A stretch of DNA of 64,000 nucleotides. It comes from Hydrolagus affinis (Eukaryota). A program made the translations under genes and the position numbers. Location: NCBI GenBank assembly GCA_012026655.1, contig JAAILG010001356.1, forward strand, positions 1 through 64,000. Reading direction: 5' to 3'. This document shows, in pieces, positions 1 to 64,000 of this stretch. The notes beneath the pieces are model-generated. The model was not told the origin of the DNA, searched no databases, and was given only the letters and a program-made list of their open reading frames with translations. Numbering within the stretch: the first letter of the stretch is position 1; each line of letters starts with the position of its first letter.

Positions 1-136
1 GTGTGGGACACTGCTGTGCGCAATTGGCTGCCGCAATTCGCCCACAAATATATACAGTCAATTCACTTTACAGTATATTCTGTGAAGCGCTTTGGGACGT
101 TGATAAGATGTGGAAAGCGCTATATCAAATGCAAGG

Positions 137-170
<34 letters not shown>
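1..170 (+). mobile_element. tRNA-derived SINE, 3' part with (TAT)n tail
   Basis: Same body (gtgggacactgctgtgcgcaattggctg...caaatgcaaggattattatt) as full-length copies elsewhere in the window. Confidence 0.88.
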
Positions 171-171
<1 letters not shown>

Positions 172-462
172 GTTGGGAGGACATCTCCAAGTGTTTCATG
201 TAGCTGGGAGCCTGGCTGGGGGAGGGAGGAAAGGTAGCCTAAAGTATGGTCAAAGAGATAAGCCTTACAACTGCATTTATAGAGCGCTCCGAGATGCTGC
301 ATTGTATAACTGCAAGTTGATGTTGTTTTAAAGTTGAGGGAGGAAGGGGAAAAGACGGAGATGAATGATAAAGGAGATGCTTAAAGAACATTTGAATTTG
401 CTATTCTGAAGGTAACTTAGCTACAGAATCTAAACCTTGTTTTGTTTTACTACTCTTTGTAG

Positions 463-570
463 ATCTGAAAAAATACACAATTTATAAAGTCCGACTGACT
501 GCATCGACTGCTATGGGTGAAAGCTCTCTCTCTGAAAGAGATAACATTTTTGTGCAAACTCTTGAAGATG
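463..570 (+). CDS. PTPRQ: PTPRQ exon, FN3 C-terminal half ([36 protein letters not shown])
   Basis: ttgtag acceptor, gtaag donor, 108 nt, phase 1-1. Confidence 0.92.
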
Positions 571-984
571 GTAAGAAAAAGTGTAGCAATGCTATATTCA
601 TAGAAATACACAAGGATGCCTTCAATTTTAAGCACATTTTTCTTTAATTCAGTACTTTATTAGTTTATTCTATTAACTATAAAATATGATTGTGACTTGG
701 AAATATATTTATTTTTATCTGTAACATTTTCATTCATTGTTGTGTCATGATTTTAAGACTTTGCCTAGGTCCTCAAAATAGTTCAGAATATAATCTCTTC
801 AACTATTTGTCTTGTATAAAGATATTAGATTGAAAATATCTGTACCACAGTAATGGAACCATGGGAATGAGGCGTCACACAATTTTATTTAACTTGAGAC
901 AATGGTTTGTTCCCACATAGATAAAATCCCTGCTGGTACAGTGAGTTTGAGTAGTCCTACTGAAGCCCACTGTACAGATTCCAG

Positions 985-1092
985 ATGTATATTTGATATA
1001 GTACGTTATCACATGTTCAAGATGTCTCAAAGAGCTTCATAGCATATACTGTAAAGTGAATTGACTGTATATTTTATGGGGGAAATGCAGTG
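985..1092 (-). mobile_element. SINE 3' fragment (degraded)
   Basis: gtaaagtgaattgactgtat is the reverse complement of the SINE body. Confidence 0.65.
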
Positions 1093-1408
1093 TTTGTTTT
1101 TTTGGAAATGTACAGGAAAATTTAAACCTTGCTCTGATCTATTTATATCACACATACACTGGAATTTTAAAGGTGACATTGGGGTATATCAAGTACAAAA
1201 GATGTCTATAACTAACTGAAGTCCCTCATTTTGCTAAACATAACCTTCATCTGGAGTCTGTGTCCTTTGACACCCCCATTCAGTTGAATACAAAACTGGA
1301 AACTGAAAGCTAGCACAGGCTAGCACAATCTCTGAACAGGGTTCTCAAATTAGTAATGCTTTATAGAGGTCTTTAAAAACAAAGCTTTATGTTCTTTGAG
1401 TCTTACGG

Positions 1409-1693
1409 AGCAATAGACACCTCCCTAAAACTTGACCTTTAAAAAAAAATATTTCTGCAACTGCTGTGCGCTTGAGCTGGTCACGTCCAGAGAAACCCAA
1501 TGGGATTATTGTAAACTATGAAGTCACTTACACTAATCAGACTGATTCTTCCACAATGAATAGTTTAAAAACAAGAGTTCCTCACACAAGCCTAAACCAT
1601 TCACTCTCTTATAATGTGTCTGTGTAAATGTATACCAAGTACGGTTATGGGAATCTAACATCTTTAACTATGCTTGTGGTGACTGAAAAGATG
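1409..1693 (+). pseudogene. PTPRQ: Decayed PTPRQ FN3 exon (pseudoexon 1)
   Basis: Translates as FN3 (TPP*NLTFK..NISATAVRLSWSRPEKPNGIIVNYEVTY..YNVSV*MYTKYGYGN); acceptor reads acgg instead of acag (1407-1408); in-frame stops at 1414, 1426 and 1625; frameshifts; donor gtaagt retained at 1694. Confidence 0.88.
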
Positions 1694-2074
1694 GTAAGTA
1701 CTGATCTGTAATACTATCACTCTAAGACAGCGTTGGGGTATTAGGAATTTATATTTCTGCCAAGAACATGGAAGCACACTGCTGTTACTTGGAAAATGGG
1801 AAATTATAGCTCTTACTCAATACATCAAACATGTTTTCTGCAGCTGGGATATAATTCTGATCCATTAAAAAGCCATCTGTAGCTGTGGAAGCTGATATCT
1901 CTTTAACTGTTTGCGCCTACCAGGAGATTTTTTCACCTAAAGGCCACTCACTTTAATGGAAGATTTTCTTTTTCTTGTGAAGCAAAGGGTTAACGATCAA
2001 ATGGAGCAATATTTTGTTCTGTCTGAAGGTCCATGTGATTTAGAATGTATCAACTCATCTTGCTTTCTTTACTG

Positions 2075-2325
2075 CTCCTTGCAGCCCGCCCTTTAATGTG
2101 ACCTATAAGAGCATTAGTTCCACTGAGGTAGCAGTTTCATGGAACCCACCACTGAATGCCAATAGTATTATATTATTCTACACTGTAAACTATTGGAATG
2201 CCTATGACTCCTTTAAATGCTTCCTTATATGAGACATTTCTTGTAAGTTTTCCCAATACTCAGTTATGTTTTCCACTACTGCAGGGTTTGGCACTGAAAA
2301 ATTAAATGAACGACATGCTAAAAAA
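2075..2325 (+). pseudogene. PTPRQ: Decayed PTPRQ FN3 exon (pseudoexon 2)
   Basis: APCSPPFNVTYKSISSTEVAVSWNPPLNANSIILFYTVNYWN...*...KFSQYSVMFSTTAGFG; acceptor reads actg instead of acag (2073-2074); TGA at 2230; 3' end approximate. Confidence 0.8.
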
Positions 2326-3139
2326 GTAAACAAGTAAAAAAAAGTTGAATAGCTTGCACAACAGCTTTTGACAGGGAACAAAATATGTCTATCTCATTAT
2401 AAACTTCACAGTGGATAGTGAATTTATATCTGAGCTGAACTAATATTATTTGTAGTCTGGATGTCCACAGGATTCAGAATATTCGGTTGCAAGAATGTTT
2501 TTCCTTCCTTGTGTCAATTTTCATGACAAAGCTGTTTGACACTCTTTTTCTTTTGCTGTAATATACTGGGGAAAGCCATTTCACCCATTGAGTATGCTGC
2601 ACCATTTTATTTGTTCACCCTGAGCTCTTTATTTTTCTAATCCAGTATCTTGGCCTTTCTCTGTATCTCTTTGATATGCAAGTATATAACCATTTCTCCT
2701 TAAACATCTCAAGTACTGTACTGGGCATCTATGGTCATCTGTTAGCGCATTCCACAATCTTACAACTCTTTAGCTAATTTATCACTTCTCTATTCACTCA
2801 GTAAACTTGCTATAGAGAAGATATGGGTCAGAAATTTTTGAAAACTTCATGCACAATCATTTCAATAATGTGCTATCACTGTGGGTTTTGCTCCATTCTG
2901 ATAAATACCTTTGTTACTGTGGGTTTTATTATTAATCAATTTATTCCACAATTTGGCTCAGTTTTGATAGAGATTTACATATCAGCCCTTAGAGCACTGA
3001 CTTTTCAGTTATTTATGTGGTGTTTGCTGTTGATTTGTCAGGGAAATAAGATGTTGCAAAGAACCAAATATGTATTGTTATATCTTTTCAAAGGTAGTAA
3101 ACTGTGGCTGAGCACATTCTTTATTTGTTTACCTTACAG

Positions 3140-3322
3140 TTCCTGATGGTCCACCACAAAACATCACATATGTACACCTTTTTCCATCGGACGTAGAAGT
3201 ATCCTTCTCTCCACCAACAGCTCCTAATGGAATTATCCTTTTCTACACATTATATCTCACATCCTTGAATGGCAGTGAAGAGCGTGTAACCAACAGCACA
3301 AATGTAACTGCTAAAATAACAG
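3140..3322 (+). CDS. PTPRQ: PTPRQ exon, FN3 N-half (VPDGPPQNITY...PNGIILFYTLYL...AKITG)
   Basis: ttacag/gtaaag, 183 nt, phase 1-1. Confidence 0.93.
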
Positions 3323-3501
3323 GTAAAGAATAATAAGCAACAATAAAGAATACTTGTGGGCCTTCCCTGGAATTAAGAGCTATTATACATCTTTTCAAAG
3401 CATATTTTACCTTTTCACATCTTATGTATGTACTGGTGATTCAAAACTGGTGATTCAAAACCAAAACTAAAACTCTTTCTCCATTTATCATTTTGTTACA
3501 G

Positions 3502-3603
3502 GTTTAAAGACTTATGAAAAATATATTTTGAAAATATCTGCAAGTACTAGCAAAGGTGAAGGAAATCAAAGTGAACCAATGTACATTTTAACTAAAGAGG
3601 ATG
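3502..3603 (+). CDS. PTPRQ: PTPRQ exon, FN3 C-half (GLKTYEKYILKISASTSKGEGNQSEPMYILTKED)
   Basis: ttacag/gtaagt, 102 nt. Confidence 0.93.
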
Positions 3604-3934
3604 GTAAGTAAGACTTTGAAGAACCTGAAATATTTGTTTTGGATTGCTTCACATTTAGTTTTCAGAATTGAATCTATATAATTTTAAATCATTATTGTTT
3701 TCCCATTAATTTGTTAGCAGAAAAGTTAAATCATAATCCACAAAACGGAACCTTCGATTTTTTTTTAGCAACTTTGAGAATCAAGGTGGCTGTTTTGTTT
3801 GCCAGAATCCTGGTCCGAGATGCACACAGTACAACATCACTTATGTGCCAGCCTGGCTCAGTTGGTGATTGTGGGTTCAAGCCGCAGGTCAAGACTCTGC
3901 TGGCCTTCCCAATTCCTCCCTCCATAGGCTGCAG

Positions 3935-4450
3935 ATAATCCAGAACTCTGCAGCCCATGTCCTCTACCGCTCCAAGCTTTGTGACACCATCTACCCAATC
4001 CTTGCCTGACCATTGGCTCCCCATCATCCAGAGGATTCAATTCAAGATCCTGGTCCTCACATTCAAAGCCCTCCCACCCTACCACTATGGTCTCCAAACC
4101 CTCTATGAACCTGCCCGGCCCTCCGTTTGGCAGGCTGCAGTCTGCTCCATTTCCCCCGATTCACTCACCCCACCATTGGCGGGTGAGCTTTCAGCCACTC
4201 CACCCCTAACATCTGGAACTCTATCCTGCAGTCTCTCTGCTTCACCCTCTCCCTAGCCTCCTTCTAGTCCTGCCTCTAGACTCTCTTCTTCGACAATCCC
4301 TTTGGTCACCCTAAATACCCCCTTTTCCCTCCACCCTCCCCGTCCCCAATCCCAGCTCAGGTCTGAAACAATGCCTGTCCAGCTCCTTGGGATGTCCTCC
4401 TGATGTGAAAGGAACTAAATAAGTTTAATTTTGTTGTTGTTGTTGTTGTT
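3935..4450 (+). mobile_element. L2-like LINE 3' fragment with (GTT)n tail, nested in an older SINE
   Basis: IIQNSAA..HWLPIIQRIQFKILVLTFKAL ORF2 C-terminal signature; tail tcctcctgatgtgaaagg..ttgttgttgtt. Confidence 0.82.
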
Positions 4451-4454
4451 AAAC

Positions 4455-4785
4455 AAACAGTCTAGGCTGACACTCCATCCAATACAGTGTTAGGGGAACA
4501 CAGTATTGGTGGTGCCATCCTTCAGTTGAGATGTTAAACTGAAGTTCCTTCTGATGGTTCAGATAGACTTCAAAGATCTCTTTGAAAAGAGAAGGGAGCT
4601 TCCTTCTCCCGGTGTCCTGGCCAACAGATAAATACGGTCATTCATTTCAAGATTTTTTGTGAAACATTGCTTTGTGCAAATTGGTAGCTGGTTTGTCTGC
4701 AAAACACATGGTATATCCAGTGAAGAGCTTTGAGACTTGCTCGTATGTAAAACGGGATGTATCAAATATAACTAATTATTATTGT
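4455..4785 (+). mobile_element. Older Deu-like SINE body (head at about 3845-3890)
   Basis: tctaggctgacactcc..ggtgccatccttcag..gagatgttaaac..cccggtgtcctggccaac..caaattggtagctg. Confidence 0.65.
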
Positions 4786-5137
4786 TTCAAATAGGAACCA
4801 GTCAGCAAGTGCTGCTTTCTGTCTGTTTGGTGAAGCATTTAGAGGCATTGCAGTGCATTCCAGGTTGAGTGTGCATTACAAAACATTACATTAATGACGT
4901 AAACGATACTTTATAACATAATGATGTAATTACATTTCAGGGGTACAGTCTTGTTCATTTTTTAATACATTGCTTATAACATGGCCGCTGAGCAACTGGA
5001 TGCAGCCAATCATGCTATAAAGATGTTCCCCTGTAGGCCATCATAAGATGTTTAAAATGATAACTACTGTATTGTTATTTCACCATCTGGAAATAACCAA
5101 CATTGACATCCTGCAATTTGTCTTTTTACTCACATAG

Positions 5138-5258
5138 TTCCTGTCTCTCCGCCACGATCATTGGCATCAGAACAATTGTCTTTTACCACTGTACGTCTGT
5201 CATGGGAACCTCCCTTGGAGCCTAATGGAATTATATTGTATTACACTATTCATGTTTG
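5138..5258 (+). CDS. PTPRQ: PTPRQ exon, FN3 N-half (VPVSPPRSL...[20 protein letters not shown])
   Basis: catag/gtaag, 121 nt, phase 1-2. Confidence 0.93.
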
Positions 5259-5712
5259 GTAAGATTCTTCTGCAAACAATAACATGGTTTTCAACATTCA
5301 TAGCACTTGCTGATTTGAATGCATGCATCCCTTTTGTTACAACTGTTATTATCAAATGATAATTGATTTTCCTCCAATTTTTCTCCCATGTTTTGCTTGC
5401 TCAAAAATATCACCTATTGGGCTTTCTGAGGTGTAGAATAATTCATGCTTGCTATCCATTGCTGTTCCATGATGATAAGCCAAGTACAGGGTGATTCAAG
5501 CAACATAAGATGAATGATATCAGTTTTCCCTCCTTGGTAATGGGATAGCTTTGTGTTATGGGGGATGGGGGGGAGGTGGGGATTTCAAGTTTGTGACTTG
5601 GCTGAGAGGTAAAAATATTTGCTTCACAAAAGGAAGTGAGTTGGAAGAATAAATGCTCTGTGTATTGACCATGCCATGAAAATATTTTAAATATTATTGC
5701 ATGCATCTTATA

Positions 5713-6037
5713 CAGTAAAACCTCGATAATCCAACATTCTGAAAGCCGGAATCTCCCTAAAAGCAGCAAGATTTAAAAATCCACACAGAATAAATTTTTT
5801 TACGATGTCCGGGAAATCTCCTAAAATTCGGAACGGGCTGCTTGCAGTTCAAACTGGCACTGCTCTGGTATCCGGCACTGTGGGTGGAGGTCGAGCATTG
5901 TTTGGCTTCAGCGAAGTGTTTACAGGACATGTGTTGTATGCTTCCCCAGCCATTTCTAGGGTAGGTTTTAAATACCGGCAAACTCCGAAATCCGGGATGT
6001 GAGTGGCCCAACCATGCTGGATATTCAGATTTTATTG
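5713..6037. mobile_element. Tc1/mariner-pogo (Tigger-like) MITE
   Basis: Imperfect TIRs CAGTAAAACCTCGATAATCC / GGATATTCAGATTTTATTG, flanked by TA. Confidence 0.72.
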
Positions 6038-6544
6038 TATATTCTGTATACATTGGTGCATGCATCTTATAGAAACAAAGCAAACATATGATGTGCTTGG
6101 GGAAGGATTGGCAAATGATTGCTGGTTGCTCCATCACCAATAAAGCTTGCCTCCTCCCTGCTACTGAGCGTCTCTGTGAAGCTCCTTGAGAGGTTCAGTT
6201 TCATAAAATGGACTATATTAAGTAAAGTGGTATTGCTATTGTCATCAGGGATTGCAGCATGCTAGCAGTTCTGAATACTACTATGTGTTTTGAGAACTGA
6301 GTATTGCTACCAGTTCCTTGAGACGTCCTCCAAACGTGAAAGGTAGTATACAAATGTAATTTTCTATTGTTTTAGCCTCAGGCTATTATGTACTTTTGGA
6401 GCATTGTGACTTAAATCATTTAGCACAAAGAAGGAAAATAGCAGGGCTATAAGGTGAGAGCATTTTGCAAAGAAAAAGATAGACAAAAATAATATGAAAT
6501 ATATTTAGGAGGAAGCATTATACCTACAAGGGAGAGAAGGAAAT

Positions 6545-6745
6545 AGAGGTGTGTAGGAGAGGGATTTAGGTGGAGTTGAGGCTTGTATGATAGGATGGGT
6601 GAGGCATGGGAGGATGAATGGAGGAGACGGTTTGTGGTAGAGAAGAGGAGCCTGGTGTTATCCTTGGCTTCCAAGATTAACTTGGCAGAGGCAAGGACAG
6701 ACCGATAGGTATTCGTGTGATCCAGCCAAATCTGTGAATGGACTG
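6545..6745 (-). mobile_element. L2-like LINE ORF2 internal fragment
   Basis: Minus strand encodes LEAKDNTRLLFSTTNRLL, similar to the region upstream of RT in L2/CR1-group ORF2. Confidence 0.55.
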
Positions 6746-7042
6746 TTAGTTTGGATTTGGTCCAGGTGCGTTCGGTGACTTACAGTTGTGCCTTGAGGGT
6801 TCACAGGGAATGCCTGATTTGTATTTACAGATACCCAGTGATTTCCTTGTTATATTGCCCAATTTAACTTTGATATGTGGAAGATATAACAACAATAGCA
6901 ACTGGGGTGGCAGGTGACCATAAGCAAGGTCGAAAAGGGAAGTTTTCAAGCAAGTCTTGAAAAGGGGGAGAGTGGGCAAGGCGGAGAAATTGAGAGAGAG
7001 TGTTCAAGATAACTTGATTCGAATGCTAGATAATCTTCATTA

Positions 7043-7265
7043 TAGAATCATAGAATATTACAGCACAGAAGGATGCCACTCAGTCCATCGTGCCTGTGCT
7101 GGCTCTTTGGAAGAGCTACCCAACCAATCCCAATCCCCTGCTTTTTCCACATATCCTTGCAAATTTTTTCTTTTCAAGTACCTATCCAATTCCCTTTTGA
7201 AAGTTGTTATTGAATCTGTTTCCACCACCCTGTCAGGCAGTGCATTCCAGACTGTAACAACTCTT
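7043..7265 (-). mobile_element. CR1-like LINE 3' end
   Basis: atagaatcatagaat tail repeats followed by typical reversed CR1 3'UTR/ORF2 end. Confidence 0.8.
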
Positions 7266-7423
7266 ATTAGCCTTTAACCTGATAAATCAATCAAAGTGCA
7301 GCACATAAACAAAAACTGAAAAGGTATTGTAGGGTTAATACCTTAATTTAACATTTTAATGTCTGATCATGTGAAAGAGTGTTGATGTTTTTTTTTCCTT
7401 TTTTGGCGTTACTTTGTCTGCAG

Positions 7424-7584
7424 GAGTGCATCCACACAATTCACTTTAAATGTAACTGGGACATCTGCGCTGTTGACAGATTTAGAACATAATCGCGAAC
7501 ACCATGCTTTTGTAACAGCAAATACGAGGCATGGTGATGGAGGAATGAAAAGCAACAATATCACATTCCGAACATCTGAGGGTT
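7424..7584 (+). CDS. PTPRQ: PTPRQ exon, FN3 C-half (SASTQFTLNVTGTS...ANTRHGDGGMKSNNITFRTSEG)
   Basis: ctgcag/gtaagt, 161 nt, phase 2-1. Confidence 0.92.
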
Positions 7585-7689
7585 GTAAGTGCTTACATTG
7601 AGTTTTGAAACCTGCTGGGTACTTGAGTGGTGACACTGGTTGTAATAGTAAATGGTATTTTTTTTTTAAATGTATAAATTAGCCTCTTG

Positions 7690-7865
7690 TTGATGAGAAG
7701 CTGATGGAGAAATAAAATAATTCATAGGGAATCTATAAAGAAAAATTAACAGAGGTACGGAGTAAGAGCAAGCAGTGGGACTAGTTAGATAACTCTTTCA
7801 AAGAGCCGATGGAGGCACAATGGGCCAAATGACCTCCTCCTCTACTATAAGATTCTATGAATCTG
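7690..7865 (+). mobile_element. CR1-like LINE 3' end (degraded)
   Basis: ctctttcaaagagccg..ggcacaatgggccaaatgacctcctcc..gattctatga. Confidence 0.7.
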
Positions 7866-7927
7866 TAATAATGTTTACTCTTTTCAAAAATGAATCATTT
7901 TGATTATGTTGTATCTTTGTGCTTCAG

Positions 7928-8073
7928 CTCCAAGTGATCCACCAGGCAATGTTTCCTATGTCAACATAAGTTCGACTTCTATTCAGGTGTTTTGGAATCC
8001 TCCCGACAAACCTCACAGAAACCTTCAATATTACACAATTTATTATAGAAATACTTCTGGCATTTTTACACTG
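7928..8073 (+). CDS. PTPRQ: PTPRQ exon, FN3 N-half (PSDPPGNVSYVNISSTSIQVFWNPP...YYRNTSGIFTL)
   Basis: ttcag/gtgggt, 146 nt; lies within ORF 7900..8169. Confidence 0.92.
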
Positions 8074-8318
8074 GTGGGTACTTTCTGTCTTAAGGTCAAC
8101 TTTCATCCATCTTCTCTTCTCAGGACATCCCCAGCCTCACCAGGTTTTGGCTCTAGTCAGTTGTGGTAATCACTTTGAGATTACCCCTTGACCTGAAAGG
8201 CACTCTGCAAATGTAAATTGTTGTTGCTTAATTGATGCGAAGTGAGGAAGTCTTCAACTAAAATAATCAGTGCTCTGATTTCTCAAGATATGTTAAAAAC
8301 TTTACGTTTGCTTTTCAG

Positions 8319-8487
8319 AATGTCACAGATTTTGATAAAGAAAGCAGTGTGGAAAATGCAAACATTTCAGTCCAACTGAATAACTTGGCCAAATTCAGCC
8401 ACTATCAACTGTGGGTATCAGCTGGTACGGCTCTTGGAGATGGGAATCAGACCAGTGAAATGATTGATGTAAACACTGTTGAAGATG
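8319..8487 (+). CDS. PTPRQ: PTPRQ exon, FN3 C-half (NVTDFD...LAKFSHYQLWVSAGTALGDGNQTSEMIDVNTVED)
   Basis: tttcag/gtgag, 169 nt. Confidence 0.93.
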
Positions 8488-9536
8488 GTGAGTTTCATTC
8501 AAATGCAAAAAAAAACTAATAAGGTAAAGTGTAATACCTGATGTTCATTAGTGCTTAAACCTTTTCTTTATATCCTAAATCCACATATCATTAATAATAA
8601 ACAATCCTTGCATTTGGTGTAGCACCTTGTCATATTGTTGAGACATCTCAAAGCCCCTTTTATTATGGAACTTTTAGTTTTTAATTAATGAACAACCATG
8701 AAGTGAGTAAAAAATTTAGTTTCATCTGGATGATTGTTTAAATATTTCATTCAAGGGATGATGTCTCCCAACATTGCTTTGGAATGTAGACATGGTCTTG
8801 AACCCACAACCTTTCCGTTTTTAGAATCAAAGTTAGTGAAGCTGAGTGTGAGGAGAGGACAGGCTTTGGAGAGAAAGGGAGAGAGTGAAAAACCTTTAAA
8901 AATCCATAATACTGTACCATCTTGTCTGTTCCTTCCGATTGAAATATCATTCACTAACCATTTGCTAAGAAAGATGATGACTTGCAAGGGGCATTCAGCT
9001 TCGAGGGGTAACATTGCACAACATTTTTTTGGAAACCCTGCTCTAGACTATTGAGTTACCCATGATTTCATTTTTACTTCCTGAATTGAGACATGTGGTT
9101 GAGAATTTTTTTTTCTAAATTCTGAAGAAACTTGCTGATTTATCAATATTTTAATTATGTGTGGAATTAAGTTCACCAATATCTAAAGAATGATTCACTG
9201 TAAAACTTGCACACAATGATTTATCCAGCCTCTCTTATGCTGTAATGGAGAACCTTTCAAACTCTAAGAATTTTACCTTTCACCTCACATTTTAATTAAC
9301 TACACAAAACATGCATAATGTCATATTGTCACACAATATGACTGAGCATAATTAACCAGTTGTGATCTTATATTGAAGTGAAAAATATCTAATTCATAAT
9401 TTTATTAGTATTATGTTTTTATTATCACATAATCCTGACAGCTTTATTATTGCCTGACTGTTGCATAGTTAAATGCTGTTTGCTCTTTTTACAGTAGATA
9501 TATTAAGTTAAACGTTACTGCATTTGTTCAATGTAG

Positions 9537-9830
9537 TTCCAGAAGGACCTGTTCAAAATGTTACCTTTCAAAATATTTCTTCAACATCAGTAACTATAAG
9601 CTGGCTACCACCTCTTCAGCCAAATGGCAATGTATTCTACCACATTTCCTGGAGTGTAGGAGTCCATGAGTTATCCAGCCAGAAGTTCTCCAAAATTACT
9701 ACTGACACAAGTATACTAATTGAAGGACTGCAAATGACCACAGACTACATGATCAGTGTCACTCCTGCAACAAGCAGAGGATATTCAGAAAATACTACAA
9801 CAATCCTACATGTCAGAACAGATGTAGGCA
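9537..9830 (+). CDS. PTPRQ: PTPRQ exon, whole FN3 repeat (VPEGPVQNVTFQNISSTSV...VRTDVG)
   Basis: tgtag/gtaagt, 294 nt; ORF 9524..9838. Confidence 0.93.
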
Positions 9831-10731
9831 GTAAGTAATTATTTATTATGACAAATATTACAGTACCCCAAATGTATTATTTGATAAGGCCTACCAAGGA
9901 TCTGACAATCTAAAATTTCAACATGTTCAAATATTTTATCTTAATTTGGACTAATTAAAAAAAGTTTTTTCCATTTAAAATATTAGATATTTTAATGATA
10001 ATTTTTATTATTGATAATAGAAGCACAATCCCAAAGTAGATTAAAATACACGTTATGTTGTGACACAGATGGTAACTGTTTTATAACAGTAAACAGATGC
10101 AAATTAAATACTAGCAATATTTTCTACTGTGGCATCTGTGAAGGTTAATGTTGTGTGCATTTCTAGTTATAAATCCTATTAACTATGATACTAATATGTT
10201 TATTTATTCAATTACAAACAAGTAATTAATTATTTAAATGTAGGTGAATGGCTAGGAAAACAAAATTTCAGCATTTTATTGTTTAACATCCCAGGTGCTG
10301 TGAGATTACTGCAGGTCATGTATGCATGAGTTAAATCATTTAGAAGTGAAGCTTTATAAACACATTTATATGCTATTCACACCCATTATAGTTTCCCTCT
10401 GGTTTCTCCTGTAGTCAATAAGCCTAGTGACTAGGCTGTATATCTTTTGAATTGTATATTTTTTGTGTATAATACCTAATGAAATATAGCAACATTGTTT
10501 GTAGCAAAGTAAAATTGAAAGCTAAGCAGTATGCTGCAAATAACAAATATATCTATGTTCTTTTCTTTATGCATGTCGTATCTTGCAAATATTAATTTGT
10601 CAATAATTCCTTATTATGTGTCCCTCTCCTACTGTACAATGTTAGCTGATTATTTCTACTTGTATTCAGAGTATCAATTGTCCTGGGACATTTGGTAAAA
10701 TCCATTTTTAATTTTATTTTTTAAAATTTAG

Positions 10732-11007
10732 TTCCAGAAATATCACCAGCAAATCTCACATATAGAAATCTATCAGCTACTGCAATCCAACTATCCTGGA
10801 ATCCAATTTCCGAAATGAACGATACTATAATATTTTACACCATAGAACTCAGTGGACCGTCTGGGACTAATTTCTCCACAACCACAAGGAATAGTCTAAC
10901 CATAACTAACCTTCTGCCTTTCACACACTATAATGTCTCTGTGTCTGCAAACACAAGCAAAGGTATTGGTTCCTCCTCTTCACTCACGGTATTAACAGAT
11001 GAATCAG
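10732..11007 (+). CDS. PTPRQ: PTPRQ exon, whole FN3 repeat (PEISPANLTYRNLSATA...VLTDES)
   Basis: tttag/gtgag, 276 nt. Confidence 0.93.
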
Positions 11008-12361
11008 GTGAGTAACAATCAACTGAAGTATTGCTATTGCTAATACTGTATTTGGAAAGAATTTCACACGTGAGTTTAACAACAACAAAATTACATTTAT
11101 AGAGTGTCTTTCACATCAGGAGGATGTTCCAAGGCGCTGAATAGTCAGGTCGGGACCCGAGCAAGGGAGAGGGGCAGGGTAGGGGGGAGGGGTGGATTAA
11201 TAATCTACTGTATTGCTAAAATAACGCAATGAGTGAATAGCATCAATATATAAGATTGTTTTACCAAGGAATGGTGAGATGGTAATTGACGTCCAGCTGT
11301 CTTCTATAATGAGTTTCCAATCTTATCAGTTCATTGGGGGTAGTGATATTTTCCCACCAGGAAGTATTGGAGGCTTATCTCTCATGCTCTGGAAGCATCA
11401 AGAGGGACATTGGAGGAGTTGTGGGACTTGATGGCCTGCAACTCGCATAGGTGACATAGAGGAAAAGGGAAAGGATAGTTTTCTTGGAATACTAATCATT
11501 GTACAGTTTATGACAGTTAATGACATTTATTTTCAATATCTTACTGGCATCAGTATCTACATTGCTATGAATTTACACTTGTGATAAATAGTTATGCTGA
11601 TCAATGTAAGGTTTTGCTGGTGGTGGGGAATGGAACACGTGTATTTTGCCGGAGTAGACCTCAATTACCAGTATAACATGAGCCAAACCGCAGAGTAAAG
11701 CTCCCTCTACTTTGCCTCAAGAAATTTCCTGGCCATTATATTTATAAACAGTTCAAGTTGCCTTGTAATAATGTAATAAAAATAATAATGCTTCCGTGCC
11801 TTTCACATCAGGAGGATCATACAGTACAGTACAATCACATAAATTACTGTAAGCATAGCAACTACGTGTCTACAGGCAATCTCATCGTCAATTTGCACAC
11901 AGCATTGTCCCATTAAAAAGCTGAAGTAAATGACAAATTTTATCTGCAGAATTGTTAGTCAGGGCACCAGGAGAAACAACGTTCCATTTTTGAATGATGC
12001 ATATTAAGGTAATACAGAACCTTGATCTCTTTCTCCAGCCTAAAACCAAATTTATTTGTTAATAAACTGTATTGAGAATAGCTTTCACCTATATTCTCGG
12101 TTGAACTGTTAACTTTACTGTTTTGTTCAGACATTTACATTTTCAGAAAGCTTTTGGGTTTATAATGACTAAAACAGATGCAATTTGATAAGACTGTGAA
12201 TGAAACGACAAAAGTTTATCTGTAACAACAGACAAAAACAGAATCTCAACTGGAGTTCAGAACATTGTGTCATTTCAGCTGATAGGATATTTATGGATGT
12301 ATGAATCAATAACTTATCAACATTTTAAACTGCATGATTTGTTTGGATGATTTTTTTCCAG

Positions 12362-12513
12362 TGCCATCGGCTCCTCCACAAAATCTGGAAATAGTAAATA
12401 GTTCAGCAGATTCAGTCTTGGTTCGGTGGAAACCCAGTCCTACGCCAAATGGTCATGTGCAGCTCTACAGTTTTAAAATCGTTGAAAGCAGAAATCAAAG
12501 CACATTTTTCAAG
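12362..12513 (+). CDS. PTPRQ: PTPRQ exon, FN3 N-half (VPSAPPQNLEIVNSSADSVLVRWKPSP...STFFK)
   Basis: ttccag/gtactg, 152 nt. Confidence 0.92.
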
Positions 12514-13059
12514 GTACTGCTCAGTTTGTTACTTAACAGTTTTACCAATGTAATCCCATCACAGCGCAGCACCTACCATCATTTAGGGCTTTTGAGCCAC
12601 AGTGTAACATAGTCATTTAAGCAGCATTAGGCTTGCTCTGTAATTTTAAAATCGGCAGCAAATACTTCTTCAGTCATTTCAGAAAGAAGATATTGGGAAT
12701 GATTTTTCTCCGGTTAGTAGATTTACCGACCAGCACAGAATGTTCATCCACCAAGATGATAAATCTACTAACGGGTGGAGAATTACTTCCACTCCACAGA
12801 TTTTCCTTTCCCAGTATCAATACTGTATTTTTCATTGTATTATTCAAGACCATCACACTGTCAGGAAATCTGTCAATTGTTAGGAAACAACAAACTCAAT
12901 TATAATTTTAACATATTTAGTTTCATTCAGACAGCTTGTTTGGTCAGTGAAAGTAATATTCATAGGCACCGAATACATTATATTCTACTCAAGAGATTTT
13001 GTAATTTACAGTTTACATTAAAGTGCAATTAATTCCTTTAAAATTTTATTTTAATGTGG

Positions 13060-13548
13060 ATCATCCAGAACTCTGCAGCCAGTGTCCTCTCCCGCACTAG
13101 GTTCCATAAACCTATCACCCCCATCCTCGCCCGACTCTACTGGCTTCCCATCACGCAGAAAATGTAGTGCAAGATTCTGGTCGTCACCTTCAAAGCCCTC
13201 CTTTGCTGCCTCTAGCTCTGCAACCTGCTCACCCCATACAAACATGTCGGTTTCCTCCGCTCAGCAGGCTACAGCCTGCTTCACGTCCCTTGGCTTGCCC
13301 GCCCACCATTGGCGGCAGGCCTTCAGGCCCTCTGCCCCCACCCTCTGGAACTTCATCCCCCAAACACTCTGCCTGACCCTGGCCCTTGCCTCCTTCAAAA
13401 TACACCTCAATACCCTCCCTCTTCTGCCCTCCACCCTCCCGAATTCCGAACCCCAGCTCGGGTCCGAAATGGTGACTGTCCAGTGCCTTGGGAAGTCCTC
13501 CCGATGTGAATGGCACATTATACAAGTATAATTTTGTTATTGTTGTTA
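13060..13548 (+). mobile_element. L2-like LINE 3' fragment
   Basis: Paralogous to 3935-4450 (atccagaactctgcagcc..ttcaaagccctc..gatgtgaa..ttttgttattgttgtt). Confidence 0.85.
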
Positions 13549-13584
13549 TAAGTGTCTCAACAATACTTTATTTTATTTAACCAG

Positions 13585-13726
13585 AATACAACTGCAGTAC
13601 TCTATGAAGCATATCTCACAGAATTTTGGTTGCCTGGTGAATATTACATCAGTGTGTCAGCATTCACAAAGGTGGGAAATGGAAATCAATTCAGCAATAT
13701 TGTCATTTTCCAAACAAATAATTCAG
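13585..13726 (+). CDS. PTPRQ: PTPRQ exon, FN3 C-half (NTTAVLYEA...SVSAFTKVGNGNQFSNIVIFQTNNS)
   Basis: accag/gtttgt, 142 nt. Confidence 0.92.
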
Positions 13727-14872
13727 GTTTGTTGAACTCTGCATGATTCTTGTTTATAAAAACACTACTTTTATACCAGTTATTGAAATCCATGAGACTT
13801 GACATTAGAATTATAGCAATATTTAAAAATTTAATTCTTCAACCTTGCTCCTGCATTCTTGTGATTTTGCGGACACATTTTAATGGAAACAATTAATCCA
13901 CAGTTGGCTATGTTCAGGCTCTTTTCTTCAATGGAAATTAAAATGTTCAGAACATGGATAAGGTGGTGCTTTCTCAATTAAGATCCCCCCTTTGAAATAC
14001 CCGTCAAATGACACCTCAAAGTTTTCCTTTTTGGTGGGTGGGGGCGGGGGTCAGCTGGTGTCTGAGACATGAGCAAACCTATCACCATGCGTAAGAATAC
14101 CCAAACCACAATGAGAGTTCCACACATCTATGCCACCAACATATGGAGATTTCTGTGTGCCTGGAATGGAATGTGCACCCTCTTTCTGCAGCGATGGACC
14201 ATTAGCTTACCTAATTTTGGAGCATATTAGGCGCAGGTTGGCAAGAGCCAAGACTTAACAACAAGAACAACAACAACTTTTATTTATATAGAGCCTTCCA
14301 TGCTGAGCAGCATCTTAGAGACCTCAGAGTATGTGTTGGATTTATGGAGTTCAACTGGTTAAAATCGTACAGCTTGCTATTCAGAGCATCATCTAGCAAG
14401 CCTTCTGCTGCATGTCCAGTGAGGACCTGCCCACCCATTAAAGGGTTATGATAGGAATTAAGTGACTGATCTGCCCCTCCAATGCGCTAGGTTGGCTGGC
14501 CTATGATCAGCAGTGATCACCACCTGGCTCAGAAACCGGATTATCGAGGCCATTAGAAGGGATTGACTCAATTCTGACATTCTACTGCCAAGCATGTCAC
14601 CATGGAGACAGTTCAGAGGGATCCTCTTTATCTGCCTCCTCCCCTTCGACATACAAGGAGAAAATTAGACTTTGAATGAGGAAGTTGAAAGACTACACTC
14701 TCAAAGAGTAATGAGTTCTCACGTATATTATAAATACACTGTCGATTTGTTCTTGCAGTACATTTTCTTCAGTGTTAGAGAGATGTGACACCTTGCAATG
14801 TAGAAGGAAAACTGGGATTCTTATTGACACATCTGTTTACGAGTTTGTGATGCTTTGTTTCCACATGTGCAG

Positions 14873-15142
14873 TTCAAGAAACTGTTCGAAATCTTCACTG
14901 CTTTGCAGTAAATTGGAATTCAGTCATCATCCAGTGGGACCCGCCATTTCAACCAAATGGAAATATCACTCATTATATACTTACATTTGAAAATCATAAT
15001 GAAACAGTTGCTTCCAGTATACATGAACATATGTTTACAGACCTCCAAGCAAATACTTCCTATCAATTCAGAGTCGTAGCTGTAACCTCTGTCGGACAAG
15101 GAACAGGCACAAACTGCACTGTCAACACATTACCAGTAGCAG
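14873..15142 (+). CDS. PTPRQ: PTPRQ exon, whole FN3 repeat (VQETVRNLHCFAVNWNSVIIQWDPP...NCTVNTLPVA)
   Basis: tgcag/gtatg, 270 nt. Confidence 0.93.
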
Positions 15143-15479
15143 GTATGAATTTCAGAAGACTTCAATTGCAAGACTTTTGGCACGAAGCGCTACCATTTTT
15201 TAAATACTTTTGTTTGAAAACATGCTGCACAGATGGAACTCTCAGCTATTTGGTTTGATTTGAGGCATGTTGCTGGGTTTCCACTAGTGTCAGACACCCA
15301 ACTGAACAAGAAAGAAATTCCATTCTAATGTTACTTAATGGATTTTCCTGTCTATATTGATACCGTTGACAAGAAAATTACTGCTTGTGAGTGTGAATTA
15401 TAAAAGAGTGCAAAAAATACTTCTTAGTGAGTCCATAACAAGAGGACATAAATATAAGTGGTGGTAGACCTCATAGGAA

Positions 15480-15700
15480 ATTTAAGAGGAACAGGGAGTA
15501 AGGAGCATGTGGAACTCACTGGTGGAAGCAGTAGTTGAAGCAAAAAATCTAAATGTTTTTGGAGAAAACTGATGCATACATCAAGGGCATATAAGGGAAT
15601 AGGAATAGTAGGTTTGGGGAATTGTGCGAGTATAAACATTGGTGTGGACTGGTTGGGCTGAACGGCCTGTATCTCTGCCATATCACTCTTCATAACTCTA
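15480..15700 (+). mobile_element. Degraded CR1-like 3' end
   Basis: gtggaactcact..tggactggttgggctgaacggcctgtatct..ctctatga. Confidence 0.55.
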
Positions 15701-17180
15701 TGAAAAGTTATCTTTTCTTCTGCAAACCATATGGTTGATTGCTTCAATGGTTTGACAAATTTTCACAAAACCTAGGGTACAGGCACTAAACCAGGAACAT
15801 AAAGCTTCGAAGTTTCATTTGATCCAGTGCCAAAATATATCATACAGAAACTATCTGGGCTGATTTGTTGCATTCCTTCTCACTGTATTCCCTCCAGTGT
15901 CAAGTGAGCATTGCAAACTAATGTCGTATATGCATGTCGATTTTTTTCTCAGAATTATCCTTATAGCAATTAATTGATTTAAGATGTGGCTTCGTATGAG
16001 AACCAAGTATAATAGATTTTTTTTGATGATCTGTTTGTGAGGATGGACGAGGCTGATCGATTTGGTACAGGAAAGGTAATATGGAATTTCTGAGCCTGAA
16101 CTGAAGGCGAAGGCTAAATTAGTCATAGTTATGTCGCCAGCTCTGAGTCACCCTGAATTAATTTTTGTTGGAAATAAAAATAAGATTCGCTTCACTTTTG
16201 AAGGCTACCAGATGTTTTCTTTCATGAGTAAAAATGTTAAGGGCTAACCATCCCCCACCAACCACGCATATCCATATATATATTTCTCCTGTTTCATTTC
16301 TTTTTACTGTATTTTCCCTATTTAAATGTTTTCCTTTAGCATCTGTTTCTTTTTTTTACTTTGTTTTTGTCTTTTTTTGCATGATAAGAATAAATTTTAC
16401 TACCAAATACAAAGTGATCACATGTATAGCCATGTTAATGGCCAACTTGTGTTTTTAATTTAATATCAATTGCTGATGATATGATTTTTATATTATGTCA
16501 GAGACAGGGCTTTGCAAGGCTTAAACAAGTGAAGTTGCCAGTACAAAATGATTTAGACTGATGCATTGAGTTATCGTGGCTCACTAAGGGTTAAGTTGAC
16601 AGAAAACTTGAATCAGAATTTTTATGGCATGAGAAAATGGGAGACTATTGAAACAGAATATTCTGCTCTGTTCAACAAGTGAATTGAATGTTTTGATGTT
16701 GACTTTTTGGAAATGAAATGCCATTTCTATGTCTATCATGGAAAATTTGTTACCTTTGGTGAATGGAGCAGAAAAAGCCCCAGTGGGTTAGACTTCCACC
16801 TGATGCCACATTTAGCTTCTAACACTTTGGCTGTTAGTCTGGCCTTCAGTAATAGCATTGTAATGTAATTCCTTTAGCAACGTGAAGAATCATCTCAGAT
16901 GATGGTGTTTGCTTTGTTCCTTTCTTTTTGCAAGGTAAAGCGTGTTTCCATTGTATTTTTTTGGGTGGCTGAAAGACCAAGGAATGTGCCAAGTCCAGAA
17001 AGCTGCAAATGCAACTTTTAAACAACTTCTCATGGATAAATTTAGGTTGATATTTTAGGAACATCTTTCCAACATGAAGGGTGCTATACAATTGTAATTT
17101 GTTGTTGTTGTTATGAAATCCGTTCCAGAGTGTAAACAAGACGAACAAATCAGGACATTGCTGAACGACTTCTAAATGAA

Positions 17181-17503
17181 ATAACAATAATAATAATGAT
17201 CCTTGCATTTGATATAGTGCTTTTCACATCTTCTGGTCATCTCAAAGTGTTTCACAGAATTTATTGAAAGTGAATTGACCGTATGACTATGGGCAAAACA
17301 CAGCAGCCAATTGCGCACAGCTGCGTCCCACACACAGTCACAATCGTGGATAGAAATGACCAATTTACTATTGCTTTTTTTGAGGGATTATTATTAGGCT
17401 TGTGGAGTAAGGAAACTTGCCCAAGGTTTAGCCCTGCCTGGAATTGAATCCAGGTCTCCTGCTTGTAAGGCGAGTGCTCTAACCACTGAGCTACAGGACT
17501 CCA
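17181..17503 (-). mobile_element. Full-length tRNA-derived SINE
   Basis: Reverse complement of ggagtcctgtagctcagtggttagagcactcgcc (A box) ... ggattcaattcc (B box) ... tail. Confidence 0.9.
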
Positions 17504-17704
17504 TGAGGTATGAATGTTTCATATCTTTACATTCTAAGTGCAACATAATAATAATTTTTGATTAATAATTTGATACAGAGCCTTATCATGTTGACGTTGT
17601 TAAAGAGCTTCAAAGGATTTTCTGTGGACTGTAGCTGAACATAGCAGCCAATTTGCATACAGCCATGAAGTGAATGACCAATTTTGTGGTAATTATGATA
17701 ATAC

Positions 17705-18395
17705 AGTCATAATAATTTCATTTGAAATAGTGCCTCATCACTTTGCGAAACAACTCAAAGCCCTTCACAAGGCATACTGTGAAGTGGTTTTCATTGTATT
17801 ATGTGGGTGGAACACACCAGTGTCCCACAAACAGCCATGGGCTGAATGACCAATTTTTATTTGTGGGATTGTTAACCAGGACCCCGAGGGAAACTCTTTT
17901 CTTTTCAATTAGTGCCATGGGATCTTTAGCATCCACCTGAACAGGCAGACAGCACCTCGGTTTAATGTCTCATCCAAATGATGGCACCTCCGACAATGCA
18001 ACACCCCTCCCACTCCACCCAGCATTTCATTTGAGCGTCATCTTAGATTATATGATTCTAAATCCAGATGTGGGGCTTTTTAGCCTTCTGATCCAAAGGC
18101 GAGAGAAAACGCTACCACTGAGCTGAGATACAATGAGGTGATCATTGGCTAGGACACTGGAAGAAACTCTCCTCTCTTTTCAAATAATGTTGTGGGATCT
18201 TTAATGTTCACCTGAACAGGCAGGCAGGACTTCCATTTAATGTCTCATCCAAATGACATTGTCTCCATCAATGCATCACTCCCACAGACTGCATCAACCT
18301 AAACTGTGAGCTCAAAGTCCTGACATGGGACTTGAACCCACAACCTTCCAAATCAAGAGGCAAGAATGCTACCATGTGAACTAGGCTGACACCTA
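17705..18395 (-). mobile_element. Two older Deu-like SINE copies in tandem
   Basis: ccatgggatcttta..ccacctgaacaggcagac..tttaatgtctcatcc occurs twice, with tRNA-like ends near 18125 and 18390. Confidence 0.7.
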
Positions 18396-18916
18396 ACATA
18401 ACATTGCCATGTAAGCTACAATCCTGATGCTAGCTGTTGGTGTCCTGCAGCAATGAAATGTTATGCCCTCAGATATAGTTTTCCAGTAGCACTTGAAATT
18501 ACTGAAATGTCCAGATATTTGCCAAAGACAATATGTTGTCTGGATACATCAATGTGGGTTCTTATTATTCATATGTTAAATGTAGTAAATTCACTCAAGT
18601 GGCCTAAGTACTGATCTGATCTGTTTGCTAAGATTAGAGATTTTAAACCATGAATTGGATTACATTTATAAAGTTGAAATTAAATCCTATATATAAATGG
18701 TTATTTTTGTAAATAAATTCAACTAGCTGCTTTGAGTACATGGAGCAGGATAACCTGCTTTATTTTGATCTTATCTGTGAACTATTGAAATCTTATGGTA
18801 ATAAATCAACGCACTATAGATGATATATAAATCTCTGTCAATTTTACTGTTAGAGCCCGAACAATTGTTATTATATTATAGCATATAAGAGAAAGGGACT
18901 GTGAGAGAGTGATTGA

Positions 18917-18917
<1 letters not shown>

Positions 18918-18960
<43 letters not shown>

Positions 18961-18967
18961 CAGAGAG
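18918..18967 (+). repeat. (TG)n(AG)n compound microsatellite
   Basis: Read directly. Confidence 0.95.
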
Positions 18968-20703
18968 TTTGAAATGATTCCCAGTAGAATTAGCAATTCT
19001 TGTAAATACGCATATGCAATCCTGGAATTTCAGCAAATATCTATAAACTGGTTAAAAGTCTCACCTTTAGCAGACCTGATTTATTTTATGTTGTTTCTGA
19101 GAAGAGTTCATGACACAGTTCCAGACTTACTGCCTGCAAAGTTAAGTGGACGTGACACTACTTTGGTGTTCTATGTAAGCAGCTTTGCAGACCACATCTG
19201 AGTAGTAAATAATCTGAAGAGGCAGGTGAGCATAACAGCTTCTCCTTATGTTTCTGAGCAAGTAGGGTTTCTGCTGTGGCTCAGCCACATGATTTTATCT
19301 GTCACTTAAACCGCCAAAGTGTATATTTCGGCATCATTGAAGATGCAAAAGGCAAATTGATGCATGAATTGACCGATGCTATCGGCACATTTTCTCCACT
19401 CCTTAATTTACAACAGGGATTTTTAAAAAATGTATCAATGATGTTGAGTTGATTGGTACCAATTGATGCCATATGTGGATTGGCAGGATAAAAATTGGAA
19501 TCTATGAATTATCCCTCAAGGAGAAAAATATAATAACCGTTTTTTCAAACCTGTACTACGTTTGGTTTTGTTCGAATGAAAGGACTGAATGTTTTGTTTC
19601 AACTTTTTAACCCCAATTCTCAGTCAAATAGCTGAACCTCAGACATCATCATCATTCAATTCTACAGAATAAAATTTGAGCTCCATTTCCAAGCAGAGGC
19701 AATTGTTTGATGTCCATCTGTAAAGAGACTCATACCCCTTCATTCCCATCTAGGACTCTAAAGGCAAAACCCTCTCACCAGACCTTTTGTCAACTTAAAA
19801 CAAATCACCTTAAAAATATGTCACCACATCAAAATAATATTACAAGGCTTACATGGCAGATAAAAACTAAATGTAGCATGTAAAAATATCTTCAACCCAG
19901 AAATCTGTAGAATTCATTGACAATCACGTGGGATGTAAGAAAAAGACAAAGCCTTTCACCATTAAGCACTCTGGGACACTGCCCTGGGTGAGGGGCGTTA
20001 AATAAATGCAAGTTGATGTTGTTATTGTGATGCAGTGTCTGAGACATTTCTGTGAGCTGCATGAATTCTCAGCTGTGATTGCATTACCAGCTCGCATCTC
20101 TGTAAAATCAGGAGAAAACAGTTGTGTTTATAAACCCATTCACATACCTCTGCTCTCCAGCCTCTTACTGTTACTGTGATACATGTCTAAAGTTAGAAAA
20201 AAGCTGACTAGATAATAAGTTTTTTGAACCATTAGAAATGTAATGACAGTTAGCAGCAGACTTTTTAAACATTATTTTTAAGTTTATAATAAAAAAACTA
20301 TACATTTTAATATAATACTTTAGATTGGGGTGGCTGTATACTGTAATTTGTTGATTAAGACTGCAGTTGAAGTGTTGCACACCGTTGCCGACGTAAGGCC
20401 CTCTTCAAAATGGTCTTGCCACCAATGGCAAGTTGCTTAATCATCAGAAATCAGCAGTGTTATGATGAATATTGCCTGTTGGTACAATGCCAACCAACAA
20501 GTATGCATTTATGACTGATGCATGATTACATTATCCAGCTCTCACTTTCAAGACTTGGCAGCTCAGATCTCTCACTCATGACCTCTGACGCATCAGATGC
20601 CCTTTGATTCAGTTACAGGTCATTGTCACATAAGCCAGCACCATCACCATCACTCCTTTTGCCATTTTGACATTCTTGTCCCATTCAACTAGAGATGATT
20701 TAG

Positions 20704-21013
20704 TGCAGTCCTGTAGCTCAGTGGTTAGAGCACTCGCCTTGCGAGTGAGTCACTGGGGTTCACTTCCCGGCAGGGTGAAACCTTGCACAAGTTTCCTTAC
20801 TCCACACGCCTGATAAAAATCCCTCACCTCAAAACATAATAAATTTGTCACTTCAATCCACGACTGTTTGTGGGACACCGCTGTGCGCAATTGGCTGCCG
20901 TGTTTCGCCCACAAATATAGTCAATTCACTTTACAGTTTATTCTGTGAAGCATTTTGAGGCATCTAGAAGACTTGAAAAGCTGTATATCTAAAATACAAG
21001 GATTATTATTATT
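20704..21013 (+). mobile_element. Full-length tRNA-derived SINE
   Basis: gtcctgtagctcagtggttagagcactcgcc head, body, aaggattattatt tail. Confidence 0.9.
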
Positions 21014-21269
21014 AGTTATTATCCTCGATTACTGAGTAACCTCCCCCTGACCTGAAAGGCACTCTACAAATTTAATTTTATTGTTGTTGTTGTAACCCTT
21101 AGTCAATCTATGGACAAATGTTCATGACTTGCCATTTGCATAGTTTAAGATGTGATGAGTTTATAAAAGTCAGATATCGCAATTATTTCAAAGAAACAAA
21201 TGTTAAACCTGCTTTAAGTTTAGTATGAGGGAGGATCTTATGTGGAGTGGAATTATGTAGCTTTTGTGG

Positions 21270-21580
21270 ATTCCTGTAGCTTAAAGTTTCCTTACTCTGC
21301 ATGCCTCTCTTTACTGAGCAGTGAGTAGGAACCTGGTTAGTTGATTGGCAGATTGCTTTTTTCAGGGCAATAATCCCATCAATAAAATACCGTAATAAGA
21401 AATAAAAAGATTCAGTTGCTCAATCCACGACTCTTTGTGGGAACACTGCTGTACGCAAATGGCTGCCATGTTTCGCCAATAAAATATGCAGTTAATTCAC
21501 TTGATGGTGTATTCTGTGTTTCGCTTTGAGACATCTCAAAGATATGGTATGATGCTATATCAAATTCAAGGATTATTATC
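21270..21580 (+). mobile_element. SINE, long variant, degraded
   Basis: Contains the extra gcagtgagtaggaacctggttagttgattgg segment shared with the 27058 copy. Confidence 0.7.
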
Positions 21581-21700
21581 ATAGAAACATTTTGGCATAT
21601 GCTTGGTTTGATTTTTCAAAGGAAGTTCAAGTTGAATGTTACTGGTTTTACACAGGCTGTTAAAATGCAAACAATCATTAATATAATTGTACTCTTTCAG

Positions 21701-22039
21701 TTTCCAATGCTCCTGTGCAACTAGAGGTAACCAACATCCAGTCAACATTGGTCACTTTGAGGTGGAAACACCCTGCGATTGTCACTGGATATTTAATGTT
21801 CTTCAGGATCATTATACAGCTACGCTCTGCCTCATGTACTGACTGGGAAACGTTGGGATGTGTTGAAATTGAGGAAGTTAAAGACGATGAAAACGGTGAA
21901 GAGAATGATGATGACACCATAGAGACAACTGTATCGGAGCTAAAGAAATTCCGATGGTACAGGTTTAGAGTTGCTGCTCGTACAAATGCTGACTATGGCA
22001 ACTATTCAGCTTGGGTTTCTGCAAAGACAGCAGCTGGCT
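21701..22039 (+). CDS. PTPRQ: PTPRQ exon, FN3 repeat with Cys-bounded loop (VSNAPVQL...LKKFRWYRFRVAARTNADYGNYSAWVSAKTAAG)
   Basis: tttcag/gtaag, 339 nt; ORF 21715..22059. Confidence 0.94.
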
Positions 22040-23999
22040 GTAAGTATGGATTGAATTGATTCTGTAACTGCAGTAAGTGCTTATTACAGTACTAGTATTT
22101 TACTCACTTGGTACTAATAATAATCCTTGCATTTGATATAGCACCTTATCATGTCGCCAAAACGTATCCAAGTGCTTCACAGGTTTTTACTGTGAAGTTC
22201 AGTGACTGCATATTTTGTTGCAAATGTGGCTACCAATTTGCACACTACAAATGTCTCACAAACAGCCAAGTAAATGACCAATTCTACATGGTGGATTGTT
22301 ATCCAACATACCGGGAAAAAGTAATAACATCAAATATTATTGAATTTCTCATCAAACAAATACTGTACAGTACTTTGAAAGCTCAGATTGCTTACCTACA
22401 CTGATCAATATTGATAGGATATTTCAAGTGTATATTTCTGGCATCAATTGCTTTACTTTCTAACAGGGCAGTAAAAGGATCTTGATCTAGAGCCACTGAA
22501 CCTCTTCAGCACTATATGAATTGAAGGGAAAATCAACATTTTCTATCATCATTTAAGATGTTTAAAAATTACAATAAAAATAATTGAAAGATTGCGTATT
22601 AGAAAGATGATTCATTTAAAGTAATTTTTTAAAAGTAATTTTGATGTATCTAGTTATTGTGTTTACAGCAGAGTAAAATAGGATTAAATATTAAAAGTAC
22701 TCCCTGGATACTAAAGATAAAGCCAAACAAGAAGATTGATTTATTCAATGGCAATCTCATTACCTGCACTGTTGCTTTGCACAGTATCATGTGAATAATA
22801 AAAACCTGCTATAATTGAGAATGATTAGTATTAGATTTAACTGTAGCAACACAAAATGAGCATACATAATAATTAAAAGTATCTATCCAGCCCTGTTGAA
22901 AGATGTAATATACAAGTACATGCATTACTAAAAGGATTCACACCTCAGTACACATATTTCTGTACAGTGGTTATCAGCTCAGATGGTAGACGTGACATGC
23001 TTGTTAATGGGCTGACCTGAACTATTCTGAGGATGAGCCACTGAGTGATGTGATATCCAGATTTACCTTCTTACAAACCTTCCTAACCACAGCTTCAGCA
23101 GTCTGACATAGAGGGAGCAGAAAAGCAAGTCCTGACCTCTGTTAGGGCCCAAATTCCTATGCTGCGATAGAAGCATGTTAATCGGAAAATTATGGTTATT
23201 AGTTACAGAAAATGCATTATTGTGGAAAGGAGAGAAACAGTGTTCCAAAGAGGAAGTGCAAAGATTATCTAGGAAGGAAAGAATGAAGACAGAGGATTCT
23301 TACAGAGCAAATTGCTATGATTTATAAGCAGGAGATCGAGCAATATCCCTCACCAGTACCTACTGGATGTGATTTAAAACTATCTTAAATCAGTCTGTGA
23401 CAGTTACTTCTGTGCCAAGAAAAGTTCATGGAAATCCTTGTGAAAGGCATTAGATCAGTTAAATTTATAGTAGCCCAGTTTTTTTTAAAATAATTGTTTT
23501 TTTTATACACATATTTTGTTAATTATTGGTTAAAAATATCTTGTTGAGGTTTCTCAAAGCACTTCACAAGATTTACTGTAAAATGTAGGGACTGTGTATT
23601 CGTAGGCAAATGCAGCAACCGGTCTGCACGCAGCCATGATGTGGGTGACCATGGTAAAGATCCCCAAACAGTTTAGCTATCATGCAGTAATTACTAAAAA
23701 TAACTATCTTTTTCCATTGTAAATACGTAACAAAAGAACTCTGTTGTTAGCAACCATAGCTTGATAAACCTTCGTGTCAAGTGTCAAGTCTGATATGGAG
23801 AAGTCACAATCCAGTCTCTCAAAACAATCCAATAATGTTTCTCAATATTTAAACAGTATCCCTTACCTCTTCCATCTCCTTCTGCTTGTTTTGAGTTAAC
23901 ATACTATTTTCATTTCCTTCAATATCATAAAAAGTATATTTTTCTGTAAAGGAAAATCCACAGAATGTTTAGCTGTATAATTTGCTTTATTTATAATTT

Positions 24000-24200
24000 A
24001 TGCCTGATAATAATCCCTCCACAAAAGAAAATTTGATGACTCAATTCACGACTGTTTGTGGGACACTGCTATGCACAAATGGCTGCTGTGTTTCGCCCAC
24101 ACATATACAGTCAATTCACTTTACATTATATTCTGTGAAGTGCTTTGAGACGTCTAGAAGATGTGAAAAGTGCTATATCAAAAGTACAAAGATTATTATT
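24000..24200 (+). mobile_element. SINE 3' half
   Basis: atgcctgataataatccctc..gtgggacactgct..aagattattatt. Confidence 0.8.
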
Positions 24201-24900
24201 TCCTTTGCTTGCTTACAAAAGTACATTGCTGCTAAGCTTTACAAGTGAACCATGTCAAGTATTTGAAGCATCCTCCCAAGAAGAAAGTGATTTATATCCA
24301 ATGCATGGATCATCATTATTACATTTTTTATAGCTTTGTGTTTATCATAGACTTTACTGAAACAGAACTTTACATATATTTGGCTCTTTGCAGTTAGCAC
24401 TTACAAAAAAAGATGTTGTATTCAAAGGAATGATTCAACCAAAGTCTCAACTTGTGAAGGACAGTGACAGGTATAAGTGTCTAAATGCAGCTGCATGATC
24501 CAGACTGGTGAAATAGAATCTTAATGGAGATGGTTACATTGAGATAGTATAACAGTGCACCAAGACAGTGTTGGTAACTTGGACTATATATAGTAATTTT
24601 AATTATAATAATCCTAACATTTGGTATTGGGTTTTCCATGTCAGGAGAACATCCCAAAGCACTTCACAGGATGTACTGCAAAGTGCAATGACTGTGAGTT
24701 TTATAGGACAACAGAGCAGCCTATTTGCACACAGCAGTGGTCCACTAACAGCCATGAAGTGGATTTTAATATTACAGTATGCCAACATTTTCAGCAGAAT
24801 CTGCAAAGTCGATACCAATTATTTATTTGCTTGGATGTATGTAATCTAATGCTGAATGACATATTTACCTATTGTTTGACAAGCAATTTGTATTCTCTAG

Positions 24901-25022
24901 ATCCAGATGGCCCCCCTGAAAATATAATGGTTACAGCCATATCTAATGACACCATTGTAATTACCTGGGAGCAGCCTGCAATAATAACAGGTCCAACCTC
25001 CTATCTTATAGAAGTCATAATG
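24901..25022 (+). CDS. PTPRQ: PTPRQ exon, FN3 N-half ([16 protein letters not shown]...[13 protein letters not shown])
   Basis: ctctag/gtaag, 122 nt. Confidence 0.93.
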
Positions 25023-25434
25023 GTAAGACCATCACTTTACATCCCACAATAATAAAACACGCATTTTAAGCTTTGTATTTTGTGTATTCAAATGTTGTTT
25101 TCAGAGCAGTTGACCAGCAAGTTAATGAAGTAGACAAACAGGCATCATTAGGCTCACATGCAATGGTTTCCAATTTGTGGGTAATTTCTGAATTTTACTC
25201 TTGTAGCTATGAATATTTCTACCCTGGTGATCCCACTTATATCTCCCATTAGCATCCATTGATGGATACTCATGTGGAGAAGGATGAGGGAATTGGAGTA
25301 GAGTGGGTAGTCTCAAGGAGGAGAGCTATCCTAGCACAGGCATCAAGTTTAATTTATTTTTCCTTCTCCTCTCATTAGACACTAACCCCGAGCTGTAAGT
25401 ACAGGCATGTGACTGACCCTGAGGTATTTGCTTA

Positions 25435-25860
25435 TTGCAAACCATCCTTGCCTGGCTTCACTGGCTCCTCATCCCACAGAAGATCAAGTTCAAGATGCTC
25501 ACCTTTAAAGCCCTCCATGGTCTTCCTCCTCCCTACCTCTGTTAAACTACACCAACGTCTCCACTCGCTCCGCTCGGTTGAGGCACTGCCTTATTCCATG
25601 TGCCCTGCCCGCTGCACCATTGGAGGTTGCACCTTCAGCCTCTCTGCACCCCCTTCCCACCCCCCTGCCCTCTAGAATTCTATCCCAAAGCCCCTATAAC
25701 TTGCCTCAGTTAATGCCTATCTCAAGACTTTATTCTTCGACTGTGCCTTCGTTCATCTTCCGATTTCTACCCTTCTTAATTCCAGCCCCAGCTCAAGTGC
25801 AAACCCTTCATTACCCAGCGACATGAAAGGTGCTAAATATAAATGTAATTTGTTGTTGTT
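25435..25860 (+). mobile_element. L2-like LINE 3' fragment
   Basis: cactggctcctcatcccacagaagatcaagttcaag..tttaaagccctc (HWL..KIKFK..FKAL) and ttgttgttgtt tail. Confidence 0.78.
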
Positions 25861-26743
25861 GAAGCACAGTGAAAAGCAGCAGTGCCATCGTACCATCTGT
25901 AAACTGTAAAGCAATTAATTTTCAAATAGTTTTCAACCTCTAAATTCAAATGGAATAATTTTAATATTTAACAAAACAATTGGAATAATTTGTCTTAAAG
26001 AAATGCCATGGCAAGTGTGCCTCATCACACTATTGTCTCAATTATAGAAAATAATTCTTTTCAATTTTGCATTGCAATTGGTAAATTGCCAAGACAGTGT
26101 ATTCAACAAATAAATTCTGGGATTAGAGACATGATTGTCAGTAAAGGAAATAAAAGTCTGTTTAGTGCATCAGTAGTTTCAGTCATGGTTAGCTCTTCGT
26201 GAGGTTAGAGAGGCACATCTGTCAAAGTGTACCATGTAACACCATTACACAGCCAGGCTGACCAAATGCTTCAGCAGCTGCTCTCCAGTACAAACAGCAC
26301 CTAGTGAATAGACTACAGTTGAGCTCATCAAACATGACTTTTAAACTAAAGGAAAAGTGAATATTGGAAAGCAGCTGCAATGCTTACATGCAATTATTTT
26401 TATATGACGTTATATGCGATTTTAAGTTTATAGATGTGACAGTAAAATGATGTAGAAACATACCATTTATTCAACTTTCATGGAGACAGAACAGAACCAA
26501 AAACAGGTAGTCAAACGGCTATACTAGGGACTTCTTTGTCATGTGCACGATTGAGAACACAAAACCCAAGGTTCACAACAAGTGCAGTGCACATGTACAA
26601 ATGCACAACTAAAAAGAGACAAAACATCAAACAGAATCCATACAAATCAGACTTTGTAAAGTGCTTGTACATTTAAGTAAAACTGGTTTAAATAATTGTG
26701 TTAACAATTAATTCCCACCCCCACCCCCCCACTCCACATATAG

Positions 26744-26930
26744 GAGGATAACCAGGAATTCAACATAACCGTTCTGAAAACAATGGATCAGAACAAAACT
26801 TGTGAAATATCTGGTTTGAAACCATTCACAAACTATTCTGTAATAGTAACAGCATTCACTGGCAAAGAGGAAGAGGCCCATGTTCATGGTAAAACCAGTG
26901 AGCCTGTCATTGTTAGAACACTTGAAGCAT
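26744..26930 (+). CDS. PTPRQ: PTPRQ exon, FN3 C-half (EDNQEFNITV...LKPFTNYSVIVTAFTG...VRTLEA)
   Basis: atatag/gtaagt, 187 nt. Confidence 0.93.
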
Positions 26931-27057
26931 GTAAGTCTTTCTTCTACTGCTATTAAGACATATTTTTAAATACTTTTGGAAATACATTAGAGCAAGGTCT
27001 CTACCCCCCATTATAATATTTTCAGCATGCAAACTTTGTGGTTATTATGTTATTTGT

Positions 27058-27375
27058 TTAGCTTAGTGGTTAGAGAACTCGCCTCACAAGTGAGAGAACC
27101 TGGGTTCATAACACGAGCAGGGTGATACATTGGGCAAATTCCTCCACATGCCTCAGTTCACCTAGCAGTAAGTAGGAACTCGTGGTTAGTCGATTGGTGG
27201 ATTGCTTTTCCAAGGCTAATAATTCCTTTTAAAAAAATATTAATAATAAATTGGTCAATCCGTGACTGTTTGTGGGACACTGCTGTGCGCAATTGGCTGA
27301 TGCATTTCACCCACAAATATACAGTCAATTAACTTTACAGTATGTTCTGTGAAGTGCTTTGAGATGTTTTGAGAC
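27058..27375 (+). mobile_element. SINE, long variant
   Basis: tRNA-like head, extra segment of about 64 bp (27154-27217), common body. Confidence 0.85.
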
Positions 27376-27493
27376 TAGTTTGAAAATGAATGTAATTTTC
27401 CATAATGTATTGAGATTTATCATTTTGAATTATTGAGCTTTTGAGAACCAAAATAAACCCTACTCATTGTCCATTTTTTTTTAGTGCCTTTAG

Positions 27494-27732
27494 TGCCTAA
27501 AGGTCCACCAAAGAATTTTACTCTTCAGGAGATATCCGATGAAGTGACAAAGGTGCATGTGTTCTTTTTACCACCAAAATCCAGTAGTGATATTAAGGAT
27601 TACCAAGCTATCATTCATAAAGAAGGTGACACTTCCAATTCTCGTGTGGACTGTCTGGTAGTTATTCCCAAAAATGAATTACTTACTGCTGAGATAGGAG
27701 GGCTAAAAGGTGGAAACACGTACACAATAAAA
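27494..27732 (+). CDS. PTPRQ: PTPRQ exon, FN3 (PKGPPKNFTLQEISDEVTK...GGLKGGNTYTIK); alternative in-frame acceptor would start at 27485
   Basis: ttag/gtaag, 239 nt (or 248 nt); ORF 27484..27747. Confidence 0.88.
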
Positions 27733-28205
27733 GTAAGAAACACTTAGATTTATGCATCCTCACTGCATCCTTTTGTTTTCACTGCAAGCAATGTAAATAC
27801 TATTTTTGTTTAAAAAATAAATCCTTTTTAACTTTATTTTCCAAACATAAGAAAAGTATTCAATAATAATAATCATTAAAGCATGTTTCAGTTTTGTAAC
27901 AGTGTTGTGCAACAATCCTAAAAACATTGTGTTATATTTTAAAGCTGTGAATGTGTGCATCAGATTAACATGTGGTACTATATTTGATGAATTGCCTAAA
28001 CATTGGTAGATATTGCTGCTGGTCAGTACACAAGCTGAGCTTTCCCTGCTAGGTTACCAAAATATTCTTTTAATTATCGAGATGATTATAAAACTAAGCA
28101 AGTCACTGTTTAGAAATAGAACATATTTGGCATGTGTTAAGGTTTACTCAAACAATGCAAATTTGTTTCCTGCTTATATTCAAATCTGAAAATGTATTTT
28201 CTAAG

Positions 28206-28275
28206 ATTCGTGCTGTCAATGAAGCTGGATATGGGCCACAGACAAGTGAACAGAGAGTGACAATGGGCATCAAAG
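28206..28275 (+). CDS. PTPRQ: PTPRQ exon (IRAVNEAGYGPQTSEQRVTMGIK)
   Basis: ctaag/gtagg, 70 nt, phase 0-1, completes the last FN3. Confidence 0.9.
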
Positions 28276-28858
28276 GTAGGTTTTCAAACACCATAATGTG
28301 AATAACTTTCCAACCTTCATCAGTTGTTCCAACATTCAAATTGTCATAGTGGAGCTAAAAGGTGAAAACATGTACACCATAAAAGTAAGAAACACTTTGA
28401 TATGTTTCATTTTGAATAAAAAATTTGTACAGATATTTAAAAGATTATTAAAGAGTGCATATCCATCTATAATGAGTTATGCCCACCACATCCATATGAA
28501 GCAAAGCTGTGAACTGAGTGGATACAACCTTATTTTGTGACTAATGGAATGACTGCAAAATCTACTGCAGGGGTGAGATTGTAAATACACAGCATTATGC
28601 TATAATGAGTTCTAAATAGCTGGACCTGGAGACAAATTTACTACACCAAATGTTTTATTAATATCACAATTAAGGAACTATCTGCACAGATCCCAGAGGA
28701 CATGTGAAGATATATTTATATGAAACATTCTGTTTATCACTATAATTAGAATGAAATAAAATAATTAATGAAATAAACCATGTGTACAGCAGATCCAGAC
28801 ATATAAATCTACATTGCCAATGTCATTCTGATCATTGTATCTTCCCCTTCACCCACAG

Positions 28859-29014
28859 CTCCACCTAAACCTGTTCAAAAGCCATCTGTTGCTTTGGACA
28901 GTTTGGGAAAAAAGAAGGTCAAGTCCACTACTATTGAGATCAAAATGCCAATATGTTATTTCACAGACGACCATGGACCCATCAAGGCAATCCAAGTAAT
29001 TGTGACTGAAATAG
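28859..29014 (+). CDS. PTPRQ: PTPRQ exon, juxtamembrane domain (APPKPVQKP...STTIEIKMPICYFTDDHGPIKAIQVIVTEI)
   Basis: cacag/gtagga, 156 nt. Confidence 0.9.
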
Positions 29015-29071
29015 GTAGGAGTGTTTCTTCAGTGGGGTTCCTATTGAGGTTTTAACGCAGTAATGTATATC

Positions 29072-29410
29072 GGTGTCAGCTTGGCTCAGTTGGTAGCAGT
29101 CTCATCTCTAAGTCAGAAGGTTGGGAGTTTAACTCCCAAAAGAGGACTTTGAGTCCACAATCTGGGCTGACACTGTCCACTGTCTAGGCTGGACGTCCTC
29201 CTGACATGAAAAGCTCTATACAAGTGTAATTTTGTTTATTACCTTGACATTCCAATAGTGTGATGGGTGAGTGCTGTATTGTTACAGAAGCTAACCTTCA
29301 GATAAAACATTAAACTCAGGTGCACTTTTCAGGTAGGCATTGAAAATTCCTTTGCACTTTTCAAAAAGAAAAGGGAATTTTATCCAAACAACTGATCAAC
29401 TTGGGTCATT
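29072..29410 (+). mobile_element. Older Deu-like SINE with an inserted L2 tail
   Basis: gtgtcagcttggctcagttggtagca..agtcagaaggttgggagttt..ggctgacact. Confidence 0.65.
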
Positions 29411-29421
29411 CACTTCATAGC

Positions 29422-29717
29422 AATAATAATAATCCTTGCATTTTGATAGAGTGCTTTTCGTGTCTTCTAGATGTCTCAGAATATGCTGTAAAGTGAATTG
29501 ACTGTACACTTGTGGGCGAAACGCAGCAGCCAATTGCACACAGCAGTGTCCCAAAACAGTCATGGATTGAAATGACCAATTTTATTATTGTTTGTTTTTG
29601 AGGGATTATTACTAGGCGTGTGGAGTAAGGAAATTTACCCAAGATTTTGCCCTGCCTGCTTGGATTCGAACATAGGTCTCACACTTCTAAGGCGAGTGCT
29701 CTAACCACTGAGCTACA
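29422..29717 (-). mobile_element. Full-length tRNA-derived SINE
   Basis: Reverse complement of head and tail, as in the other copies. Confidence 0.9.
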
Positions 29718-29762
29718 TAACCGGTTGTGGAATATTGCTATGTGCAAATTACCACTGCATTC

Positions 29763-30215
29763 TTGGGTCCGTCGATATGGAAATTTTCCGATTTAGATAT
29801 ATCGTTGGGCTCATATCGAGATATACCGAAATATCGATATTTTGGGGGTTTTCATACTGCGCATTCAGAGGTGCGCGCGCAACCCCCCCATCTCTATCTA
29901 TCTGTATATATCACATCCACCCCGTCTCTCCCCCCACTTCCCACCCCCCACCCACCCCCCCTGTCTCTCTCCCCCCCACACACCTTGTATACCTGTATAT
30001 TGAATTTGAGGACTATGAATATAATATGGCGACTTTGCACCTCGGTCTGTGCATTGTGTAGAGATGAGCATTCTGGGTCTTGTAGTTCAGTGCGCGCGCA
30101 TCCCGATTTTTTTCGATATATCGACTTTTTCGATATATCGTATTTTTTAAATGCCCATATCGGCGTATCAATATGAAAATTATATCGGGTTTTATCGATA
30201 TATCGCCGGACCCTA
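29763..30215. mobile_element. hAT-superfamily MITE
   Basis: TIRs TTGGGTCCGTCGATAT / ATATCGCCGGACCCTA; perfect 8-bp TSD CTGCATTC (29755-29762, 30216-30223); subterminal CGATAT arrays. Confidence 0.9.
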
Positions 30216-30358
30216 CTGCATTCCCTTACAAATACACAATTACTGTCAGATACACTTTACGGAAACTTTATGGAGCATTTTATGCGTTGAATACAATGCA
30301 AATATTATTATTATTATCATCTTAGCCATCTTGGAATGATGTTAGTATCAAGCCAAAA

Positions 30359-30660
30359 AGTCCTGTTGCTCAGTGGCTGGAGCACTCGCCTCACAAGTGA
30401 GAGACCTGGGTTCAATTCTCGGCAGGGAAAAATCTCGAGCAACTTTCCTTACTCCACATGCCTAATAATAATCCCTCAAGAAAAAAAATATTATTTGGTC
30501 ACTCAATCCACTACTGCTTGTGGGCCACTGCTGTGCGCAATTAGCTTCTGCATTTCACCCACAAATATACAGTCAATTCACTTTACAGTATATTCCATGA
30601 AGCGCTTTGAGATTTCTAGAGGGCTTGAAAAGTGCTTTATCAAATGCAATGATTATTATT
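30359..30660 (+). mobile_element. Full-length tRNA-derived SINE
   Basis: gtcctgttgctcagtggctggagcactcgcc..gggttcaattc..gattattatt. Confidence 0.9.
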
Positions 30661-31114
30661 AATATTATTATTTATAAAATCACAGAGATATACCTTCAGA
30701 ACAGTCCAAAAGAGTTTTTATCACAGTAGACCATATCAGCCTGTGAAAATATATGGAAAAATGTTTGACAGATTGCAAACCTAACAGAGACATAAAAAAA
30801 TACTGCATTATAAATAAATGAATCTTGAACAAGACTTCATTGCAACATGATAATTGTGCAAATATCAATATTTATCGTTTTTCAGCGATCTGTGTTCACC
30901 AGGCTGCTCAGGTTGTTCTGAGTCTCAAACTTCATTTTCACATGCAGTTAATTGCATAGAAGAGGCAGAAGGATTTGGGAAAGATTTAGGAGAGGGGATG
31001 AGGAGAGTTGGAGACTCCCATACAGTAAAGTATAACCACCCATGGGTGAATTAGGACATATAGTTTGATTCCACACTAATGTTCTGTGTAATTTTATGTC
31101 AAATTACTTAACAG

Positions 31115-31340
31115 ATGTCTATGGTGGAAATGTTTCTACATGGTATGAAGCCTATTTAAAGAAGCCCAAACCGTATTTTGCGAATGAAGGATTTGCAAAC
31201 CTACCATGTGGTAACAAAAACAAATATGAACGTGGTGTTAACGAAGAGACATATATCATCGGTGAGGAAAAATCCTGCCGGTCTGCAGGAATTAGAGGGA
31301 AAATCTGCAATGGACCTCTAAAGCCCAATAAAAAGTACTT
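31115..31340 (+). CDS. PTPRQ: PTPRQ exon (VYGGNVSTWYEAYLKKPKPYFANEGF...KICNGPLKPNKKYL)
   Basis: aacag/gtaagt, 226 nt; ORF 31096..31344. Confidence 0.94.
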
Positions 31341-31580
31341 GTAAGTAAAACTTTACTACGATTTGCACCACTGTGAAAGTTAGAATTTGTTTAAATAGAG
31401 TAAAATGGCAGCTTACACATATAGCATATTTATTTGTTCGTTGTTATCTTCATTGACATACATTGCATTAAATTAACTTGTTTTTTATGTTTTCCTACTG
31501 AGATGTCTTGGGAAGCAAATATCTGTTTAAGAATTTCTATAGGTAACCTTTCTACACAATGCACTTTTTTTTTCATTCAG

Positions 31581-31654
31581 GTTCAAATTTCGAGCAACAA
31601 ACTTCCAGATGCAGTTTACGGACTCACTATACTCTGATCCAGTCAAAACCTTGG
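31581..31654 (+). CDS. PTPRQ: PTPRQ exon ([24 protein letters not shown])
   Basis: ttcag/gtaac, 74 nt. Confidence 0.94.
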
Positions 31655-33988
31655 GTAACAATTGCAGCATAGAATCAATATGTGTTCAATTATCTGTGCC
31701 CAATCCACACATTGCCTTTTCATGCACAGCAGTGATGGCATTAGGACTTTACAAACTAAGAGGTGTATTTCAAAACTCCATTAGCGACAGTACAGCAGGT
31801 CCATATTGGCATTGGTAACATCAGGTTCAGACAAATCAACACTGTAATGTGCTCACCATCAATTCTCACTGTCTCACACTGGTCTAAACTCTGTCTGGCT
31901 CAGTGGTGTCAATAAATATGATTTGCTTGTGGGATAGTGGAGTGCATCCTAACCATCAAGTGTTTCAGCTAATGAAACAAAATATGGATCAGCACAGTGG
32001 AGACATTTGAATGGTCATTGTGATTATTTCTTTAATCTTGCTCTTTTTGGGCAGAGAAGATGTAATGGCCTTTTAAACTGCCTGTGCTATATTTACTCTT
32101 TATCCCCCAGTGCTACAGCAAAAAGAAAACACAAGAGCATACCAGAACATTGTAATTAGCATTTAAAATATATCTGCTGCCAAATCAAGCACATTTTCAA
32201 CCACTTAGCACAATGTCATTAGCTTCAGTGCATAGACCATCATTAATTATATCCTGCTCTAAATGTAAGGCCTTTAGAAAGATTTATTAACAGTTAAAGT
32301 AAGACATCATTCTCAGTGGTTATTTTAATTTGCCTTCTTCTGTTCAACGTGATGACTCTTAAATGGGTTAGACACATCTCTCGTGTTTTCAGTAGCAAGT
32401 GATTACTACATTGAACAGGTGTAATTATTGGTTATTAGGATTATTCTTGGCAAGGTCTGCTCAGCATGACCATTTAACATTGCCCATGTGAGACAAGACC
32501 ACAGTAATACAGGCCTAAAGTGCTCATTATTTTTACACATCTAAATAACAAATAAAATTGGTGATTCACTTCATGAATATTTGTGGGACATTATTGTGCA
32601 CCGATTGGCTGCTACATTCTCCTACAAGTATGCAGTCACTACACTTTACAGTAAATTGCGTGAAATGCTTTGAGATGCTTGCAAGTTATATTAAATCTAA
32701 TGATTCTTAATACATAAGCCCATTTCTATGAGGTGCTTTTTACATTATTAAAATCTTGCATTTTTCAGATAGTTTTGATTCACTTCCTTCAGGTGATGAT
32801 TTCAATAGTGTATCGTGAGTAATAAATATTTGTTGAATAATATCAATTAGAGTGCAATATTTCTAAAGCTTTATCTCCATTTAGATTAATTTTGTAATTT
32901 TACAACTAGCGTTTATGTAGCGCATGTAGGGTAGCGTCTCAGAGCAGTGAAACATTCCGTGTAAAGTTTACTATATAAAGACCCTTCAACCAATATAACA
33001 CAAACTACTCCTTTCTGGCCATGAGGTTCACACTGACAGGATTAGTGTCAGCACAATGTAAGCAAGAGGCCTTAGTGATATCAGGGACTGTCTTGGGATA
33101 TGATCATCTGTCTCTAGGAGACAGGGAACATCAGTGAAGTGATATGTAGCTCCCATTCATCCAGAGTGCCTTGTGTTATTTATATTCAATATTATTTACA
33201 TTGTTAAGCTCCTGAGTTCCTCACGGTATATGTCATTGCAAAAAGCAGCTTAAATAGGTCAATTATGCCACCACATTTAACCTCATTAGGTTTGAATGTC
33301 GTTTGAACATTTCCTTCGATCAAATAAAACAACTTAGTCCTATGGAGCTGCCATACCAAAATTTTTAAAAGCAGTTTCTAACCAAAAGTTAATTCCAACC
33401 ATTAATAAACAATAAGAAGAAGCAGAACTAATATTACAGAGGAACCAGAATGCAGAGTCCAATGTGTTTTTTTAAACAGCAGCTCTGATCCACTCAGTTA
33501 AACAAACCTGTATAAACAAGGCTTTGTTGCTTTGCTAAGATCAAAGGTAATGTGGCTACTGCTGGCGAAACAAGTGTCTGTGTTTTCCCAATTGTACTTC
33601 ACATTATTTCCTGCAGTTCTTAGATGTGTTTGTTCATTGTTCAAACTGTTCAAGAGGTCAAATAATTTGAAAACCAGACAGTCCAATCTACACAGTAACA
33701 GTTATACTTACATTATGGGGTTTAAATAGCAAATTGTGAAGCCTAAGCTGGTAAAATCTGAAAAAAGGCTAAAACCAAAACACCATTTAATGAAACATTC
33801 TTACTTTGTAAGTACTGATCCTAGGATGAAAGTGTTCAATTATAAATTTCTTCTATGCCAAAGTTGTTTTTATCAATTTAAATTTCTAACTTATTTATTC
33901 CGATTTGAAAAAAAACATTCTTTGTTGCCACTCTATAAATTTAGAAAGGTTTAATAAAACAATATTCACCGTGTAAATTGATGTAGAT

Positions 33989-34299
33989 ATAATAATCCTT
34001 GCATTTAATATAGCGCTTTTCAAGTCTTATAGATCTCTCAAAGCGCTTCACAGAATATTAGGTAAAGTGAATTGACTGTATGCGACTGTAGGCGAAACCA
34101 TGCAGCCAATTGCGCAGAGCAATGCCACACAAACACTCGTGGATTTGAAAATGATCAATTTATTATTGTTTTTTTTGGAGGAAATATTATCAAGCATGTG
34201 GAGTAAGGAAACTTTCCCAAGGTTTCAACCTGCCAGGAACTGAACCCCGGTCTCTCGCTTGTAAGGCGAGTGTTCTAACCACTTAGCTACAGGACTCCA
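33989..34299 (-). mobile_element. Full-length tRNA-derived SINE
   Basis: aataatccttgcatt...agctacaggactcca. Confidence 0.9.
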
Positions 34300-34619
34300 C
34301 TGCAATATAAATCTAGCAGACAAAATATTAATGACAAAATATTTCAATTCACACCTGTAAATTATATTGACTGAAAATTGCCTTACCAATTAACACATGA
34401 ATAGTAAGCAATTTTTAACCATGCCTGATGAGACCATATATAAAATTTTCTCTTTGGTTTCTGATACAATTGGTTGCAAAACAATCACACAAAAAATCAA
34501 GAAGCCGTAGGGTATTAGATATTCTTTGATGTGAAGATTATGCACACTTTTATGTATTTTGACTGATGCACAGTGACATATGCCCTTATTTCATGATAAA
34601 TGTATTCTTACTATTACAG

Positions 34620-34722
34620 CAGCAGGTGGTCTGTCAGAAAAAGCTATTGAAATCATCCTTGCAGTGACTTTTTGTGCGCTCTCTATCGTGCTCCTTACCG
34701 TGGCTATCATTGTCATTGGAAG
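34620..34722 (+). CDS. PTPRQ: PTPRQ transmembrane exon (GGLSEKAIEIILAVTFCALSIVLLTVAIIVIGR)
   Basis: CAGCAGCAG tandem acceptor (start 34620, 34623 or 34626), gtaaag donor; hydrophobic helix. Confidence 0.92.
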
Positions 34723-35428
34723 GTAAAGTGAACAAACATTGAAACTTCTGGGGATGTTTATATGGGGTCTAAATTGTAGCATCCTCACAGTCCCAACAGA
34801 TAACAGCAATAACCAGCACCTTGGGACATTCTCCTGATGTGAGAGGCACTATACAAATGTAATTGTGGTTCTTATTGATTACTTTCTGCTTCTCAGATTT
34901 GTTTGAGCACAAACACTACAAAGATTCTGCTTTCTAATGTTACCCGCATTTGTGGGTAAATTTGTGGGTAAATACAATGTACACCTTGACTAAAAATAGA
35001 TCCTGTTGATGGGAAGGGTGGATTAATATGGTCGCCCTGAGGTTGAATTTGAGGAGATATGTCTGGAAAAGCCGGGTAGCTCTGAATTAGACCAAAGGGG
35101 AAGAAGAAGAAGAACAAAATTGCATTTGTAGAGCACCTTTCACATCGGGAGGAAACATGTCCTCAACTCAGCAAGCTGTAGAGTGATTAGATAATCATCA
35201 CATTATTTAATGCAGTTAATACAATTGTATTTGTTTTATATGTTATGTCAGGTCTGGGCAATATCAAAATTATTATGTAACAACAACAACTAAAATACTT
35301 TCATATATAAAAGGACAGAGAAGATGGAATACAAATATTGTTAACCTTCAGATTGCTTCCACCTAACCTGTTATTCTCTGTGTCTGGATTGAACTGACTT
35401 TTCACCGTTTATTTAATTTATGTTATAG

Positions 35429-35557
35429 AATAAGACAAAAGCAGAAGAAAGAAGTCACATATTCCCCAAGGGAAGCCGAAATTATTGATACAAAGTTCAA
35501 GCTGGACCAGACGATTGCAGTGGCAGACCTGGAACTAAAAGAGGAGAGCCTAACACG
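35429..35557 (+). CDS. PTPRQ: PTPRQ exon ([43 protein letters not shown])
   Basis: tatag/gtgag, 129 nt. Confidence 0.94.
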
Positions 35558-36880
35558 GTGAGCTTCCGATATGGCAACCAAAGGATCTGTGATCCTGCTT
35601 CTGACCCTATTCTGACCTCTACTTGTTTCGAAGTGTTTGCTTTGCTATTATTTACTGAGGTCACTCAATTCCTTTTTCAAAGGCCAGACTCCATTTTTTA
35701 GGCACTTCATACCAGTGTACATAAAAGCAGTCAATCTCCACTCTGCCTGGAATAAATGCAAGCTCTCACTTGTAAACCTTGGGTGAATTTCACAAATCTG
35801 AACAAAGCAAAGCTTCTTTGATGTTTTGCTAGGTACATGCTGTTTGGCATGTCAACTTGTACTTTTTCTGTGAATTTCCTTACCTGTTGAAATGTAAGAA
35901 AATAGAAGGGATAAAGGATAAGGGAACTCTTTGAAAAGAAGAGTGTGTTATTGGAAGGTGACCATTGAATGAGTAAATATTTTATTTAATAAATTTCCAA
36001 GGCATGTAATCAATGTGATCTGTTTTACATATTCAATTATGCCTTTCCTATTATCTCACATCTTCATATTGACATTTTTGCATGTGAATGGGCTTTTTGG
36101 AGTTCTTTGTTTGAACAAATGTATCTGGAATAATAAGAATTATAAATCGTAGAAGTTCAAGAGTTCAGAAAAATATCCTCGTTATTCTTATGTGTCACAT
36201 TTTGTCAGAAGCTGTGATTAATTATGAATTTAATACTAGACACAGTCATAATAACGGTTTGAAGGCAAGCATGAAACATAAAGTAGAATGCATAAAGATT
36301 ATTTTCAAAAGTAGTTCTAATTGGTTATAATTTTGTAATCATTGGACTATTTGTGATAATAGTAATAATAATTTCATTTGATATCTTTCAAATCTGGAGG
36401 AATTCTCAAAGCACTTCACAGGATATACTGTAAATTGTGGTGACAGTGTAGTTTTGTATAATTCATACAATCTTCAAATGAATGCTATTTTATGTGAAAT
36501 GTAATATGCGAATAAGATCTGATTAGAAGATAATAATAATAATATCTTCAAACAATGGGCAAATTTGTTAACCCATGTGCCTGTTTGTTCTGATTCTTGT
36601 TTCTTGCAAGTTTCTTTAGATGGTGGTTATCGATTAAAGTATTCTTAAAGTAGTACTGTAGTTAGTTGAAAAAGAAAAATGCTCATGTTCGAATGCTGTG
36701 ATTCCAATTAATTTTTCTTTTTTAAAGATGCAAAATATATGATCTGTACAGTCAGGGACAAAGTTAAACAACATGGGCATGTAATGTGTTGAGCTGGTTT
36801 GCACTTTTAAACCTCTTTGTCACATCAAAGCATACCAAAGGACTTCATTAGCAATAGCCACCAAGTGTAGTAATTGAGCG

Positions 36881-36940
36881 CTCTGCGACACTACTCTGCA
36901 TGAGGGGGGCTCTGCAACACTACCCTGCATGGGAGGTGCT
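36881..36940 (+). repeat. Two-copy imperfect tandem repeat of about 29 bp
   Basis: ctctgcgacactactctgcatgagggggg / ctctgcaacactaccctgcatgggaggtg. Confidence 0.7.
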
Positions 36941-37132
36941 TTGATTCCTAGTTGTTGATGTAGTGACTGTTTTCGTAAAACAACTCAGCAACCATTGTTA
37001 ACCAGTGAGGACCTGCAAAACAACCATGAGATGCCCAACCTGTTAATCTAGAGAGTCGTTGGCATGGGCACCGGAAAAAGCTATTTTAATTTTTTCGAAA
37101 AGTTTATTGAATATTTAAGTGTGCTTTTGGTG

Positions 37133-37429
37133 TGGAGTCCTGTAGCTCAGTGGCTGGAATATTCATCTTACAAGCGAGAGACCTGGGTTCAATTCCCAGC
37201 AGGGCGAAACCTTGGGCAAGTTTCCTTCCTCCACATGCCTAACAGTAATCCTTCCAAGAAAAAAACAATAATAAATTGGTCATTTCAATCCACAACTGTT
37301 TGTGGGACACTGCTTTGCGCAATTGACCGCCACGTTTCGCCCACAAACATACAGTCAATTCACTTTATAGTATAATCTATGTCTATAAGATGTGAAAAGT
37401 GCTGTATCAAATGCAAGGATTACTATTAT
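37133..37429 (+). mobile_element. Full-length tRNA-derived SINE
   Basis: tggagtcctgtagctcagtgg..gggttcaattccc..caaatgcaaggattact. Confidence 0.9.
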
Positions 37430-38969
37430 ACTTAATCTCACCCTCTTCCTTGTGCAAGCTCAATTTATCTGCCCCTTTGTAAACCTTTAACCTGTGCTAC
37501 TGCTACTGTCAGGCTCTGACGGAACATTTTCCTGACAAAACAACCAAATTCTTGTAAAGATTACTTCTGACCTTGAGGAAGAACATACCCAAGGCTTTTT
37601 CATCTAAAATCTCAACAAAATGGATTTTACTACCATGAGAGTCGACTGTAAATGAAGAGCTGCTTTTGTCAAAGATCCTGACAAAAAGTACATCAATTCC
37701 ACACAAGTGGACTCCATACCACTTGTTGATTTTGAGTGTGTATTTAAATGAATAGAAATTATCCTGTTCTAATTGTTCTGATCGTCAGGATTACACAAAA
37801 ACATTTGCCACACAACCACAAAACAAAATTACATTTGCACAGTGCCTTTCACATTGCGAGGACGCCCCAGGGTGCTGGACAGTCAGTGTTTCAGACCCGA
37901 GCTGAGGTCAGGATCGGGAAGGGTAGAGGGAAGGAAAGAGGGGTGACCGATGGCCCTTTAAAGATTCCATGGCATGATCCAAAAAAAGGGGAGTTTCTTT
38001 TGGTGTCCTGGCCAACACTTCCCTCAAGGTAAAATTGGTCATTCACTTCATGGCTGTTTAAATTTATATGCAAATTTGGTTGCCACATTTGCCTACAAAT
38101 TACAGAATCATTACACTTGATAGTAAATCCCGTGAAGTTGTTTTTGAGACATTCTGGTGATGTGATAAGTTGCTATCAGGTGGGTTTCTAGTCAGCTATG
38201 TGAAGCATTTTGAGACATCCTCCTAATATGAAAGACACCAAATCAATATAAGTTGCTATTGTTGCATATCAACTGCAGGATCATCTATAATTATATCTGG
38301 GTAGGCTCTCCTCTCAAATATACTTGATAATAATTGGCTGCCTCATTGATAAGATGCTAATAGGAAATGTTTGTCCATCTGTTTCTAGATACAATATATA
38401 CTATCCACCTGCATGTAATGTTTAACTATGTCTGTCATCACCTAAAATAAATGCATTTAGGCTATTGGTTTTCATTTAAAATTAAGAAACTCATTTGAGT
38501 TACAAATTCAGCATCCTACAGTCATAAACCTTGAGCGCTTCAGTCTTCAAAAAGTATTTGTGTGTTTTTTCTGAGCTGTTTATGTGACTGTTTGTTTGTT
38601 CTGCTGAAGATGACAAGCTGTACAAGCTTGTACAAGCCTGGTGAATTGCTAATTTGCAGTTGCTAGAATTAACCCTACACGGAGCGATGGTTCTTTCGAG
38701 CATGTGCTGCTTAATCGATGTGCTGCACCCTGTGTGGTAATGTGCGTCCACCTGTGCTGATGGCTTGTTTAAAGAATTGCTTGTGTTATTCAACAATAAA
38801 GCTGGTTAACCTGCTGACAGCAGCTCTGCATGTTACCAGCACATGGTCTGTGCCATTAATCAGCCTGACTTAAAAACTGAAGCATGCTTGATAAATACAG
38901 CTTGGGAGTTTGATATTAACATGATTGCTGTTTTATGTACTAATATTCTGATGGCTCCTTTCTTCTCAG

Positions 38970-39014
38970 TTATTCCTCGTTGTTTTTTAGACGGAAGGAA
39001 ATTTTTGTCATCCA
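38970..39014 (+). CDS. PTPRQ: PTPRQ 45-nt cassette micro-exon (YSSLFFRRKEIFVIQ)
   Basis: Polypyrimidine tract plus ctcag, gtaagt donor, symmetric phase 2-2; resembles an optional peptide recalled from mammalian PTPRQ isoforms. Confidence 0.8.
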
Positions 39015-41696
39015 GTAAGTGGACTGTTCATTCTTTTGAAAGCTTGCTATTTTGATGTGTTTCAGTTCAATTTCTAATGGAAGGGAAATTTTAGCTGAAT
39101 TTCACTCTCTACAATCCTCAATGCAATTCACTTTCGAACTCAGCTTGTTGAATAGTTTCAGAACAAAGATTATTATAATGATTTCACCCTTCTAGTCCAA
39201 GCTGAAACTACTGTATAGATATTTGCAATCACTGTGAAAGCAGGTCTTTCACATGAATTACCTTTATGCTGAGAATTTAAATATTAGCAACAAGTTACTC
39301 ATGTTAGGGCATTACTTGCCACTTTCTCCATTTAGTTAAACTGTTTCTTACTCCTACAATCAGACGACTATTGTCTCAGGCCTCCTAGGATAGATACTAT
39401 GACATTTATTTTGCCTGATTTGAACTATGAGTCCCCATAGACTAATAATTCTTATGTAATCTCCAGCCCCATAACATCATTCTCACTGAAGTCATGAAAC
39501 TGTCATAGACAGGGGAAGTGGGGCTTAAACAGAAATTACAGCTTCTAAATTACATAATCGTAATTCCTCCCAAGACAAAAATGTTCATGGCAACGAGGTA
39601 CTGCAAACGGAGGACTGTGAGAAACATGGAAAGTTAGTGGGGTTTGAAATGTGCGGCTTTGAAATGCTGCTCAAGACTTGAATCAAATCAATGCCTTTGT
39701 AGATTTTCTTCCTACAGTTCCTTCTCCGGGTTTGCAGGCATTTGCATACAGTCATGGTTAAAAAAAACTTCTTTAGAACCAATCAAAAAGGATAAATTAC
39801 CATCATGCACTTGCTCCTGCAATCATTTGGTGGCAATGAACAGTGATGTAAATAATGCTCCTCTAAATCCCAAATGAATAAGTGATTACTTATATATGTC
39901 TTACCAAGATAGAATGCAGACCAGTTATAACACGCTTCATGAGAGCACTGGTTTGCTTATACCTCCAAGGGTGTGAGGACCCAATTAACAGTGGATGCAC
40001 TTAGTCATTGACTCGCTGCTCAGGATGCTAAAAATGTCCGACTTCTGGGTCATCAGGCTTCCACTGTGTCTCTTCCTACATTGAACAGGTATGCAATACA
40101 GGATGTGACTGACCGCTGTGGTGATCTGATGTTCAATCTTTTTAGCGGAGGAGCTAACTGGCAGGCAGATAGCAAGTCAGGTCAGGGGGCTGGTGCACAG
40201 TGAATTTAATTCTCACAGCTTCCTTATAGGCAGATTGCGACTTTGTCACTTCACTGTATATTACACAAGTCTAGACCAAAATTAAGCATAGCACATAGTG
40301 AATTGCAGTTCTTTTGAGTATATTTTTTGAGTTGTTTTGAGGGTAGATTGAGTTTTCATGCACCTGTATCATATAAGTGGATGAAAGTGTCGCTGAATAA
40401 TCAAACTTATTTAATGTCACAATATTTGTTGATGTCTGTTTCTTCATCTGAGGAGGTGCAATGTAACAGTTTGCTAAATTACAGACCATGCTGTTGTGTT
40501 TTAGATTTTTTTTTAGTAATTCAATCAAATCGGGGATTACAGTTTCTCAGCAAACACTTGGGGTGTATGTACCTTAATGTTGTAGTCATGCAAGCCTGCC
40601 ATAATATTTATGACCATAGCAAATTTTATAAAAAGTTATTCAGAGTCCAGCTGTGAGATCAGATATAACTGAGCTTAAAGTAAAATCAATACTCTAAATG
40701 TGAAAGACATATTTAGGGAATAAAAATCATATAAATATGCCAATGTGAACAGCTGTGAAAGTGGCCAGTGATATAATCCGTGTGAGTTTTAGTAGACAAA
40801 TTTGCACATATAAATTAATTGAATAAATGGAGCTGAACATTAGTAAAAATACCAAGATACAGTATAAGGTGATTTACAATTAATGATCACGGATAAAAGC
40901 TTTAGGTAAATTCGGTATAATTTCCCCTGACACTGTTATAGTTGACGATGTAGGTAAAATACAGGGCAGGATATTTGCTGGTCTTGCACTCCATTATTTG
41001 AAAATTGCATTTTTGAATGCACATTGTCAAGTCCTTCCATTTGCAGCAATGGAATAAAAAATATTCACTTTTGACTATTCAACTGAGCTACCATCCATTT
41101 GTATCCCATTGAAGTGTGTGCAAAACTATCTATCTGTTAGAGATTTTTAAAAGTCCTAAACTTTTGCCTCCTTTTTTTTGCTTACCTGTCCCTAACTTAG
41201 TGTGTCAGCTAATCAAAGCTATGCACACAATATGCGCACACAAGAAAAAACAAGTCTGCATTCACTAAGTAAAATGAATTCATATTCAGGTGGCATGGGT
41301 GCAATAGATTATAAAGTCTGCTTGTGATTTAACAATCAAATAGTAGCATGTCATGTTATTCAAAATTTCATGTCAGAATTCATGTTATGAAAACTCTGTT
41401 AAAATGTATTACCATCAGACCCTGTGTGCGTGTATCTTTTAAAAGACAGTAACATTGCCCCATCTGCCTAAATGAAGATTCAGTTATACTGTATTAAATT
41501 TTTCAGGTCCCAAAGATTTGCAAAGAGGATTTTAATTCCTTTAATTGAAATCAATGTGGTTTATATTCTACGTAAAATGTAATACAGTATTTGATTAGTT
41601 GCATTTTCCACAACTTTGTTACATTTCTGCTCTTTAACTAATCCTGTCTTGAAACAAATGTATTTTATGGAACCTTAATACATCTTTATATTGCAG

Positions 41697-41723
41697 GTTG
41701 CTCAGTTATAGGAAGTCTTTAAA
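41697..41723 (+). CDS. PTPRQ: PTPRQ 27-nt micro-exon (LLSYRKSLK)
   Basis: ttgcag/gtaagt, phase 2-2; matches LLSYRKSIK recalled from mammalian PTPRQ. Confidence 0.88.
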
Positions 41724-41799
41724 GTAAGTCAATCGCAGGTTGCTGTTGATGGTTCTTTTTCATGGTTTTGATAGCGTTCAATCTATGATTTCTCTTCCA

Positions 41800-41945
41800 T
41801 TTTCAGTTGGATTAAAAGCTAAAGCTCCAACCAGACTATAAATCATAAATGCATGACTAATTGCATGGTAACTGGAGAAGGGCTTTCTGTCCGTCTCCTG
41901 AATGAACCTTACATGTCTGCGTTTTAGCTTTGGAAGCAATACAGG
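41800..41945. promoter_or_regulatory. Candidate orthologue of the Myf5 -57.5 kb Pax3/Six limb enhancer
   Basis: AATCATAAATGCATGACTAATTGCATGGTAACTGGAGAA: paired-domain site GCATGACT (41851-41858), TAATT, and MEF3/Six-like GTAACTGGA (41868-41876), in a PTPRQ intron; match to mouse is from memory. Confidence 0.75.
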
Positions 41946-42241
41946 CTTATTTAAAGTGCTTGCAGTGCAGGAAGCATGTCATTATCAAAACCAAGTCATT
42001 TGGATTCTTTTTGCTAGTTTCCAAACTAGCAAGAACTTCCTCTGGTACAAATATGAGTTTGCAAAGAGCATTGTGTCCACATACATTGTATCAATAAATA
42101 TTGCATGGTTGTGCATAATTCTAAAGATCTCTGCAGGCATAACCGCAGACCGCTTAACGATAATCCACGATTATCATCAACAACAAAATACAGTAATAGG
42201 ACTTTGTGAGTACTGTTGGTCTTATTTTCCTCTGTCCACAG

Positions 42242-42323
42242 ACCCATTAACAAGAAATCATTCTTGCAACATGTTGAAGATCTGTGTGTTAACAACAACC
42301 TGAAGTTTCAAGAAGAATTTTCG
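42242..42323 (+). CDS. PTPRQ: PTPRQ exon ([27 protein letters not shown])
   Basis: cacag/gtatg, 82 nt. Confidence 0.94.
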
Positions 42324-43922
42324 GTATGTCACCAACAGTTGTCACAACACGCCAAGAATTTATCAGCTTCATGTGTCACAATTCATGTCTAGTTTGGGGC
42401 AAGTGAGACCAGTAAGAACTGCAGCCGTGAGAGTCAATACCTAATTACCAGGTTTAATGTTTGTATAGTAATGTTACACTGATTTAGGTTCTTCACTATA
42501 TGTGGCAACCTGATCAGAACTCTTCACCAACCATGTCAGTGTAGGCTGAACCTCTGTGGACCTCCCCACACTGATATTTCTGTGGCCAGGGTGTAGGATG
42601 TCATGGTGAATATTTATGAGAGAGAGTTTCATCAAGCAAATTTATATAGTTTTAAAAATATTTTGCTATTCTGTACAAGCTCTAGCAGCAGAGCATATAT
42701 GAGATGTGTCTCACGAGCAGTATTTGGAATTCTATCCCAGAGCCAGTAGTTGAAAATGACTGGGAAGAAAACTAGGCTTGATTGAGGGAGGCTGATGTGA
42801 AGTCCGAAGAGTTTAAATAGGAATAAAATAAGCAAAATATTGGAAACAGAATGTGATTTGGACATAGGAAAACTATACTTGATTGTGTAAATATAGTATT
42901 AGTTTTAACTCTCTCTATGTTGCCGATACTCTATGTGTGGGATTGTACATAGTTTTATCTACAGTTTCCTCAAGGCAACTCTCACCTGTTTTTGTTCCAT
43001 TGATCGTGAGTTCTATTTACCCACAAATGGTTCTCATTACATGATTTGTAAATCCACAGTACACTGTAAACATTATGTATATGTCAAAGGTCATGTTGTG
43101 TTTTAACCTACATCCAAACTGAGCAATATATATCTCTAGATTTATGTGTGTGTGGGGGAGGAAGAAATTATGTTTAATTTCTGTTTAATATTCATCAAGT
43201 CTTTCGTTCTGGGACCGGACTCAACTAGAATCATTTTTACAGCAGGGTGATTCACATTACTATACCAAAAAGGGTATCCACATTACTCATATATGAACTG
43301 TAAACCCAATCAGGCATAATGTGTGTGGGGTAGGGGAAGGGTGGTGTCAATCTCATGATGTGTTTAACCCCACCCATTCACCTAACTGAAAGTGTAGGGG
43401 TTTGAATTGAAGAGGTTGCTTTACATTTGAAGACCGATGACATTTCTTTGGTTAGTGTTTAAACAGATCAAAATGCCTCCATAAAGCAGTTCACAATTTA
43501 AAATGTCCTTTTCTTTATTCTGCATTGATCCTAAGGGACATGAGAAATACTCGGCTTATTCTCAATCTAAGTGGAAACTACTACAACCTTGAAGAGGTTA
43601 CTCATGGTCTCTGTGAGAGTGACACAGGATAAAAATGAACAGACTTTTGATTCTTTCCACAGTCTGACATATATTATGTCTTTTTATATACAAAAAATAG
43701 TTCCAGCTTTAATAGCTATTGCATCTTTAGCTTTACACTATTTGAATAGTCACAAATAATTTTATACCCTGAATATTAAGGCTGAAACAGGAGTGCATAA
43801 TCTAACTTTATAAAAGATCTCTTTTTTAGGAAGTTTAATAACTGGTATCCAGTGGCTGTTCACGAGCATTCTTATTAAGCCTAGATATCCCAAATGACCG
43901 CTGAAATATTCCTTTGTTACAG

Positions 43923-44013
43923 GAACTTCCAAAAGTCGTTCAAGAACTCACTTCGTCTGATGCTGACTTGCCTTGGAACCGATCCAAGAACCGCTTTGCA
44001 AACATAAAACCCT
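43923..44013 (+). CDS. PTPRQ: PTPRQ PTP domain exon ([30 protein letters not shown])
   Basis: ttacag/gtaagt, 91 nt; KNRF variant of the KNRY motif. Confidence 0.95.
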
Positions 44014-45900
44014 GTAAGTAGAAATGTTAGGGTTCAGGATTTCATTCTGATGACTTTGTAGAACAAAGAGCTGAAGTGTTTTCAGAAAGACGTTGTACAA
44101 AGCAAATGGCAGTGCTTACTCAAAGAGTTCAATGGGGTTTAAATCCATTTAACGTTGCTATGTTCAGAAGGAATTTTACTTTGCTTCTGATTGTAATTCA
44201 AATCAACACGTCCTTAAAATCTGCAATCATGTTTCTTTTGGTTCAGTTCTAAAATAGCCACTCCAATTTGAAGAACAATTCTCATCTTATTATCAGAGTG
44301 TTACCCTTTTCTAGTTTGGTTCCTAGTTTGCGAAAAGCACAGTTACAGGCAGAAAACTTGTGTTGGCAATTTCCAAGATTTTTAAAGAGTAAATGCAGAT
44401 TGTCATCACTGGTAATAAGATTTTATCAAAACCCCTGAGATTGTCTGAGGGGTTGGGGGGAGAGTTAAACTTCATATAAAGTCGTTAAGCATTTTAAACT
44501 TTAAAACTTATATGAGAGTAGATTGTAATGCTCAACCAAAGTAAAGCAACTACTGAAGTGTTAACTTTGGTCAGCCAGATGGTCAGCACAATGCCTTATG
44601 AAGTGGAATTTTCAAAGAAACTGTGCTCGGCTATTTCAGACACTTAGCTTACTGTAAATCTTCTCAATCTACAAGCACTTTAACTTTGTCTCATTGCCAA
44701 AAAAAAATTATCATCATGATTGAGGACCATCTGCGACAGAATGATGCTTGCTTTCTCAAAGAAGCTTTTTGCAAAATGTTATTTTCACGAACACACTTGA
44801 GAGTGTTTTAAGATGCCTGGCTGCAACACAATATATTTTATAAAAGCCAAACCTACAATGGCCCATTTGCACTTGGTTACAGCTTTTCTGCATATCATCT
44901 TGAAATTGAGGGTGAAACGGTGCAAATTCACAAAACAAACATGAGTTGTGATGAAGTATGAAACTGTCTTTGCGGCAATTTGCTCCATTGTTTCTCACGC
45001 ACATTCATTGGATAAACCCCCACCACCCAATCAGTGGTTAAAAAGATAAAATATTGAACATTAATAAAAAAGTTATTCAAGGAAGTTTTAAGTCCACCAA
45101 AGTAAATCGGAAATCGGAAACCATTTTAAGTGTGGTTTAAATAATACATAAAATGTTATGCTTCATGTAAAACAATTTTAACAATTACATATCAATTTGT
45201 GAGTACATTACATCTAGTTTAATATAGATATTATTATATTTCAAAATCTGGCACATTCTCTCTCATTTTCTCTCCTTCTGGTTGTTTTTGATTTTTCTAT
45301 ATCTGTTGCTGAACCAAAAGGCCTGGCTTTAATGTCAGTTATACAAACATTAAACTGCAGGTGCATGAAACAATATACTTAATAGTTTTTCTGCTTTGTA
45401 ATCTAATCTGACTGTTCAACCAATTTAGCATTCTTTGCTAAAGATTTTTTCCCCCAAGTGGATAAAAGTAAAAACCATGGAATCTGTTTGCTTGTGTACG
45501 AGTGTTCCCTTGGAGCACAACACTATGTTTTCAGCGGTACTTGTGAGTTTCATTCAGCAGATCAAAGATCCAAGTAATCTTTGTCATGATCCTGCGAGCC
45601 AAGGCTAAGATCTTATCAGGGGAGACAGGAGTCTGTCTCTCTATAGTCACTGCTTGCTTCATTTTTGAGTTAATAAGGGGAGAAATGCCCTTATTGTTTT
45701 AAGCATTAACTGTGATGTGAGATGGAAAGCATGACATTCCTCCCCTAATGTAACTACATCCTGCAATATAAACTATTGGGAACAGCTGCTCCCAGTTTGT
45801 GTATTCCATGTATGTGAAATAAAGGCATAATTTAGAAAGGACCAATACGAATACGATATGCCAAACAAGAACTTAACTCTTTGACATTTCTTCCATGCAG

Positions 45901-45977
45901 ATAACAATAACCGAGTGAAGCTCATGCTTGAAGCTGGTATCCCTGGGTCTGATTTCATCAACGCTAGCTATGTGTCA
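45901..45977 (+). CDS. PTPRQ: PTPRQ PTP domain exon (YNNNRVKLMLEAGIPGSDFINASYVS)
   Basis: tgcag/gtaagt, 77 nt. Confidence 0.95.
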
Positions 45978-46351
45978 GTAAGTCCAACTCTGCTTTGTAC
46001 TCTGACCGTCTCAAGGGATCAAGATAAATAGATTTTAAATCCGTTGTACTAAACATTATAGGACGTTTCTATTATCTTTAAATGTTGTATTACCCATGGA
46101 GATTGTGTCATAAGACTTTGAGGATTCATTGCTTCACAAATTACAGAGTTGACTTGATCAGAAATGAATGAGATTCAGTAATTAATTCTACCAAAATGCA
46201 GTCAATCTATACAGACTGGTAAACCGAGGCTTGACTTTACACTCGACAATTTCTGAAATTTAAGTCTTTTAATCTTTAGTTTGTGGGTAAATGTAAATTT
46301 CTAGGGACTATTTCATTTATTTGAACATTTTTCCTGTTTTTCTTTATATAG

Positions 46352-46495
<144 letters not shown>

Positions 46496-47171
46496 TGATA
46501 GGGATCGTGTACAGTGGGACATGTAGCTAAGGGAGGCGGGGACAGTGAAGATCTATTTTATGCTGGTAGTTTAAAAACAGCAGTGGTTGCTATGCCATTA
46601 CAATAACAGTGAAACCAGTGCTATTTTCAGCCAACAGCATAAGATGAACTACTTATCCAACCACCATTGATCCAAATTGATTGGTTAACTGGCAAGATCT
46701 TTTGGCATGATTTTTTTCATGATTCAATTACCCTTAACAATTATTCACATATCTCATTAGAATTGATTTATTATTTAATTACATAAATGTAAACCCTGTG
46801 TGTGCATATCATATTATCATTGCTCATGGAACACTGACATACTTCATGCCCTGCCCTGTTTTATGCCTCCTGCCCTATCTATCCCAGCATCTCTGGGTGA
46901 GCTTTCAGCCATTTCTGCCCCTGCTGTCTGAAACTCCATTCCAGAGACCCTCCAACTTGCTTGTTCCCTCACAATGTACAAATCCCATCTAAAGACTAAC
47001 TTCTTTAACCATGCTTTCTGTCACTTTCCCCCTTCCTCCATCAGCTCTGATCTCATAGTTCAGATGCCTTGTCTGCAGTTGATGCACTCCCGACAAGAAC
47101 GGTGCTATATAAATGTGAATTGTACTCTAGAGTTGATATTACGCATGATAATTAAAGTTATGTTAATTTAG

Positions 47172-47297
47172 ATACGATGTCATCAATATTGGCCTGAGGA
47201 CAACAAGCCAGTGTCTGTATTTGGAGATATTGTAATCAGTAAGATAACAGAAGATATTCAGGCAGATTGGACTACACGAGAACTAAAAATTGAAAAG
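47172..47297 (+). CDS. PTPRQ: PTPRQ PTP domain exon ([42 protein letters not shown])
   Basis: tttag/gtaaa, 126 nt. Confidence 0.95.
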
Positions 47298-49051
47298 GTA
47301 AATAAGTTCTGTACTTATTTGTGACACATTTTATACAAGGGGGTACAGTTTTGATAATGCAATCCTATTTATTGTTTAAAAGGTTACTCTATCACTTATT
47401 AATCGTCTAAGATTTACTTTAAAAAAGAATTCCGCAGCAAAACATGTCATTCTGCCCATTATATAATAAGTGAATTGAATCATTGGACTTTTTCATACAA
47501 TAGATAGGTTTTAATAGCATTGCAAGATATAGTCATGAGATCATTTGTTTACTATGAATCACATAACACTTTGAAACTTTTCAGGAAACAACGCTGTACT
47601 TTACATAATACTATACATGACCTCCCAGATAGATCACATATGCACTTTCTCAGAACTGAATCTCTTCCATATGACACACCATTCCCAGTAAGGCTTATGC
47701 AACCTTATGCATCAGAGTTGGTATCAAGTTAGAACTTTTTAAACTATGTGCAGACATGGTGGAAATGGACTGTATTCAATACCCAGTACAAAAAAAACTT
47801 CAGCAGAAATATTTGCTTGCGTCTACGTAAGGAAATGTACATGTCCGTAGGTTTCAGGGAAATCAAAAAGGAATAAATCTATGCTGTTGCTATCCCCCAG
47901 CAGAGGTTATGGTTCCTGGGAAGAATCTATGAACTAGATGTCACCAGAATGAATTGACCTCTCATCACTTTAGGTCACTATCGACCCCTGATCAAATACC
48001 CATCTCTTGGCTTTCTGGTCCTCTGCTGGTAATAGCGATGGCCATAAAGAAAACACGTAAGCCGATCCCCTAGAAAAGTGGAGTGTGGCGTTCATTTCCT
48101 ACCACTTGCCAACATATTGAATGGTAAATATCCCTTACTCATTTAAAAGAACCATCACTGATTGCCTACCCAAAGGAACATAGTACAAGTAACAGAACGT
48201 GATTGAAACAACAATAATACAGATGATATTCAGGTATAATGTTGAGGGAAACAATCCTAAAATGTGTCAGATGTTTTATTTTGGTCTATTTTTCCTGGGC
48301 ATGATTTCTGTGACTGCAAAATGCATTGCATATATCACACTGTTGAAGGTTCCAGAATAATTTTGTATGTTGAAGTTTGAATCAACTACACCAAAATATA
48401 TCTGTGAATTCATGTTATATTTTGAACAATTGAAATGCTTCAACGAAGACTGAAGCAGAAGAAGTTGTAGGAATTTTTTTCGAAGACTTTAGATAAACTT
48501 GCTCTGTTCTGCTTAGATCATCTGAAGTTATTTATTCCTATAAGCCTCATTGTGTGGTGTTGATTCAGCAGTAATCACAAACAAATCATCAATAAACAGA
48601 AGCTGAAAACATGATTCATAATTTATGTAGGAATGGAATCACCATTCCTCTTTTGTGCTATTGTTTCAAAATCTATATTTTTCATATTTATTTTATTAGT
48701 TTTAACCATAATACAAAATGGATACTCTGTGGCCCAAATGGATTAAGTTTGTGATCTCATTGCATTTAATCACCAAATGACCTTCTTCTGTGTTTTAAAT
48801 TTCCATAGCAAGTCCTGTTTACAATGTGATGTGGAAAAAACAACTGGAGTATTTTAACAATGCTTTCTGAATAAAACTTTCTTGTGTGCAACATTTTTCA
48901 AATTCATGAAATATTACTTTAACCAATCTCAGCAAAAAATGTAATCCTTCCTAATTGCCAGCTATAATTGACACAACATATTCTTACGAATATTTGTGTT
49001 CTTGTGTTTACACCTTCTTTATTTTTTAATACAATATCTGTTTTTGGACAG

Positions 49052-49200
49052 GATGGCGATTATATGATGGTGAGGCATTTCAACTTTTCTTCTTGGCCGG
49101 AACATGGGGTTCCTGAGGGCAGCACAGCTTTGATTAATTTTGTAAAGCTTATTCGAGCATCCAGAGCCCATGATAGTACACCTATTGTTGCACATTGCAG
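49052..49200 (+). CDS. PTPRQ: PTPRQ PTP domain exon ([22 protein letters not shown]...TPIVAHC)
   Basis: gacag/gtagg, 149 nt; WPE loop at 49094-49102. Confidence 0.96.
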
Positions 49201-49718
49201 GTAGGAATATGTCCAGCAGATTCATTTATATCTAACACATAATTGGGACATTTTTATATACTGTACATATAATTGTATATACAGTAATAAAAAATGTCCT
49301 ATGCCCCACAACAATCCACAATATAAATGCGTATACAACTGGAAAGCTATCCCGTATTTGAAAATGTTTATTAATAAACACCACAAAGTAATGAAAAGTA
49401 TAATTTTTTTGGGTGCTACATTGACTATTTCTGTAACAGATTTACAAATAATTCATAAGCATTTTTTTCATGTGATGCACTAAATACAGTGAAATCAAAT
49501 GCAAATGCCCTCAGTCCATTTTGACCTGAATTATTTTTTGTTGGCCAAAGATTACAAAAGTTTAAATCAAAGCTTTAAGTACAAGGGCCAATGGATGGAA
49601 TAGTTTGCATTTAATTTTATTTCAAGCATAGAGTGAAAAAAATTATTAATGCAATATTTGTAAGTGAGTTGCAGAAACATCTAGTCCATAAAGTTCTCAA
49701 AATGTGAGCCACATGTGA

Positions 49719-49889
<171 letters not shown>

Positions 49890-51179
49890 TAAGAAATATC
49901 TACTTTGGCAAACTACAGATACTCACAAATGTGCACCAGATTACCTTAGCTTCCTTTCCCCCACCTCTTCGCCAAGATATTCATGCTTTGAACCCATGCT
50001 CTGAGCTTTACAACATTTCAGAATTCCAGGCATTGAAAGTACAGTAAACAACAACAACTTACATTTATATAGCACACCTCACGCAGGGCAGAGTCCCAGA
50101 ATAAAACTCACATAAGAGTGAAATTCATATGTCGAATCAGTTGGGAACCAAAATATTTAATACAACTTACGCAATGTCTGGGTTGCAGGCAACCTATATA
50201 AACATTATAAAATTTGATTTATTAAATAATCTACACTGCACATGCGTAATCCAATTAATCCAAGAAATGCGCATGCAATACTTTGTCAATGCAGCCAGTA
50301 TTGTGATGACAGATGAAAACTATTATTTCCTGTGGTTCTGATAAGAAACTGAATGGGATTCAGTGCACGTATGACTTAGGTGAAATTAGGATTTTATAAA
50401 GATACTGTTTATACCAATTTTACTGTACCTTCCCTCAGTTTCTGCCTCCCTCCCCACCCCCCGCCACACACACACACACACAATTGGGGTTTCTAGGTAG
50501 CTGTGTGAAGCACTCTCTGATGTGAAAGGCAGTAAATAAACGTAAATTGTATTGCATTACTCCCTTTTCGACTTACGACTGGACTACTCTGGTCACAAAT
50601 CATGGTACAGACACATGTATTATAGTCACTTGACAACTTGGGAGACTGTATTTATTCTATAATAACAACAATTGTGTTTCCGATTTTGATAAAGATATGA
50701 AATGGGTTGGGAGGCTTTGAGTTACAAATCCTCAATATAATACAGCCTTGTGTGATTAAATACAAATGATGTCTTCCAGCAGCTGACCCATGTTAGACCC
50801 AGTTCAGAAACTTTGAATCATCCTTCTCTCAAACACTCAGCTGCCTCTCAGTGTGATATCTGACAGCAACAACACATTTCCACAGTCAAGATATAGTGTG
50901 CAGCTTATTTGGTTACTGACAGTGATACCTGCGCATTACTTTCTGATTAGGAAGACAAGTCAAACACTAATCAGATAATGTTGCACAAATGTACATGCTT
51001 TAAAAGCAGAATCTTAGTTATTTGTCATAATTAGGATCAATTGTCTTAAGCCATATTGTTATATATTTGTCACATTAATGTGGAAAGCAGCAGTAAAACC
51101 GTATATTAATTATTTATATCCCAATTTTGGCTTTGTCTAATTTGTAACATTACTTGTTTTGCTTTTTCATTGAATGCAG

Positions 51180-51303
51180 GGGCAGTACATGTTTTTACAC
51201 CAATGTGCTGTGGATCTGCTGAACAATAAAGGCACCAGCCGTTCACTGTGGTTTGTAAATTATTCTGCTTTGCAAAAAATGGACTCGCTGGATGCAATGG
51301 AAG
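51180..51303 (+). CDS. PTPRQ: PTPRQ exon ([18 protein letters not shown]...[17 protein letters not shown])
   Basis: tgcag/gtact, 124 nt. Confidence 0.94.
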
Positions 51304-51903
51304 GTACTAAAAGAAAATGACTGAAACTGAATGCATAACTTTGTACTGTACTATGGAGTAACCCTGTCATATAACAATCATTTAGGTTCAATATCTCAGA
51401 AGCCAGATTATTATGTAGTGTGGATAAGTGACCAATTTCTGGGTCATCAGGTCACTACTGACACCACTTCCTGCATGTAGCGCATTGCTACATATAAGAA
51501 GCACTGTTGATGTAACATCCCTTAGTGAAGTGATGTCAGCAGCAACCTGCTACAAATACACATATATGCAGGGACAGGCTGCAGTAAGCAACATTGGTGA
51601 CACTTCCTACATGCAGCGTGCACAGGCAGTGCATGAGAAGTGACATCAGCGAAGCTTCCTGAATGGAGCAACTCAAGAAGTTTGAAGTTAGCCTTGTGTT
51701 AATGCAGGAAACTAGCTAATCAGACCCGGAAGCTGGATGTTCAGCTCTTTAGTCATAGTCGATGTTCTAGCGAGCTGCCCTGTATTTCCATAGTTGATGA
51801 TATAACTCGTAACACAACAGAATATATTGCAATATATCTTTAATGTTTATGCATGGATCAACACAATTGTAGAATGCGAAAGCAGTGCTAACTGAGTTGA
51901 ACG

Positions 51904-52230
51904 TGGAGCTCCTGTAGCTCAGTGGTAAGCGCACTCGCATTGCAAGTGTGAGACCTCTGTTCGAATCCAGGCAGGTCAGGGCAAAACCTTGGGCAAGTTT
52001 CCTTACCCCACATGCCTAATAATACTCCGTCCAAAAAAGCCACAAAAATAAAAATTGGTCATTTCATTCCACAACTGTTTGTGGGACACTGCTGTGTGCA
52101 ATTGGCTGCCACGTTTCGCCTACAAATATACAGTCAATTCACTTTACAATATATATTCTGTGAACTGCTTTGAGATGTCAATAAGATGTGGAAAAGGCTA
52201 TATCAAATGTAAGGATTATTATTATTATTA
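51904..52230 (+). mobile_element. Full-length tRNA-derived SINE
   Basis: tggagctcctgtagctcagtggtaagcgc..gttcgaatcc..ggattattattattatt. Confidence 0.9.
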
Positions 52231-53179
52231 TCACCCTGAGCAATACCTTTCTGTCATATTACAGTCCGATTAACCTCAAATACATTGGGTACTTTTCTAC
52301 TTGGTGATCATTGAGAAACTTTCTGTTGTTCTGTTTGTAACACTGTCAGTGGCAGAGGTTTTCTGAAAAATATCATAATAAAGGCGAGGATTGTACCTTA
52401 ACATTTTTTTTTAAAAAAACTGTTTCTGATGGCAAGCGTGCACAGTGTGTGGGAAGTGACATCTGCAGTCCCATTCACTGGGCAGAGTTCAAATCACAGT
52501 CTCCGCTGTCATTCAAACAGGAAGAAAAGCTTGTGCAAGTCCCACTGTTGGCCAGTCACAGAGGGGAATTGATAGAAACCTTGAAGGCACCTTCACAGCT
52601 GCAGACAGAGAGGGCAGAATTGGGGACCTAATTGTAGTGTAATAGAGGATTTAAAAAAAATACAAACAAATGAGTGTTTCCTTCGGTTGTTTTCAATAAT
52701 TAGTTTCCCAAACATTTTAAAATAGCTTCTTAAATCAACCTTGTAATGCACTGCCTTTCTACTACATAACTCACAATACACAAAGCGGAAAGGACCAATG
52801 TTATAATATTATGATCTGTATTTTCCTCTTAGGTAACAGTCTGCATCTCATGAAACTATCAGTGACCCCTCTTAAGTTATTCATTTCAGTAATGGGTAAC
52901 ATTTTAATATTGTGCAGGCAAGGTCAACTTAATGCCCTTTCTCTATCAAATCTGCAATGCGCTTTTAGGGGCACCAATTCTATTTCAACTACTGTTTCTG
53001 AAAATAGGATGGAGGTTGTTTGGGAATCAAATGGATGGCACCATTCAAAGTCATTATCGCTGATTGTGAAACGGGAGACTTGGGAAATACTGCAACATAA
53101 GCTTGCACTGTACACTTCTGTATTTACACAACATGTTGATGGATGTGATAACATTGACCTTTCTCCCAATTTCTTATAG

Positions 53180-53217
53180 GTGATGTGGAACTGGAGTGGG
53201 AAGAAACCACCATGTGA
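53180..53217 (+). CDS. PTPRQ: PTPRQ terminal coding exon (GDVELEWEETTM*)
   Basis: ttatag acceptor; TGA at 53215-53217. Confidence 0.95.
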
Positions 53218-54173
53218 ATCTCGAGCACTGCTAAAGCAGAAGGTTTCTGTGAAGTGATTTCAAAAAATGAATATGAAAGCTTCTATGAGGAAGGGCCAAA
53301 ATTCACCTATAAATAGATTTTTTCCTTAAATTACCTGACTGAGTAATTTCTTTATCACCACTGGATCTGATTGAATTACTACCAAAATTACACTTTTGTG
53401 TTGGATTGAACAGATAATAATTTACATAATAGTCTATTATTGTTTGCATACATTCTGAGTGTCCATTTTCATTACTGAATGCTGGTGGCTTATTTTTATT
53501 CTTTTATATTTTGTTTTTTTTTAACTCTAAGTGAGCCAAACGTGATGTAAAGTTTAATTTTTTCATGGCACTTTGTTGCTTTTTGCTGAGTATATTTGAG
53601 TTTGCAGTTGTATTTGTAAATGTCCATTTGAGTTAAGCTTTGAATTAAATATTACTTTTTTTGAGTTGTCCATATTATTCCAGCTAACATTTTGTTAATT
53701 CTTCTGTATTATTTCCAGTTCTGATCTAATATTCTCCATTAAAGTGCTAGCTGAATTCAGAGTACATTGCCAGAACAGTCTGTGATCCTGAACAGCTGAA
53801 CACTCACCCCCCCTGACACACAGAGATTAATTTCGCACTAGAATTCAGACAGTAGCTCTTCAGGGACACTACTCTTTACAATCACTACTCTATACCAGAT
53901 AAAGCAAAGCTACAAGGTCTGCTGTACACTTGTTTTGATCAGGTTGCGTTCCATTCTTTACTTCTAAGTGATCCTACTACAGTGTTGAAGAGGTAGGGTT
54001 TTTTGTAGATTACAGTACCAGGCTTGACCAGGCATATATTCCTGCCAAACTCATACAATTGTAAATTGAACCAGTTTTACATTTACGCAAGTTTAATGGT
54101 TTGAAGTGTTTTACCCAAGCCACAGCAGACTACACTATTGAGCGTAAAATTGCAAGCCCTTTAAAATACATAA

Positions 54174-54179
54174 AATAAA
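54174..54179 (+). terminator. Candidate PTPRQ polyadenylation signal AATAAA (ATTAAA alternatives near 53644 and 53738)
   Basis: Canonical hexamer about 1 kb after the stop, following an AU-rich 3'UTR. Confidence 0.35.
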
Positions 54180-54619
54180 AGTGGTAGAATGTAAAAATTT
54201 GGAAAGAATCAAGCAATGTTCTTAAACTATATCATTGAATGTATTATCTGCATGTTAAAAACTCTGATTTAATAGACTTTATTTGCTATGTTAATCTTAT
54301 TTGTTAATCCTTTAATCAATATAATTTTAAATCCTGTATAATACAATACTTATTTATACACAATATCCTCCTTAGAGGGAGGCAAGTGGGATATCCTTGG
54401 AACTGAACTGGGCTCCAAAGTGCAATGTTTGGTAACACAATATCAGAATCAAGCCCACCCTCCATGGCGGTCACTGTTGTCCTCCATAATCTGAGCTACG
54501 GTATGTAAGTCTGCAGAGCTCTGTGGGACTCCTGATAACACCAGGATTTGGAGGGGTAGATCAGTCACAGGGAACTGTTCCCTCTCAGCTTCATTAACCC
54601 TGCAAGTCAAAGTCCACTA

Positions 54620-54792
54620 CATCCCCAAACTCTGGAACTCTCTCCCTCAATCCCTCCACCTTGACCCCTCCCTCCACACTTCCAATCCTGCCTAAGCACC
54701 TTCCTTTTTTGATCGTGTTTACTGTCGAGTGCCTAGGGATGTCCTCCAGACATGAAAGGCACCATACAAATGGAATTTTGTTGCTGTTGTTT
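54620..54792 (+). mobile_element. L2-like LINE 3' fragment
   Basis: ctctggaactctctccctc..gggatgtcctccagacatgaaaggc..ttttgttgctgttg. Confidence 0.7.
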
Positions 54793-55314
54793 AACAACAT
54801 TTAAAATCGCACTTTATAACTTGTAACTGGATAGTGACAGAGCAGCAGTGTAGAACTGTATATGCAATACTGTACACCTATTTTTAAGTATAGGATTATT
54901 TATATTTTATGGGGGACAAGTATCTGTTTTTTAATACCTTAGACCCCCTCCCCTCTGGGAGAGCGTTTGTGCACTCCATAAATAGAAACCCTGTGTACAG
55001 TAGCTGAAACTGGAGATATTAAAACAGCAGCAGGTTTTAGTGAGCATCAGATTCCCAACTAACAAAGAAAAATAAGTCCTCAGAGTCTTTCATTAAAAGT
55101 TACACGACTGCTGACAATAATCTGGTTGCGTTCTAAGAGGTACATGACTTTGTGCCTGTTGAAATTAAGAATCAGAAGGGTGTTTAATGCTTTGAAGACT
55201 ACATTGAGGTATTGCCTGTAGACATGGGATGTGCTAACAGAGCTGCCGCTCATTTTTTTCAGTATTGATCTGGCAGAATATTTAAATGGAATTTACACAC
55301 ACTGAAGTAGTTGT

Positions 55315-55785
55315 GTTGGTTTGGCTCAGTGCTGGAACTCTTGCTTCTCATTCAGAAGGTTGTGGGGTGGGGGGCGTTCAAATCCCACGTCGGACCTTAA
55401 ACTCACATGGTCTAGACTGGCATTCCAATGTAGCGCTGGGGGGGGGGGGGGGCTTGTTTTGCTGTCGGTGGTGCAGTCCTTTGGCTGTGATGTTAATCTG
55501 AGGTCCTACCTGCCTGAGATGTTAAAGATATTCAAGCGCTTTGGAGAGTCACCCCGCCTGAGGGGCACTGTATAAATGCAAGTTGTTGTTGCTGTAAAGA
55601 TCCAATGGGACTATTCGAAAATTGGCAGAAGTTTCTATCAGTGTCCTGGCCAACTAATCCCTCAGATAACATTGGCCGCTGGTTTCACGGTTGTTTGTGG
55701 GACATTGCTGTGCCCAACTGTGCTTTGAGACTTGCTTCTGGTGTGATAAGGAGCTCTACGGTATACCAAATACAAAGATCATTAT
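55315..55785 (+). mobile_element. Older Deu-like SINE with an inserted short L2 tail
   Basis: ttggctcagtg..cagaaggttgtgg..gttcaaatccc..gtgtcctggccaac..ttgtgggacattgctgtg. Confidence 0.65.
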
Positions 55786-56608
55786 TGTAGCTTAACACTG
55801 GAGAAAATGTGCACCAAAGCTGTTGTACAATTTCCCGTGCAGTTGTTTCCATACGATACGTGCAATGTCAAAACACTGAAAAAGAACAAGCGTGAAACAT
55901 TGATTAGGCATCGCTTGCACCTTGTAAAACGATGCCATTTAGTTCGTGTTTTAAACAAATACGATTTAGCAGAACATGCCACATGCAGATCATATCCAGC
56001 CCTTAAATTTGCCTGAGCAGCTGATGGCAGGAGAATGGTGCCATTGAGTGCAGAACAATCGGGATGTGTAAGTGCCTGCACAGTTGCTGCCTGATCCCGA
56101 GAGAGACACGGTTAAATAGACACGGGAGCCGCGCTAATAAATCCAGGAGTCTCTAATGAGAGCAGCCCCTGCTCTAAAAGAAACGCTTCATAAGACCAGA
56201 GACAAGCAGCCAATTCCCAGCGCCGCCACCTTCACACGTGCCCGGGGCAGGATTAAAGTGCTTAGTTGGGGGCAGGGGAGAAGAATGGCTTATTAATGGC
56301 AGAAACAAGTATCTTGTGAATGCTCGTGTGTACAAGTCGGCGTTTACTGGTGACGGGAAAAGTGCTATTAAAGATCCGGGATCCCAGCGGCACCTGTTCG
56401 GTCCCAAAGAAAAAAAAACAGGATTATTAATGGGAGATTTGCAAACGACGCACAGCGCGTTTTACACGAGCGAAACAAAGGGCGCGTGTAAGATGGGAAA
56501 TAACGCTGTGCGAGTAATACTGGCTGTTCAAGATCAACAAATCTCGACGACATGCAGAAAAGTCAAGGTCACGTTAAGCGAATCCTTAGGTTTACGGACC
56601 CCCTAGAT

Positions 56609-56923
56609 CAGTGGTTCTCAACCCTTTTCAATAATGTACCCCTTGTTAATTTTCAACATCATCCATCGTGTACCCCCACCCAACCACACACACATACACA
56701 CACACACACCACCCTCATTTCACTTGCATGTTATGACCAAGTTTTTCTTATGTAACAAAATAACCAGCACACACAAAACAAGGGGAATAATAATTAAATA
56801 TACAATTTGGAAGGCTATAAAACGCTAAATAAGAGAACTAAATAAATCAATGTACCGCCACCTGTACCCTCTGGAAGTAATTTTGTACCCCCTGGGGTAT
56901 GTACCCCTAGTTGAGAACCGCTG
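56609..56923. mobile_element. hAT-Charlie-like (MER5-type) MITE
   Basis: TIRs CAGTGGTTCTCAAC / GTTGAGAACCGCTG; 8-bp TSD ccctagat/ccctagag; GTACCCC subterminal repeats. Confidence 0.88.
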
Positions 56924-58893
56924 CCCTAGAGGAGGTCAACTTAAAAGTGATGTTCACATTAAGAGCTAATAAGGTACCCAGGAATAAGCAGGTACAGTAA
57001 CAGGAATAATCACTCTTGAATATTTACTGTAAGATGCCAATGCTAACCACACAGCTCCCTTCTTTTCCTGGCAGGATCCACTCACTGCACGCCAGGTCTG
57101 GATCACAGGGCTAGAGATAAGTGTACACCTACTAATCACATTGATTGATATGTCAGACAGGCTGATCAACCACCCTATGGATTGCTTAATACCTGTCTGG
57201 CTTTACTCTGACAACCCCCTACCCCACCCACCCCACCACCCTACTCCTCACATATTAAACAAATATAATTTACTCTTCACCGTCCCAATAGCGCAATAGT
57301 TTTTAAACTTGGTACTGTATATTGTTGTCCCAAGATCTCGATCCCATAGCTGTCTACTTCAAAAGTATCAGTTCAGTGGTCTGATCCAGGGAGTGAGAAT
57401 CCACACGAACGTGGGCTGGTAGCCTCTGTGGCGTTCTCAAGCGAAGCGTTTATTTGGTCAACTCTGTGTTTAAACGTTATTATTTGTATGTTATTGGGCA
57501 TGGAGCAGAGTTATAAGGGCTTTGTTTTTGCTGACCACTGACCACATCCCCTTTGTGTTATACTCGGTTTCCGACCCCCCAAAATAAAACTTCTAGAGTA
57601 GGCTACCATGGTGGTGGCGGAGGCTGACCAAAGCGCATTCAGTCACCAACAAAAAAGCACTAACGCCTGTAGCACTTGACTCCCCTCTCAGATTAATCGT
57701 GTATCCAAGAATTCAACAATCTTCGTTTTGTCCCTTTGTAATATACAGTGGGATTTTAGCATTTCAGTTAGAACGGCTACATCCAACTGTATAATACACA
57801 GGGATGATATTCAAATGGATTGTGTCATTGCAGTAATTGGGATTTAAAAGACTGCGTTGGATACACAATCTCCCCTCGTTCTCCCTCCAGCTGACTTGTT
57901 TCAATTCTACAGATGGCCTGCACTCACAGTGTTAAAGTAACCTCCTCATCCAAATGTTGATGGAGTCGTTCTATGTGGACTTCCACAGTCCTGTTGTGAT
58001 TTGGAAACAGGGCGATTCTATCGAAATTATAAACTTTAATTTTTATCGGAATTATCGGCATGATTGATTGATTGATTGTATTAAAGCCCAATAATTTGAC
58101 ATCACAAGTGGTATTTTACGAGAATGAGTCCCTTTTGCTGGTCATCGGTGGGATTGTATTAACATTATAAAGTATTTAACTGATTAAAAAAAACAAATAT
58201 TTATTGTTGAAATATTAAATGATGTCCATGCATTTTCCATGTTAATACAGCTTACAGTATTAGCAACATTGAATATTTCAGGCAACATTTTACAAGGTTT
58301 AGCTTTCAATCGCTCCCAGTGTGTAAATGGTTGGCCCTGTTTTCTACATTCTGATTATTCAAATTGTTCTGTTTCTCTAATGCTTGCTTTCTGATATCAG
58401 TTCTGCTGTCCCATCTCATTCTGTCGTAATCCACCTTCTGATTTCGGAAATCCGCTGACATGGGAATATGTTTTGGCTCCTTTATTTCACATAAACATTT
58501 CCCACTACTTGGGTAACTTATTGTCCTGTGTTTGTTACTTGAGGTTAGTTGCTCATATTTGAATGTACGATACGACGATTGGATGGGAAACACTTTGGTC
58601 TCTGGTGAATGTTTAGGGAGGAATAGTCTGATAGAGGAATAGACCGATTGATGGTTTTGATTTGTTCAGGTTTATGATGAAAACATATTGATAACTAGAG
58701 CATCACCGTTGAGTGATTAAGGAATGCAAAGTAACACACGAACGGCGAGATATCTATAAATGTATAGTCCTCAAGAAACGATATCCACGTTTAACTGCTA
58801 TTGGATTAAGAAATGACTTTTGTTAAGTTAAAATAAAATTAAGTTTGTTCGTATACCGAACATCACATCCCCCAGCATTAATGCACAGTGGAA

Positions 58894-59201
58894 TGGAGTC
58901 CTGTGGCTCACTGGTTGGGTTAGGGCATTTGCGTTGCAAGCGAGAGACCCGGGTTCTATTCCAGGCCAGGCCAGGCAGAGTGAAACCCTGGGCAAGTTCC
59001 CTTACTCTCTTATTACTGATAATAATCCCTAAAAAAAAAACACAATAATAAATCAGTCACTTAAATCCACGACTGTTTCGCCCACAAAATATACCGTCAA
59101 TTCACTTTACTGTATATTCTGTGAAGCGCTTTGGGACGTCTAAAAGACGCGAAAAGCGCTATACGAAACGCAAGGATTTTTATTATTATTTATTATTATT
59201 A
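58894..59201 (+). mobile_element. tRNA-derived SINE with an internal deletion, about 1.3 kb upstream of the MYF6 ATG
   Basis: Head and tail present; the gtgggacactgctgtgcgcaattggctg segment is missing. Confidence 0.85.
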
Positions 59202-60339
59202 ATGCTTACGTTCGCAAATTTATGATGTGTTGTTATACCTAGCGAATGACCTGCCCATTATCAGGACAGAAGCACTTAGCACTGGGGTAACAGAGCCCTC
59301 CGGATGATTCGCTGTCCTGTCGCTGTGGCCCGATGAGGTCACTCACTGGAAGGCTGGGTGTTATTTCAGTCGTGATCATTTATCAATGGGGAAATTGACA
59401 CAGGGTCGGGCGTGAGCATCTGCCGGTGAGAAGTGTGGGTCTGAACCACCCACCACAACAAACCTCAACGAAACGCTATACTCTCTTTACAACCTCCACT
59501 AGATAGCTTCTGTTTTCTTTGCAAGGTGGGACGAATGCACTGGGAGAGAGAGAGAGGTGGGGGGAGGGAGGGAGGGAGCTGCTAAAATAAAACGAAAAAA
59601 AAAGACGGATAATAATTGATCTGTTTTGGGGATCTCTGCCCACTCAACATCTAACCAGAAGAAATATACCAGCCACAATGCCACAAGTGTAACGTGACAC
59701 CTTACATTAAAACAAACTGTGCAAAGCTTTACAATATCGTGGAATACAGTACTGTATATGAGTGTGGTGTTTTTTTGAACAGTTTCAAAACAAATAGAGG
59801 GAATATTTTACTTTAAACTTACAATAGCGATCAAGGCGTGTCAGAATAAGACTTTAATTACAACTGGTCTGAAATGGGCTGGTTTGTTTTCTGTACAAAC
59901 TCCTGAATTTATGAGAGGGTTTTAGACTCGTATTCTTCTGGTTTCCCTCTGTTCTGATATCCAACACAAAGAGCCGGCTGGTGTTTGACTCCTATTTAAC
60001 ATGATCCTCAATACCACACAGGACATCATTCTTATAAAATCGAATTCATTCAAACGTATGGTGTTAAATCCTGGGTGCAGAGCAGCTACCGTCTAAAAGC
60101 GGGGAGAAAAACAATAAGTAAAGTATTGAAAAGATGGGATAGGAAGTCATCCCGGCCTTCAGGAATGAGGGGACTCTGTCGGGTAGGGTGCCCGCATCAC
60201 ACTTGGCTGTCACACAAGAAAGCGATCGCGTTTCGCTGTCGCAAGAAACACTACATTTTCTAAATTAGAATTACTGTAATGACAGCGCCCAGGAGGCGCA
60301 GTAAGACAAGACTTGGGGGGGTTGATGCATTGCAACAGC

Positions 60340-60460
60340 TAAATGTTGGATAGAATTTCACTGGCTTCTATATATATATGTATGTATATATAGCATGGTG
60401 ACTTATCATCCAAGTGTTTAAATGCCATCCAGACCCCTCTGCAGCTTTTGATCCACTGTC
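60340..60460 (+). promoter_or_regulatory. MYF6: MYF6 core promoter: TATA/MEF2-like TA tract and 5'UTR start
   Basis: CTATATATATATGTATGTATATATAG followed by GACTTAT..TTAAATGCCATC, resembling the mammalian Mrf4 MEF2/TATA promoter as recalled; about 150 bp before the ATG. Confidence 0.65.
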
Positions 60461-60539
60461 TCTCTCACACATACACACACACACACACCCATTGCCACAC
60501 ACACAGACAGGCAGACAAGACAGACAACCGGCATCCACA

Positions 60540-61061
60540 ATGATGGAGATGTTTGAAACCAACCCCTATTACTATCACGATCAGCGCTATTTGGACAGTG
60601 AGAACGTTGTTTTTCAGCACCTGGACGGGGCCGGGGTGTCTCCTCTGTACCCGGGGAGTGAGGACGGGTTGTCCCCAGTCGGAGACGCCAGCCAAGCGGA
60701 CCCGAGCTGTGATAGCGGAGGCGAGGAGCACGTGTACGCCCCGCCTGGCCTGAAGTCTCACTGTCCCGGACAGTGTCTGATCTGGGCCTGCAAAGCTTGC
60801 AAGAGGAAATCGGCCACCACGGACAGGAGGAAGGCGGCCACGCTCAGGGAAAGGAGAAGGCTGAAGAAAATCAACGAGGCTTTCGATGCATTGAAACGCA
60901 GGACGGTGCCAAACCCCAACCAGAGGTTGCCCAAGGTAGAGATCCTCCGCAGCGCCATTCACTACATAGAGAAACTGCAAGATCTGCTCCACAGCCTGGA
61001 TCAACAGGAGAAAATACAGGAGAACTTGGACCCGATCAGCTGCAACGGCTCACATTCAATG
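60540..61061 (+). CDS. MYF6: MYF6 (MRF4) exon 1: His/Cys-rich basic region and bHLH
   Basis: [11 protein letters not shown]...[18 protein letters not shown]...[45 protein letters not shown]...LDQQEK; gtaag donor at 61062. Confidence 0.97.
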
Positions 61062-61196
61062 GTAAGCGACAGCCGGAGTGTGTCGGTCACCAGTCGGAGA
61101 CCACATCTGCCAATTAATTACAGTGTGGAGGAGGGAGGATTTTTTTTATATAATAAAAGTGGATCGGTGCTTAACTTGTTCTGTGTTTCTTCACAG

Positions 61197-61296
61197 GTAG
61201 GCGCTTCAGACTGCTGGGGAACAAACAGCTGTCCCTCCTCTGAGTGGGGGAATCTGTCTGATCATTCCAGTATCATGAATAAGAATCACAAAGAAG
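61197..61296 (+). CDS. MYF6: MYF6 exon 2 ([33 protein letters not shown])
   Basis: tcacag/gtaat, 100 nt, phase 0-1. Confidence 0.9.
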
Positions 61297-61800
61297 GTAA
61301 TCACCATATATATTGTTGATCGGGGGCTACAGTTAAGTTGCTCTCTTTCAGAAATCTGTGTAGGAACAGAATTTTTTTCTAAAAAAAAACTCAGCGAATA
61401 AGAGTGTTTATTTCCCGAATTTTTTTTAAATATAAAGTGTGTATACTCACAAATATATATATATATAATTTGTGAGTATATACACACACGTGTATTTTGT
61501 ATTATATATATATGTATTATATGTACTTTTCAAATATTTGTACTTCATCGTGAAATGTTGATGCAATAATAAGATGCACTGGGATTCCATCTTGAACCAA
61601 AGTGATTTGAGATTTCCTAAATAGCTCCCGATTTAGAAGAGATGCGGCAGTTATCTTTAAATGTGATGCCTGTGTGTGGGGGTGGGGGGGGGAGTGGGGG
61701 GGCATTTCACTGATACATGTGAGCTGGTGATTGAGGGAGAATGAGACTTCTGACAATGCATATTAATTTATTCCTTGTTTGGTTTCTTTATTGTAACTAG

Positions 61801-61919
61801 GAAACAGTCAAGAATCTGCAGGTACCAGCAGCCTTCGTTACCTGACCTCGATAGTAGACAGTATTTCGACGGAGGAACCCACTACACTCCATACCGAAGA
61901 TTCAACCATAACCAAGTGA
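61801..61919 (+). CDS. MYF6: MYF6 exon 3 with helix III (GNSQESAGTSSLRYLTSIVDSISTEE...TK*)
   Basis: actag acceptor; SSLxxLxSIVDSIS motif typical of MRFs; TGA at 61917-61919. Confidence 0.94.
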
Positions 61920-62322
61920 TGATTCATTACAAACTATTACCTTTCAAGCAGATTTTTACAGGAATTATGATGACAGTTAGCATCGTATTTACATGTCGAA
62001 AAAGGCTTTGCTGGGCTGTACCCAAAACAAAATGATTTATACTGTGCCCAAATGTATTATATGTTTTTAAAGTGTTATTATTGCAAGTTTTGTTTCAAAA
62101 AAAATCCATTCCCTCAGTAGAAGGAAAAGGCCAAAAGTGTAATATCGATTCAATTGACCAACGCTTAATTATGAACTGAAGTTTTGAATAATATGGTAAC
62201 ATGTAAATATGTTTGTACAAATGTTGCTTAGATGTATTTAGTGACAAGTTTCATAATTTTATAAGATGATATATATTTTTCGTTTTAAACGGTATGCATT
62301 CAACGTTTATTGTGAAGACTGA

Positions 62323-62328
62323 ATTAAA
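62323..62328 (+). terminator. Candidate MYF6 polyadenylation signal ATTAAA
   Basis: ATTAAA followed by a U/GU-rich tract (tttattcgttgttttattg) about 400 nt after the stop. Confidence 0.45.
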
Positions 62329-62564
62329 AAAAAGCTCTTTATTCGTTGTTTTATTGACAATGACTGTCCTCTGGGGATTTCATAAAGATGTACAGACATT
62401 TAAAGGGAGAGGTACAGTTTGTACTAAAACTAAACAGTTTTGCTCTGAAAGTTTAGTCAGCAGGGAATTAAATATGAAACCGACACAGCAAGAAATCCGA
62501 AACAAAGTCTCCAAAGTAGATCAAACGCATAGCCACAATATTAATTGCTGCAATGGTTGGACAT

Positions 62565-62680
62565 ATAATAATAATAATCCTTGCATTTGATATAGCGCTT
62601 TTCACGTCTTCTAGACGTCTCAAAGCGCTTCACAGACTATAGTGTAAAGTGAATTAACTGTATAGATGTGGGCAAAATAT
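62565..62680 (-). mobile_element. SINE 3' fragment
   Basis: aataataatccttgcatttgatatagcgcttttcac..gtaaagtgaattaactgta. Confidence 0.85.
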
Positions 62681-63519
62681 CAACAGTCAGCCTCAAACTG
62701 TTGTGATACTCGGTGAATGAGTCACAAATCAACTCACAGATGCAAAATGTAAACACACGTCCAGTGTTACCTGGATTTTCCTTGACCTGTGTTAAACTGG
62801 GGAAATGTAATGCTCTCTGCAAAGCTCTACCACTGCCATGATTCTAACACAAAACACCATCAAATCAAATGGCAGAAATAGAAATGATTTGACTCGGCTA
62901 TTCACAGAGACCACTGTTTCTCTCTGTCTTTTCATTTACATCTGAAGTGGCTTGCAACATATATCTAACTTTTGCAATGGATGTTATCTTCAGAGACCAT
63001 TTTTCGTGTGCATATCTTTATGCCTCGGGTTAGCGAAAATCACATCCATAATATTTAAAACATGCTCTATCCTTTGGACCTGTAGTACTTACCCAACCAA
63101 TATCCTGCTATTCATTGCAGATCAGTTTCATCGGGTTCAGTTCACATTGAGCCCAACGGTAATCTTTGGTCGGGAGGACAGTCGGAAAATAGACTGTATT
63201 CTAAAATGTTTATGTACAATTTGATATTGCACCTTATCGCATCTAAAGAACTCGAAATGCTCAGAATTACTTTGACGAGTATTGATTGTCGTTATGAAAG
63301 TTAAATTGGGAGTTGAGATGAGTAGAAAATTAATCTGATGTCGAACAATTACAATAAGGGGTGAATATTGACTAGGACAATTGATACTATTGTATAAGGT
63401 ATCAACGTGTAACACATTTATTAATTGCAATTTAACCGAATAGCAACATAATTTTATTAGATATTTCAAAATAAGTCCTCAAGCAAACCAAGTGAAATCA
63501 GGTAGGGTTACATCTAAAT

Positions 63520-63640
63520 GTTTATTTTTGTCTGGAGGATCCAGCAAAAGCAAAACCACCAAAGATCATTTCCTACTCCTCAAAGAAAGAGAAAACTGCC
63601 ACTCGATGGGAACGGTGATCAAAAATAGGTCCACAAGATA
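63520..63640. promoter_or_regulatory. Candidate Myf5 early epaxial enhancer-like element
   Basis: Gli-like AACCACCAA (63554-63562) with TCF/LEF-like CTCAAAG (63579-63585) and GATCAAAA nearby, just 3' of MYF6. Confidence 0.4.
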
Positions 63641-64000
63641 CGGAAATGTCACCAACCACTTTAAGTAGATATGCTGACTGGGAAATATAAACAATGAACT
63701 TGAGACTTAAATAGTGTATCCTGAGACTGTATCAAATGTATGGATGTGTTTATGTTGGATGTTTCATGCTGCCGACCCACCAGAGTCTATTAGAAACCTT
63801 GACATTTTAACCAAGGACAATATGAGAGATCAGATCTAAATACAGATTGCCGTTTACATTTCCGTCCTGCAGTTCGGAATACTTTGGCAGGGTGGAGGCA
63901 ACTTATGTTTTATTAATAAATCGTATACCTTATTCACACAACTCACTTTTGCAAGCTGAACAGCCTGGCAACGTGCCTAGAGTTGTGCTTTTTGAAGACT

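What the first reader, a model, noticed from the sequence alone, without database searches (positions are those of the whole stretch)
1409..2325. Two adjacent FN3 exons of PTPRQ have decayed into pseudoexons inside an otherwise intact gene
Seen: both segments translate as FN3 repeats, but each has lost its acceptor AG (GG at 1407-1408, TG at 2073-2074) and carries stops (1414, 1426, 1625; 2230); the first also has frameshifts. The flanking exons (end 570, start 3140) are both phase 1, so skipping gives ...TLED-VPDGPP in frame. Recalled: the first repeat matches a coding repeat of human PTPRQ (EPESSPQ...PEKPNGIII.YEV), and I do not recall a human counterpart for the second. Inference: lineage-specific shortening of the ectodomain. 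PTPRQ is required for stereociliary shaft connectors in hair cells, so link length could be affected.
Basis: partly seen in the sequence, partly recalled or inferred. Interest (0 to 1): 0.8.

Follow-up and report, generated by a model that had tools for sequence, protein, structure and literature searches.

The report
Two dead FN3 exons in PTPRQ
Two neighbouring repeat-coding exons of the hair-cell gene PTPRQ have decayed into non-coding relics in a chimaera-type fish, so the otherwise intact protein is two repeats shorter; this is an ordinary kind of exon loss in a gene whose repeat number varies widely among vertebrates.

Summary
Independent contigs from another sample of the same organism and from related organisms show no listed difference at any lesion.

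The gene is PTPRQ of a holocephalan. Its exons are 74-97% identical to Callorhinchus milii PTPRQ and about 50-77% identical to shark PTPRQ.

- **Relic 1 (1409-1693)** is the positional orthologue of a coding FN3 repeat. That repeat stands in nearly all 171 non-holocephalan models examined.
- **Relic 2 (2075 to about 2343)** is the orthologue of a repeat still coding in Heptranchias, coelacanth, amphibians and ray-finned fishes. It is absent from amniote, ray and most shark models.

Both relics carry a mutated acceptor, stops and frameshifts. No full-length in-frame exon can be rescued from them.

The C. milii RefSeq protein joins ...TLED directly to VPDGPP..., which is the predicted skip. The loss is therefore shared among chimaeras and is not private to this species.

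All other PTPRQ exons in the window are intact, including the catalytic motifs.

No RNA was examined. The functional effect on hair-bundle links is untested and probably small.

The parts
463..570 (+). Intact PTPRQ exon encoding the second half of an FN3 repeat. It ends ...TLED plus one base (phase 1), with donor GATG|GTAAGA.
   Evidence: It is 97% identical to C. milii PTPRQ and 71% identical to Heptranchias.
1407..1408 (+). Former acceptor of relic 1. It is now GG behind a preserved pyrimidine tract (gagtcttacGG|AGC).
   Evidence: No difference is listed here in the X4 or X6 contigs.
1409..1693 (+). Relic 1, a whole-FN3 pseudoexon of 285 nt. Its lesions are TAG at 1414, TAA at 1426, an A-run at 1441-1449 that is 4 nt too long, an extra T near 1605-1609 offset by a missing G after 1596 in this haplotype only, TAA at 1625, and 1 nt missing near 1687-1690. 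The donor GT at 1694-1695 is kept.
   Evidence: The Pfam fn3 match is 36.1 bits. Frameshift-aware alignment gives 57 of 94 identical to the Heptranchias repeat 1524-1617 and 55 of 95 to the Stegostoma repeat 1693-1787. The polymorphic indels are seen.
2073..2074 (+). Former acceptor of relic 2. It is now TG (ctttctttacTG|CTCC). The next AG, at 2083-2084, gives the wrong phase and an immediate stop.
   Evidence: The X6 contig 1859-2209 and the X12 contig 1936-2154 are identical to the window here.
2075..2343 (+). Relic 2, a whole-FN3 pseudoexon whose 3' limit lies somewhere between 2325 and 2343. The first 46 codons carry no lesion. After them come a frameshift near 2212, TGA at 2230, a loss of about 18 nt with a shift near 2237-2244, a shift near 2296-2305, and stops at 2303 and 2327 in the aligned frame. 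The conserved B-C loop glycine is now serine.
   Evidence: The Pfam fn3 match is 30.6 bits. Alignment gives 53 of 84 identical to the Heptranchias repeat 1618-1712, with 39 of 46 over the first 46 codons. Alignments to Amia, coelacanth, caecilian and bichir repeats agree.
3140..3322 (+). Intact PTPRQ exon encoding the first half of the next FN3 repeat. It starts (G)TT CCT GAT, reading VPDGPP, behind the acceptor ccttacAG.
   Evidence: It is 85% identical to C. milii and 66% identical to Heptranchias.
3502..3603 (+). Intact exon encoding the second half of that FN3 repeat.
   Evidence: 94% identical to C. milii.

Best explanation
The window holds the 3' two thirds of PTPRQ from a holocephalan (chimaera-type) fish. 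Two ancestral exons, each encoding a whole FN3 repeat and each flanked by phase-1 introns, have died in the interval 571-3139. Each has lost its acceptor AG and has since collected stops and frameshifts. What was once three introns and two exons is now spliced out as a single intron. Exon 463-570 therefore joins exon 3140-3322 in frame (...TLED|VPDGPP...), and the ectodomain is two FN3 repeats shorter than in the gnathostome ancestor.

Shown here:
- the lesions themselves;
- the positional orthology of both relics to coding repeats in other species;
- the intact state of the other exons in the window;
- the same junction in the C. milii RefSeq protein model.

Inferred, not shown:
- that the mRNA of this species uses the 570-to-3140 junction;
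- that the decay began before the split from Callorhinchus;
- that symmetrical phase-1 borders made the loss tolerable, perhaps after a stage of alternative skipping.
For: **Gene identity.** The best hits for every exon are proteins named PTPRQ, with C. milii closest at 74-97%. The WPE loop and the split HC|SAGVGRTG catalytic motif are intact.

**Orthology of the relics.** The best match to relic 1 in each species lies directly after the orthologue of exon 463-570. The best match to relic 2 lies directly after that, in Heptranchias, coelacanth, amphibians and bichirs. The relics have no DNA-level duplicate in the window.

**Lesions.** Independent contigs show no listed difference at them.

**No constraint on the frame.** Organism B has one A fewer in the A-run at 1441-1449. 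X4, X6 and X13 all carry an extra G after 1596.

**No rescue possible.** Of 70 stop-free phase-1/phase-1 AG...GT candidates of 30-400 nt in 571-3139, 6 overlap the relics. The longest is 72 nt.

**Skip seen in a relative.** The C. milii RefSeq model P0280 reads ...[20 protein letters not shown]....

**Rest of the gene.** It is collinear with C. milii and shark proteins as far as the PTP-domain exons at 51305, with no stops inside exons. No other FN3 relic was found with 9 orthologues at E <= 0.05.
Against: - No RNA from this species was examined.
- The C. milii Ensembl-derived model P0031 includes two short snippets of relic 1, totalling 33 residues, after a read-through of the upstream intron. 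I read this as an annotation patch, but it shows that models disagree.
- C. milii DNA was not seen, so shared lesions are not demonstrated.
- Three of the 23 differences in the X4 contig and 1 of 5 in the X6 contig are not displayed.
- The first 46 codons of relic 2 are 85% identical to Heptranchias with no lesion. That is better than most real exons in the gene (49-77%). It fits either a late loss or a very slow neutral rate, and I cannot tell which.
Confidence: 0.87

Rival explanations
1. The lesions are assembly or sequencing errors, and the exons are really intact.
For: Three clustered differences (1566, 1587, and a G missing after 1596) are private to the window against X4, X6 and X13. 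They could be a local assembly slip.
Against: At least seven separate lesions in relic 1 and at least five in relic 2 would all have to be errors. Contigs from another sample of the same organism (X4), from organism B (X6) and from organism C (X12) show no listed difference at any lesion. The X6 and X12 contigs over the relic 2 acceptor are identical to the window. The alternative state after 1596 adds a frameshift rather than removing one.
Confidence: 0.02
2. The two segments are decayed local duplicates of neighbouring FN3 exons and were never part of the ancestral transcript.
For: FN3 arrays grow by tandem duplication, and the relics resemble other repeats in the window at 30-52% identity.
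Against: There is no DNA-level similarity to any other part of the window. Each relic is most similar (57-78%) to the repeat at the same position in other gnathostomes, in the same order.
Confidence: 0.02
3. Parts of the relics are still spliced into some transcripts as short cassette or poison exons, as in the C. milii Ensembl model. They would then regulate PTPRQ output rather than being inert.
For: The relic 1 donor GATG|GTAAGT is a perfect consensus. P0031 contains two relic 1 snippets. The first 46 codons of relic 2 are unusually well kept.
Against: In this species any use of the 1693 donor in phase 1 meets TGA at 1684. In the FN3 frame the exon ends in phase 0 and shifts the downstream exon. 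The only stop-free symmetrical candidates are 72 nt or shorter and have weak sites. The C. milii RefSeq model has no insert.
Confidence: 0.08
4. The whole PTPRQ gene is a pseudogene in this species.
For: Two exons are clearly dead.
Against: About 30 other exons in the window align to C. milii and shark PTPRQ without internal stops. They have consensus splice sites, and the WPE and HC|SAGVGRTG motifs are intact.
Confidence: 0.03

Closest known systems
Callorhinchus milii PTPRQ, RefSeq XP_007903180.1 (P0280)
   Same: It has the same direct junction ...TLED|VPDGPP... with neither repeat present. Its exons are 74-97% identical to the window's.
   Different: It comes from a different holocephalan genus. 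Only the protein model was seen, so it is unknown whether the same lesions, or any relics, lie in its intron. The Ensembl-derived model of the same species (P0031) patches in 33 residues of relic 1.
Heptranchias perlo PTPRQ isoform X2 (P0163)
   Same: It holds intact coding versions of both repeats in the same order between the same flanking repeats: 1524-1617 and 1618-1711.
   Different: There the repeats are coding. The other 8 shark species and all 9 ray models examined keep only the first repeat.
In-frame loss or skipping of symmetrical (phase 1-1) FN3 cassette exons in R3 receptor phosphatases
   Same: FN3 domains of this subfamily are bordered by phase-1 introns, and repeat numbers differ between sequences (Chicote et al. 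2017, PMC5336234, passages read). Relic 1 keeps the PTPRQ-type W7G4Y B-C loop described there. Predicted amphibian isoforms differ by one repeat in this same block, for example Microcaecilia at 283 versus 188 residues.
   Different: Here the exons are not merely skipped but are visibly dead, with recognisable relics left in the intron. I found no paper describing this for PTPRQ.
Classical exon death in otherwise intact genes (recalled example: loss of tropoelastin exons in primates)
   Same: A splice-site mutation is followed by neutral decay of an in-frame exon while the gene stays functional.

Membership tests
PTPRQ orthologue | Best matches across exons are PTPRQ proteins, collinear along the gene. 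| tested here: met
   All exons match proteins named PTPRQ in order, with C. milii closest.
PTPRQ orthologue | WPE instead of WPD in the catalytic loop, together with the [10 protein letters not shown] active site. | tested here: met
   One search finds [11 protein letters not shown] at 49094. One search finds ...IVAHC | SAGVGRTGV... split over exons 49055-49198 and 49743-49886. The WPE criterion comes from PMC5336234.
PTPRQ orthologue | FN3 B-C loops of the W7G4Y type. | tested here: met
   Relic 1 reads W-SRPEKPN-G-IIVN-Y. Relic 2 has the same spacing, but its glycine is replaced by serine. The criterion comes from PMC5336234.
Pfam fn3 (PF00041) | Score above the gathering cut-off of 25 bits. 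| tested here: met
   One search gives 36.1 bits for a relic 1 piece and 30.6 bits for a relic 2 piece.
Pseudoexon (dead exon in a live gene) | Positional orthology to a coding exon in other species. | tested here: met
Pseudoexon (dead exon in a live gene) | Disabling lesions: loss of a splice site, stops and frameshifts. | tested here: met
   with contig support.
Pseudoexon (dead exon in a live gene) | Absent from the mature mRNA of this species. | not tested
   No RNA was laid. The only indirect support is the C. milii RefSeq model junction.
Pseudoexon (dead exon in a live gene) | The rest of the gene is intact. | tested here: met
   for the part of the gene inside the window. The 5' third lies outside it.

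The most novel reading that the evidence does not exclude
PTPRQ ectodomain length may be tuned lineage by lineage through the loss of individual FN3 cassette exons. On this reading, chimaeras lost these two repeats, and one of them is kept in nearly all of the 171 other gnathostome models examined. Shark and ray models lack the repeats encoded here at 9537-9830 and 10732-11007. Amniotes lack relic 2's repeat and a further one. These differences would track the spacing of stereociliary shaft connectors or the surface coat. The chimaera relics, if they date from before the Callorhinchus split, would also be very old yet still legible pseudoexons that could calibrate the slow neutral rate of holocephalan genomes.
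Probability: 0.12. Interest if true: 0.6.

Novelty: new member of a known kind. Interest (0 to 1): 0.35.

Why it matters
The finding gives a clean, datable example of exon death in a deafness gene. It shows that the repeat encoded by relic 1, otherwise present in nearly every gnathostome PTPRQ model examined, is dispensable in chimaeras.

It flags an annotation trap: one public C. milii model patches relic fragments into the protein.

It also shows that FN3 number in this block of PTPRQ differs between major vertebrate groups. That bears on how far ectodomain length constrains hair-bundle links. In itself, the loss of 2 of roughly 25-30 repeats is unlikely to change function much. The repeat total is my estimate from protein lengths of 2676-3146 residues at about 94 per repeat, not a count.

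Tried and rejected
- **Recent duplication.** blastn and tblastn of both relics against the window found no DNA-level copy. Protein similarity to other repeats was only 30-52%.
- **Further relics.** tblastn of 9 orthologues at E <= 0.05 found nothing outside known exons except one small genuine exon at 38962-39015.
- **Short ORF relatives of relic 1 from other chimaera assemblies.** This was meant to recover their DNA and date the lesions. The search for homologous proteins returned no candidate, which says nothing about longer proteins.
- **C. milii genomic DNA.** It could not be reached. P0031 and P0280 have no contig on record, so shared lesions remain untested.
- **The window species' own annotation.** No protein encoded by the window itself appeared.
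- **Organism D (X13).** A contig about 7% diverged covers 1242-2084, but only 3 of its 57 differences are displayed. Its relic 1 state at the stops is therefore unknown.
- **Literature.** 'PTPRQ' + 'exon loss' gave 2 irrelevant papers (listing only). 'PTPRQ' + 'Callorhinchus' gave 0. 'Ptprq' + isoforms + ectodomain + 'hair bundle' gave 2 listings, which I did not read. One search gave 5 listings on PTPRQ and hearing loss. I read passages of PMC9900141 and PMC5336234. The supplements of PMC5336234 (exon maps of R3 phosphatases) were not opened and may show repeat-number differences.
- **Earlier scan notes** only named the gene and the likely taxon.
- **Rows dropped from the count.** I dropped P0001-P0150 except eight named PTPRQ proteins. 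I also dropped P0302 (a coral PTPRD-like protein) and the short Rhinatrema fragments P0146 and P0161. Three ray-finned models (two Amia, one Arapaima) score a gap of 0 only because they lack the orthologue of exon 3140. They do have both repeats or the first one.
- **Joined model.** Every search was made exon by exon or piece by piece.

Full report
**What is there.** GG stands at 1407-1408 and TG at 2073-2074. Stops are TAG at 1414, TAA at 1426, TAA at 1625 and TGA at 2230. The upstream exon ends GAAGATG|GTAAGA at 570, and the downstream exon begins TTACAG|TTCCTGA at 3140. Both flanks are phase 1, so a direct join reads ...TLED-VPDGPP.

The stop-free pieces of both segments match Pfam fn3 above its 25-bit cut-off: 36.1 bits with E 7.5e-9, and 30.6 bits with E 3.9e-7. 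Two coordinates need correcting. Relic 1 ends at 1693, where its consensus donor GATG|GTAAGT is kept, so it is 285 nt, or 95 codons. Relic 2 can be followed to about 2343 when aligned to intact orthologues.

**Are the lesions real?** I called read laying early. It placed Logan contigs of four runs.
- X4 is the same coded organism from another sample and study. One contig spans 1059-3700 with 23 substitutions and 7 gap letters.
- X6 is organism B. Its contigs span 1136-1681, 1859-2209 (identical to the window) and 2207-2474 (one difference, at 2343).
- X12 is organism C. A contig over 1936-2154 is identical to the window.

None of the displayed differences touches a lesion. Three X4 differences and one X6 difference are not displayed, so I cannot place them.

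The contigs also show that the frame is under no constraint. Organism B has one A fewer in the run at 1441-1449. X4, X6 and the more distant X13 all have an extra G after 1596, together with C at 1566 and G at 1587. The window haplotype is the odd one out at these three clustered sites. No RNA was laid.

**Which gene and which animal.** A search of 1.84 billion representatives with the relic 1 piece was followed by a local comparison of every exon. The sources' names identify the gene as PTPRQ.

The closest protein is Callorhinchus milii PTPRQ, at 74-97% identity per exon. Sharks are at about 50-77%. The window therefore comes from a holocephalan other than C. milii.

The rest of the gene in the window is collinear with C. 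milii and shark proteins down to the phosphatase exons at 51305. There are no stops inside exons. The WPE loop and the HC|SAGVGRTG active site are intact.

**What the relics were.** They are not recent duplicates. Neither has a DNA-level match elsewhere in the window. Each is the positional orthologue of a coding repeat.

- In Heptranchias perlo (P0163) the repeat after the orthologue of exon 463-570 is 1524-1617, which is 57 of 94 identical to relic 1. The next repeat, 1618-1711, is 53 of 84 identical to relic 2, with 39 of 46 over the first 46 codons. The orthologue of exon 3140 follows.

I examined 173 PTPRQ models (the dropped rows are listed under Tried and rejected). The table gives the number of residues between the two flanking orthologues.

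| Group | Residues between the flanks | Models |
|---|---|---|
| Amniotes | 93-94 (relic 1's repeat only) | 109 of 109 |
| Sharks | 94 | 13 of 14 (8 of 9 species) |
| Sharks (Heptranchias) | 188 | 1 of 14 |
| Rays | 93-94 | 9 of 9 |
| Coelacanth | 188 | 1 of 1 |
| Amphibians | 283-285 (both repeats plus a third) | 24 of 29 |
| Amphibians | 188 | 4 of 29 |
| Amphibians | 94 | 1 of 29 |
| C. milii RefSeq model | 0 | 1 |
| C. milii Ensembl-derived model | 52 | 1 |

The nine ray-finned models are mixed, and three of them lack the exon 3140 orthologue altogether. One partial Polypterus model (P0067) runs from the upstream flank straight into relic 2's repeat.

Relic 1's repeat is thus present in nearly every non-holocephalan model. 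Relic 2's repeat is ancestral but has been lost repeatedly.

**The lesions, by alignment to intact orthologues.**

Relic 1:
- acceptor AG changed to GG;
- two Glu codons turned into TAG (1414) and TAA (1426);
- the A-run 4 nt too long (3 nt in organism B);
- one extra T near 1605-1609, offset in the window haplotype only by the missing G after 1596;
- a Lys codon turned into TAA (1625);
- one base missing near 1687-1690 (C. milii reads TEQD where the window reads TEKM);
- donor kept.

Relic 2:
- acceptor AG changed to TG;
- the first 46 codons clean;
- a shift near 2212;
- TGA at 2230;
- a loss of about 18 nt with a shift near 2237-2244;
- a shift near 2296-2305;
- further stops at 2303 and 2327 in the aligned frame;
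- the conserved loop glycine now serine;
- donor unclear.

I enumerated every AG...GT pair in 571-3139 that would make a stop-free phase-1/phase-1 exon of 30-400 nt. There were 70, of which six overlap the relics, and the longest is 72 nt with weak sites. Use of the good donor at 1693 meets TGA at 1684 in phase 1, or ends in phase 0 in the FN3 frame.

**How it works.** The two dead exons now lie inside one long intron, and exon 463-570 joins exon 3140-3322. FN3 exons of this receptor subfamily are bordered by phase-1 introns (PMC5336234, passages), so the loss keeps the frame.

The C. milii RefSeq model XP_007903180.1 reads ...[20 protein letters not shown]..., which is exactly this join. The Ensembl-derived C. 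milii model instead reads on into the upstream intron and patches in 15 and 18 residues of relic 1. I take this as a model built around a broken exon.

Both models point to relic 1 being dead in Callorhinchus too, so the loss is probably older than the split between the two lineages. I did not see C. milii DNA, so parallel decay is not excluded. Which lesion came first is unknown. Predicted isoforms of amphibians differ by one repeat in this same block, so a stage of alternative skipping is plausible but is only an inference.

**Open point.** The relics are not more diverged from Heptranchias than the real exons. Relic 1 is at 55-61% and relic 2 at about 62-63% overall, with 85% in its first half. 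Real exons are at 49-77%. This fits slow neutral change in chimaeras, fast protein change in the array, or a late loss of relic 2. I cannot separate these.

**Comparison with what is known, and novelty.** This is exon death in a live gene, a known kind of event. I found no paper describing it for PTPRQ. The C. milii RefSeq protein already shows the shortened form implicitly.

The array differs by one to three repeats in this block among major groups. Shark and ray models also lack orthologues of the two repeats encoded here at 9537-9830 and 10732-11007. A strong effect of two repeats therefore seems unlikely.

All searches were made exon by exon.

**Verdict.** The finding is a new member of a known kind, of modest interest.

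Noticed in passing
window 9537-9830 and 10732-11007: These two intact whole-FN3 exons are present in C. milii and have 48-51% matches at the right place in bony vertebrates. They have no orthologue in the shark models. In Heptranchias the orthologues of exons 8319-8487 and 12361 onward are contiguous (2004 to 2005). Sharks therefore seem to have lost a different pair of repeats.
   Followed up: partly
window 1566, 1587 and after 1596: Three differences within 31 bases are private to the window against X4 (same organism), X6 and X13, which agree with each other. This is either a distinct haplotype or a local assembly slip.
   Followed up: no
window 991-1090 (also 33-130 inverted, and about 20 more places): This is a high-copy interspersed repeat. 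The summed contig depth in all four runs reaches hundreds of thousands to millions, and there are at least 20 copies of 72-86% identity within the window.
   Followed up: partly
window 3182: A polymorphism lies inside the intact exon. X4 has C (Ser, the C. milii state) where the window has T (Phe). At 3186, A>G is synonymous.
   Followed up: no
P0031 residues 673-724 (C. milii, UniProt A0A4W3IS38): This public model reads through the donor of the upstream exon for 19 codons and then stitches in two snippets of the dead repeat. It is a likely annotation artefact that adds 52 spurious residues.
   Followed up: partly
window 2922-2971: Organism B (X6) lacks 50 bases here (joint 2921 to 2972). This is an intronic length difference between the relatives.
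   Followed up: no
window 139-171: An (ATT)n microsatellite.
   Followed up: no
window 38962-39015: A small 18-codon exon matches the juxtamembrane part of PTPRQ in C. milii, coelacanth, reedfish and a salamander. It is easy to miss in exon lists.
   Followed up: no
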